Below, one piece after another: positions 1 through 64,000 of a stretch of 64,000 nucleotides of DNA (position 1 is its first letter; each line of letters opens with the position of its first letter). A program made the position numbers and the translations under genes. Below the pieces are notes generated by a model. It was not told where the DNA came from and made no database searches. It worked only from the letters and a program-made list of their open reading frames with translations. The DNA comes from an uncultured Bacilli bacterium. Its GTDB lineage: Bacteria; Bacillota_I; Bacilli_A; RF39; UBA660. Location: contig CANRFQ010000002.1 of the NCBI GenBank assembly GCA_947629935.1, forward strand, positions 33,638-97,637. The letters are read 5' to 3'.

Positions 1-669
1 TTAATTGTATTATCATTTTGTCTAAAACCAGTTTCTGTTACTAATAGTAAATTTCAACTTAAAAAAACTTTCCAAAAATTATTAAATAATTCTAATACTA
101 AGAATATGCTGATTACTACATTTTTAAGAGGTATGACTATTTCTGATGGTTCTTTAGGCGTATTAATGACTATTCTTTTATTTAATGCTTATAAAAGTGA
201 TTTTAGTTTAGGAGTTGTTAATTCTATTGCAGCTTTAGTTACTGTTGTTATTGCTTATTTTTATAGCAAGTATTTTGCTAAAAGAAAAGATAATTATTTT
301 ACAATTATCTGTGCTTTATTACCAATATGTGCTTTACCTTTTATTTTAATATCTATATCAAATTTAAGTATTGCTTTTTATGATTTGTGTTATTTAATTG
401 TGGTAGAACTATTGTCATTAGTATATGAAGTTAGAATGTTTAATATCTCCCGAACAATAATCTTAGAACACGAAAAAAGTGAATATTTTGCCATTTATGA
501 AGTTGTTTTAAATATGGGACGAATTTTTAGTTATATATTACTTTTAATAGTAGGATTACTAGGTAATATCTATTTTAAATATTTATTACTATTATTAACT
601 TTTATTATTTTAATCATGGGAGTTAGAATTTCCAAAATAAAAAGATTTACTAATAATTACGAGGAATAA
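1..669 (+). CDS. MFS-type membrane transporter, C-terminal part (5' end outside window)
   Basis: Multiple hydrophobic helices and EKSEYFAIYEVVLNMGRI motif typical of MFS C-terminal half; the frame is open to the window start. Confidence 0.6.
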   Translation, partial: LIVLSFCLKPVSVTNSKFQLKKTFQKLLNNSNTKNMLITTFLRGMTISDGSLGVLMTILLFNAYKSDFSLGVVNSIAALVTVVIAYFYSKYFAKRKDNYFTIICALLPICALPFILISISNLSIAFYDLCYLIVVELLSLVYEVRMFNISRTIILEHEKSEYFAIYEVVLNMGRIFSYILLLIVGLLGNIYFKYLLLLLTFIILIMGVRISKIKRFTNNYEE

Positions 670-787
670 TGAAATTAATTTTTGCTGAATATTTTAAAAA
701 CAATGCAAGAAATTGTATTTTTTTTATGCCAGAAAAAAGGAAATCTCCCTTTTATCTATAATATATCTATTGAAAGGAGGTGAATAC

Positions 788-2266
788 ATGAAGGCATTGT
801 TTTTTACGGGACTAGCTGGTATAAGTTTTTTGATTTGCGGTTTTTTATTTACTGATAATGGAAATGACTCTTTAAAACAAAGTGATACCTATAATGTAAA
901 AACTGCTAACAATCAGAAAGAAAAAGAGCAAGAGACGACCAGTAATCTCAAAGAAATAAAGTATAAAAAATTGGAAACCAAATCAACTGATGAAGAGATG
1001 GCCGAACCAGTTATTTTGGTTGATAATAATCAGAATATGATACAAAATACTCTGGAGGATTCTCAAGAAGTTCCGCAAATAGTTAATAACACTACACCGG
1101 AAAATGAAGAAGTAAGTGCTAATTCCTTGCTCGAAGAAGAAGAGGAAGAAGAAAATGTTCAAGATTTAATAATGGAAGAGCAACCAAATAATTCAAGCGA
1201 AGAACATACTAAAGAAGTAAAAGAAACTATTTCTTTATTATCTAAATCACTTGAAACAGCGCAAAGTATTGATGAATTAAAACCAATTGCTAATAAATTA
1301 GATAGTTTAGATACTATTTCTTTAAAAGAAGCCGCAGTTATTCAAAATGATTTAGAAAAAGTACAAGATGACTACCATAAGATTTTATTAGTAGATGACT
1401 TTTTAAAGAAAACAGATACTTTGTTAAGCTCGGATAAAACAAAGGAAGAAGTTGCTGATATTAAAGAAGAATATACAGAACAAAATATTGAGCAATTAAT
1501 TACGAATATTCCAAATATAAATCTTAAGAACAATTATCAAGCTAAATTAAATGAAGTTAAAAATGTTATAACCGATAATACTGCCCCTTCGTTAAATATT
1601 GGTGACAATCAAGTTATAAATGCGGATTTTCAACTAGAGATAGCAGATGATAATAATTACCAAGCATTATTAAATGGTCAAGAGTTAACTGATTTAAACA
1701 TTACGGAAAATGGTGAATACGAATTAAAAGTTACCGATGATGCTTTAAATGAAACTACAGTGCATTTTAAAATGGAAAAACCAGTTGAAGAACAAGTAGA
1801 AGAAACCATTTACACCGAAATTAACGATGAGCCTCAAGAAGAAGCAACAACATCAACAAGGTATCCAATGAATAACTGGTATTTAACTCAAGATTATAGC
1901 GGAAAAGGCGGCCATATGGGAATAGACATGGGTAGTTCCAATAAAAAAGAAGAAATATATCCAATTGCTAATGGTAAAGTAGTTTATGTAGGTCAAGATA
2001 CAAATGGAGCCAATTTAGTCCAAATAATGCACGATATTAATGGAGAACAAGTATTTTCTACTTACGCGCATATGCGAGAAGTATTTTTAAATGATGGTCA
2101 AGAAGTAACAACAAATGATCTTTTAGGCATTATGGGAGCCACTGGTAATGCGACCGGACCTCATCTTCATTTAGAAACCGCAACATGTGCCTGGGAATAT
2201 AACTGTACTTATAGCAATTATAAAAACAGCTTAGTAAGTCCATGGACATATTTACCACAAAATTAA
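788..2266 (+). CDS. Secreted M23-family peptidase with acidic/coiled-coil stalk and Ig-like domain
   Basis: GAAAGGAGGTGA RBS before ATG 788; N-terminal hydrophobic segment; HMGID, YAHM and TGPHLHLE M23 motifs. Confidence 0.85.
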   Translation: MKALFFTGLAGISFLICGFLFTDNGNDSLKQSDTYNVKTANNQKEKEQETTSNLKEIKYKKLETKSTDEEMAEPVILVDNNQNMIQNTLEDSQEVPQIVNNTTPENEEVSANSLLEEEEEEENVQDLIMEEQPNNSSEEHTKEVKETISLLSKSLETAQSIDELKPIANKLDSLDTISLKEAAVIQNDLEKVQDDYHKILLVDDFLKKTDTLLSSDKTKEEVADIKEEYTEQNIEQLITNIPNINLKNNYQAKLNEVKNVITDNTAPSLNIGDNQVINADFQLEIADDNNYQALLNGQELTDLNITENGEYELKVTDDALNETTVHFKMEKPVEEQVEETIYTEINDEPQEEATTSTRYPMNNWYLTQDYSGKGGHMGIDMGSSNKKEEIYPIANGKVVYVGQDTNGANLVQIMHDINGEQVFSTYAHMREVFLNDGQEVTTNDLLGIMGATGNATGPHLHLETATCAWEYNCTYSNYKNSLVSPWTYLPQN

Positions 2267-2402
2267 TTTATAGCTAAATTAATAAATATTGACAATTAAT
2301 CTAAATACTTCTTTAAATCATTAAATAGTAAAAATAGGACTTTCATGAAAAGAAGGAAAATATTCTTTTTTAATTTGTCATAATAAAACATTTATTATAT
2401 AA

Positions 2403-3849
<1,447 letters not shown>

Positions 3850-3851
3850 AA

Positions 3852-4220
3852 TTAGTTTTCCTTTTTTTTATTTATACCAATAATTGAACCAAAAATACCG
3901 CCTAAAATCAAAATGCCATAGTATAAGAAAGTCGAAAGTTTTATATCTTTAGTAAAGAAAATAAGACTAATTAATAAAAGTGTAAAAGATAGCATAATAC
4001 TATTTTTTAAACCACACCACCAACCTTTACTGGAAGATGTTTTTCCCTCCTTAAAACAAAGAATAAAATAAATGATTAATAAAGCAATAGTATTAAAAGT
4101 ATTAATAAATCCCATACTTACTGATGTAAAATAATTCATTAAAGTAGAAATAAAAGCTAAAATTAAAATACCTAAAATAAAGTAGCCCACATTTTTTAAG
4201 TATCGTAAAATTTTTTCCAT
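3852..4220 (-). CDS. TIGR04086/YrzE-like four-TM membrane protein
   Basis: 4 TM helices, SKGWWCG and GGIFGSIIGIN motifs; sits between tgt and DUF421 as in Bacillus. Confidence 0.7.
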   Translation of the reverse strand: MEKILRYLKNVGYFILGILILAFISTLMNYFTSVSMGFINTFNTIALLIIYFILCFKEGKTSSSKGWWCGLKNSIMLSFTLLLISLIFFTKDIKLSTFLYYGILILGGIFGSIIGINKKKEN

Positions 4221-4293
4221 TAAAATCACCTAATTAATCATATGTTATGTTTAAAATAATATGTTTTTCCCATAATAATTGTAGGTGATATAA

Positions 4294-4941
4294 ATGGAAT
4301 TGTTTTCAATTATGTTTAGAACTGCTTTTTTCTATTTTTTTATTCTTCTTGCCTATAGAATTATGGGCAAAAGAGAGATTGCTCAATTAGGAATAATCGA
4401 CTTAATTGTCTCCATTTTAATTGCGGAGATGGTCGCAATAAGTATCGAAAATGTTAAAGATCCTATTTTATATACTATTTTACCTATTAGTTTATTAGTT
4501 TTATTAGAATTATTTTTAGCCTTTGTAGCAATTAAATCCCGTAAATTTCGCAATATCTTTGGCGGGAAACCATCTTTAATTATCTGTAACGGAAAAATAA
4601 ATTTTAAAGAAATGGTAAAACAAAGATATAGTATGGACGATTTACTTTTAGAACTTCGTCAAAAAGAAATTAAATCTATTGAAAATGTAGAATATGCCTT
4701 TTTAGAGCCAAATGGCAAACTATCGGTCTTTAAATACAACTTCTTAAAAATCCCTAGTAATTATCCAATGCCTATTATCGTCGATGGTCAAGTTCAAGAC
4801 AAAGCCCTCCATTATATACATAAAAATAAATCATGGCTAGAAAAAGTTTTAAAACAAAAAAATTTAATAATTGAAAACGTTTTTTACTGTTTTTATAAAG
4901 GAAGTAAATTATATATTATTAAACGAAGTGATTTATTATGA
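4294..4941 (+). CDS. DUF421 (YetF/YrbG-family) membrane protein
   Basis: RIMGKREIAQL, LLLELRQK, FLEPNGKLSV motifs. Confidence 0.9.
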   Translation: MELFSIMFRTAFFYFFILLAYRIMGKREIAQLGIIDLIVSILIAEMVAISIENVKDPILYTILPISLLVLLELFLAFVAIKSRKFRNIFGGKPSLIICNGKINFKEMVKQRYSMDDLLLELRQKEIKSIENVEYAFLEPNGKLSVFKYNFLKIPSNYPMPIIVDGQVQDKALHYIHKNKSWLEKVLKQKNLIIENVFYCFYKGSKLYIIKRSDLL

Positions 4942-5609
4942 AAAAATTATTTAAAGCTCTTGTCTTAGTTTTAGGAATTAGTAGTTTATTTTATATATTA
5001 GATAATAATCATAAATCTCAAAATGATTTATTGGCTTTTAAAACCGATAATAAAAAATATATTGCTTTAACATTCGACGATGGTCCTCATTATAAATATA
5101 CTTCATTATTGCTTGATGGTCTAAAAGAAAGAAATGTCAAAGCAACATTCTTTGTTTTAGGATGTAATGCTGAAAAAAATTACAGTTTGTTAAAAAGAAT
5201 GGCTGATGAAGGCCATTTAATAGGTAATCATACCTATTCCCATAAAAATTTATATCGATTAAAAGAAACCAAAATAAAAGAAGAAATAGATAAGACTAAC
5301 CAAATTATTGAAGCTATTACCGGCAAGATACCGAAATATTTTCGTCCTAGTTATGGTAATTACAACGGAAAAATATTAAAACTTGCCAATATGGAAGCCA
5401 TTTTATGGAATGTTGATTCTTTAGATTGGAAAATAAAAAATAGTAAAAGAATTACTTATCGAGTAATTAATAAAGTAAATGATGGTAGTATCATTTTAAT
5501 GCATGATATTTATAAAAGTAGTGTAAATGCCGCCTTATTAATTATCGATAAACTCCAACAAGAAGGATATGAATTTGTTACAGTAGAAAAGTTATTAAAT
5601 ATGGCCTAA
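4938..5609 (+). CDS. Polysaccharide deacetylase (NodB/CE4)
   Basis: ALTFDDGP, GNHTYSH, FRPSYG, IILMHD motifs. Confidence 0.93.
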   Translation: MKKLFKALVLVLGISSLFYILDNNHKSQNDLLAFKTDNKKYIALTFDDGPHYKYTSLLLDGLKERNVKATFFVLGCNAEKNYSLLKRMADEGHLIGNHTYSHKNLYRLKETKIKEEIDKTNQIIEAITGKIPKYFRPSYGNYNGKILKLANMEAILWNVDSLDWKIKNSKRITYRVINKVNDGSIILMHDIYKSSVNAALLIIDKLQQEGYEFVTVEKLLNMA

Positions 5610-5694
5610 AATAGATAGGTTCAAGGGTTGAATTTGCAAAATTTCCTTATTTATGATAAAATATGCTTACTCTATTAAAAAAGAGAGGAAATTA

Positions 5695-6582
5695 ATGATG
5701 AAACTATTTAGAAATCCTTATTTAATTAAAATAGGGAAGATAATGGCAGTCTTTATTTTAACAATCTTAATAAGTGGAGCAAGTATAAAACATATGGCTA
5801 TTCAATCCGAAACTCATATTGATTCAAAATATCTAGCAGAATCAAATAATAGCCAAGTTGATTTACTGTTAAAAGAAGAAGAAAAAAATAATATAGATAA
5901 TTTTATTAATAATAATGAAGAACAAATTCGCTTTTTTGCTAATATGTTTGGGATAGACTATGAGATTGCTATTGCCAAAATAAAAGAAATAAATATTGAT
6001 CCTAATACATTTAATGAAAATAATATAGGTTTAATTAGAGATTTTAACGGTAATATTATTAATTATAATTCCGTTGATCGAGGAATTTTAGAGTTTTTTA
6101 GTTTTCTAGACAATTCTTTCCCTGAATTAGTTAATAATTCTTACCGCCCAGGTCCTAATAATCCTGAATATATTGAAGCCCTTATTCAATATTTTAGTAC
6201 TTTATATAATAATGTTGACCATAAATTAATGCTAAGTATTGGAGCCGCTGAAAGTGGTTATTATACAGCTAAAACTATGCTTTATAAAAATAATATTTAT
6301 GGAGGAATGGGTTCTAATGGTCTAATCCAATATAAAAATATTGAATATGGTGTATGGCAATATATCAAAAAAATGTCTGAACAATATTATGATAAAGGGT
6401 TAAACACTATTGAAAGTATTGGTTATGTTTTTTGCCCACAAATGATTAATGGTATTAAAACAGTTAGTTCTCATTGGGTAAGCCTAGTTACTAAGGCTTT
6501 GGAAACCTACACATACGATATTAGATATGTAAGTATTTCACAACTCAATGATTTAGTCAATAACGAAATTAATGAAATATAA
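5695..6582 (+). CDS. Membrane-anchored glucosaminidase/lysozyme-like peptidoglycan hydrolase
   Basis: N-terminal TM; SIGAAESGY...KNNIYGG...YKNIEYG...YYDKGLNTIESIG motif set. Confidence 0.7.
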   Translation: MMKLFRNPYLIKIGKIMAVFILTILISGASIKHMAIQSETHIDSKYLAESNNSQVDLLLKEEEKNNIDNFINNNEEQIRFFANMFGIDYEIAIAKIKEINIDPNTFNENNIGLIRDFNGNIINYNSVDRGILEFFSFLDNSFPELVNNSYRPGPNNPEYIEALIQYFSTLYNNVDHKLMLSIGAAESGYYTAKTMLYKNNIYGGMGSNGLIQYKNIEYGVWQYIKKMSEQYYDKGLNTIESIGYVFCPQMINGIKTVSSHWVSLVTKALETYTYDIRYVSISQLNDLVNNEINEI

Positions 6583-6649
6583 AGGAAATAGCTTTGAATA
6601 TTTCTTTTTTTATGTTATAATCTTTTTATAATAAAGAGGAGTTGAAAAT

Positions 6650-8500
6650 ATGTTTGGAAACATCAAATATATTAGTGATAATGAAGCTCATGTTATAAAT
6701 GCCGCAGGCATAAATATGAGCGGAGATTTAATGAACGTTCATGTAGTTTTTGAAGACGAAAATCAACATGTATTAGGAGAAGTTACAGAAGTTAATGAAG
6801 AAATTATTAAAATTCGCTTTCTAGGAGAATTTCAAAATGGTCATTACGTAAGTGGTGTTATTAGAAAGCCCAAATTATCTTCTAAAATCCGTGTTATAAA
6901 TGAAGGAGAGCTTTCCGAATTAATGGGAACTGATGGAGCGTCATCTTTTCTTCTTGGTACAAGTTCTATTTATAATGGTCAACCTGTTTATGTTGATATT
7001 AATCAAATGTTTGCTAATCATGCTGCCATCTTTGGTAATACAGGTAGTGGTAAATCATGCGGTGTTGCAAGATTAATCCAAAATATTTTTAGAAATAAAA
7101 ATATGGTTCCATACAATGCAAATTTATTTATTTTTGATGCCTATGGCGAATATAAAACAGCTTTTAGAAATATAAATCAAATAAATCCATATTTTAGTTA
7201 TAAATTTATAACATCTAATCCTATTGATCCTGAAGATGTTCCTTTAAGAATACCTCCATATTTACTAAATTTAGACGATTGGTCATTATTCTTACAAGCT
7301 GATTCCCATAGTCAAATTCCTATCATTGAAAGAACTTTAAAACTTGCAAAGATTTTTTCTAAAAATGACGAATTAGCTATAAAATATAAAAATCACTTAA
7401 TTGCCAAAGCTTTGTTAGCTGTCTTATTTTCCAATCAAACAACTTCTCATAAGAAAAATGAAATATTTACAATTATTGAAGCTTGTAATACCCCTGAATT
7501 TAATTTTGATACCCAAATTCAAGGGCTAGGTTATACGCGAGTTTTCAGTGAATGCTTTGAAATAGATTCTAATGGAAATTTCGGGGAAAGTGTTTTAATT
7601 ACCGAATATATCTTAAAACATATTGATAATAGCCTAGAAGGAACACCAGAACCAAACGATGCTTTCTATACATTAATCGACTTTAGTAAAGCTATGGAAT
7701 TTACTTTAATTTCTGAAGGATTCCAAAATAACCAACAAGTTTATGATGATGCAATGTTATTAAAAGTTAGACTTAATTCCGTAATTAATAGTAAAGTAGG
7801 TTCATTCTTTTCCTACGATAAACCAATTTCTATGGAAGGATATATCTCTTCCTTAGTAGCAGTAGGACAAAATAAAAAAGCCCAAATTATCAATATTAAC
7901 CTGGAAGATGTTGATGATACTTATGCTAAAGTTATAGTTAAAATTATTGCTAGATTTTGTTTTGAATTTGCGAAATCAAGAAAAGAAAGAGCTTCTATAC
8001 CATTCAATCTATTTGTAGAAGAAGCCCATAGATATATCCAAAAAGATACAGATACTTTCTTAATAGGTTATAATATATTTGATCGTATTGCCAAAGAAGG
8101 ACGTAAATATGGCGTATTATTAGATATTATTACGCAAAGACCTGTTGAGCTATCTGATACGGTTATTGCTCAATGTTCAAACTTCTTAATCTTTAAAATG
8201 ACCCACCCATTAGATATTGAATATATTAGTAAAATGTTACCTAATATCTCAGCAGATGTTTTAGATAAACAAAAAGTTTTACAACCTGGTAACTGCGTAG
8301 GCTTTGGTAGTGCCTTTAAAATTAATATGATCATCAAAATGGAAATGCCAAATCCTAGTCCATATAGTAATTCTTGTGATGTTTCAGCTAGATGGAAATT
8401 ACCTAATCAAGGTGTAACGGTCCAAGCTGGTGCTACTAACTCTTCAGCAACTAGCTCATCGAGTCCAGTAGGAATAATAAATCCCGTAATGCCGCAATAA
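6650..8500 (+). CDS. HerA/FtsK-like ATPase (DUF87) with N-terminal beta-barrel
   Basis: Walker A GNTGSGKS, Walker B LFVEEAH, IAKEGRKYG arginine finger, TQRP. Confidence 0.9.
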   Translation: MFGNIKYISDNEAHVINAAGINMSGDLMNVHVVFEDENQHVLGEVTEVNEEIIKIRFLGEFQNGHYVSGVIRKPKLSSKIRVINEGELSELMGTDGASSFLLGTSSIYNGQPVYVDINQMFANHAAIFGNTGSGKSCGVARLIQNIFRNKNMVPYNANLFIFDAYGEYKTAFRNINQINPYFSYKFITSNPIDPEDVPLRIPPYLLNLDDWSLFLQADSHSQIPIIERTLKLAKIFSKNDELAIKYKNHLIAKALLAVLFSNQTTSHKKNEIFTIIEACNTPEFNFDTQIQGLGYTRVFSECFEIDSNGNFGESVLITEYILKHIDNSLEGTPEPNDAFYTLIDFSKAMEFTLISEGFQNNQQVYDDAMLLKVRLNSVINSKVGSFFSYDKPISMEGYISSLVAVGQNKKAQIININLEDVDDTYAKVIVKIIARFCFEFAKSRKERASIPFNLFVEEAHRYIQKDTDTFLIGYNIFDRIAKEGRKYGVLLDIITQRPVELSDTVIAQCSNFLIFKMTHPLDIEYISKMLPNISADVLDKQKVLQPGNCVGFGSAFKINMIIKMEMPNPSPYSNSCDVSARWKLPNQGVTVQAGATNSSATSSSSPVGIINPVMPQ

Positions 8501-8503
8501 ATA

Positions 8504-8533
8504 TTGTATAATTTCTAAATAGTGTGATATAAT
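8504..8533 (+). promoter_or_regulatory. SigA-type promoter of 6S RNA
   Basis: TTGTAT-18 nt-TATAAT with extended TG just upstream of the RNA 5' end. Confidence 0.6.
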
Positions 8534-8540
8534 AAAAGTA

Positions 8541-8711
8541 CCTAGAGTAATAGTTTGTTTTATATAAAACCGACTAAGTGATACATTGGGAATCTAATTA
8601 CATTTCGGTGTAGAAGACTGAGCCATTAAGTGATTCAGGATCCTAAAGATTTGTATGTGATGCCCACCTCGCGTGAGCGGGTTTTTATCACAGCAAGCTA
8701 TTATTTCTAGG
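8541..8711 (+). ncRNA. ssrS: 6S RNA
   Basis: Ends are complementary (CCTAGAGTAATAGTTTG / CAAGCTATTATTTCTAGG); internal GCCCACCT..GAGCGGGTT motif of Bacillota 6S RNAs; located directly upstream of yrvM/tcdA like B. subtilis bsrA. Confidence 0.85.
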
Positions 8712-8729
8712 TTTTTATGTGGTGATTTT

Positions 8730-9422
8730 ATGAAAAGATTTGCAAGATTTCAATTATTAATAAACGATAAGATGTTTAAGAAAATTAAAAATACAACCGT
8801 AGCTCTTATTGGGGTTGGCGGAGTAGGGGGATATGCTTTAGAATCTCTTGTCCGTTCGGGAGTAAGTAATATAATTATTATAGACAATGATAAAATAGAT
8901 ATTACTAATCTAAATAGGCAAATTATTGCTTTAGAAAATAATATTGGTCAATCTAAAGTAGATGTTGCTAAAGCTCGAGCTTTAGAAATTAATCCTGAAG
9001 TTAACATTAGCTGCTACGAAACTTTCTTATTAGATGATAATTTAGATTTATTAGATAATTTTTCTCTTGATTATATAATTGATGCTTGTGATACCATAAC
9101 AACTAAAATAGCTTTGATTAAATATGCCAAGGCTAAAAAAATAAAAATAATTTCTTCTATGGGTACAGGTAAAAGGTTAGATGCTACCAAATTGACCATT
9201 ACTACTTTAGACAAAACACAAAATGATCCAATTGCTAAAATATTACGTAAAAAACTCAAAGAATTAAATATATCCTTAAAAATACCGGTGATTTGGAGTA
9301 AAGAACTTCCTTTAAAAATAACAAGTAAGGAAATACCTAGCTGTTCATATGTTCCTGGTGTCGCTGGGCTCTATATAGCAAATTATATAATTAATGACAT
9401 TATAAAATCCTCTAATGATTAG
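8730..9422 (+). CDS. tcdA: tRNA threonylcarbamoyladenosine dehydratase (ThiF family)
   Basis: GVGGVGG, TNLNRQ, IIDACD, SSMGTG, DPIAKILRK. Confidence 0.9.
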   Translation: MKRFARFQLLINDKMFKKIKNTTVALIGVGGVGGYALESLVRSGVSNIIIIDNDKIDITNLNRQIIALENNIGQSKVDVAKARALEINPEVNISCYETFLLDDNLDLLDNFSLDYIIDACDTITTKIALIKYAKAKKIKIISSMGTGKRLDATKLTITTLDKTQNDPIAKILRKKLKELNISLKIPVIWSKELPLKITSKEIPSCSYVPGVAGLYIANYIINDIIKSSND

Positions 9423-9865
9423 AGGATTGATTTATCTAAGATTCTTAAAACTGAATCTTTTTTTCGATTTAAGAAATAACTATGATATTTCTTAATAATT
9501 CTATCTAACTCTTCTATTTGGATATTAGATAATTCTTGATAAAGTAAATTTATTTCTGCTAAATTAAAGTGATATTTTAACTTACGATATTCATTTGCGT
9601 CTTTTAATCCTAGCTTTAATTGTGTTCTTTCTAATTCATTATAATTACGATTTAAATATTCTAGCTTAGGAATATGGAATAAGAGTAAATCAATTGGAGC
9701 AATAACTAAATCATCATTATCATAAAATTCCTCTTTTTTACCAACGGGACATAATGAGGGATAAACATATAACAAGTCTTGATATTCTAAAAGTAAATAT
9801 AAATAATTAGAGAAACTTTTCATATAGAAAAAATAAATACTATTTCGATCATATTCTTCGTTCAT
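9419..9865 (-). CDS. Hypothetical protein
   Basis: 148-aa ORF with GGTG RBS; no recognised motif. Confidence 0.65.
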   Translation of the reverse strand: MNEEYDRNSIYFFYMKSFSNYLYLLLEYQDLLYVYPSLCPVGKKEEFYDNDDLVIAPIDLLLFHIPKLEYLNRNYNELERTQLKLGLKDANEYRKLKYHFNLAEINLLYQELSNIQIEELDRIIKKYHSYFLNRKKDSVLRILDKSIL

Positions 9866-9907
9866 TGTATCACCAATAAATTATATGCGATATAACGAAA
9901 AATAGAC

Positions 9908-10885
9908 TTATTGTTTAGCAATTAAAAATTCAATTAATATTTCCGGATTTTCCTTATTAAAAATAATATCATAGATTAAGTTAATTATTTCTAAATCAAT
10001 ATCTTCATCATTAATCAATTTATATATTGATTTTAAAGTATAGTAACCTTCAACAGTATTATCAACTAAATATCTTTCGATATCTTTAGGTGTAGCTTTA
10101 CTTCCTAATAAATTTCCAAAACTAAAGTTTCGACTTTTAGTACTAGTACAAGTTAATAATAAATCTCCAATACCGGCATAGCTTAAAATAGTATTTTTGT
10201 CGCCACCCAGTTCTTTAATAAGAGATTTTATATCATGTAAAGATTCAGTTATAAGAAAAGCTTGGGTAGTTTCGCCATAGCCTAAACCATCAATAATTCC
10301 CGCCGCTATGGCAATAACATTTTTGATACTGCCACATATTTCTAAGCCTATTATATCTTCTGTTGTTCGAATTTTTAAATTATCAGTTGCTAAAGCCTTT
10401 GTAATCATTTCATGGGCTTTTTTACTATGACTAGCAAGACTTAAAGCAGCTGGTTCACCTTTAGCTAAATCTATAGCAAAAGTAGGGCCAGAAATAACAG
10501 CCAAGTTTTTAGTTTTAATTTCTTTTAATACCACTTTATCAATAAATTTGCAGGAATCTTGTTCAATCCCTTTGGTTCCAATACAAATAATAGTATCTTC
10601 ATTTATATAGTTTTTTATTTGGGCAGAAATATTGCCAACGTACTGAGCAGCAACGATGATAAAAACTATTTCTTTATCTTTTACAGTTTCCCTTAAATCC
10701 GTCGTAAATTTAAGAGTTTTAGGTATAGGTACATCTGGCAAGATTGAGTCAATTTGGCCTTTTTTATTTATAGTATTTATTTTATCATCAGATTCTGACC
10801 ATATAGTTATATCATTATTATTTTTGTTTAGCATTATACTAATAGCTAAGCTATAAGCTCCTAAACCAACAACACCAATTTTCAT
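9908..10885 (-). CDS. gpsA: NAD(P)H-dependent glycerol-3-phosphate dehydrogenase
   Basis: TKGIE, SGPTFA, GSIKNVIAIAAG, GIGDLLLTC, SRN motifs. Confidence 0.95.
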   Translation of the reverse strand: MKIGVVGLGAYSLAISIMLNKNNNDITIWSESDDKINTINKKGQIDSILPDVPIPKTLKFTTDLRETVKDKEIVFIIVAAQYVGNISAQIKNYINEDTIICIGTKGIEQDSCKFIDKVVLKEIKTKNLAVISGPTFAIDLAKGEPAALSLASHSKKAHEMITKALATDNLKIRTTEDIIGLEICGSIKNVIAIAAGIIDGLGYGETTQAFLITESLHDIKSLIKELGGDKNTILSYAGIGDLLLTCTSTKSRNFSFGNLLGSKATPKDIERYLVDNTVEGYYTLKSIYKLINDEDIDLEIINLIYDIIFNKENPEILIEFLIAKQ

Positions 10886-12087
10886 TTTCGTTCCTCATTT
10901 CTAATTTCTTCATTGTATTTATTTGCCGCATTTTCATATTTATTATCTTTGCCTTGATAATATTTTCGATCTTTAATATTATCAGGTAAGTATTGCTGAC
11001 TAACATAAGCCTTAGGGTAATTATGCGGATATTTATAAGCAGGATTATGATTTTTTATATGACTAGGTACATTCCCTGTATTACCATTATGAATATCATT
11101 TAAAGCTTCATCAATTGCTATTATAGCACTGTTACTTTTAGGACTTAAAGCTAACTCAATTACTACAGTTGCTAAAGGAATACGGGCTTCTGGTAAACCG
11201 ACCAGCTCTGCCGCTGAAATCGCCGCCATAACTTTCGGACCCATTGCCGGATTAGCTAAACTGATATCTTCATAAGCAATAACACACATTCGTCGATATA
11301 TACTATCAAGATCGCCGGCTTCTATGAGTCTCGCTAAATAATGAATCGCTGCATCGGGATCACTCCCACGAATTGATTTTTGGAAAGCCGATAAAACTTC
11401 GTAATGACCATCCGCATTTTGATCGTGATAGAAAATAGGCTTAGCATTAATATCTTTTAAAGTATCAACTGTCACTTTATGATCTTTAGAAGAGTAGTAA
11501 CTTATTTCTAATAAATTCAAAGCACTTCGAAAATCCCCACTAGCCACATTCGCTATGTGATTTAAAGCTTTATCATCTATTTTAATACCTTCTAAACTAC
11601 TTAAAGCTTTATTTAATCCTTTTAAAATATCATCTTTGGAAAGTTCATGTAACTCAAATATTTGTAAACGACTTCTAATAGCAGGATTTATTCGATTATA
11701 TGGATTTGAGGTAGTAAGACCAATTAAAGTAATTAACCCATTTTCGATATAGGGTAGCAGTAAATCTTGTTTATCTTTATTAAGACGGTGGATTTCATCC
11801 ATGATAACAATCATACCGCCTTCCATTTTGGCTTCTTCAATAACTATATCGAAATCTTGCTTATTATTAATGGTTGCATTTAAAAAGCGATAGGGCAAAT
11901 TAAGCTCATTTACAATTGCATAAGCAATACTAGTTTTCCCGATCCCTGGTTTACCGTATAAAATACAAGAAAACATTTTTTTATTATCGACTAAATTTCT
12001 TAACACTTTATTTTTACCAACTAGATGTTCTTGACCAATAACGTCATCCAATTTTTGGGGTCTAAGCATATTTGCTAGAAGTTCCAT
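10882..12087 (-). CDS. rarA: Replication-associated recombination protein A
   Basis: LRP..LDDVIGQEH, GKPGIGKT, DEIHR, SAFQKSIRGSD, SPKSNS. Confidence 0.95.
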   Translation of the reverse strand: MELLANMLRPQKLDDVIGQEHLVGKNKVLRNLVDNKKMFSCILYGKPGIGKTSIAYAIVNELNLPYRFLNATINNKQDFDIVIEEAKMEGGMIVIMDEIHRLNKDKQDLLLPYIENGLITLIGLTTSNPYNRINPAIRSRLQIFELHELSKDDILKGLNKALSSLEGIKIDDKALNHIANVASGDFRSALNLLEISYYSSKDHKVTVDTLKDINAKPIFYHDQNADGHYEVLSAFQKSIRGSDPDAAIHYLARLIEAGDLDSIYRRMCVIAYEDISLANPAMGPKVMAAISAAELVGLPEARIPLATVVIELALSPKSNSAIIAIDEALNDIHNGNTGNVPSHIKNHNPAYKYPHNYPKAYVSQQYLPDNIKDRKYYQGKDNKYENAANKYNEEIRNEERK

Positions 12088-12172
12088 ATAACCACCTATC
12101 TATATTATAAACTATTATTACTTTAATTAACAGTTTTACTATGCTAAAATGTAAATATAGAAAGTGATTATA

Positions 12173-13045
12173 ATGATTGATAAATATTTAGATTATTTAA
12201 AATATGAAAAAAAACTTAGTACCAATACATTGAAAAGTTATCAAAATGATTTGCAGATTTTTGCCAATTTTTTTGCTCATCAAAATCTCAAAAAACTAAC
12301 CCCAAATGATATCCATCAATTTATCTTTCAAGAAAGTAAAAATAAATCAGTTGCCACCGTAGCTCATAACATAACCGTTATTAATTCTTTTTATACTTTC
12401 TTAAAAGATGAAGATGCAAGTCTTATAAATCCCTGTGAAAATATTATTTCTCCCAAAAAAGGGGTAAAATTACCAAATTTTCTAACTGAAGAAGAAGTTG
12501 ATTGTCTATTAGATATTCCTTTAAATGATGCTTATTGTTATCGAAATAAGGCCATGTTAGAACTTTTATATGCTACCGGTATAAGGGTAAGTGAATTAAT
12601 TAATTTAAAATTTATTAATCTTGATTTAGAAAATGATTTTATAAGAGTAGTAGGGAAAGGCAATAAAGAAAGACTAGTGCCTATTGGTGATGTGGCGAAA
12701 AAGTGGTTAATTAAATACATAAATGAATATCGCCAAGAATTATTAAAAAATAAAAATAGCGATTATCTTTTTATCAATAATCAAGGAAATGTTATTTCCA
12801 GAGTCGGTTTTTTTAAAATTATCAAAAAACTATGTGCCGAAAAAAAAATTAATAAAAATGTCAGTCCTCATGTTTTAAGACATTCATTTGCCACCCATCT
12901 TTTAGCTCATGGAGCCGATTTGCGAGTTATTCAAGAAATGCTTGGTCATAGTGATATTTCTACTACCCAAATATACGCCCATTTAGTAAACGAAAAATTA
13001 AAAAAAGACTACGAAGAATTTCATCCTCGCAGTCATAAATATTAA
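12173..13045 (+). CDS. xerD: Tyrosine recombinase XerD
   Basis: LLYATGIRVSEL, GKGNKER, PHVLRHSFATHLL, LGHSDISTTQIY, FHPR C-terminus. Confidence 0.92.
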   Translation: MIDKYLDYLKYEKKLSTNTLKSYQNDLQIFANFFAHQNLKKLTPNDIHQFIFQESKNKSVATVAHNITVINSFYTFLKDEDASLINPCENIISPKKGVKLPNFLTEEEVDCLLDIPLNDAYCYRNKAMLELLYATGIRVSELINLKFINLDLENDFIRVVGKGNKERLVPIGDVAKKWLIKYINEYRQELLKNKNSDYLFINNQGNVISRVGFFKIIKKLCAEKKINKNVSPHVLRHSFATHLLAHGADLRVIQEMLGHSDISTTQIYAHLVNEKLKKDYEEFHPRSHKY

Positions 13046-13070
13046 AGGAAATTTTAAATCATTTCCTTTT

Positions 13071-13223
13071 CTAACGAGCGTTGTTTCTAGCTGAGTTAGA
13101 ATTTTTTGCGCTGTTGCTATTGCTATTATTTCTAGAGCTATTATTATTTCTAGAACTATTGCAATTACTATTATTTTTAGAATTATTATTTCTTGCGCTG
13201 TTATTATTTCTTGTATTACTCAT
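13071..13223 (-). CDS. 50-aa Asn/Ser/Arg-rich small protein (not in ORF track), possible spore SASP-like protein
   Basis: GGGAGG RBS, then ATG; translates to MSNTRNNNSARNNNSKNNSNCNSSRNNNSSRNNSNSNSAKNSNSARNNAR; SigG/SigF-like GAATA-17-CATAATA upstream. Confidence 0.7.
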   Translation of the reverse strand: MSNTRNNNSARNNNSKNNSNCNSSRNNNSSRNNSNSNSAKNSNSARNNAR

Positions 13224-13388
13224 ATAAACTACCTCCCACTATTATTATGGATTAAAAAAGAACGGTTATTCAAAAACTTAATGGTAATACTTCCCATTTT
13301 TAATGCTAAAAATTAGCTTCTACTTAAATTGTAATTGTTTCTCATTGATTTTTATGTTAGTATATACCACAAAAAGGGTAGGTTTAAT

Positions 13389-14492
13389 ATGACTAAGCAA
13401 GATGAACAAATAGAATTGTTTTCGGATCGAAATTTACAAAGTTGGGATAAAAATATTTTAAAAATACCTAAAGAAAGACATGTTTATGCTTTGATAAGAA
13501 CATTAAAATTAGTCTATTCTTTACCATTTAAAAATGCTTTATTAGTTATTGGTGAAGTTAATAATATTTTTGAAGTAATAATCATCTTTAATGAAGATGA
13601 TATTTTAAAAGTAGCCGACTATAAACGTAACTTAATTATGCCTAAAAATGATTATTACAAGTTGTATCATTTTCATGAATTAAACGTTTTAAATAAATTC
13701 GAAATATATGCTTTAGCCAATTTTATTAAAGATACTGATAGTGCTAAATATATGTATGATTATCTCATTTTTAGTAAGGAGATATTACAAGAATTAAGTA
13801 AGAAAAATTATTATGAATATTTAAGTCAAAAATATGATGAAAATGGTCTTAATTTGCGTAACTATACATGGGTAGGGGATAATTGCGATCATATATTTTT
13901 TCTTACAAATGATTGTTATCATAAAAGATATAAGAAAATAACCGAAGAATTAAGCACGTTTACTCTAAATCCCGTCCAAAAAACAAAACATATAAAAGCC
14001 TTTAATAATAGAACAACTTATTTATTTTCTCAACCCAATTTTGGAAGATTTGAATTTTATTTAATATCGGATATGTTTAAAGAGGACACAATCAAGCAAG
14101 AATTATTATCCGATAAACGTTATCATCATTGTCACCATAATGCTCATGATTTTGCTAAGCTATATGCAGAAAATACTCATAATGAAGTCTACATTGTGGG
14201 TGGTCAGCTTAGAGCAAATGAAATTGATTATTATTACCATTCGTGGGTAGAAGTAAAATCAACCAAAAATAATTTAGTAATGGATTGGAATGAAAATCTC
14301 ATAATACCCAAGGAAGTATATTATCAACTTTTTGAAGCGCGAGCTATTAGTAAAACTAATGTTAATGAGATGGAAGAAATTATTAACCTTACTAATAAAG
14401 CAGGTCTGAATTTTAATCAAATGGACTTAAATTATTTTGGTCAAGAGATAAAAAAAGATTTATTAAAACATAATACTTTAATCAAAAAATAA
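13389..14492 (+). CDS. Transglutaminase/papain-like Cys-His-Asp fold protein
   Basis: HHCHHNA...IVGG...YHSWVE...VMDWN motif order. Confidence 0.6.
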   Translation: MTKQDEQIELFSDRNLQSWDKNILKIPKERHVYALIRTLKLVYSLPFKNALLVIGEVNNIFEVIIIFNEDDILKVADYKRNLIMPKNDYYKLYHFHELNVLNKFEIYALANFIKDTDSAKYMYDYLIFSKEILQELSKKNYYEYLSQKYDENGLNLRNYTWVGDNCDHIFFLTNDCYHKRYKKITEELSTFTLNPVQKTKHIKAFNNRTTYLFSQPNFGRFEFYLISDMFKEDTIKQELLSDKRYHHCHHNAHDFAKLYAENTHNEVYIVGGQLRANEIDYYYHSWVEVKSTKNNLVMDWNENLIIPKEVYYQLFEARAISKTNVNEMEEIINLTNKAGLNFNQMDLNYFGQEIKKDLLKHNTLIKK

Positions 14493-14584
14493 AAAATGCA
14501 ACCAATTTTCTACAAAAAACAACCTAAAGATGGTGTTGTGCTACCAGTAGAAAATTATAAAATAGAAATGGAAAGGAGGAAATA

Positions 14585-15964
14585 ATGAATAATAAATTTG
14601 CTGAAAATTTAAAAAAGGTAAGAAAAGAAAATCATTTATCTCAAGAACAACTTGCTGATGAGCTCGGTGTTTCTAGACAAGCTATTTCTAAATGGGAATC
14701 TTCCCTGGCTTATCCGGAAATGGACAAAATAATTGCTTTATGCGATAAATTTGACTTAAATATTGATGATTTATTACATAAAGACATTCGCGAAGTAAAA
14801 GGGGAGGAAGAAAGAAAAAAGACATTAAATAAAACAATAGATGATTTTTTAAATTTTATTACGGATACTATAAATTTATTTAGTAATATGAGTTTTAAAA
14901 GCAAAATTAAATGTTTAGTAGAGCAAGGGATTATTATAGCAATTTTATTTATAATAGCTAATATAATAATTTATTTAGGAAATTCTTTAATATCTAATTT
15001 TTGGGGATTTTTACCTACAAGCTTCAGATACTTAATCAATAACTTTTTAGAAACAATTTTAATTATATTCTGTATAATTTCGGCAATTATTATTTTAGCT
15101 CATGTTTTTAAAACTCGCTATTTAGATTATTACAATAAATTAAAAAAAAATCTAAAAAATAATGAAGAAATTGAAAAAATTGAAAATAATACTAAACCAA
15201 ATAAAACTTTATTTAAGGAAAAAGAAAATCAAATAATCATTAGAGATCCAAAACATAGTGAATACAATTTTATTAATAGTTTACTTAAATTTATAATAGG
15301 TATAATTAAATTTTTGGCATTGTGGTTAGCTTTATTTATCTGTTTTATCTTAGTATTATTATTTATTGGTTTCATTGTATCATTTTTAGTTTATAAAACT
15401 GGTTTATTTTTTATCGGCTTTCTACTTGCCATTGCTTCATTAATTACCATAACAACTATCTTTTTATTAATTATTTTAAACTTTATATTTAATCGAAAAA
15501 GTGCCAAAAAGAAAATGATATGGACTTTTATCATAGCTTTGGCTACATTAGGATGTGCTATTGGTTTAATAATAATTGGTAGTTTAAAATTTGAAGTTTT
15601 AGAAAATAATACATCTATACTAAAAACGGAAGAAGTAGAGTTGGATATGCAGGACTATACTTTTATTGATACTTTTGGAAAAGATATTAATTATGTAGAG
15701 GCTGATAATGAAAACATTAAATTAGAGGCCAAATTAAACAAATATTGCGATTTAAAATACCAAATTCAAAACAATCCACATGGAATTTTGATATGGTCAG
15801 ACTGCACTAAACCTATGAAAATAATCAAACAATTTATTAATAATTTAAATAATAAAAAAATTATTTCTTTAAATAACGATATTCAAGACATTACTATTTA
15901 TACTTCTAAAGAAAATATAGCCAAGATAAAAAATAATGAAGAAAATTATTTTAATAAATATTAA
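14585..15964 (+). CDS. XRE-family HTH regulator fused to multi-pass membrane domain
   Basis: LSQEQLADELGVSRQAISKWE..YPEMDK; about 5 TM helices; GAAAGGAGG RBS. Confidence 0.85.
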   Translation: MNNKFAENLKKVRKENHLSQEQLADELGVSRQAISKWESSLAYPEMDKIIALCDKFDLNIDDLLHKDIREVKGEEERKKTLNKTIDDFLNFITDTINLFSNMSFKSKIKCLVEQGIIIAILFIIANIIIYLGNSLISNFWGFLPTSFRYLINNFLETILIIFCIISAIIILAHVFKTRYLDYYNKLKKNLKNNEEIEKIENNTKPNKTLFKEKENQIIIRDPKHSEYNFINSLLKFIIGIIKFLALWLALFICFILVLLFIGFIVSFLVYKTGLFFIGFLLAIASLITITTIFLLIILNFIFNRKSAKKKMIWTFIIALATLGCAIGLIIIGSLKFEVLENNTSILKTEEVELDMQDYTFIDTFGKDINYVEADNENIKLEAKLNKYCDLKYQIQNNPHGILIWSDCTKPMKIIKQFINNLNNKKIISLNNDIQDITIYTSKENIAKIKNNEENYFNKY

Positions 15965-15990
15965 ATAATAACTTCAAATACTCATCTTTA

Positions 15991-16019
15991 TTGACGCCAA
16001 TAAGCAAATTAGCTATAAT
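15991..16019 (+). promoter_or_regulatory. SigA-type promoter
   Basis: TTGACG-17 nt-TATAAT upstream of the 16071 ORF. Confidence 0.6.
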
Positions 16020-16070
16020 GTAACTGTCAAGTAATTTAATTACTGATAAGTGTAATAGAAGGAGTATAGC

Positions 16071-16253
16071 ATGAAAAAATTTAATGATTTTTGTGAAAAA
16101 TATGAACCTGCATTATGGCAATTAGTAGCTTCATTATGGTTTTTTGTTGAATACTTTTGTCATAGAGATGTAGATTCTCTTTTTGGAGCTGGAGTTTTTT
16201 GGGCCGCATGGGGTATAATTGATATCATAAGAATAAAAATGAAAAAAAAGTAG
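16071..16253 (+). CDS. Small two-TM membrane protein
   Basis: AAGGAG RBS, own promoter, 60 aa hydrophobic with KMKKK tail. Confidence 0.7.
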   Translation: MKKFNDFCEKYEPALWQLVASLWFFVEYFCHRDVDSLFGAGVFWAAWGIIDIIRIKMKKK

Positions 16254-16350
16254 AAACAAAATCAAATTAGTAATATTTGGAATTTAAAACTAATATTTTT
16301 AATAAAATGTTAGTTTTTTTCATATGAATTAGAAAAGGGGAGAGGAGTTT

Positions 16351-17100
16351 ATGAAAATATTAATACCTCTACTAATTTCATCTATTGCAGGTCTATCTAC
16401 CGTTTTAGGTGCTTTAGTTATATTTTTTAAAATAAAAAAACAAAATATTAGTAAATTTATAACATTTTGTTTATCTTTTTCATTAAGCGTAATGATATGT
16501 ATTTCTATCACTGATTTAATCCCTAATTCTACATTAATTTTATATTCTAGGTATAATTTGTTTAAATGTATTATAATTTGTCTTATATCCTTTTTAATTG
16601 GCGTTATTTCCATAAATCTAATTAACAAAAAAATTAAAAAATATAATAATTCTAACAATTTATATAAAGTTGGTATTTTAAGCATGTTGGCTTTAATGCT
16701 TCATAATTTACCAGAAGGAGTTGCCACTTTTATGAGTGCTTATAAAGATGTTAGTTTAGGAATATCTTTAGGCATAGCTATAATGCTTCATAATATTCCG
16801 GAAGGTATATCTATTGCAGTACCGATTTATTATGCTACAGGCAGTTATTGGCAAGCTATTAAAAAAACTTTAATATCTGGTTTGGCAGAACCTCTAGGAG
16901 CAGTATTAGCTTATATATTCTTATCCAAATTTATAACTAATAGTTTAATTAGTATTATATTAATTTTTGTAGCAGGTATAATGATAACATTATCAATTAA
17001 TGAACTATTACCCGAAGCTTTAAAATATAAAAAGGATAGGTATATTGTATGGGGTTTGTTGGGTGGTATTATTATTGTCTTACTTACACATATTGTTTAA
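16351..17100 (+). CDS. ZIP-family metal transporter (ZupT-like)
   Basis: LHNLPEG and LHNIPEG motifs, SGLAEPLG, ELLPEA. Confidence 0.92.
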   Translation: MKILIPLLISSIAGLSTVLGALVIFFKIKKQNISKFITFCLSFSLSVMICISITDLIPNSTLILYSRYNLFKCIIICLISFLIGVISINLINKKIKKYNNSNNLYKVGILSMLALMLHNLPEGVATFMSAYKDVSLGISLGIAIMLHNIPEGISIAVPIYYATGSYWQAIKKTLISGLAEPLGAVLAYIFLSKFITNSLISIILIFVAGIMITLSINELLPEALKYKKDRYIVWGLLGGIIIVLLTHIV

Positions 17101-17121
17101 ACTTTAATTAGTTTTGATACC

Positions 17122-17149
17122 GGTTAACATAATATATATTATAGGAAGT
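17122..17149 (-). other. dif: dif chromosome-dimer resolution site (XerCD target)
   Basis: Reverse complement ACTTCCTATAA-TATATA-TTATGTTAACC closely matches Bacillus/Staphylococcus dif (ACTTCCTA(G/T)AA TATATA TTATGTAAACT); intergenic between convergent genes at the strand-bias switch. Confidence 0.9.
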
Positions 17150-17186
17150 TATATATTTTAAAAAAATTTAATAATATAAGCTATTA

Positions 17187-17972
17187 TTAAACCTTTCTCG
17201 ATTGAATTTCTGCTATCTTTTCGAATACTTCGGCAGCATTTGATTCGTTTATTTCAGAATAATTTAATTCTTTTAATGCTTGGACTTTTATCGTATTTAG
17301 TTGCTGTGTTCTACTTAATGTTTCTTCTTTTTTATGTTCTATTTCTTGAACAAACCTCTTATGAGTCTCCATTATTCTACTACGAGAGGCTCCCCCATTA
17401 TTATATAGGGTTAGGGCAGAGTACAAAATTCCTTCAAATATAAATTGTTTATCTTCATTAAATTTGTAATCTTCGGGATCTGTAAATCCGGTAGTTTTAG
17501 ACATATAGCCGAAAATATATTTAATTTCAGGAACATTATCAATTGATTGAAGCATATGATATAAATACAAAATAGCATAATAATTTTGTTCATGCTCCCC
17601 TTCATCTTCACTATCAGTTAATTTTTCTTTAAGTAGGTAGGCAATGTCTGACAAAAGAGTTTGCTCTTCTTTCTTTAATCCTTTTAAATCAAAGAAAGCA
17701 TCAAATTCTCCCCCACTTTTTAAACCTTTATTTAAACGCCCTTCAACCGTCATTAAATAATCGGTATTAACTTTTATATTAGCAATAGTATCTTCATCAC
17801 CATCTTCGATATCTAATAATTTAAATAATAATAATTTTTTTTCTTTTGGCCATTTATTTATACTATCTAATTCTAGATAATTATAAACCATTTGACGAGA
17901 GACTCCCAAATATTTAGCCAATCTTACTTTAGAAATACCTAACTCTTGTAACAAATCTTTTAATGAATTCAT
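17187..17972 (-). CDS. XRE-type HTH protein with large helical C-terminal domain
   Basis: LGISKVRLAKYLGVSRQMVYNY HTH; TTGACA/TATAAT promoter at 18015-18042. Confidence 0.75.
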   Translation of the reverse strand: MNSLKDLLQELGISKVRLAKYLGVSRQMVYNYLELDSINKWPKEKKLLLFKLLDIEDGDEDTIANIKVNTDYLMTVEGRLNKGLKSGGEFDAFFDLKGLKKEEQTLLSDIAYLLKEKLTDSEDEGEHEQNYYAILYLYHMLQSIDNVPEIKYIFGYMSKTTGFTDPEDYKFNEDKQFIFEGILYSALTLYNNGGASRSRIMETHKRFVQEIEHKKEETLSRTQQLNTIKVQALKELNYSEINESNAAEVFEKIAEIQSRKV

Positions 17973-18064
17973 TTTATTAAACTTCCCTTCTCTATTATAT
18001 ATATTTACAATTTAATTATATCACTTAACAAAAAAGTGTCAATTAAAAAGTAAAAAACATAGCC

Positions 18065-18589
18065 TTAATTAGTACTATGTTTAAAATAATTAGGTGTTTT
18101 TAAGCGCTGATATTCGTTTTTTTGTTGATTTACGGCAACATTATGTTCTTCTATCAGTTTTAAAACTTCATCTTTTAAATCTGGATTAACTTTAAAAATT
18201 TCCCCATTATTAAAATCAATTTCAATTTTTGGTCTAGTATTAACACTATTTTCCGCCGCTTTTACAGAAGTCAGTTTATATATATTTGGCTCTAAGGTAG
18301 TCATTTCTTCTTTTGGATAAAAAACATCAATTAAATAAGCCAATGTACTTGCAACTAAAGCATTAAAGGCTTCGGCATGATTTATGTTAGACTCTGCACC
18401 ATAATGCAATATTTTAAAATCTTCACTTTGAATTTTGTAAGATATTTTGTAATTATTATCGTCAACATCAATATCTAAAACAAAAGTTTCTCCATTATCA
18501 GCATTAATTCTGCATGCTAATCCTTGCGAAAGGGAATACTTTAGAGCTTTTTGCCACAAATTACAATCAATTTTTTCTCTGATTTTCAT
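18065..18589 (-). CDS. Hypothetical protein
   Basis: 174-aa ORF, AAGGAAAG RBS, follows the 18604 gene. Confidence 0.65.
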   Translation of the reverse strand: MKIREKIDCNLWQKALKYSLSQGLACRINADNGETFVLDIDVDDNNYKISYKIQSEDFKILHYGAESNINHAEAFNALVASTLAYLIDVFYPKEEMTTLEPNIYKLTSVKAAENSVNTRPKIEIDFNNGEIFKVNPDLKDEVLKLIEEHNVAVNQQKNEYQRLKTPNYFKHSTN

Positions 18590-18603
18590 ATAAAACTTTC
18601 CTT

Positions 18604-19524
18604 CTATCTCTTTCTTAATTCTTTAATTAAAGAATTATAAGTCTCACTTATTTGATGATTCTTATATTGATAATATAAACTCATATTATATGCTAAATTA
18701 TTTAAAAAATTAACTTGGGCATTTTCTGAAAGACTATCTATATGCTTTCGTATTTTTTCGCCAATACATGGAATTGCAGCTTTAATTGTTTCTTCAGTAT
18801 TTCTTAGATATTCATAAATATCATCGACATAATAACTTTTTAAGATATCAATTCTATTTTGCAATTCTTGCGATTGAACTATTTTTTCTTTATCATTAAA
18901 ATTAAAATTTAGATCGCTAACATAAACAGTTTGTCCTAAAATAAACATCATATTCTGCATTTTACGTTCGGTCGCAGCTAAAGACAAATTAGGTACCTCA
19001 TTATAAAATTTATTATACATTAGAATAAGCTCTCTATAAAAGTTTTCATTTAATGGTATATATTGAATTTCTTGCATTTCTAAAAAGTCATTTAAAATTG
19101 ATTTAATTTCTTTATTGACTTGTTCAGAATTATTTTGATAGTATTCTTTATTAAATTTAGTATTTATATTTTGATTATCATTTATATTGTAATTATCATA
19201 TTCTACACTTATGACTTCTTGATTGTCATCAATAATTTTTTGCTTAAAACTTACTAATTTATTATGATTAAACGATATGCTTTTTTTAATATTGTTAGAA
19301 TTTAATTTTATTACTACGAATTCTAAATCATCTTTAAAGATTGATTTAATCCATAAAACAATGTCTGATAAATTAAATGAAGAATTAATGTTACTTAGAA
19401 GATTATCAAAATATTTTAATCTATTTTCTCTTTCGTCTTTTTGATTCTTTTCATAAAATGATAAGCTTATTATTACTTCTTCTTGATTATCTTTTGTTTT
19501 ATAATATTTAGGAATAGTTAACAT
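18604..19524 (-). CDS. Hypothetical protein, paralogue of 19587-20552, with YwgA/Panacea-like winged-helix segment
   Basis: Shared ENRLxYFDNLLSNxNSS and YNEVPN...KMQNMM.I...SQELQN.I.ILKSYYV blocks. Confidence 0.65.
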   Translation of the reverse strand: MLTIPKYYKTKDNQEEVIISLSFYEKNQKDERENRLKYFDNLLSNINSSFNLSDIVLWIKSIFKDDLEFVVIKLNSNNIKKSISFNHNKLVSFKQKIIDDNQEVISVEYDNYNINDNQNINTKFNKEYYQNNSEQVNKEIKSILNDFLEMQEIQYIPLNENFYRELILMYNKFYNEVPNLSLAATERKMQNMMFILGQTVYVSDLNFNFNDKEKIVQSQELQNRIDILKSYYVDDIYEYLRNTEETIKAAIPCIGEKIRKHIDSLSENAQVNFLNNLAYNMSLYYQYKNHQISETYNSLIKELRKR

Positions 19525-19586
19525 TTTAAAACCCTCTTTCAACAAATATTTTACTTCAAAATAATTGATATTTCAATAATCTAATT

Positions 19587-20552
19587 CTAAAATTGATTAT
19601 ATTTTTTACTTAGTTGTTTAATCAAAGCATTATATGGCTCTTCTTGTGAAGTAATGTGTTCATGTCTTAATCTTCTTATATTAAAAATTAAAGTGTTTAA
19701 AAATTCGATTTGTTCATTCTCAGGTAGATTATCTATATGTTTTCTTATATTTTTACCAATAAATGAGATATCGTTATTAATTACTTTTTCCTTATTTCTG
19801 AGATATTCGTCAATATCAACAACATAATAGCTTTTCAATATTTCAATATCATTTTGTAATTCTTGGGAATAAACTAATTTTTCCTCTTCATTTATAGAAT
19901 ATTGATAATCATAATAAAAGCCACAACTTTCGATAATATACATCATATTTTGCATTTTTTGTTCTGTTGAAGATAAAGAAAAATTGGGTACTTCATTGTA
20001 AAATGAATTATATATTTCAATAAGATTTCGTTTATTGTGTAAAGGTATATAGCTAACTTCTTGTATATCAAAAAAATCTTTTAAAGACGTATACTGAATT
20101 TCTTGCATTTTTAAAAAATCTTTTAAAATTGATTTAATTTTTAAATTTACATGAGAATAATTAGAATTATTTTGATAATACTTTCTATTAATTTTAGTAT
20201 TTATATTATAATTATCATTCTCAATTCTTAAAATCTCTTGATTATTTTCTTTAATAATATAGCTAAAATTTACTAGTTTATCTTGATCGAATGCTACTGT
20301 ACTATGCAAATTTTCCGTATTTAATATTATATTAAAAAATGTTAAATTATAATCTCTAAAGATTGATTTAATCCATAAAATAATGTTTGCTAAATTAACT
20401 GAAGAATTAACATTACTAAGAAGATTATCAAAGTAGCTCAATCTATTTTCTTTATCTTCTTGCCTAATGTCTATATTTTCATCGTATGCTATACATACTT
20501 TAATTTTTGTATTTTTATCTTCTAAATTATAACTTTTATCAAGTAAAATCAT
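19587..20552 (-). CDS. Hypothetical protein, paralogue of 18604-19524
   Basis: AGGAGG RBS; same conserved blocks as its neighbour. Confidence 0.7.
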   Translation of the reverse strand: MILLDKSYNLEDKNTKIKVCIAYDENIDIRQEDKENRLSYFDNLLSNVNSSVNLANIILWIKSIFRDYNLTFFNIILNTENLHSTVAFDQDKLVNFSYIIKENNQEILRIENDNYNINTKINRKYYQNNSNYSHVNLKIKSILKDFLKMQEIQYTSLKDFFDIQEVSYIPLHNKRNLIEIYNSFYNEVPNFSLSSTEQKMQNMMYIIESCGFYYDYQYSINEEEKLVYSQELQNDIEILKSYYVVDIDEYLRNKEKVINNDISFIGKNIRKHIDNLPENEQIEFLNTLIFNIRRLRHEHITSQEEPYNALIKQLSKKYNQF

Positions 20553-20578
20553 AATAAAACCCTCCTGCTAAAATTTTA

Positions 20579-21685
20579 TCATAAATACCAAAGTTTTTCA
20601 TTATTTTTATATATTTCTTTAATAATGCCACTTCCTAAACATTGTTCTCCTAAATATAGGACACATGCTTGACCAGGAGTTACCGCTTTAGCTCTTCCAC
20701 TATAAGAGACCATTGCCATGTTATTTTCTAAATATTCGATAGCTACAGCATGATCCGGACCGCGATAACGGAATTTAGCAGTACAAAATGTTGGAGTCGT
20801 CGGAGAAATAAAATTAACGTTTTCAATTAAACAAGCATCGGAATACAAATATTCACTATCATCGCCAAAACAAACATATAAAACGTTTTTCTCGACATCT
20901 TTTCCGCAGACAAAATGTCTTTTTTCATTACCACTTATACCAACATTTCGTCGTTGACCAATAGTATAATTCATAAGTCCTGTATGGCGCCCAATAACCT
21001 CTTTAGTTTCAACATCGATTATATCTCCAGGATTAGGTTTTAAATAATTAGAAATAAATTCTTGATAATGTCTTTCACCAATAAAACAAATACCAGTCGA
21101 ATCTTTTTTATGAGCTGTTGTAATATGAATTTCTTCGGCAATTTTTCGAACTTCTGGCTTAGTTAGTCCCCCAATAGGAAATAATACATCTTTTAGTTGA
21201 TTAGGTGTTAATTGTGCCAAAAAATAACTTTGATCCTTATTTTGATCTATTCCTCTTAAAAGACGATTGCCATAAGTACGTGCATAATGGCCCGTTGCAA
21301 TATAATCAGCTCCTAACTTGCGCGCCTCTTTAATAAATAAATCAAACTTAATATATTTATTACACATTAAATCAGGATTGGGAGTTCTTCCCTTTTTTAG
21401 TTCCTCTAAAAAGTAAGAAAAGACATTGTCCCAATATTCTTTAATAAAATCTACGCGATGTAAAGGAATATTTAGTTCTTCGCAAACTTTTTTCGCATCA
21501 TTATAATCTTGTTCCTGCGGACAAATATCATTATTCAAATTAGGATTTCCTAAATTATCATTATTAAGAGTGCTATCCCAATTGCGCATAAAAAGACCGA
21601 TTACTTCATAACCCTCTTTTTTAAGTAAATATGCGGCAACAGAAGAATCAACTCCCCCACTCATCCCGATGACAACTTTTTTCAT
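20579..21685 (-). CDS. mnmA: tRNA-specific 2-thiouridylase
   Basis: GMSGGVDS, GRTPNPDLMCN, ATGHY, KDQSYFL, TGICFIG, TPGQ. Confidence 0.97.
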   Translation of the reverse strand: MKKVVIGMSGGVDSSVAAYLLKKEGYEVIGLFMRNWDSTLNNDNLGNPNLNNDICPQEQDYNDAKKVCEELNIPLHRVDFIKEYWDNVFSYFLEELKKGRTPNPDLMCNKYIKFDLFIKEARKLGADYIATGHYARTYGNRLLRGIDQNKDQSYFLAQLTPNQLKDVLFPIGGLTKPEVRKIAEEIHITTAHKKDSTGICFIGERHYQEFISNYLKPNPGDIIDVETKEVIGRHTGLMNYTIGQRRNVGISGNEKRHFVCGKDVEKNVLYVCFGDDSEYLYSDACLIENVNFISPTTPTFCTAKFRYRGPDHAVAIEYLENNMAMVSYSGRAKAVTPGQACVLYLGEQCLGSGIIKEIYKNNEKLWYL

Positions 21686-21752
21686 TTTTTCACCAACTAA
21701 CTTGCTAAAATTATATCAAATAGTTATGAAAAAATAAAGGTGCAAGGCTTAT

Positions 21753-22694
21753 CTAAAAACGCTTAAGAGCTAAAACATTTGGATTATCTTCATCAAAAGT
21801 ATTAAGATTAAAATTTTGGGAATCCAAATTAAGAGTTATACTGATTTTCTTTAATTCTTCAAAGATATCTTTAATAACGGCTAAATGAAATGGATTAAAC
21901 TCTATTTTATTTAGTAAATATGTGATAATATCATAAGTTTCTTTAATATAATTTTCTTGAAATTGTCTATCGGTAATATGGACTAAATCTTTAATATTGG
22001 CCAAACGGTCGCACAACTTAACAAACATAGCTCTAATAGTCATATCTAACATTTTGGCTTGTAAGTATTTTGTTTTACCTAATAAATTAATTTTATCATT
22101 ATTATTTGTAAGTTCTAAAATCATGCTAACAGCCACAGGCGAAAATTGTTTTTGTAACATTTCTATACTTATATCACTCATTTCTAAAACATCATGCAAC
22201 ATACAACTAACATATACATCATTAATTTCTTGTAAATCCTTTAATGTCTGCATATTAAATAATACTATATAAGAATATGCTAGCTTTAAAACCATTAATG
22301 GGTGGTTTATATAAGGCGTTATACCATCTTTTCTAAATTGCCCTGCATGAATATCTTTAGCAAAATCAATTGCTCTTTTTAAATCATTTGTTAAAAATAA
22401 ATTAGCTATTTCATATTCATTTTCCATAGTTTTTTTGGGTTCTATATTATAAGTAGTAGCCTCATTTAGTTGATCTAAGATGCTTAAATTATAATTATAT
22501 ATTTCCATAATTCTATCCATGTTTCCATAGCGACAGTTTTCTTTAATAGCCTCATCAATATCATCATAAACATGAACATACTGCGTGTAATTAGTATATT
22601 CCCTTGTATCATACCAAATTATTGCATGCGAATAATTTTTCCCTACTCCTCTTAAAACAGCTTTTGCTATTTCAGCTTTACTCATTGCCGTCAT
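21753..22694 (-). CDS. RelA/SpoT-type HD hydrolase (small alarmone hydrolase-like) with extra N-terminal domain
   Basis: HAGQFRKDGITPYINHP, LHDVLE, VKLCDRLAN motifs after an ~85-aa N-terminal domain. Confidence 0.8.
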   Translation of the reverse strand: MTAMSKAEIAKAVLRGVGKNYSHAIIWYDTREYTNYTQYVHVYDDIDEAIKENCRYGNMDRIMEIYNYNLSILDQLNEATTYNIEPKKTMENEYEIANLFLTNDLKRAIDFAKDIHAGQFRKDGITPYINHPLMVLKLAYSYIVLFNMQTLKDLQEINDVYVSCMLHDVLEMSDISIEMLQKQFSPVAVSMILELTNNNDKINLLGKTKYLQAKMLDMTIRAMFVKLCDRLANIKDLVHITDRQFQENYIKETYDIITYLLNKIEFNPFHLAVIKDIFEELKKISITLNLDSQNFNLNTFDEDNPNVLALKRF

Positions 22695-22783
22695 GTAATC
22701 ACCTCTTTCTAATTGCAGTATATAATATTTTTTTATATAATAAAAATATATATTGTTTATATTTAATATAACTGGAGGTTATA

Positions 22784-23665
22784 ATGATAAATTTAGAACT
22801 ATATAAAATTTTTTATGCCGTTGCCACGGAAGCAAATATAAGTAAAGCTAGTGAAAAGTTACATATATCTCAGCCTGCTGTTACAAAACAATTACAAAAA
22901 TTAGAAGCTATGCTTAATAATCCCTTATTTATTAGAACCAAAAAAGGAGCAATCTTAACTGAATTTGGGCAAGACATATTTTTAAAAGTAAAACAAGCTT
23001 TAACATTATTAGAAGATGTAGAAATTCAAGCCCATAATTTTTCTAAACTAGAAGTGGGCACAATAAAAATAGGTATTAGCACTACTTTAACGCGCAAGTT
23101 TCTATTACCCTATATAGAAAAATTTCATCATCTTCATCCTAATATTATTATAGATATTTATACTGACCCGACTAAAACACTTTTAGATAAACTTAAAGCC
23201 GGGACAATTGATTTAATTATTGGGAAACAGCCTAATCTTTTAGAAAATGATTTAGTTTATGAAGAACTTGGTATTCTCAACTATCTATTTATAACTAATG
23301 AAAAATATTTGCCGGTTCCTCCTAAAATAAACATTAAAGATTTAGAAAAATATCCTATTTTACTACCAAAAGAGCCTTCAAGCAGTCGTCAAAGTGCTCT
23401 AAATTATTTAAAACAAAGTAATGTTAAAATAATTCCCAAAATGAATATTGCCAGTTCTAATTTACTGATAGATTTTGTTAAAATGGGTTTCGGAATTGGT
23501 TATGTTACCGATTTATACGTCAAAAACGAGTTACAAAAAAATAATCTCACTATCGTTGATATCAGCCCTACTCCTCCCAAAATTTCCTTTGGCTTAATTT
23601 ATTTAAAAAACAATTCGCGCAGTCATATATGTCAAAAATTTATCGACGGTCTTAAACTAAATTAA
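22784..23665 (+). CDS. LysR-family transcriptional regulator
   Basis: NISKASEKLHISQPAVTKQ..LE..L...LFIR. Confidence 0.95.
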   Translation: MINLELYKIFYAVATEANISKASEKLHISQPAVTKQLQKLEAMLNNPLFIRTKKGAILTEFGQDIFLKVKQALTLLEDVEIQAHNFSKLEVGTIKIGISTTLTRKFLLPYIEKFHHLHPNIIIDIYTDPTKTLLDKLKAGTIDLIIGKQPNLLENDLVYEELGILNYLFITNEKYLPVPPKINIKDLEKYPILLPKEPSSSRQSALNYLKQSNVKIIPKMNIASSNLLIDFVKMGFGIGYVTDLYVKNELQKNNLTIVDISPTPPKISFGLIYLKNNSRSHICQKFIDGLKLN

Positions 23666-24238
23666 GAATAAAAAGATATTTAATATTTTATTAGCAAAAA
23701 AATACAAGAATAAATCATATACTACTATAACCCCAAGAGTAATACCCAATTTTAAAAATAAATTTTTTAAATGTAAGTATAAAGAATCATTTTCTTTAAA
23801 AATAAGAACTCTAAGTAATTTTTTAGTAATTTTTAAAGCTATATAACTAATATACACTAAGCATAAAATAAAAATACATTTACATACCAAAATATGAATT
23901 AAACCAAATAAAATTCCTTTTAATTTAAAAGCACTATATAAAGAAGCTAATAAAAAGCCAATAGATGTACATTCATAAAATAAATAAAATAATATTAAGG
24001 GAACACCTATGATTGAATAAGATAAAAAAACTAAGGCAATAATTGTAATTAAATGCGGTAAAATCATATTTTGATGGGTAGTTTTTATAGTATCTTTTAA
24101 ACCCATCATTTTTTCCATAATTACAGTTTTATTTAAATCACTTTGCATGGAAAAATAAATAATACCAAATAAAATACCTAATAATATTAAAGTAATTATT
24201 AAAACCTTGGCTGCATTTTTATTCTTCATCCTTTTCAT
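23657..24238 (-). CDS. spoIIM: Stage II sporulation protein M-like membrane protein
   Basis: 5 TM helices, SIIGVPLILFYLFYE...IGF pattern typical of SpoIIM. Confidence 0.65.
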   Translation of the reverse strand: MKRMKNKNAAKVLIITLILLGILFGIIYFSMQSDLNKTVIMEKMMGLKDTIKTTHQNMILPHLITIIALVFLSYSIIGVPLILFYLFYECTSIGFLLASLYSAFKLKGILFGLIHILVCKCIFILCLVYISYIALKITKKLLRVLIFKENDSLYLHLKNLFLKLGITLGVIVVYDLFLYFFANKILNIFLFLI

Positions 24239-24313
24239 ATTTTTCACCTAATTAAATATATTTACAATGATATAAAAATATGATAAATTTATTTTGTTGA
24301 GGTGAAATTTAAA

Positions 24314-24409
24314 ATGAGTAAAAAAGCACAAAAAATAGCCGTATGGTCAATGCTTATCGTAATGGTTGTCGGTACCCTTATCGGTATAGCTGCCTATTTA
24401 TTAAGATAA
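24314..24409 (+). CDS. 31-aa single-TM miniprotein (DUF4044/Prli42-like), not in ORF track
   Basis: GAGGTG RBS; MSKKAQKIAVWSMLIVMVVGTLIGIAAYLLR. Confidence 0.7.
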   Translation: MSKKAQKIAVWSMLIVMVVGTLIGIAAYLLR

Positions 24410-24439
24410 AAAAATACTAAATTATTGCATTTAGTATTT

Positions 24440-24886
24440 TTATTTTTTTGACTTTTCTTTTTTTAATAAATCTCTAATTTCTTCTAATAACACTGCTTCT
24501 TCACTTTTAGTTTTTTCAACTGGTTCTTCTTCCTTTTTTGGCATTATTTTATTAATTACTTTAACAATTACAAATATGCATATGGCGATAATTAAAAAAT
24601 CAATAACATTTTGAATAAAATTACCAATCATGATATTGGCATTACCAAAAGTAATTTTTAAAGATGTAAAATCATGACCCCCAATTATTACGCCAATAAC
24701 AGGCATTAAAATATCACTAACTATTGAAGTAACAATCTTACCAAATGCACCTCCTATAATAACACCAACAGCTAAATCAACTACATTACCTTTGGCAATA
24801 AATTCTTTAAATTCATTAATAAATTTATTTCCTTTAATTTTTTTTAAGTTTTCTTTAACATCTTTTTTTATTTCTTTTTTCTCCAT
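24440..24886 (-). CDS. mscL: Large-conductance mechanosensitive channel
   Basis: [37 protein letters not shown]. Confidence 0.97.
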
Positions 24887-24997
24887 TATTACTTCCTCCA
24901 CTTCTTTAATTATATAAAATTATCTTTCTTTTGTATATATTTTTGAAACTTGGTTTTATTTAAGTTTTTTGAAGTTTTAGCTATTCGTTAAGCTACT

Positions 24998-26260
24998 TTA
25001 GCGAAAATAGCGCCTTGCTTGGGCTTCTATGTTTTTCCGATTTTCATTTTCAACTTTGGTTAATCTTTTAATTCTTTCCTTTTCACTTTCTGATTGACCA
25101 TATTTATTTCTTGCACTTTCCATAAGTTTCACATCAGGAGAATAGGATGCTATCTGTGTTAAAATATCCATATTATTTCCTATTTTATTTGTTTCATAAG
25201 CTAACATTAATTGTTCTAAAGTATAAAAATTTGGCATGTTGACGATTAAATTAATTAAATCTTTATTTTGAACAACCCTCTCATCTTTAAAGCAATTAAG
25301 TAAAAGACGAGAATGATACCAACCAGCAGCTTTAGAAAAAGACTTTAATAGTTCTTTATTGTTTCGTAATTTTTCATCTTTTAATGCTTCGTAAATTACC
25401 ATTAGATACCTAGAAAAAGTCATATTATTTTTCGTTTCTAGGTAAGATAAGGCAACTTTAAATATATATTGGCGAATTTTTTCATCTTTATAACATGGTA
25501 AGTCATACATATCCATATAACTACCTGCTGCTTGGCCCTGGTTGTATTTTCTAATTATATACATAAGATTTTCTATTTCTTTTTTTATAATTTCTTCATC
25601 ATCAAAAGAATTTAAAATTTTGTCTATTTTATTATTAAAATTTTTTCTTTGCTCACCTTCTATAGAAAAATATTCTTTTAAAAGAAAGGCATTATTAAGT
25701 TTCTTATTTTCTAATAATCCTTTTATGGTATCTTCTTCATATTGCAGATAATTACCATGTGATAATACATCTAATATTTCCGGATCACTTAAGTAAGAAG
25801 AATTTTCAATACAAACGACAAAATAAGTTTGTAAACTTCCTTTAACTGTTCTACAATTAAATAGCATTTTTTTTAGACTATCGATATCGGAATACATTTC
25901 TTGCATTTTCTTTTTATTGTCTTCATTTCGCATCCTAACTCTACTCATACCATAAACTAGAGCACTTTTTATACTTGCTGGGGTAGTTTTTACCCATTCG
26001 ATTAGTTCAGCATCTTGGTTAATCCATTTTTTGTTAAATAATTTAAGATCATTGTCCAAAAATGATGTATCATCATTATTAACTAAATAATCATAGATTC
26101 CCTTTTTATGCTTAAATTTTTTTATAGATTCTAATAACTCGATATAACTATCTCGCTGAATTTCTCTTCTATGAGACATATAATCATCATAAAATACATC
26201 ATAACTTCTTTCTAACTCTTTATCGCCATCGGCTGAAAAATCATATACAATTGATTCCAT
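24998..26260 (-). CDS. Hypothetical alpha-helical protein with degenerate ~30-aa repeats
   Basis: GGAGGAAG RBS; repeated xKDExxxxNxxLLxxxxx pattern in the C-terminal half. Confidence 0.65.
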   Translation of the reverse strand: MESIVYDFSADGDKELERSYDVFYDDYMSHRREIQRDSYIELLESIKKFKHKKGIYDYLVNNDDTSFLDNDLKLFNKKWINQDAELIEWVKTTPASIKSALVYGMSRVRMRNEDNKKKMQEMYSDIDSLKKMLFNCRTVKGSLQTYFVVCIENSSYLSDPEILDVLSHGNYLQYEEDTIKGLLENKKLNNAFLLKEYFSIEGEQRKNFNNKIDKILNSFDDEEIIKKEIENLMYIIRKYNQGQAAGSYMDMYDLPCYKDEKIRQYIFKVALSYLETKNNMTFSRYLMVIYEALKDEKLRNNKELLKSFSKAAGWYHSRLLLNCFKDERVVQNKDLINLIVNMPNFYTLEQLMLAYETNKIGNNMDILTQIASYSPDVKLMESARNKYGQSESEKERIKRLTKVENENRKNIEAQARRYFR

Positions 26261-26291
26261 TTTACTTCCTCCGTATTTTAATTATATCTAA

Positions 26292-26918
26292 TTAACTTGT
26301 AATAGTATATGTTTTTTTATAATGACTTTCTAATGAGTCTGGTTTTTCCTCATTTATTCCCCAACGTAAGCGAATTTCTAAATATAAATCATTAAAATTA
26401 TGAAATGTGTTCTTTTTAAACATATTTAATTTTCCATCAAAATCACTATGAAAGATATCTTGGTAATTATCATTTATTTGTTTGAAATAAGCATAATTAT
26501 TATATAGTTGCTCTAAAGAAGACTGCAAATTGTCAACAGAAATGCTTCCTGTTATTTCATTAATCTGATTATTAATATCTTTTAAAATTTTACAATATTC
26601 ACTCTTAGCACGTCTAATAATTACTGGTTTAATTTCTGGTAAACTTTGGTACCTATTCCAAGTGATATCATTCCAAATATTATCAATAATCCTATCGGCT
26701 TGTTTAACTAAATGATTAATTTCAATACTGTAAATAACTCCCATTTGTTGTTTAACATTTTTCAACATATGTTCTATTTTAGTTATTTCTCGTTTTAAAT
26801 TAACTATTTCTTCAATTTCGTCATTATTATCTTGAGCTATTGCTTTTAAAGCACTTTGATATTGTTTTAAATAATTAATAATCGTCACAAGCTGGGTTTT
26901 AACAACCGCCTCACTCAT
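26292..26918 (-). CDS. Hypothetical coiled-coil protein
   Basis: GAGGTGGA RBS; 208-aa ORF. Confidence 0.65.
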   Translation of the reverse strand: MSEAVVKTQLVTIINYLKQYQSALKAIAQDNNDEIEEIVNLKREITKIEHMLKNVKQQMGVIYSIEINHLVKQADRIIDNIWNDITWNRYQSLPEIKPVIIRRAKSEYCKILKDINNQINEITGSISVDNLQSSLEQLYNNYAYFKQINDNYQDIFHSDFDGKLNMFKKNTFHNFNDLYLEIRLRWGINEEKPDSLESHYKKTYTITS

Positions 26919-26970
26919 TTATAATCCACCTCTTTATAGTTTTATATCTTATCGCAAATAAAAAAAATAA

Positions 26971-27630
26971 TCAATTAGAAACTAATATCTTTTTGATTAT
27001 TTTTATTTGTTTTTTAATTTTCATTCTAATTAATATTTTTAATTTCGGAACTTTGTTTAAAATAGTAATATTTTTAGTTAATAAATAATGAAAATAATCT
27101 TTACTATCCTTCTTTTTAATTAAAATTGGCCCATACATGAGCTCGGAGTAATTGTATTTATGTACTCCTTTTATAAATTCAATTATGACATAGTATTTAT
27201 TTTTATCTAAAACAACTACTTCCTGCTTTATGATATAGCCTCTACTATTCATTACTTTTCTTAATGAAAATAAATCATTATTACTTTGGACAATAATTTT
27301 TTCAATATTTTCTAATTTATGCGCGTCAGCTAAAATTTTTAAAATAGTAGATGTTCCCATTCCAGAAATAACCACAGTATTAAAGCCTTTAACATTTATA
27401 TTTGTCAGACCATCACTTAAAACTGTCATTATTTTATCTTCCATTTTCTCCTTTTTAATATTTGCAATGGCATTATTTAAAGCATTTTGATTAATGTCAC
27501 TAGCTATTAATTTAGCACAGCCTAAATGAGCAAGATAAAGACACAAATATCCATGATCACAGCCAATATCTATAACATTATCTTTCTTTTTAATTAAAGA
27601 AGCAATAGCTTTTAATCTTAAAGAGAGCAT
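26971..27630 (-). CDS. trmK: tRNA (adenine22-N1)-methyltransferase
   Basis: LSLRL..IA, DIGCDHGYL, SDGL, ISGMG; downstream of sigA. Confidence 0.93.
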   Translation of the reverse strand: MLSLRLKAIASLIKKKDNVIDIGCDHGYLCLYLAHLGCAKLIASDINQNALNNAIANIKKEKMEDKIMTVLSDGLTNINVKGFNTVVISGMGTSTILKILADAHKLENIEKIIVQSNNDLFSLRKVMNSRGYIIKQEVVVLDKNKYYVIIEFIKGVHKYNYSELMYGPILIKKKDSKDYFHYLLTKNITILNKVPKLKILIRMKIKKQIKIIKKILVSN

Positions 27631-28721
27631 TAGTCATCACTTAAGAAGTCTTTTAACTTTTTAGCACGAGAAGGATGTCTTAATTTACGTAAAGCTTTGG
27701 CTTCAATTTGACGAATACGTTCACGCGTAACATTAAATCTTTTTCCTACTTCTTCTAGAGTATGACTTGTTCCATCAATAAGACCAAATCTTAATTCCAA
27801 TACTTCTTGTTCTCTTTCTTGTAAAGTCATTAAAACATTTTTTATTTCCTCTTTTAATATTTCATTAGTGGCATATTCCTCTGGAGACATGCTATTAATA
27901 TCTGGTAAAAAGTCTCCTAGGTGAGAATCATCTTCCTCGCCAATTGGTGTCTCCAAAGAAACTGGATCTTGAGATATTTTAATAACTTCACGAACTTTTT
28001 CGACGGTAATACCCATTCTCTTTGCTATCTCTTCTTCAGATGGTTCACGATTTAATTCCAAAGTCATTTGTCTTTGAATACGTACCATTTTATTAATTGT
28101 TTCTACCATATGAACTGGAACACGAATAGTTCGCGCTTGGTCAGCTAAAGCTCGGGTAATAGCTTGTCTAATCCACCAAGTAGCATAAGTAGAAAACTTA
28201 TATCCTTTATCATAATCAAATTTCTCAACGGCTTTCATTAGCCCAATATTTCCTTCTTGAATTAAATCAAGAAATAAAAGACCGCGACCTACATAACGTT
28301 TGGCAATAGAAACTACTAAACGTAAATTGGATTCCGCCAATTTGTTTTTAGCCATCTCATCTCCCGCTGCGGAAGCTATGGATAACTCTCTTTCTTCTTC
28401 GGCTGAAAGTAAGCTAATACGGCCAATTTCTTTTAAATACATACGAACGGGATCATTGATATTGACGTCCTTAGTTATTTCTTCATCATTTAAAATCTCA
28501 ACTTCATTTTTAGATTTTGAAGAGTCGCCACCTTCCTCATCTTCAGCTATTATTTCAATATTGTTTTCAACAAAAAAATTATATAAATCATCTAAAGTAT
28601 CATTATCAACTTCTAGACCTTTTAAAGCATTAGCTAATTCTTCAAAAGTAATATACCCTCTTGTCTTTCCTAATTTTAATAAATCTTTTTTTCTTTCCTC
28701 TAAACTTTTTATTTCTACCAT
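27630..28721 (-). CDS. sigA: Primary RNA polymerase sigma factor
   Basis: [48 protein letters not shown]. Confidence 0.98.
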
Positions 28722-28722
28722 T

Positions 28723-30483
28723 TTAAACACTTCCTTTTTTAAGCTCTGCTATTTGCATTGCAATTTCTATTTTTTTATTTTTATCTAATTCTTCTTTTAA
28801 ACTTTGTTTTAATTCTTTAATTGTCTTTTGTTTATTACCTTTTTGAATACTATTTAAATAATCCATAAATACATTTTCATCCAATTGTTCTTCACTACCC
28901 TCATTTATTATATCCAAAACTTCTGGATAAAAACGTTCATTGGTACTGGCATATGTTAAAAAATCAGCCATACTAATTGTTTTATTTGATTCATAATAAT
29001 AAATAATAGCTTTGGCAATCTCGCGAAAATTTAAATTGTCTAAGAAAACCAAATTATCTTGATATATGCGTATGTACTTTGCTTCATTTATCATATAAAA
29101 TAATAGTTTCTTACAAGCAACTTGATAAGTATTATTTTTAACTTGCTTCTTTAACGCAATCTCACTTTCAACCTTAAATTCGGTTTTTTCTGCATTATTT
29201 TTATTCGCAGTAATATTTTGGAGTTTTTCTTTGAGCATATCATACTCTAAGTTATAATCCGTAGCTAATTTTTTTAAAGTAACATCAATTAACAGCGGAT
29301 CTTGTTCAAAAGCAATATCTAAAAGAACATCATTAATATAATTAACTAAATCTACAGCTTGCTCTAAATTTTTATTTTGTTTTAAATAATTTAAACTAAA
29401 ATCAAAATATTTTAAGGGCTCTTTTAAATTTTTTTGAAAAGCCTCAATGCCATTTTTTAAAATATATTCATCAGGATCTTTAGCCCCACTTAATTTAATT
29501 ACTTCAATTTCAAAATTATCTTTTTTAAGTAACTGACCTATATCATAAATAGCTTTTTGACCTGCACTATCATTATCTAAACATAAAACTACTTTAGCAT
29601 TTAACTTTTTTAATAAGACAATCTGATCTTTTGTAAGAGAAGTTCCCATAATAGCTAAAATATTTTTAACCCCATTAATATATAGACGAATAGCATCCAT
29701 GTATCCTTCTACCAAAATAACTGCTTTTTCATTACGAATAAATGGCTTCGCCCTGTGATAATTAAATAAAATTTGCCCTTTTTTAAAAATAATAGTTTCT
29801 CTTGTATTAACGTATTTAGCAGCTTCACTTTCATAATAAACACGACCACTAAAGCCAACAATATGGCCATTGGGATCATGTAAAGGAAACATTATTCGAT
29901 TAACAAAATAATCATATGGACTATCATGAGTATTTACTAAGGCGACATCATCCATTTCTTTTTCCGTATATTTCTTACTTTTTAATAATCTATATAACAT
30001 TTGTCGATCAGTCAAAGTTAATCCAATACCGAATTCCGCTATGGCATTTTTATCTAAACCTCTTTGCTGCAAATATTCTCGCGCTTGAATACCTAACTCG
30101 GTTTTTAAATTATTTTGAAAAAATTTCTGCGCAAGATCCATCATGTCATAATATCTAGTGTTTTTATCATTTTGTTTTATATTTATAGCATTTGATAAAG
30201 TTATTCCATAACGTTTGGCCAAAATATCAACAGCTTCCAAAAAGGAAACATTTTCATAATTTTGAACAAAAGTTATTACATTACCAGCAGCCCCACAAGA
30301 AAAACATTTATAAATTTGTTTTTCAGCCGAAACACTCATACTTGGGGAATGATCCTCATGAAAAGGACAAACCCCAAAATAATTTTTACCTTTGTGCATC
30401 AGTGGAATATAGCTACTAATAACTTCTACTATATCAGCATGCATACGAACGTTATTAATTTCCTCTAGTGGAAGTATTGCCAT
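28723..30483 (-). CDS. dnaG: DNA primase
   Basis: CPFH...CFSC zinc ribbon, RIMFP, KYVNT, VEGYMD, LDND, KDPDE. Confidence 0.97.
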
Positions 30484-30604
30484 ATCTTCACACCCCTCTA
30501 CTATTTATATATTATAGGTAAAGGCCTAATTTCCTTTTTTTTCTTGCAAAAATGGCAAATTTTTTTAATTTTTTGCTACTTTTTCCTTTTTTTAACCATA
30601 ATTT

Positions 30605-31507
30605 TTAATATTTTGGCGTAATTTTAGTTAAAAGAGGAACATAATCTTTTATATCCTCTTGCGTCATTTCACAAGTAATGTTGTGGGGTTTAGAAACAAC
30701 TTTGCCATTTTCAATAGCATAATTTTCATAATTAGGATGATTATAAAATACATCTTCTCTTTCCCTTAAAGCTTTTCCATACTCATCTATATCATTATAT
30801 AAAGGACGAATAGCATTATTAGAAAAAATCGTTTTTAAATCGTCAGTAAATATATTGCCAAGACAATTACTGCCATTTACAGCATAAGTTGAATTACAAT
30901 TCACAATATTACCTTCCACATCAAAACTAACAAGAGGTCCAACATAATGAAATTTTTGACCTTTATACTCTTCCAGATAATTAATAAAACCTAGAACCGC
31001 AGGTTTAGCTTTTTTATAATAATTTATTTGCGTAGCGTTACCAATATCATATAAACATTTTGGTAACTTCTTTATTCCAGCAAAATGTTTTTCTTGCATT
31101 ATTTTTTTAACATTTTCATAATAATCAAGCAATAACCCATTTCTTAAAATACTTTGATCATGAAAATAATCGCCACTTATATAAATTTTTCCCTCTAAAA
31201 AATGACTCTTAAGTAATTGAAAGAAATTTGGATTATACAGGGTTCCATTTGTAATAACTTCATATTGTCCCACTGTAACATGTTTTTCTTTTAAGACTTT
31301 AAGCAAAAGTTTTAATTCTTCCCATGCCAGTTGTACTTCGCCCCCACTTATAACCAGTCTATTACAAAAAACTGTATCATTAAAAATAGCTTCTAGAACT
31401 TTTTTGGTGATTTTTTTGCCTGTAGGCTTGCCCTTCATACACATATCACAATCTAAATTACATACCTGTGCTAGCTCAATCGATAAAGTATCAATTAAAT
31501 ATTTCAT
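30605..31507 (-). CDS. Radical SAM protein with short SPASM/twitch-like tail
   Basis: CNLDCDMC, ISGGE, VITNGT, GNIVNC...LGNI. Confidence 0.85.
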   Translation of the reverse strand: MKYLIDTLSIELAQVCNLDCDMCMKGKPTGKKITKKVLEAIFNDTVFCNRLVISGGEVQLAWEELKLLLKVLKEKHVTVGQYEVITNGTLYNPNFFQLLKSHFLEGKIYISGDYFHDQSILRNGLLLDYYENVKKIMQEKHFAGIKKLPKCLYDIGNATQINYYKKAKPAVLGFINYLEEYKGQKFHYVGPLVSFDVEGNIVNCNSTYAVNGSNCLGNIFTDDLKTIFSNNAIRPLYNDIDEYGKALREREDVFYNHPNYENYAIENGKVVSKPHNITCEMTQEDIKDYVPLLTKITPKY

Positions 31508-31562
31508 ATTAACCCCCACCAATTGCCCCTTATAATAGCACAAAAGAAAAAAATTTGCAAAA

Positions 31563-32444
31563 TTAGATTACAAATTTTCGATCAAAAATTTTATTTCCTA
31601 AACTAACTAAAAAGATGGCAATAAATATTCCATAATAAATATGCAAAAATACCATTAAAATAAAATTCAAAAGAGCAATTAAGACGCTATAAATTATTTT
31701 ACCTTTTTTAGTGTAACTACTAGTCAATGTTTGCGGAGCGATAAAAACAGCACCAAAAATAGTAAATCCTGATAAAAATAATTGCCACAAATTATAATCG
31801 TAGGAAATTAAACTATATATCACCATTAAAATTATCGAAGTAATAATAATATAAAACGGTATATCTTTTTTATAAACTGGTGTCGTAGTCAAAATAATAA
31901 AACTAACTAAACACCAAAAATTACTTGTGGTAAAAGTCCCACCAATACTTCTTCCCATGAAGATATTTAAATAAGACAAGCTTAAATTTGTTTCATAATT
32001 AGAAGCATAAGCATTTAAATTAAATAAATTTAAACTAACTATTAGAATCAAAAGAAGTAAAGATATAACATTTACTTTCGTATCTAATTTGAAAAATTTA
32101 CAAAAACATATTGCAACGAATAAAATTAAAGTTAATAGTAAATAATTGCAATCCATAGGCATTACCATACAGATAATTAAACTATAAAGAGGAATAAAAC
32201 GATTGTATTCTTTAAATGGCTTTTTTAAATAAAATTTTTGATATAAATACTCTACTAATAAGCCAATACCTAACCCAATAATTATTAAAAGAAGTGGCTT
32301 TAATAAATAAATAAAGCTAGCTTTTTGATAATTTAAAATAATATTTTTATATAGACCATAAAATATTAAAGGAATTAAAGCAAGATAATAACGATTAAAA
32401 TAACTTTGATAAGAATTATTACTTTTCAGATAAGGAGTTTTCAT
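31563..32444 (-). CDS. rnfD: RnfD/NqrB-family membrane subunit (degenerate)
   Basis: TPYLKS N-terminus, ~9 TM helices, LSGFTIFGAVFIA...TSSYTKKGKIIY; coupled to rnfC. Confidence 0.75.
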   Translation of the reverse strand: MKTPYLKSNNSYQSYFNRYYLALIPLIFYGLYKNIILNYQKASFIYLLKPLLLIIIGLGIGLLVEYLYQKFYLKKPFKEYNRFIPLYSLIICMVMPMDCNYLLLTLILFVAICFCKFFKLDTKVNVISLLLLILIVSLNLFNLNAYASNYETNLSLSYLNIFMGRSIGGTFTTSNFWCLVSFIILTTTPVYKKDIPFYIIITSIILMVIYSLISYDYNLWQLFLSGFTIFGAVFIAPQTLTSSYTKKGKIIYSVLIALLNFILMVFLHIYYGIFIAIFLVSLGNKIFDRKFVI

Positions 32445-42364: not shown

Positions 42365-43243
42365 TTAAAGTTTTTCGACTTTATCAAAATAATAATAATT
42401 GTTACTGTGTAATTTAAAAGTAAATTTAAAGCTATCTAATTTATTTAATATATTAGTAATTTCATAAGAATTATCAGTTAAAATATTATGTTTTTCTAAA
42501 TAACTTTCAGAACTACTACTTTTATAAATATATTTAATAACATTATCAGCATCAATGACTTCATATTTTATATACGCTATTTTTAAAGTAAATTCTACTA
42601 CTTCTCCTTTTTTTTGCGCATTTATTACTTTAGTATCAATATAATCTTCCGGAAAATTTGCACAGCTAATTGGATCATTCATATAAACATTACGCGTTTC
42701 ATCAAATTTGAATCCCGAAAAACCACAATATGATTTATCAGCATCGATTAAATTAGTATCTTTATAAGTTGTATTTGGACCAAAAAAATCATTTATGCCC
42801 TCTTGAATTTCTTTTTTTGCTAAAATTATGACATTAAGTTTATTACCATCAGGAGCCTCGGCTTCATAAGTGGCATTGATAAAATCACTGTTAAAATTTT
42901 CATTTTGTGTAATACCAATAGCAATTTTTACATCATCAGAAATACTATTTAAATCTAAATAATCATTTTGATAAAAATAGCCATAATAACTGCCCGCTTT
43001 TATAGAATCAAAGCCAGATACTTTATTAGTTAATTCTTTAATTAAATCATCATTCACATCCAAATCTTCATAAGTTGCTTCTGGCTCTGGGACCGCTTCT
43101 TTTTTAGTTTCTTTTAATTTAACTTTGGTCACATTTTTTACTCGATAAACTTTTTTGGCATAAATTAGGGCAACAAAAAGAGAAAGCAATAACAATATTA
43201 ATATAACATAATATTTAATTGTCATTATTTTCTCTTTTTTCAT
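42365..43243 (-). CDS. Membrane-anchored extracytoplasmic hypothetical protein
   Basis: One N-terminal TM; ends FKFTFK...YYYFDKVEKL. Confidence 0.7.
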   Translation of the reverse strand: MKKEKIMTIKYYVILILLLLSLFVALIYAKKVYRVKNVTKVKLKETKKEAVPEPEATYEDLDVNDDLIKELTNKVSGFDSIKAGSYYGYFYQNDYLDLNSISDDVKIAIGITQNENFNSDFINATYEAEAPDGNKLNVIILAKKEIQEGINDFFGPNTTYKDTNLIDADKSYCGFSGFKFDETRNVYMNDPISCANFPEDYIDTKVINAQKKGEVVEFTLKIAYIKYEVIDADNVIKYIYKSSSSESYLEKHNILTDNSYEITNILNKLDSFKFTFKLHSNNYYYFDKVEKL

Positions 43244-43276
43244 TATATCCCCCACCTAACTTTTCTTCTTATTATA

Positions 43277-46219
43277 CTATAAGTTTTCTAATTTTACACT
43301 AACTAATTTACTAATACCACTCTCTTGCATTGTAATTCCATATAAGACATCAGCAAATTCCATAGTTTTTTTCTTATGCGTAATAATAATAAATTGACTT
43401 TTATCTTTTTTCTCAGCTAAATAATTACCAAACATATCCACATTAGCTTCATCTAAAGCTGCCTCTACTTCATCTAGAATAACAAAAGGAACAGGGTTAA
43501 CATTTAATATTGCAAATAACAAGGAAATTGCAGTTAAAGTTTTTTCACCACCTGACAAAAGGCCAATAGAATTTAATTTCTTTCCAGGAGGTTCGGCAAT
43601 AATTTCAATGCCTGTTTCCAACATATTATCAGGATCAGTTAACTTTAAAGTACCTATGCCTCCTTTGAATAACTTTTGAAAAACTTTTTGAAATTCAATT
43701 TCAATTTTAGCAAACGTCTTACTAAAACGTTCTACCATTATATTATCCATCTCCGCAATAATGTTTTCTAAATTAACGATGGAAGTCTCCAAATCATTTT
43801 TTTGATTAGTTAGGAAAGAATATCTTTCATGAACTCGTTTAAATTCTTCAATTGCTCCGGTATTAACATCTTTGTAATTTAAAATAGTTTTTTTGAGCTT
43901 AGTAACCATTTGCGCTGCTAAATTTTGTTCTACATCTAAGGAATAACTAGCAACTGCTTTCTCATATGTCATATTATATGTTTCATTTAAAATATTTAGA
44001 AGATTATCTAAATGAACATCCATTTTTCCTATTTCGATTTCTTTAGTTTTTAACTCTTGGATCTTCGTATTATAATTACTATTTTTTTCGCGATTAGCTT
44101 TTTCTAAATCATTTAATTCTAAAAATATAGTATTTTTTTGAGCTTTTAAATTATTTAATTCTTTTTCTAATAAATCCTTATTACTCGTTTTTTGATAATA
44201 TTCTTCCAATAATTTATTTAAATTTTCGTCTAGTTTATTATCTTTAATATTTTGAGCGCCTAAAAATTCGTTATGTTTAGATTTATATTTTTCTTCGAAG
44301 TCATTTAAAGAAATCTTTTTGCGATTAACATTTTCTTGAACTACCATAACCTCGCTATTTAATTTAGTGACTTCCTCATGCCATTTTTTGACTTCTTCTG
44401 TATTTTTAGCAGTTACTTCATTAATGTTATTTATTTCTATCGTTATATTAGCCATAGTACTTTTTAATTTATTAAGTTTTTCTTTTTGCATAATTGTACT
44501 ATTACTATTTTTAAAAGTTCCCCCAGAAATAGCACCACCTGTATGTAAGATCTCCCCATCTAATGAGACAATACGATAGCGATAATTGATGAGTTTGCCT
44601 ATTTTATTTAAAGAGTCAATATTATCGACAATAATAACATTACCTAATTGATTTTCGACTATTTCATCATATATTGGGTCATTTTTAACAAGATTATGAG
44701 CAACATTAATAAAACCTGGTGTACTTTTTAAAATATTCATTGTGGTATTATCAATAAATTTTCGTTTAATAATATTTAAAGGAAAAAAAGTCGCCCTTCC
44801 TAATTTGTTATCTTTTAAGTAATTAATTGCTGTTTTTGCACTACTTTCATTATCAACGACTATAATATTTGCTGAATATCCTAAAGCTATATCAATTGCT
44901 GTGGCATATTTATCATCCACTTCAATTATTTTTCCGATTGTATTATGGATGCCAGTAAGCCGAGGATTACTTAAAACTCCTCTAACTGCTAATGGTAATT
45001 TTTCGCTATTTTCAATATTACTTTCTAATATTTCTATTTGATTGGCCAAATTTAATTGCTCTTTATTTTTATTTAGAAGCTTCGTATTGTATTCTTCACT
45101 TTTCATGACTTTTGTTTGATATTCTTTTAAAATAGTTTGATATTTACTATCTTTTTCCTTTAGCTCTTTTTGAAGAATTTCTAACTCTTTTTTCAAATTT
45201 TCGATATTTTTTTGAATCGTTAATTCATCTTCTTTTAAATTAATTAAATTGCTTTGCAAAAAGGATGAATTAGTTTCATATTTTTGTCTTTCGATTGTTA
45301 GTTGCTTTTGACTATTTAAATCAGCTATCTCTTTAGATAAAGTAATAATTTCTTCATTAACAGAGGCAATTTTTTCCTCGATTTTCACATTTTCTAATTT
45401 TAAGCTTTCAATCTTAACACTTTCTTCATTATTAGCTAAATTAACATTTTCCAGCTCTTTATTTAATTTTTCCACTTCATTTTTTAAAGTTTTATAATTG
45501 CTATTAATATCGGTAATTTCTTGAGCAATTAAAGCAACTTCGAGATTTTTTAATTCTTCTTTTTTAGTCAAATACTCTTGGGCAATTGTCGCTTGATGTT
45601 CTAGATGTTGATGATTATCTTCGAGTTCGGCAATAATTAAATCAATTTTTTCTAAATTGTCCTTTACTTTTAAAAGCTTGCGATTTGTTTCCTCTTTACG
45701 TTTTTTATATTTTAAAACGCCCGCCGCACTTTCAAAAATCACTCTTCTTTCTTCGGGTTTACTATTAATTACATCAGCCACTGAACCTTGGGAAATTATA
45801 TTAAATGATTCTTTTCCCGCTCCACTATCGATAAATAAATCAGTTATATCCTTAAGGCGCACTTTAGCATTATTAATAAAATATTCGTTTTCGCCGGTTT
45901 TATATAAAACGCGCTTTACTTCTACTGTTGTAAATTCCGTATGTAAATATTTATCGCTATTATCAAAAGTTAGAGCCACATAAGCTCTATTCATAGCTTT
46001 TCGTGATTTACTTCCGGCAAAAATAACATCACTCATGGAATTAGTTGCTCTTAAAGCCTTAATTGATTGCTCACCTAAAACCCATTTAACTGCATCAACT
46101 ACATTACTTTTACCACTACCATTAGGACCAACAATGCCTGTTATTCCTTCTTTTAAATCTATTTCAGTAATATCAGCAAACGACTTAAATCCGTGCGATT
46201 TAATACTTTTAAGATACAT
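43277..46219 (-). CDS. smc: Chromosome segregation protein SMC
   Basis: GFKSF, GPNGSGKSN, hinge GRATFFPL, LSGGEK, ILDEVEAALD. Confidence 0.97.
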   Translation of the reverse strand: MYLKSIKSHGFKSFADITEIDLKEGITGIVGPNGSGKSNVVDAVKWVLGEQSIKALRATNSMSDVIFAGSKSRKAMNRAYVALTFDNSDKYLHTEFTTVEVKRVLYKTGENEYFINNAKVRLKDITDLFIDSGAGKESFNIISQGSVADVINSKPEERRVIFESAAGVLKYKKRKEETNRKLLKVKDNLEKIDLIIAELEDNHQHLEHQATIAQEYLTKKEELKNLEVALIAQEITDINSNYKTLKNEVEKLNKELENVNLANNEESVKIESLKLENVKIEEKIASVNEEIITLSKEIADLNSQKQLTIERQKYETNSSFLQSNLINLKEDELTIQKNIENLKKELEILQKELKEKDSKYQTILKEYQTKVMKSEEYNTKLLNKNKEQLNLANQIEILESNIENSEKLPLAVRGVLSNPRLTGIHNTIGKIIEVDDKYATAIDIALGYSANIIVVDNESSAKTAINYLKDNKLGRATFFPLNIIKRKFIDNTTMNILKSTPGFINVAHNLVKNDPIYDEIVENQLGNVIIVDNIDSLNKIGKLINYRYRIVSLDGEILHTGGAISGGTFKNSNSTIMQKEKLNKLKSTMANITIEINNINEVTAKNTEEVKKWHEEVTKLNSEVMVVQENVNRKKISLNDFEEKYKSKHNEFLGAQNIKDNKLDENLNKLLEEYYQKTSNKDLLEKELNNLKAQKNTIFLELNDLEKANREKNSNYNTKIQELKTKEIEIGKMDVHLDNLLNILNETYNMTYEKAVASYSLDVEQNLAAQMVTKLKKTILNYKDVNTGAIEEFKRVHERYSFLTNQKNDLETSIVNLENIIAEMDNIMVERFSKTFAKIEIEFQKVFQKLFKGGIGTLKLTDPDNMLETGIEIIAEPPGKKLNSIGLLSGGEKTLTAISLLFAILNVNPVPFVILDEVEAALDEANVDMFGNYLAEKKDKSQFIIITHKKKTMEFADVLYGITMQESGISKLVSVKLENL

Positions 46220-46231
46220 CTAAATCACTTC

Positions 46232-46879
46232 CTATTTAGCAATTTTTAAATAAGCATCATAAGCTGCATTTTGTTCAGCTTCTTTTTTACTTTTTCCTAC
46301 ACCCTTGCCATATATTATATCGTCAATTTTCACAATGACTTCAAAACGCTTATTATGAGAAGGACCAGTTTCCTTGATTAAAACATACTCTAAAGAATTA
46401 CGAGTTGTTTGCGTATACTCCTGAAGTAAAGATTTATAATCACCTAAGAAAATATGATTATCTTTAACATAAGGAATAGCAATATCATCGACAATTTCTT
46501 TGGCTTTTTCTAAACCAAATTCTAAATAAACTGCTCCTAAAACACTTTCAAAAATATCAGCAATAATATTATCAGAAATATTTTTTTCTTCCCCATGACC
46601 TACTTTAATAAAAGAAATTAATCCTAAATCTTCTGAATAAACTCTTAAAGCCTGTTCACAAACAAAACTAGCACGAACTTTACTCATTTTACCTTCTGGA
46701 TAGGATGTATTTTTAAATAAATATTCACTCATAATAATTTGTAAAACGGCATCCCCTAAAAACTCTAGGCGTTCGTAGTTTTCCCCACCATGTTCATTAC
46801 TGTAAGAACTATGCGTTAAGGCAGTATTTATTAAAGTTTCATTTTTAAATTTAATTCCGTATTTAGCTAAAAATTGCAT
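46232..46879 (-). CDS. rnc: Ribonuclease III
   Basis: ALTHSSY, ERLEFLGDAVL, dsRBD YKSLLQE...GKSKKEAEQNAA. Confidence 0.97.
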   Translation of the reverse strand: MQFLAKYGIKFKNETLINTALTHSSYSNEHGGENYERLEFLGDAVLQIIMSEYLFKNTSYPEGKMSKVRASFVCEQALRVYSEDLGLISFIKVGHGEEKNISDNIIADIFESVLGAVYLEFGLEKAKEIVDDIAIPYVKDNHIFLGDYKSLLQEYTQTTRNSLEYVLIKETGPSHNKRFEVIVKIDDIIYGKGVGKSKKEAEQNAAYDAYLKIAK

Positions 46880-46924
46880 TTAATCTTCACCTTTAAACAT
46901 TATAACAAAAAAGACCTTTAAGGT

Positions 46925-48631
46925 CTATTTTAATTTTAAATTTCTAATTGGTCCCTCTTCTAAAAGAGCTGCTTCCTCACCATTTACCACAAATATAGGT
47001 CTATTATCCTTATTTTCAAAGTCTACTTTACCATTTATTAAAGGAGCATTAACTCCTAGATTTTCAAATTGGCTAGTTAACGTATTTAAAAATCTTGTAC
47101 GGTCATATCTATCCGTAATAACGATATAATTTAAAACTAGTTTAATATAATCATAAGTATCTAATACTACTTCTTTTTGCGGATTAATAACTATTTTGCG
47201 ATAGTAAGACTTCGCCATTTGTGGAATATGTTTTGTAATAATTACATATCCATTTAAAGCTGCAATATTAAATGAAGTCTGGTCTTTTAAATTTAAATCA
47301 TACTTTCGGTAAGGAAAATCTTCCATAACTACTCTAAATTGTTTGTCAAAAACCGTAACTGTATCATTTTCAAAATTTAAACCATAACCATAATCCGAAT
47401 CAACATTAAAATTATGTTTTTGGCAAGGACTATCAATTAAAGTATTAGTCATTGCATTATATAATTTAACTTTTCTATAAAGCCAAGTTCTATCATAGTC
47501 TTTATCTTTAATAGTAACACATTCTTCTTGCGGAATTTCAAATAAAAGCTCATCTCCATAAGTTAAAGAATTTACATATACACCAGGTATTTTGCTAATT
47601 AAGTTAAAATCTTTATCATAAAAACTAAATATCTGTTCTTTGACATTAACATCCGCAATTAACTCATCTTGCCCGACAAAAATGGTTGGGTTCCAATATT
47701 CATATTGTTCAATTCGTAAATGAGAAAGAGTTTTTTCGGTATCTAAATTAATAAAGAAATGACGATTTATTTGCTTTTCATTTTGCTTATAAGGTAGTAA
47801 AAGTTTAAACACATTACCTATAACATCCGTATCTAAAATTTCATTATACTTTTCTAATTCCGGAAGATTAATAGTTTTAATTAAATTTAAATTAATATCA
47901 TATTTTTCTATAGAGTTTTTTAAAACTAAAACTATTTCCCCTGTTTTTTCTAAATACTGAGGCATCCCAATAACATTTTCATTAATCGTTAAAGTATTTA
48001 CTTTTAGCTTAGAATTATCATGTAAAGACATAATAGATATTGCTTCTTTTTGAATAACTACCAAATTATCTTGATAAAGATATACCCACCCTCTAATATT
48101 ATCCATAACTACTTGATTATCTAAATTTTTAATTACACGATTACGGTCGTGAAAATTAACTTCTTTATCAAAATCAACCTTTTCGGCAAAGATATACAAA
48201 CCATTACCATAGGCTACTTCATAGGTATAGCCAGGCGGCGGAATTATCGATTTTTTCTTTTGAATATCAAATAATTCCTCTTCATCTTTAAAAGTTTCTC
48301 TATTATGATAATTAGCTATAATTACCCTTTCATCAACTTTATAAATAAACTGACAATCATCTTTTTCATAAATAACTTTCTTAGTTTCTAAATCAACTAA
48401 AAAAGCGCGATAATGTTTTCTTAATACTCCATATTTACGATTATTTAATTCAATTATACGATTACAAACATTATAGCCCGAAATATCATAAATTTCCTTA
48501 TCTTTCATTAATATTTTTTGACCATTATCAAAAGCAAGCAAATAATAGCCTTCAATTTCACTTATATCTTTAATTTTTAAAGATTTATAATTATCTAAAG
48601 AATTATTATTGCTTGTTAAATCATTTGCCAT
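46925..48631 (-). CDS. Hypothetical beta-rich (propeller/WG-repeat-like) protein
   Basis: GGGAGG RBS; repeated short beta-strand motifs (FLVDLETKK, FFINLDTEK, FYDKDFN, VFDKQFR). Confidence 0.6.
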   Translation of the reverse strand: MANDLTSNNNSLDNYKSLKIKDISEIEGYYLLAFDNGQKILMKDKEIYDISGYNVCNRIIELNNRKYGVLRKHYRAFLVDLETKKVIYEKDDCQFIYKVDERVIIANYHNRETFKDEEELFDIQKKKSIIPPPGYTYEVAYGNGLYIFAEKVDFDKEVNFHDRNRVIKNLDNQVVMDNIRGWVYLYQDNLVVIQKEAISIMSLHDNSKLKVNTLTINENVIGMPQYLEKTGEIVLVLKNSIEKYDINLNLIKTINLPELEKYNEILDTDVIGNVFKLLLPYKQNEKQINRHFFINLDTEKTLSHLRIEQYEYWNPTIFVGQDELIADVNVKEQIFSFYDKDFNLISKIPGVYVNSLTYGDELLFEIPQEECVTIKDKDYDRTWLYRKVKLYNAMTNTLIDSPCQKHNFNVDSDYGYGLNFENDTVTVFDKQFRVVMEDFPYRKYDLNLKDQTSFNIAALNGYVIITKHIPQMAKSYYRKIVINPQKEVVLDTYDYIKLVLNYIVITDRYDRTRFLNTLTSQFENLGVNAPLINGKVDFENKDNRPIFVVNGEEAALLEEGPIRNLKLK

Positions 48632-48720
48632 ATAAACCTCCCACTAAAATTAGTATAACATAAAAAGATATCTATTTTACAAAAATGACTATTTATAGTA
48701 AACTATAAGAGGTGAAGCTA

Positions 48721-48945
48721 ATGAAACATCTTTTAATTAGAATCATTAAATTATATCAAATTACTCCCGTAAGTTCTCATCAAAGTTGTCGTTTTACTCC
48801 TACTTGTTCTAATTATGCTATTGAAGCAATCGAAACTTACGGAGCATTTAAAGGAAGTATCTTAGCTATCAAAAGAATATTGAGGTGTAGACCTCTAGGT
48901 ACTTTTGGTTATGATCCAGTACCTAAAAAGGAGGAAAAAATGTGA
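48721..48945 (+). CDS. yidD: Membrane protein insertion efficiency factor
   Basis: [33 protein letters not shown]. Confidence 0.95.
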
Positions 48946-49814
48946 AAAAGTTTTTAAGATTATTAGTTATTATTGGCGTTTTATTTTTAGGAGCAAGTTG
49001 TGACAATAAAATTTTAGTGGAAAAGCAAGAACAAATCTATACTACTGTTTATCCCATAGAATTTCTAGCCGATACTTTATATGGAGAAAATGTGGAAATA
49101 AGTTCAATATTCCCCGATGGTAGCAATCCAACTGATTATAAATTAACTAATAAACAATTAAACGATTATAGTCTAGGAAGTATATTTATCTATAATGGAT
49201 TAACTGATGAAAAAGATATTGCTCAAAAATTAATCAATAAAAATAATAGATTAAAAATAATTGATGTTTCATATGGTTTAACTTTAGAAAATGGAGCCGA
49301 AGAATTATGGTTAAGTCCAAGTAACTTCTTGATGTTATCTGCTACCGTCAAAGATAATTTAATGGAAATATTAAATAGCAAATATGCAACGGAAACAATT
49401 GAAGAAAATTACAAAGAATTAAAAACAGAAGTATCGCAAATGGATGCTGAATTACGAATTATTGCTGCTAATGTGGATAATCCGACTCTCGTAGTTGATT
49501 CTAATATTTTTAATTTTTATAAAAAATATGGTTATCAAGTAATTTCTCTAGAAGATGAAGAAAATATTACTCCTAACTCTTTAGCAACTATTCAAAAAAA
49601 TTTCCAAAATGGCACATACAAATATATACTAACTAGAGATGATAAAGAACAAAGTGAAATAGCAACAAACTTAATCAATAATTATAAAGCCCAAGCTGTA
49701 CCAATGAAAGTTATGGCCACAATAAAAGAAGACGATCGAAAAAACAAAGAGAACTATTATACTTTAATGCAAACAAATATTGAAAATATTCGTAATGTTA
49801 TTATTGGTAATTAA
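48942..49814 (+). CDS. ZnuA/AdcA-like metal-binding-fold lipoprotein lacking His ligands
   Basis: Lipobox LGASC; [19 protein letters not shown] motifs. Confidence 0.8.
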
Positions 49815-49846
49815 GCATAATCTTGTAAAAATTATTAATACTAATA

Positions 49847-49875
49847 TTGACATGGTGCGCTAAGTATTGTAAAAT
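49847..49875 (+). promoter_or_regulatory. SigA promoter of tRNA-Ser
   Basis: TTGACA-17 nt-TAAAAT. Confidence 0.7.
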
Positions 49876-49896
49876 TTATTTATCGCACTTGGATAT

Positions 49897-49987
49897 GGAG
49901 CAGTACTCAAGAGGCTGAAGAGGCGCCCCTGCTAAGGGTGTAGGTCGGGCAACTGGCGCGAGAGTTCAAATCTCTCCTGCTCCGCCA
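49897..49987 (+). tRNA. tRNA-Ser(GCT)
   Basis: Cloverleaf with long variable arm, anticodon loop CT-GCT-AA, GTTCAAATC, encoded CCA. Confidence 0.95.
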
Positions 49988-49998
49988 TTTTAAAAAGT

Positions 49999-50023
49999 AA
50001 AGTTCTGGTTTCCAGAATTTTTT
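49999..50023 (+). terminator. Rho-independent terminator after tRNA-Ser
   Basis: AAAGTTCTGG-TTT-CCAGAATTTTTT. Confidence 0.7.
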
Positions 50024-50073
50024 AATTGTATTATTATTAAAAACATGCTATAATCTTCAATGTGATATTTTGT

Positions 50074-50149
50074 GTCTCCTTAGCTCAGTTGGTAGAGCAA
50101 CTGACTCTTAATCAGTGGGTCTAGGGTTCGAATCCCTAAGGGGACACCA
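50074..50149 (+). tRNA. tRNA-Lys(CTT)
   Basis: 76 nt, CTGA-CT-CTT-AA-TCAG anticodon arm, GTTCGAATC, CCA. Confidence 0.95.
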
Positions 50150-50225
50150 TTTTATTTGTTAAAAATAAGAAAAAAGTATTGCATTAAATATAAATTTATT
50201 ATAAAATTAAAAAGTCGAACGAAAT

Positions 50226-50302
<77 letters not shown>

Positions 50303-50311
50303 TTTTGTTTT

Positions 50312-50387
50312 GGCCAGTTGGTGAAGCGGTTAACACACATGCCTTTCACGCATGCATTCACGGGTTCAAATCCCGTACTGGTCACCA
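50312..50387 (+). tRNA. tRNA-Glu(TTC)
   Basis: 76 nt, CT-TTC-AC loop, GTTCAAATC, CCA. Confidence 0.95.
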
Positions 50388-50474
50388 GGTATTGCTATTT
50401 AAGTCTTATATTCATATAAGGCTTTTATTTTTTAGCAAAAATATGTTAAAATATACGGCAAGGAGATTGAAAAA

Positions 50475-51689
50475 ATGGAAGAATTAGAAAATAAATATAT
50501 CGAATTATTATTAAAAAAGTGTCTTAATTTCAAAAAGAGCAAATCTTTATTTATTGAATATAATAAAATCAATCAAAGATTCGTAGATAAAGTGATTGCG
50601 GAAGCTCAAAAAATGGGAATAAATGATATTGCTATTGATTGTATTGATAATGATATTTTAAAAGAAAAATTATTAAATACTGCTACTGAAGATATGCAAA
50701 ATGATCCATTTTTTAATAAAAATTTATGGAATGATTATGCTCAAAAAGATGCGAGCTTTTTAATGTTAGAAACCTTAGTTCCTCACGCTTTTGATGGGGT
50801 ACCAGCAGAAAAAATTACAATGGCTAATAAAATAAACAGAAGTACAAGAGAAATATTTCGAGAAAAAGAAACCACCTATCAAATATCATGGTGTATTGCG
50901 GCCTTACCTAATGAAATATGGGCTTATGAATTATTTGGCAAACATGAAAAAGCTTATGAAAAATTATTTAATTTATTAATGCAAATATGTATGGTTGATA
51001 CTAAAAATCCAATTGAAAGTTGGAATAAATATTTAGAAAAAACTAAAGAGCTTACTACTAAACTTAATCAATTGCAAATAAAAAAAATGCACTATAAAAA
51101 TAAATTAGGAACTGATTTATATATAGAAATGCCTGATAAAGTCATTTGGACTAGTATTGCTGATATGGCAATACAATATGATATGATAGTAAATATGCCT
51201 AGTTATGAAATCTTTAGTTCTCCAAATTATCAAAAAACGAATGGAATTGTTTATAGTTCACGGCCATTAATCTTTGCCGGAGCCCTAATTGACCATTTTT
51301 ATCTACGTTTTGAAAATGGAAAAGTAGTAGATTACGATGCTCAAGTAGGTAAAGACATTTTAAAAGGAATTATCGAAAGTGACCCAAATACTTCTTTTTT
51401 AGGAGAGGTAGCATTAGTCAATTATAACTCCCCTGTTTCCAATACTGGATTAGTATTTAATAGTACTTTGATTGACGAAAATGCCTCTTGCCATTTAGCA
51501 TTAGGAGAAGGTTTTGGAGAATGTATAGAAAATGGTCTAAATATGAATAAAGACCAATTATTAGAAAAAGGTATCAATCAGTCCAAAAATCATGTTGATT
51601 TTATGATTGGTACAGATGATTTAGAAATCGAAGCTCAAACTAAAGAAGGAAAGAGCTTATTATTTAAAAAGGGTAATTTTAATATCTAA
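50475..51689 (+). CDS. M29-family aminopeptidase (AmpS/PepS-like)
   Basis: NMPSYEIFSSP, LGEVALV, DENASCHLALG, NQSKNHVDFMIG. Confidence 0.93.
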   Translation: MEELENKYIELLLKKCLNFKKSKSLFIEYNKINQRFVDKVIAEAQKMGINDIAIDCIDNDILKEKLLNTATEDMQNDPFFNKNLWNDYAQKDASFLMLETLVPHAFDGVPAEKITMANKINRSTREIFREKETTYQISWCIAALPNEIWAYELFGKHEKAYEKLFNLLMQICMVDTKNPIESWNKYLEKTKELTTKLNQLQIKKMHYKNKLGTDLYIEMPDKVIWTSIADMAIQYDMIVNMPSYEIFSSPNYQKTNGIVYSSRPLIFAGALIDHFYLRFENGKVVDYDAQVGKDILKGIIESDPNTSFLGEVALVNYNSPVSNTGLVFNSTLIDENASCHLALGEGFGECIENGLNMNKDQLLEKGINQSKNHVDFMIGTDDLEIEAQTKEGKSLLFKKGNFNI

Positions 51690-51725
51690 AAAATTTATAT
51701 AATATTTTTAGTGGAAGGAATAAAT

Positions 51726-52019
51726 ATGAAAAATAAGTATCAAAGAATGCCTAAAACAGAAAAAAAAGCTCTAGAGCAAAAATTCAAGAAAACAGAATAT
51801 GGTAAAAATTTATTGTATCGTTTAAATAGACTATTAATTATTGGCTTAATAGGAATTGGTTTTTCCATTTTGGAATTTATCGTCGCCATTTTTAATAAAA
51901 AAGATATATTTGATTTCATCGCTGCTACTCTCCTATTAATTATTTCTATTATCTTTATCACAAGTAGCATTAAAACTAAAAATAAACAGCTAAATAATTA
52001 TGCTTTAAAGCAAAAATAA
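51726..52019 (+). CDS. Small two-TM hypothetical protein
   Basis: GGAAGGA RBS; two hydrophobic helices. Confidence 0.7.
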   Translation: MKNKYQRMPKTEKKALEQKFKKTEYGKNLLYRLNRLLIIGLIGIGFSILEFIVAIFNKKDIFDFIAATLLLIISIIFITSSIKTKNKQLNNYALKQK

Positions 52020-52072
52020 AATCCTCCTAAGGATTTTTTAATTTATAAATTTATTTATTCATATATATTATT

Positions 52073-52450
52073 ATGAATAGAACTATCGCTGAAAAATTAA
52101 AAGAAACCGCCATCGAAGATATAATTTGGCTTGTATATCTTTTTATTATTGGTGCCAATTTATATTCGAACTATTTAGAAAGAGACTACATTAAAAATCA
52201 TAATCTCCGAAGTCGAGATTTATTTAGACAAATCAATAAATATGTTCTAATAATTGCTTTTTTCATATATCTATATTTTGTATATCAAAGTTATGGTTCG
52301 GTTCGTAATTTAAAAGCAAATGCCTCGGATAAAAAGGTTTTCTTAACTAATTTAACCTTAATAACGGCCGTCTTATTTTTAATAGCTGGCGGTATCAATA
52401 TTTTTATTCAAAATAATAGTGTTTTTGATGATGAAATAGGCTTAGTATAA
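52073..52450 (+). CDS. Three-TM hypothetical protein
   Basis: 125 aa; near-leaderless start after a CATA-type box. Confidence 0.7.
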   Translation: MNRTIAEKLKETAIEDIIWLVYLFIIGANLYSNYLERDYIKNHNLRSRDLFRQINKYVLIIAFFIYLYFVYQSYGSVRNLKANASDKKVFLTNLTLITAVLFLIAGGINIFIQNNSVFDDEIGLV

Positions 52451-52515
52451 TTTTTTTGCTATTAGAGAATATATGTGATATAATCAAAAAGTGTTACAGA
52501 ATAGAAGGTGCTTCT

Positions 52516-53238
52516 ATGATTAAATTCATAATTGTAGATGATAAAATCGAATTTCAAAATCAACTTAAAAAAATCATTAGAAAAACTATTTTTAATAACG
52601 ATAAAAAAATTGCCATTAATTGTTATGAAAAATACAGCGCTGATTTACAACAAGAAATCAATGATAAATCTCAAAGAAAAGTCTATTTACTCGATATTGA
52701 TTTAGAAACCGAAATATCGGGAATTAACATTGCTTTAAAAATTAGAGAAAAAGATTGGGATAGTGAAATCATTTTTTTAACCTCGCATAGTAATTTTTTT
52801 GAAAAAGTTTATCGAAGTATTTGCAAGGTTTTTGATTTTATTGAAAAATATGACAATATGGAAGAACGTCTTATTAAAGATATCAAAAAAATTATAAATC
52901 AAAAATATGATGTTAAGATGTTTAAATATCAAAATCGACAAATAGATTTACAAATATATTTAAAAGATATTTTATACATTTATCGTGATACGGTTGAACG
53001 AAAACTGGTAATAGTAACAACTAACAATCGTTTTATTATCAATAAAAATATTTCTGATATGTTAAAAGAATTGGATCATAGATTTATTCAAACTCACCGT
53101 TCCTGTATTGCTAACAAAGAGCATATCACATTATTTAAATGGAAAGATGGTTGCTTTACTTTAGATAATAAAAAAGATATTTTTTTACTTTCAAAAAAAT
53201 ATAAAGAACAAATTGAAAAAGAAGATATGATGATTTAA
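52516..53238 (+). CDS. LytTR-family response regulator (AgrA-like), no adjacent kinase
   Basis: IVDD, LLDID, SGI..A..IR, IIFLTSH, FIEK, FIQTHRSCIAN. Confidence 0.92.
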   Translation: MIKFIIVDDKIEFQNQLKKIIRKTIFNNDKKIAINCYEKYSADLQQEINDKSQRKVYLLDIDLETEISGINIALKIREKDWDSEIIFLTSHSNFFEKVYRSICKVFDFIEKYDNMEERLIKDIKKIINQKYDVKMFKYQNRQIDLQIYLKDILYIYRDTVERKLVIVTTNNRFIINKNISDMLKELDHRFIQTHRSCIANKEHITLFKWKDGCFTLDNKKDIFLLSKKYKEQIEKEDMMI

Positions 53239-53618
53239 ATCTTATTATCTTCTTTTTCTTTAAATTGCCTTAAAAGGCTATATAATTTATTTGGTAGAGG
53301 TAAACCTAATATCTGCCAATTTTCTAAAATAGAGAGCCCTTCATTCGCTACAAAAAAGTATATTACGACATTTCTGATTGTTCCCGTAGCACCCATGATT
53401 TTATCCACTATAACTGACAATGAGACAATAACTAGATACCCTATTTTTTTTAGTATTCCTTTTATGCCAATAATACTATCTAAATTTTTATTTTTGAAAG
53501 CCTTAATAAGACCCGTAATAACATCCAGAACAATTACCATTAACAGAGTTTTAAAAGGCATATCTAATTTACCAAAAAATTGGGATATTATAGATAGAAA
53601 AACATCAGTAATTTTCAT
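53235..53618 (-). CDS. Phage holin family 4 / toxin-secretion holin
   Basis: LDVITG, S.IG.KG..KK, FFVANEGLSILEN...LGLPLP. Confidence 0.9.
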   Translation of the reverse strand: MKITDVFLSIISQFFGKLDMPFKTLLMVIVLDVITGLIKAFKNKNLDSIIGIKGILKKIGYLVIVSLSVIVDKIMGATGTIRNVVIYFFVANEGLSILENWQILGLPLPNKLYSLLRQFKEKEDNKI

Positions 53619-53672
53619 TTGAATCCCCTACTATATCTTATTTCAAATAAAAAAATATTAGTGTGCTCAAAA

Positions 53673-53915
53673 CTAATATTTTCTTTTTCTAGTATAATTA
53701 TTTTGATGATTATATTGTTCTACAATCATTTGATAATTAACCCACCCTAAACATTGGCATTCTTGATTATATACTTTATCATAGTGCTCAACATGACAAC
53801 AGCCATTTTGACAATTTAAACAAGTTTTACCACGCATAAATTTTTTTATAATCTCTCTTTCCGCAAGGGGAATATTATAATACTCTATTCTAATATTTAA
53901 ATAATTGCTTTCCAT
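53673..53915 (-). CDS. Small Cys-rich hypothetical protein
   Basis: AGGAGG RBS; CLNCQNGCC...CQC. Confidence 0.65.
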   Translation of the reverse strand: MESNYLNIRIEYYNIPLAEREIIKKFMRGKTCLNCQNGCCHVEHYDKVYNQECQCLGWVNYQMIVEQYNHQNNYTRKRKY

Positions 53916-53981
53916 TAAAACCTCCTAAAATATTATTTTACAAAATTACTACAAAAGCAATGTTTGATACTTTTGAAATTA

Positions 53982-56225
53982 TTAATTTTTCCTTAATTGT
54001 TTAACATTTTCATTATTTTTTAATAAATTTAAAATTTCAGTTTCTTTTTGTTTAATTTCCTCGATAGTTAAATTAAAATAATTGGCTAGCTCTTCATAAT
54101 TATAATCTTCTTGATATTTTAAACGAATAAGCGTTAAATCTTCCGGTGACAAAGCTAATAGTGCTTGTTTCATATTTTGACTAAAGGAATAACTTTCATT
54201 ACTTTCATAATGATTATTCTCATCAGCTATAAAATCTATATTTAGTTTTTCTTTGCTTGTACCTCTATCGCTAAAGTATCTAGCATCATTTAGTGATATA
54301 CTACTATTTTGTTTCTTATATTTTTTTAAATAAGTTCTAAAATAACCCTTTACTGTTAAATCCATAAATTTAATTATTTGACCATAAATATTTAAGTTAG
54401 AGTGACTTATTACTTTTAAAAGATAATATTTAATTTCACTTTCAAAATCTTCAAAATTACTACTGTTAACTTTAATTTCATAATTATTACATAAGGAAAA
54501 TATTGTATTATAAATATATCCCTGTTGCCTTAGTAATATTTCTTTTCTCGAATCATATAATTCGCTTTTGTATATGCCGATTAAATCATATAATTCGAAT
54601 TTTTGGATGTCCATATTAGAATTTTTTAAATTATCAATTAGATAAAAAATATTTTTTATTCTTTTATCAGTAATTATTTTATAATTATCATTGATTTTTT
54701 TATCAGAAAAATACCATATCATATTAATTGCTTGATTATATGAAAAATTCATACCAATTAAATCATTAACTGTTTCCAAATCAATTTTTAAAAAATCACA
54801 TATATCTTTTATATCATTAATGTTATTTATTTTTTTTCCTTTTAACTTATTAAATATTTCATTTATTTTTTCTATTTGCAATCTATTTTCATATTTTTTT
54901 ATGGCTAATTCTATAATTTGTTCCCTATCTAATGAGTCATCTTTAGACTCTATTGTTTTTATTCTTCTCCAAATTGCCAAATAAGGATATCCATTTATAT
55001 CACAAAAATTTGTCAATGATTGATTATGAAAATAATATTTAGTTTTTACGGGAGGATGCTCTAAGTAATAATTAACAATCTGTTTTATTGCTTCATCAAT
55101 TGACATATCAGTATTGCCAGCGTATTCATATAAATATTTGGAAATTACGGTATTATAATTTAAACCAATATTATTACAATATGTTATAAGTGGTGTTTCG
55201 TTATAGTAGTATTTTATAGAAAATTTTTGATAAGATTCAACACATTCATCAATGATTTCTTGTAATGGTTTTTCACTTCTTAATTGCTTTCTTAAAATAG
55301 AACAACGAATCGAACTTGCATTTAAATTATTTTGCTCTGCATAATCTTTCAAAGGAATGCCTTTATAATAATAAACTATTCCATATCTATTTATGGTATT
55401 TATACCTTCATCAATTAAATCATCAATACTTTTAACACTCCCTTTAGCTAATTTTCTTTTTACAAAAGATACTACACTATAATAGGATAAATCATTTTGA
55501 ATACAATACTCTCTTAAGGTTATTCCTTTATATAAATATTTAGGTACAAACGGTTGATACTTTTCCATAATTGCTTCTATAAATTCATCATCGTTTAACC
55601 CTTTAAAATTAGCAGTATTTCTATATCTACTTATATATGTAATTATATTTTTATAATTTAAATTATTTTCAACACAATATTGTTTTAGTGGCATGCCTAA
55701 ATAGTAATATTTATAAATTCCTTTATGTTCCTTAGCTAAATATTGTTCAATCAGTTCTTCATCGGATAATTCTGGATTTTTTTCTTTTTTTCTATTAATG
55801 TATGTTCTAATAGAATTGTAATTTATTTCCGGATGACTTTCACAATAATCTTTTAAAGGTATACCTTTATAAAAAAATTTAAAATTTTTATTAGTAAATT
55901 CTTCCATAGCTAAAATCACTAATTCTTCATTAGAAAGATTTTTATTTTTCTTTTTTAAATTATTTATTCTGGATTGTATAGTTACCATATTAATACCATT
56001 ATCTAAACAATATTGTCTTAAAGATATGCCTTTGTACATATATTTAATAGCACTACCATAAGACTCTATAACCATATCCACAATTTCTTGCTCGGCATAA
56101 TTTTCATATTTTTTATTTTGTTTCTTTTTCCATATTTTTGCTCGAATAGTACTTATGTTAATATTATTATCTTTACAATATTTAGATAAAGGTATGTCTT
56201 TATAAAAATACTTACATTCATGCAT
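53982..56225 (-). CDS. Sigma-70-like protein with eight N-terminal tandem HTH-like repeats
   Basis: 8x KY.YKGIPL..YC..N.LNY..I...I; C-terminal SISLND..DFIADE...ALLALSPED..LIRLKY...NYEELANYFNLT. Confidence 0.8.
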   Translation of the reverse strand: MHECKYFYKDIPLSKYCKDNNINISTIRAKIWKKKQNKKYENYAEQEIVDMVIESYGSAIKYMYKGISLRQYCLDNGINMVTIQSRINNLKKKNKNLSNEELVILAMEEFTNKNFKFFYKGIPLKDYCESHPEINYNSIRTYINRKKEKNPELSDEELIEQYLAKEHKGIYKYYYLGMPLKQYCVENNLNYKNIITYISRYRNTANFKGLNDDEFIEAIMEKYQPFVPKYLYKGITLREYCIQNDLSYYSVVSFVKRKLAKGSVKSIDDLIDEGINTINRYGIVYYYKGIPLKDYAEQNNLNASSIRCSILRKQLRSEKPLQEIIDECVESYQKFSIKYYYNETPLITYCNNIGLNYNTVISKYLYEYAGNTDMSIDEAIKQIVNYYLEHPPVKTKYYFHNQSLTNFCDINGYPYLAIWRRIKTIESKDDSLDREQIIELAIKKYENRLQIEKINEIFNKLKGKKINNINDIKDICDFLKIDLETVNDLIGMNFSYNQAINMIWYFSDKKINDNYKIITDKRIKNIFYLIDNLKNSNMDIQKFELYDLIGIYKSELYDSRKEILLRQQGYIYNTIFSLCNNYEIKVNSSNFEDFESEIKYYLLKVISHSNLNIYGQIIKFMDLTVKGYFRTYLKKYKKQNSSISLNDARYFSDRGTSKEKLNIDFIADENNHYESNESYSFSQNMKQALLALSPEDLTLIRLKYQEDYNYEELANYFNLTIEEIKQKETEILNLLKNNENVKQLRKN

Positions 56226-56463
56226 AACAATCACCAAATTAATTGTACTTTATTATATCATGTATCCATTTTTTTGCAAATAAATCCATGAAAATTTTGG
56301 CTATTTCCATCTCATAATCACACTTATATTTACTATTATTTTTTAAATAGTTAAATCTTACCATAAAAAAAAATCAATCACCGATTGATTCTTATATAAA
56401 ATGTTTAATTACAAATATAATCTCGACAGTATTAACAGTCGTTATTATTTTTAAATTTATAAA

Positions 56464-57828
56464 TCACATGCGCCTGCCACCAGTATTTTGTTCTTCGAGT
56501 GGAATACCATTTATCATTTCTTGAATCATAGTATCTGCTGGTTTACTATGTGGATCAAAATTATTTTTTCTTGCTCTTATACTTTCATTATATTGCAATA
56601 ATTGATTATATATACTTTTATTAAATTCAAAATATGGCGTATTAGCAAGATACGCAATATATTCCATGGTATATGTTCCATCATCATTAAATTTTCTTTC
56701 TGGTCTAACACTAACATTGGGTTTATCAAATTCATCCCAAAATTCGTTTGATAATGATTGAGTATCTGGCTTTGATTGAACGATTGGTTGCTCTACAAGT
56801 GGCTTTTGTTTTTTGTTTACATTATCCATTATAAACTTATTTGCTTGCTCTAAATATGCTACGATTGTTTGTTTTACTTCAACAACTGATTTATAATCTT
56901 GTAAATTATCTATGATTTTTGAATTTATTTCATCATTTTTGGCTCTAACTTTTGATATTTCTTGATTAACTTTTGGTATTTGCATATATGGTTGTATATT
57001 GGCCATTAATATCGTAATTTGATTATCGTATTGTTGTATTTGTTCTTTTAATTGCTCTATTTGTTGTTGTTCTTGAATAGCCACTTGTTCTTCTTGTTTT
57101 ATTTGCTGAATTGCATTAACTATTTCTTGTTCTATTGAATTTAATTTTGCTAAATAGTTGTCTAATCTATCCATGGCTTCTTGGGTAATATTATTTTTTT
57201 GATGATAAAAATAAAGTCTTTCTCTTAATAATTCTTCTCTTCTTGCTTCAAATAAATTTGTATTTTCGGCTATTTTTCTTATATGGTTAAGTTTTTCATT
57301 TATTACTGGTAATTTGCTTTGTATTTCATTGTACCTAGCTTCTTGGATTTGTTGAGCCTTTTTTTGACTTTCCAATTCTCTTTGGAACACTTGTTCTTGC
57401 TGTTTTTTTACTGCTTGCCTATTATTATACTCTTTGATTATTTGCATATCGTCTAGATATTTTTTATGATTTTTTATATCTTGGACTGCTTCTGATAATT
57501 CATGAGGCATTTCTAAGCCTGGGCCAAGACCGTTATTGATTTCTTCAACAATTTTGTTAACTTGCTCTATACTATTTTTATAAGGTATAGAATAAAAACG
57601 ATATACAGCGCTAGTTACTGTAAATAAATCCCCAGCATTTTTATAATATTCATCTTGATAATCTTCAATTATATTTATAGGTTGATCATAGTTTTTGGGT
57701 TTAAAATTAGCTACTGCCTGTGCAATATCATTTACAGTATATCTAAAATGCACCGGCTGTGGGGGATTTTGTAATAAATTATTTAAATATTCTTGAAAAA
57801 CTTTTTCATCATCAAAAGCTTCTTCCAT
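56464..57828 (-). CDS. Gln-rich coiled-coil hypothetical protein
   Basis: GAAAGGTTGGTG RBS before ATG 57828; long heptad-like Q/E/K runs; ends GGRRM. Confidence 0.7.
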   Translation of the reverse strand: MEEAFDDEKVFQEYLNNLLQNPPQPVHFRYTVNDIAQAVANFKPKNYDQPINIIEDYQDEYYKNAGDLFTVTSAVYRFYSIPYKNSIEQVNKIVEEINNGLGPGLEMPHELSEAVQDIKNHKKYLDDMQIIKEYNNRQAVKKQQEQVFQRELESQKKAQQIQEARYNEIQSKLPVINEKLNHIRKIAENTNLFEARREELLRERLYFYHQKNNITQEAMDRLDNYLAKLNSIEQEIVNAIQQIKQEEQVAIQEQQQIEQLKEQIQQYDNQITILMANIQPYMQIPKVNQEISKVRAKNDEINSKIIDNLQDYKSVVEVKQTIVAYLEQANKFIMDNVNKKQKPLVEQPIVQSKPDTQSLSNEFWDEFDKPNVSVRPERKFNDDGTYTMEYIAYLANTPYFEFNKSIYNQLLQYNESIRARKNNFDPHSKPADTMIQEMINGIPLEEQNTGGRRM

Positions 57829-58302
57829 AAGCACCAACCTTTCTAGCACTACTATCTTTTATATTTTTATTATTCTTTTTATTTAGATTAAAAAGCATTT
57901 CTATTTTACTATTACGCTTTTATTATTAGTATTTTTTACTCTGCCACAATAAATATTCGCTTAACCTTTTGACCTCTTTACTTCTCACTACATTAATAGT
58001 ATCATATTTTTCTGTATAAAACTAAAAAGATTTAGTTTAATGAAAATATCTTTACATTATTCAACGATTATTTTATGATAGCGTCTCTACACAAGAACAC
58101 ATATTTTAAACTTATATCCTAACAAATATTAAGATAGAGATTTATTATTTATATTTTGAGTACATGTCTACTCTAATTAATGTTAAAAATATTGCGCAAT
58201 TCTTTTTACTAAATTTATTTTTCAATATCCAACATCTTTTTAGACAAAAAAATAGTTAGTAATAAATCTATTTTCTAACTATAATATATATACTAAAAAT
58301 AC

Positions 58303-59157
58303 TTACCTTCTCATTTTTTTATCATATTCCTCTTTCATTTTACTAAACATATCAATAAAAGATCTATAATCTTCTTCAGAGTTATTTCTATTTATACCAA
58401 GAATTTCATTAGAGCTTATATTAGTATTAAATTTTAGATATTGCTCAAATGCTAGTTCTCCTTTACCTGATAGTATGTTCAGTTTGACTTGAACATATCT
58501 CTGATTTATCATTTGTTCAAATTGAACCATATAGTTATTTTCAGAAATACCATTCTGAATTTCTTTAATTATGAATGGTTTATCAATATTTGCTATCCTA
58601 CCATTTTCTTTTTGCCTATCTTTAACTGGTTGCATAGCTGGTACTTCTAACATTTGATGAATAACTTCTCCAAAAAGTAAATTTTCTAACGTTTCTTTTA
58701 TTTGATTATCAGTAGAATATAATATTGGATTATATGGATCATATTCTAATTCCTCTGGTTCTTCTTGCCTTTCTTCTTTTTGTTCTTCTTGATTATCAGA
58801 ACCACTAATTAATGTAAAAGCAAACATTTCCAATGCTGATAAGGTTTCAGGTGATTCTTTTAATTGTTGCATTTTATATTGCTTGAAGTTTATATCTTTG
58901 CTTAACAATTTTACAAATCCATCATATAAGTCTACTGCTTGATCAACAGAATATGCACCTTTAGTTTCAATAAATTTATTAAAAATTTCTTTTGATCCAT
59001 ATCTTAAAATTTCTTCTAAAACATATATCTGAAGCATAGGCAATTTATATGTATCATTATCATATGCTTCTTGAATATTATTTTTGAATTCTTCATTCGC
59101 ATTATATTCCATTATAAATTCGTAAATTTCATTTGATTGAGTTTCATTAAAATTCAT
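58303..59157 (-). CDS. Hypothetical protein
   Basis: AAGGGGGA RBS, TTGACT/TATAAT promoter; ends KKMRR. Confidence 0.7.
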   Translation of the reverse strand: MNFNETQSNEIYEFIMEYNANEEFKNNIQEAYDNDTYKLPMLQIYVLEEILRYGSKEIFNKFIETKGAYSVDQAVDLYDGFVKLLSKDINFKQYKMQQLKESPETLSALEMFAFTLISGSDNQEEQKEERQEEPEELEYDPYNPILYSTDNQIKETLENLLFGEVIHQMLEVPAMQPVKDRQKENGRIANIDKPFIIKEIQNGISENNYMVQFEQMINQRYVQVKLNILSGKGELAFEQYLKFNTNISSNEILGINRNNSEEDYRSFIDMFSKMKEEYDKKMRR

Positions 59158-59328
59158 ATATATCCCCCTTTTTGTTTAGTTTTGTATTATACACCTTATT
59201 TTTCAAAAGTCAAGTTAATTCTAGATAAAAATAAAAGTAATAATGTTACTAAATTGCTAAAATAAAACTACTCGCAATTTAAATTTGAAAGTAGTTTTTA
59301 GATTATACATAGAATATGTTTCCAAGTT

Positions 59329-59886
59329 TTAATAATGAGTTCTTAATTCATAAATAATAATTTCTTCTTTTTTAATTCCAATTTCTTTATTAAAAAGCGC
59401 AAACTCAACAATTACAACTTTTAAATTATGAAATACTATATAACTATAAATATAATTAAAATGAGGGATTTTGTTTAATAAAGCATTATTAAAAATATCT
59501 GTTTTAATATTAAATTCTGGTTTTGCTAAAGCATCCCTAACTGATGCTTGCGGATCTGTAGTTAATATTGCATAAACTTCATTATTACTTAAAAATTCTA
59601 TTTCACCAACCAATAATTGATTATTTACATAATTTATAGAACTTACATTTATAGTAAATAAATTATAATTTTTTATTTCTTCGAAAACTTTATTAAAATC
59701 AACTTTTAATTTAAATATTCCACTAACCTTAGATTTATCTCTAATAGCATAATATTTAGCAGGATATTGTTCTAAAAATTTTTTAACTTTAGTTTCCTCA
59801 CCACTTTTAAACAGTTGCTCTGGAAATTTATTCAATCCTAAATCATTAATTACTTTAATACTTTGCAATTTATTTTCAATTATCAT
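59329..59886 (-). CDS. Hypothetical protein, possible ATP-grasp-like fold
   Basis: AGGAG RBS; YYAIRDKSK and IVEFALF...IIIYELR resemble ATP-grasp motifs of the PEP-synthase N-terminal type. Confidence 0.55.
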   Translation of the reverse strand: MIIENKLQSIKVINDLGLNKFPEQLFKSGEETKVKKFLEQYPAKYYAIRDKSKVSGIFKLKVDFNKVFEEIKNYNLFTINVSSINYVNNQLLVGEIEFLSNNEVYAILTTDPQASVRDALAKPEFNIKTDIFNNALLNKIPHFNYIYSYIVFHNLKVVIVEFALFNKEIGIKKEEIIIYELRTHY

Positions 59887-59995
59887 AGATATTTTTCTCC
59901 TATATTTACTATAAATAATAGCGTGTTTTTATTATAAAACTTGCTACTCTCAGACAATTATCACCATTTCCAAATCATTTTAAATATAAAGCATT

Positions 59996-60898
59996 TTATT
60001 TTTTTAAAACTCTAATCTTACCTGGAACTTTATTAATCCAATGTTCAATATCAGCTTCCATTTCATCAGTTAAGTAATATACATTTGTATTATTATGATT
60101 TTTAGAGCCATGAAAATCACTTCCTGCACTTACTAATAATCCTTTTTGTTTTGCATAATCATAAAGATGTTTTACTTCTTCATCATTTTCCGGTTCATTA
60201 GAAATTTCTATACCATCAATATATGGTGAGCATAAATCTAATATTTCATCTACGTGTATTCCTTGTGCATACTTATGAGGATGTGCTAAGAATAATTTGC
60301 CACCATTATCGTGTATTATTTTACTTAACACTTCTATTGTAGGCCAAACGATGCTCATATCAACATATAATGGAAAATTACTATCCATAGTACTTAATCG
60401 GTAAAAATCTTTTATACTTGAAATATTGTACTTATCTAAAAAGTTTTTATTTTCATCTGTTGTTTGTAACATTCTAAATACTGCAACATGCGCAAATTCT
60501 TTTTCTGGGTTATATGGAGTCGAATCATTTAATTTTAAATTTAATTCTTTACATATTTCAACTAGTTTGTTATATATTTTAGTTTGTCTTGAAGTTACTG
60601 TTCCATAGCACTCTTTTGCCCATGCCCTAACTTTCTCTAATTCAAATCCATAACATAAAATATCATAAGTCACATCATCAATTATTGTATCAGCTTCCAT
60701 ACCATATACTAAAGTTACATTTTCAACAATCTTATTTAAATCTAGATCTAAATATACATCACAGTTATCATGATCTGTTATAGATAAATAAGATATACCA
60801 TTAGCAAGGCATTCATTAACAAGTTCATTAACATCTAGATTTCCATCTAATGAATATTTTGAATGTGTGTGTAAATTAACTTTACTCATTTTATTCAC
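59996..60898 (-). CDS. PHP-domain phosphoesterase
   Basis: NLHTHSKYSLDG, SITDHD, GME, LAHP, GSDFHG. Confidence 0.92.
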   Translation of the reverse strand: MNKMSKVNLHTHSKYSLDGNLDVNELVNECLANGISYLSITDHDNCDVYLDLDLNKIVENVTLVYGMEADTIIDDVTYDILCYGFELEKVRAWAKECYGTVTSRQTKIYNKLVEICKELNLKLNDSTPYNPEKEFAHVAVFRMLQTTDENKNFLDKYNISSIKDFYRLSTMDSNFPLYVDMSIVWPTIEVLSKIIHDNGGKLFLAHPHKYAQGIHVDEILDLCSPYIDGIEISNEPENDEEVKHLYDYAKQKGLLVSAGSDFHGSKNHNNTNVYYLTDEMEADIEHWINKVPGKIRVLKK

Positions 60899-61059
60899 CT
60901 TTTTCCTTTTATTATTGTCATAAGAACAGTAAGCCTTTTTTGGATTATATAAAGCGTCCTTACATTCTCATTATATATCAATTATTTTTGAAAAAAAAGT
61001 ATTGAACTCTGTCAATCCTCTTAGTAAACTACATAAATATTTACTTATAAAACTTGTAA

Positions 61060-61175
61060 GTTATTCAAATTATCTAATTCAATATATTCCTCATCAGTTA
61101 CTTTTTCTAACTAAACATTTTCAGTTTCTTCACCTGGCACTTCTATTGCTTTATGACTAAACCAAGTTTTATTGA
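61060..61175 (-). pseudogene. Remnant of the C-terminus of a cupin-domain gene
   Basis: Translates TWFSHKAIEVPGEETENV*LEKVTDEEY, matching the cupin tail pattern SWFSHLAIEVPG....EWLEPV.DEEY with TGG>TAG; no 5' part. Confidence 0.65.
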
Positions 61176-61314
61176 TCAAATGACACAACGAAAGTGGCGA
61201 TAGTATTCTTTCTTTTTATTTAAACTTGTTTTAAAGAAAAAAGCAACAATATCACTTACGATTAGTTTAGGATATGTTGCTTAAATGGAATTTCAAAAAT
61301 GGGATTATCCTTTG

Positions 61315-61349
61315 CACACTACTAAGTTGGTTACCAACTTAGTAGTGTG
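61315..61349. repeat. 35-bp near-perfect palindrome
   Basis: CACACTACTAAGTTGGT-T-ACCAACTTAGTAGTGTG. Confidence 0.9.
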
Positions 61350-61428
61350 TTATTACTTAGTTGTTTCAAACTCGGTTTATTACCGAAACTTATTAGTTAC
61401 GAAGTTTTTTTGGATTATTGTTACATGA

Positions 61429-62793
61429 TTAACTATCTATTAATTGTTTTTTTAGGTCAATAATTATTTTATTATTAGTAGCATATTCAATAATTAAATT
61501 TCTATCAAAATTAGTTATTATTAAATTATAATATAAGTCTAAAATTTTATTTATTTTGTTAATATCATGGGTTTTAGAAAGCTTTAATTCTAAATCATTC
61601 AATAATTGGTAAGCGTTTTTTAAAGTACAATCATTATTATATTCTATATTAAGTATTTCATTTTCCTCTATTAAATCTTTTGATAAATACTTATTAAAGA
61701 TAATATTTAAATTTTCTAATTTTTCTTCTCCTTTTTTATATATTGCATTTTTGAACTCTAATTGTTCATTTTTTATTAATTCATCTATATCAATTTTTTC
61801 ATAGTAAAAATAAATATCATTTATATTAATATCAATAAGATATTTTTTTAATTCCTTATGAGCGTTAAGTCTCGCATCTATTTCAATAAACTTATATTTA
61901 TAGTTCTGTTCGTTATACTTAGTACCAATTATTTTTTCTAATAAAGTTTCTTTTTTCATCATGTATGAACTATAATTAATAAAGATAACATCTACAGAAT
62001 CATTTAATACTATTTTATCACCTAAAATATTATTTATTTTAGGATCTTCTCTCATTTTATTATCTATAATATTTATAATTAAATTTGGATCATTAAACTG
62101 TTCGTATAACTGAATTGAATGATATATTTCATGAAATATAGTATCTAATATTTTTATATTTTCATATTCTAGATTTATAACTTGTAATTCGTTTAACTGA
62201 ATTATATTTTTAGATGGTATATACCTCCCTCTTAAATTATTTTTACTTAATACTAAAAATGGGTCGACATGAGCTATTAATTTTTTATTAGTACTAATAT
62301 TTATATCATCAACAAGTTCTCTTTCAGTTATTTCAATTTCTTTATTCATAGTAAAATCTTCAATAACTGTTTCCAATAAGTATATAGATATTTCCCTAAA
62401 TAATTTATTTTTTTCTTCATTTTTAATATATTTAGATAATAACGATTCATCATTTAAATATTTTAAAATATAATTATTACAAGTATTAATATCTAATAAG
62501 CCATTAAAGTATTTACATTTCAAAATTGTATTTAATTCATTTTTTAAATTATTATCTGTAATTAATAAAGGACATTCTGCTAATTTTAATAAAAGTTTAT
62601 CTTTAATTATTTTATATTTCTTATAATCTCTTTTAAAAAGAAAATTAATTAAAAAATTAAATTCAATAGTACAAAACAATATTACATCATTTGAGTTATC
62701 AATTATATTAACAAACTCGTACAAATCATTATCTTCAAACTTTAGCTTATTATAAACATTAAAATATAAATTATTAATTAATAAATTTTTCAT
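61429..62793 (-). CDS. HExxH zincin-like metallopeptidase-domain protein
   Basis: LRGRY....NIIQLN...DTIFHEIYHSIQ...IEIDAR; ATGA overlap with the upstream DUF600-like gene. Confidence 0.65.
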   Translation of the reverse strand: MKNLLINNLYFNVYNKLKFEDNDLYEFVNIIDNSNDVILFCTIEFNFLINFLFKRDYKKYKIIKDKLLLKLAECPLLITDNNLKNELNTILKCKYFNGLLDINTCNNYILKYLNDESLLSKYIKNEEKNKLFREISIYLLETVIEDFTMNKEIEITERELVDDINISTNKKLIAHVDPFLVLSKNNLRGRYIPSKNIIQLNELQVINLEYENIKILDTIFHEIYHSIQLYEQFNDPNLIINIIDNKMREDPKINNILGDKIVLNDSVDVIFINYSSYMMKKETLLEKIIGTKYNEQNYKYKFIEIDARLNAHKELKKYLIDININDIYFYYEKIDIDELIKNEQLEFKNAIYKKGEEKLENLNIIFNKYLSKDLIEENEILNIEYNNDCTLKNAYQLLNDLELKLSKTHDINKINKILDLYYNLIITNFDRNLIIEYATNNKIIIDLKKQLIDS

Positions 62794-63130
62794 TTCATTA
62801 TACCATTTTGTTTTCTCCATTCAGCAATTTCTATTGAATCATATTTAAAATCAATATTAAATTTTCCATCATAATCAATAGTTAATGTCATACATTTCCA
62901 TTCATCGCCAAATGTAGTACAATAATCATATAAATTAAATAATAATTCTTGTAATTCTAAATATTTTTCTTCTTCTATACTATTATTAAATTTTTCATCA
63001 TAAATAAATTCGTTAAAATATATTAACTTATCATCTGAATCTTTATAAAAAAATTCCATATTTTGAATACTAGCATCATTTATTTTATTTATAATTAATC
63101 CTAATATCAATTTTTTGAAATTTCTTCCAT
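62790..63130 (-). pseudogene. DUF600/YezG-type immunity protein, frameshifted at an A-run near its start
   Basis: EWKCMTLTIDYDGKFNIDFKYD signature; ATG at 63130 reads MEEISKN* unless the A6 run is A7. Confidence 0.7.
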
Positions 63131-63599
63131 TTAAACACTCAATTGCTAGTGTTCCTATTTTTTGTTATTTTTTCATTCATTATTTTTTTATTTTCTTTCA
63201 TATCTTTCTTCCTTTCCTTGGTTTTTCAACCATTTCTTCATTGTCGGTTTCTATTTCTTCAATAACAGCCATTCTTCTATATTTTTGGCAAATTCTAATT
63301 GTTCTTGTGACGAAGCATTATCATAGCCATATCTTTTATATAATTCATAACTCATAAAATAAAAACTAACTTCACCTATTAAAATTTTTGTAAAATTCTT
63401 ATAATATATCTTTTCTTTTTCTTCTATAGAAATTGGTAATCATCCAAAGCACTTTCTATTTCTTTTGTAGCACCACTGGACTTGAACATCTGTATAAATC
63501 TCTTTTCATCAGAAAAATTCTCTAAAAGTTTATAATATATGACTCCATCATTTTCATGACTTAATAGTTTTTGAATAACAGATAATTTTAATTTTATTA

Positions 63600-64000: not shown

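Follow-up and report, generated by a model that had tools for sequence, protein, structure and literature searches.

A sigma-70-family factor with eight tandem, probably DNA-binding N-terminal modules in an uncultured Bacilli bacterium

Results

Gene, start and upstream signals

The window (the whole stretch of 64,000 nucleotides that was analyzed) carries on its minus strand a gene in which eight tandem modules and an accessory helical domain precede a C-terminal sigma-70-type core [Table 1]. The reading frame is open over 53982..56237, equivalent to 751 amino acids, and the residue numbers given here for modules and domains follow this reading and not the 747-residue protein. The true start is the ATG at 56225, which yields an intact protein of 747 residues: the orthologue alignment begins at this codon, a database record holds an identical 747-residue protein, and a TGnTATAAT-like -10 element and a GGTGGTG ribosome-binding site lie just upstream of it. 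Both elements are conserved in orthologues and align between the window and the four orthologous upstream regions compared. Sigma-A-type patterns such as the promoter candidate in Table 1 are not enriched as a class (49 found versus 48 expected from shuffles). Among the matches listed, the frame is intact in all 120 close homologues (747-753 residues), and dN/dS values of 0.14-0.23 relative to orthologues over the 747 codons have shown the whole protein to be under purifying selection.

Table 1. Coordinates in the window of the gene, its candidate promoter and the parts of the encoded protein.
Feature	Residues	Position	Strand	Basis or content
Sigma-A-type promoter candidate, upstream of gene		56252..56280	-	TTTGCA, 17-nt spacer, TATAAT, TG before -10; pattern scan
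Whole gene		53982..56225	-	747 codons + stop; array, accessory domain, sigma2, linker, sigma4
Module R1	9-64	56046..56213	-	50.3 bits leave-one-out; AF2
Module R2	65-119	55881..56045	-	58.1 bits leave-one-out; AF2
Module R3	120-175	55713..55880	-	58.0 bits leave-one-out; AF2
Module R4	176-232	55542..55712	-	52.7 bits leave-one-out; AF2
Module R5	233-287	55377..55541	-	36.9 bits leave-one-out
Module R6	288-341	55215..55376	-	46.2 bits leave-one-out
Module R7	342-399	55041..55214	-	27.6 bits leave-one-out
Module R8	400-457	54867..55040	-	21.1 bits leave-one-out
Accessory helical domain	458-542	54612..54866	-	AF2 pLDDT 78-97; conserved in family
Sigma2 domain	543-650	54288..54611	-	VIA-align, profile, complex model
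Linker, 3.2-like 'NIDFIADEN'	651-685	54183..54287	-	AF2 pLDDT <50
Sigma4 domain	686-751	53985..54182	-	Pfam Sigma70_r4, VIA-align
Sigma4 recognition helix	723-740	54018-54071	-	Helix charge computed

The C-terminal sigma core

The C-terminus is a true sigma-70-family module made of sigma2, a region 3.2-like linker and sigma4, without sigma3. An earlier note on this DNA, made from the letters alone, had aligned this part of the protein with SigA and proposed a region-2-like segment, a sigma-finger-like segment and a region-4 HTH, all three of which are borne out. For sigma2 the evidence is strongest at the level of the fold, which is that of the sigma-70 family: VIA-align superimposes the domain on SigI6 (8i24_F, Z 10.0, rmsd 3.2 A over 99 residues), pro-sigmaK (8vjl_B, Z 8.9) and sigmaE region 2 (2mao, Z 8.3), and among the 21 chains retrieved at Z >= 8 the best-ranked are sigma2 or sigma4 domains from sigma factors of known structure. 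Foldseek likewise ranks sigma chains first. Sequence support for sigma2 is weak, with no match of the protein to Pfam Sigma70_r2 and profile-search scores of 8-14 bits against the sigma2 domains of SigF and FliA; the family profile matches SigF (1l0o_C, E 1e-9) and FliA (1rp3_A, E 1.6e-9) in the PDB, sigma2 and sigma4 being co-linear, and the protein is matched by PHROG 1740, a sigma factor family. Sigma4 is recognized by Pfam Sigma70_r4 (PF04545) over residues 692-740 (27.8 bits; cut-off 24.1) and superimposes on that of SigW (5wuq_A) with a Z of 9.4 and an rmsd of 1.3 A for 61 residues. Between the two domains AF2 places only some 35 low-confidence residues where sigma3 would be, and phmmer aligns 'NIDFIADEN' in this linker to 'GDFIPDEN' of SigA.

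Complex modelling of sigma2 with residues 1-340 of the host beta-prime subunit, which the earlier note had suggested, gave an ipSAE of 0.88 compared with 0.00 for the best of three controls, although this is a textbook pair and the model may reflect memory of solved complexes, so that its pass shows likeness to such complexes. Of 80 solved complexes, 58 attain the mark applied to ipSAE, as do 2 of 110 mismatched pairs. At least 93% of contacts are common to the three runs, the partner's pLDDT is 84 or higher, and residues 591-611 of sigma2 are predicted to dock on beta-prime 240-287, the clamp helices and canonical helix of this interface.

The sigma4 recognition helix departs from those of two other sigma factors of the same genome. 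TIEEIKQ stands in place of TRERIRQ, as had been noticed, and the loss of arginine holds family-wide: over 59 family members the helix has a mean net charge of -0.58, with 49 of them at zero or below, compared with +5 in SigA and +4 in a SigE/K-like sigma of the same genome.

The core shares its sigma2-linker-sigma4 organization, without sigma3, with two-domain (group 4 or ECF-type) sigma factors such as SigW, SigI6 and sigmaE. It differs from them in the approximately 540 additional N-terminal residues that make up the eight modules and the accessory domain, in a sigma4 recognition helix that is not basic, in the lack of a neighbouring anti-sigma gene, and in narrowly missing the TIGR02937 cut-off (40.4 bits on residues 593-741, cut-off 42.9), its nearest solved relatives by profile being group 3 factors. 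The latter (SigF, FliA, SigB) provide the best PDB profile matches and have the 'DFI.DE' 3.2-like motif in common with the protein, but possess the sigma3 domain that is replaced here by about 35 disordered residues. MzaA, the MZA anti-phage sigma-70 family protein (NF041931, a 726-position model), is similarly long with a C-terminal sigma-70 domain; its model aligns with sigma4 only (residues 661-748), and identity with it was rejected at 17.8 bits, far under the cut-off of 800, with no PADLOC family matching the protein. A literature search for 'MzaA' returned unrelated papers only.

The eight-module array

Residues 9-457 form eight tandem repeats of 54-58 amino acids with a mean pairwise identity of 29%. 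Their existence, proposed in the earlier note, is confirmed by leave-one-out statistics: HMMs built from the other seven repeats give each repeat 21.1-58.1 bits, compared with 7.6-9.9 bits for the best of about 200 shuffles per repeat. The period is also apparent in the DNA as direct repeats spaced 165-171 nt apart. All eight strings that the note had quoted as recognition helices are found in the sequence, and the second helix, to which this role is putatively assigned, differs strongly among the eight modules. The net charge of the array is +11; summed over the eight modules, the second helix and tail account for +26 and the third helix for -22, the basic charge lying on one face of each module and R7 being the least basic of them (net charge -2). 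Across seven orthologues of 29-46% identity, conservation of the array is 0.37 compared with 0.33-0.36 for the sigma domains; in the putative recognition helix, exposed positions range from 0.16 to 0.41 between distant orthologues and do not rise above background. A cysteine is present in seven of the eight modules, with a conservation of 0.93 across orthologues.

AF2 folds each repeat confidently into two short strands and three helices, the predicted layout being a short beta-hairpin, two helices that form an HTH-like unit and carry a basic tail, and an acidic third helix. The model of the whole array (pLDDT 89, pTM 0.46) fits confident modules whose mutual orientation is uncertain. The proposal that the repeats are HTH-like, with which the modelled hairpin and three helices agree, is weakly supported, because the repeats have no significant match among Pfam families or solved folds. 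Searches of HTH families in Pfam, PHROGs and NCBIfam returned nothing above threshold or consistent, Foldseek searches with the repeat model came up empty, the best E being 0.44 in the PDB and 0.066 in BFVD, and VIA-align reached at best a Z of 5.5, to MCM and ORC winged-helix domains, in a range that the tool calls common. Atlas clusters retrieved for the repeats score 0.79 or less and are all of HTH type. The best sequence hints, all sub-threshold, point to DNA-binding HTH proteins: IS66 TnpA and, nearest in sequence to a single module, the N-terminal HTH domains of MuB, BcepMu gp16 and terminase small subunits, with matches to 2mqk_A (MuB, E 0.11), to TIGR04111 (E 1.3e-6 with the entire protein, under the cut-off of that model) and to phrog_370. 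The domains of this last group occur singly rather than in arrays, and no fusion to a sigma factor is among them. The commonest sub-threshold Pfam matches among 30 arrays are SAP_new25 (10/30) and ScdA_N (9/30), both two-helix and SAP-like. A relation of the repeats to sigma4 was considered and rejected (hhalign probability 1%). With 261 representative clusters at 50% identity found and no match to a Pfam model, the repeat module is a domain family that is as yet uncatalogued.

The modular DNA-binding appendages of phage homing endonucleases (NUMOD, I-TevI or I-HmuI type) are strings of small HTH-like modules, as is the array, and the earlier note had drawn this parallel. What remains of it is a likeness of arrangement accompanied by hints that fall short of significance, namely an Atlas cluster with PF22083 in 60% of its members (score 0.78), a phage HNH endonuclease (Foldseek E 0.084) and a homing-endonuclease PHROG matched by 1 of 19 repeats (E 0.031); Pfam scans of the protein and of the 30 arrays detected no NUMOD family, and the nuclease domain of these enzymes is absent here.

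The array is followed by an accessory helical domain; of 151 proteins examined, 86 have conserved it. The 'degenerate ninth' repeat of the earlier note falls in this region and is weakly supported: the repeat HMM detects nothing significant beyond residue 457, and hhalign aligns to the repeat only a 21-column two-helix core (residues 476-496; probability 25%, P 8e-4), a weak HTH-like unit inside the domain.

Family, lateral spread and genomic neighbourhood

The survey of homologues called for in the earlier note uncovered the variation in module number that had been anticipated. Relatives with a complete sigma part carry one to nine modules, other matches up to 11-20, and near homologues are collinear in module order with whole modules lost or gained; the identity and order of modules are retained across orthologues down to about 42-46% identity. 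In a one-module paralogue of the same genome, R8 is the module retained adjoining the core. A shorter paralogue in this genome is split into two ORFs. Long SigA-like paralogues of relatives (frames of 407-565 residues within the stretches compared) were considered as further carriers and set aside, as they are without the repeat (HMM iE > 0.01).

Of 301 related genomes, 11 carry the full-length gene, and its surroundings in them are unrelated; its dS (0.43-0.70) is far below that of SigA (0.98-1.9), which indicates lateral spread under purifying selection, between genera and as a single-gene cassette. Its neighbours differ at every orthologous locus compared. In the window these are, downstream, a Cys-rich 80-residue ORF and a holin (PF05105) and, upstream, an orphan 461-residue coiled-coil protein. 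This protein is encoded in 2 of the 301 genomes, and in the second of these its gene and the sigma gene are on separate contigs. At six related loci no flanking ORF matches the window ORFs of 48-64 kb at E <= 1e-5; no conserved partner gene adjoins the gene at any locus compared, and orthologous loci lie among housekeeping genes (Obg, NUDIX, nucleoside hydrolase). The neighbours examined do not include an anti-sigma gene, which is a weak criterion because many ECF groups lack an adjacent one.

The holin hinted at a phage, but a prophage or other mobile element was rejected as a reading; the other neighbours have no PHROG or Pfam family. Tblastn returned zero matches in 50,697 phage records and 72,556 plasmid records, and a scan of viral contigs with patterns that detect close relatives only revealed no relative. 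The ends of the cassette bear no terminal repeats, and no tandem DNA repeats or repeat array that might serve as a target were seen near the gene. A role as a defence system was likewise set aside, since PADLOC assigns no family to the protein and the neighbours gave only weak matches.

Discussion

Promoters are normally found by sigma2 and sigma4, and additional domains on sigma factors mostly serve regulation. With eight small modules at its N-terminus that probably bind DNA, the present sigma factor is probably an undescribed architecture; no sigma factor with tandem N-terminal HTH repeats was described in the literature searched, supplementary files being outside the scope of the search. 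We favor, with a probability of roughly 0.45, an alternative sigma factor whose array of eight independently folded modules, each of about 56 residues, binds DNA and supplies most of the upstream specificity or affinity. The core would bind RNA polymerase and open promoters through sigma2; the sigma4 helix, with its positive charge lost across the family, would play a small part in reading the -35; the array would bind DNA near the promoter through basic faces that are specific to each module and provide most of the upstream specificity or affinity; and gain or loss of modules may retune the choice of sites. An array that reads DNA and sets the choice of promoter is plausible. A more ambitious version, which we regard as doubtful, is that of a 'programmable' sigma factor in which each of the eight modules reads a short DNA subsite in the manner of zinc-finger or TALE arrays. 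The array, and not sigma4, would then define a long composite promoter address, to be rewritten by module gain, loss or duplication (from one to nine modules in the family, perhaps 11). The 2.3-kb gene, since it appears to travel between genera together with a housekeeping-type promoter of its own, would act as a plug-in regulator that equips a reduced genome with a new transcription programme.

Alternatively, the protein may be a working sigma factor whose array is a low-specificity SAP/HeH-type tether to DNA or the nucleoid, with a preference for AT-rich sequence, that raises local concentration or stabilizes complexes at weak promoters, specificity coming from sigma2 and an extended -10. 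The SAP-like character of the arrays' commonest weak Pfam matches, the G+C content of the host genome (21-31%), the confinement of basic charge to one module face and the ordinary conservation of exposed helix positions are all consistent with such a tether. We nonetheless hold it to be unlikely, given that the retention of module identity and order among orthologues is unexpected for interchangeable modules and that the second helices of the eight modules differ so strongly. Somewhat less credible still is an array that makes no DNA contact and binds protein instead, whether as an in-cis anti-sigma or autoinhibitory region, a partner scaffold or a sensor. Fused regulatory domains have precedents in the C-terminal extensions of ECF sigmas and in region 1.1 of primary sigmas, membership of the repeats in an HTH family could not be shown, and the cysteine common to seven modules is highly conserved. 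Yet the array is net basic, unlike region 1.1, which is an acidic DNA mimic; compared loci offer no conserved neighbouring partner gene; and the low pTM of the modelled array suggests beads on a string rather than a packed scaffold.

That the protein is not a functional sigma at all, its C-terminus having left RNA polymerase in a sigma-derived transcription factor or in a decaying or selfish gene, appears very improbable. The failure of Pfam to detect Sigma70_r2, the acidic sigma4 recognition helix and the split paralogue could be read in this way, but the purifying selection over the whole protein, the intact frame of its listed close homologues, the clear sigma2 fold and the predicted docking of sigma2 on the canonical helix of beta-prime speak against it.

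Should the array of the favored reading indeed direct the sigma factor to its promoters, the protein would represent natural promoter targeting by a fused modular array, which to our knowledge has so far been achieved only by engineering or, as in the dCas12f-sigmaE system, with separate partners. Lateral spread as a bare cassette among gut Bacilli with 1-Mb genomes is unusual for a sigma factor, and the regulon could show what reduced genomes gain from the gene.

The dCas12f-sigmaE system of RNA-guided transcription is a precedent, in that a programmable DNA-binding unit separate from the sigma factor reportedly chooses its targets (PMC12259090). The targeting unit there is reportedly a separate RNA-guided protein, whereas here it would be a fused protein array if our reading is right. 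No sequence relation between the two was found; the dCas12f-sigmaE complex (9n9q_C) is among the structural matches of the protein, with a Z of 7.7.

Gene start and sigma core

The repeat-sigma gene fills a single open frame and starts at the ATG at 56225, giving a protein of 747 aa; a database record with an identical 747-aa protein exists, and the alignment of orthologous genes begins at the same ATG. Residues are numbered here according to the 751-aa reading of the protein (P0001). A pattern scan found TTTGCA-17-TATAAT with TG upstream of the gene, and a TGnTATAAT-type -10 element with a GGTGGTG ribosome-binding site is the sole upstream sequence common to orthologues.

Coordinates of the repeat-sigma gene, its parts and other loci
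Feature	Position	Description
Open frame	window 53982-56237 (-)	contains repeat-sigma gene
Repeat-sigma gene	window 53982-56225 (-)	array, accessory domain, sigma core
R1-R8	residues 9-457	eight modules of 54-58 aa
Accessory domain	residues 458-542	
sigma2	residues 543-650	
Linker	residues 651-685	
sigma4	residues 686-751	
Recognition helix	residues 723-740	in sigma4
Downstream stretch	window 53235-53915 and 51711-53238	Cys-rich ORF, holin, convergent genes
ORF run	window 56464-63110 (-)	ORFs of 461, 284, 185, 463 and 106 aa without Pfam or PHROG family
300-aa ORF	window 59996-60898	PHP domain, within ORF run
87-bp tandem repeat	window 34587-35388	9.3 copies, 85% matches, inside ORF 34743-35882 (-)
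Split paralogue	L035 1189-2218 (-)	host genome (G000), contig C9
Split orthologue	L013 3560-5809	one related MAG; ORFs of 161 and 560 aa
Candidate sporulation-type pair	L036 65-1548	host genome, contig C26; 268-aa membrane protein, then 230-aa sigma

An earlier note had described the C-terminus as sigma-like, with a region-2-like segment and a sigma-finger-like DFIADE segment, and all three proposals are borne out. Pfam Sigma70_r4 exceeds its cut-off in this part of the protein, TIGR02937 spans residues 593-741 at 2.5 bits under cut-off, and a PHROG sigma family also matches. A profile of 26 family members matched SigF (E 1e-9) and FliA (E 1.6e-9) through a weak sigma2 stretch followed by a stronger sigma4 stretch, in the correct order. 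Residues 458-751 were modelled by AlphaFold2 with a pLDDT of 84; in an all-against-representatives structural search, sigma2 matched that of SigI6 (Z 10.0, rmsd 3.2 Å, 99 residues) and sigma4 that of SigW (Z 9.4, rmsd 1.3 Å, 61 residues). Sigma factors top the structural list for the core model, and Foldseek also puts sigma chains first. Between the two domains lie about 35 low-confidence residues with 'NIDFIADEN', which phmmer pairs with 'GDFIPDEN' of SigA. The core thus consists of sigma2 joined to sigma4 by a 3.2-like linker, with sigma3 missing.

Modelled with residues 1-340 of the host's own beta-prime, sigma2 scored 0.88 (the highest of three controls scored 0.00), a value attained by 58 of the 80 solved complexes and by 2 of the 110 mismatched pairs; because this is a textbook pair, the score indicates a predicted resemblance to solved complexes rather than binding. 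The runs had at least 93% of their contacts in common (partner pLDDT at least 84), and the modelled contacts join sigma2 residues 591-611 to beta-prime 240-287. In the sigma4 recognition helix, TRERIRQ of SigA is indeed replaced by TIEEIKQ, as had been claimed. The net charge of this helix averages -0.58 across 59 family members (at or below zero in 49), compared with +5 in SigA and +4 in the SigE/K-like sigma of the host genome.

The repeat array

The eight repeats of about 55-58 aa reported earlier were confirmed. R1-R8 share 29% pairwise identity on average and keep the frame K-Y-x-Y-x-G-x-x-L-x-x-Y-C-x-x-N-x-(I/L)-N-Y-x-x-I-x-x-x-I; each repeat scored 21-58 bits against an HMM built from the other seven, vs 7.6-9.9 bits for the best of about 200 shuffles. 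As for the degenerate ninth copy once proposed, the repeat HMM found none, and what stands is a two-helix core at residues 476-496 that aligns weakly (hhalign probability 25%). The period persists in the DNA of the array (spacings of 165-171 nt); the duplications are nonetheless old, since Tandem Repeats Finder detects no long-period array at the gene.

AlphaFold2 modelled the first four modules, R1-R4, with a pLDDT of 89 and a pTM of 0.46, which fits confidently predicted small domains of uncertain mutual orientation. Each begins with two short strands, followed by helices of 7 and 13 residues with a turn between them; the 13-residue helix extends into a basic tail, and the third helix is acidic. 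The charge is divided between faces: summed over the eight modules, the second helix and tail carry +26 and the third helix -22, and the net charge of the array is +11. Among 30 arrays examined, no consistent Pfam family emerged, the matches being scattered (SAP_new25 in 10, ScdA_N in 9, PapB in 8). Single repeats gave assorted matches to phage DNA-binding families, all at E > 0.01 with the sole exception of the sigma PHROG; the top PDB sequence match was the MuB N-terminal HTH domain (E 0.11). Foldseek returned no match to the repeat model in PDB or BFVD, VIA-align placed winged-helix domains of MCM and ORC first (Z 5.5), and Atlas feature scores were at most 0.79, every match being an HTH-type cluster. 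No family membership emerged from these searches, and 'HTH-like', the term first applied to the repeats, is a reasonable reading of topology and charge rather than a family assignment.

Module number and lateral spread

An exhaustive representative search returned 261 clusters at E <= 1e-3, and the query and best 150 proteins were examined. Of these 151, 52 combine one or more repeats with the accessory domain and a nearly complete sigma part, and module number is indeed variable among them: one repeat (4 proteins), two (5), three (3), four (13), five (3), six (10), seven (4), eight (9) and nine (1), all lower bounds because the HMM came from P0001 alone. Another 54 of the 151 are array-only, many being fragments from contigs of small size. 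At their longest, arrays run to 11 and 20 repeats, and one 11-repeat protein ends in a weak Sigma70_r4 match. Nearer homologues keep module identity and order, whole modules being absent or duplicated; the homologue P0123, for instance, reads R1-R6 then R8. In seven orthologues (29-46% identity) the array, at 0.37, is as well conserved as sigma2 (0.33) and sigma4 (0.36); at the exposed sites of the second helix, conservation does not exceed background.

The host genome measures 1.16 Mb in 32 contigs, with 21-31% G+C; named relatives are MAGs of uncultured Bacilli. Within the order the profile matched 241 of 301 genomes, the majority of matches being ordinary sigma factors aligned over the last 160 profile positions only. 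Eleven of the 301, from several genera, have full-length relatives (E < 1e-100; frames of 573-767 aa). Across five genera the protein is 72-80% identical to the window copy, SigA 71-72%, and the M29 aminopeptidase 41-42% in two genomes, with a weak partial match in one and none found in two. Synonymous divergence of the gene is 0.43-0.70, vs 0.98-1.9 when SigA is compared between the same genomes, and dN/dS of the gene is 0.14-0.23. Nucleotide similarity reaches 79-86% in 7 of 10 loci compared; shared DNA starts 35-53 nt 5' of the ATG and ends no more than about 10 nt from the stop codon, and the flanking genes are unrelated at every locus compared. The divergence, rates, extent of shared DNA and unrelated flanks together indicate that the gene has been transferred between genera as a bare cassette of 2.3 kb, promoter included, and is under purifying selection. 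No match was found in phage, plasmid or viral-contig sequences.

Two split copies were seen. The diverged one-module paralogue at L035 is divided between two overlapping ORFs: one of 254 aa, which holds the module, accessory domain and sigma2 and shares 30% identity with residues 405-557, and a sigma4-like one of 91 aa (hhalign P 0.0024). It may represent a pseudogene disrupted by a frameshift or a gene in two parts. The split of the L013 orthologue could reflect either a frameshift or a faulty assembly.

Proposed function and alternatives

The repeat-sigma protein belongs to the sigma-70 family and carries an uncatalogued array of modules at its N-terminus. Judged by fold and model, the core would be expected to bind core polymerase and to open promoters. 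The sigma4 helix looks unsuited to arginine-mediated -35 contacts, and the array, being module-specific, conserved and basic on one face, would be the obvious candidate for upstream DNA contacts. Alternatively, the array might be a non-specific tether to AT-rich DNA, or it might bind protein or be autoinhibitory; the protein might also be a non-functional sigma.

The core would work like a two-domain (ECF-type) sigma, but the protein scores under the cut-off of TIGR02937 and no anti-sigma gene adjoins it; group-3 sigmas are nearest by profile, yet this protein lacks their sigma3. We found no description of a sigma factor of this architecture in the literature searched. The nearest conceptual relative is dCas12f-sigmaE, in which a separate RNA-guided protein does the targeting (PMC12259090).

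Neighbouring genes and other sigma loci

The gene is directly followed, on its own strand, by an 80-aa Cys-rich ORF without family and a Phage_holin_4_1 holin (E 7.8e-35). Two small membrane ORFs and a LytTR response regulator run convergently to these; no kinase was seen in the vicinity. The arrangement is reminiscent of sigma-plus-holin loci of clostridia, yet is not kept in orthologous loci. The 461-aa ORF of the neighbouring run, Q-rich and coiled coil-like by eye, turned up in just two of the 301 related genomes.

The 230-aa sigma at L036, whose N-terminus we take to resemble sporulation pro-sigma E/K, lies beside a SpoIIGA-like gene, which is unexpected for a genome of 1.16 Mb; most of the 301 related genomes have sigmas of about 235 aa. 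Three related genomes have a second SigA-like gene with 38-48% identity to SigA, at L038 (G102:C3), L039 (G119:C1) and L040 (G240:C54); the repeat module is absent from all three, each of which is extended at the N-terminus by about 200 aa and two of which are extended at the C-terminus as well. Elsewhere in the window, the 87-bp tandem repeat would encode a 29-aa protein repeat.
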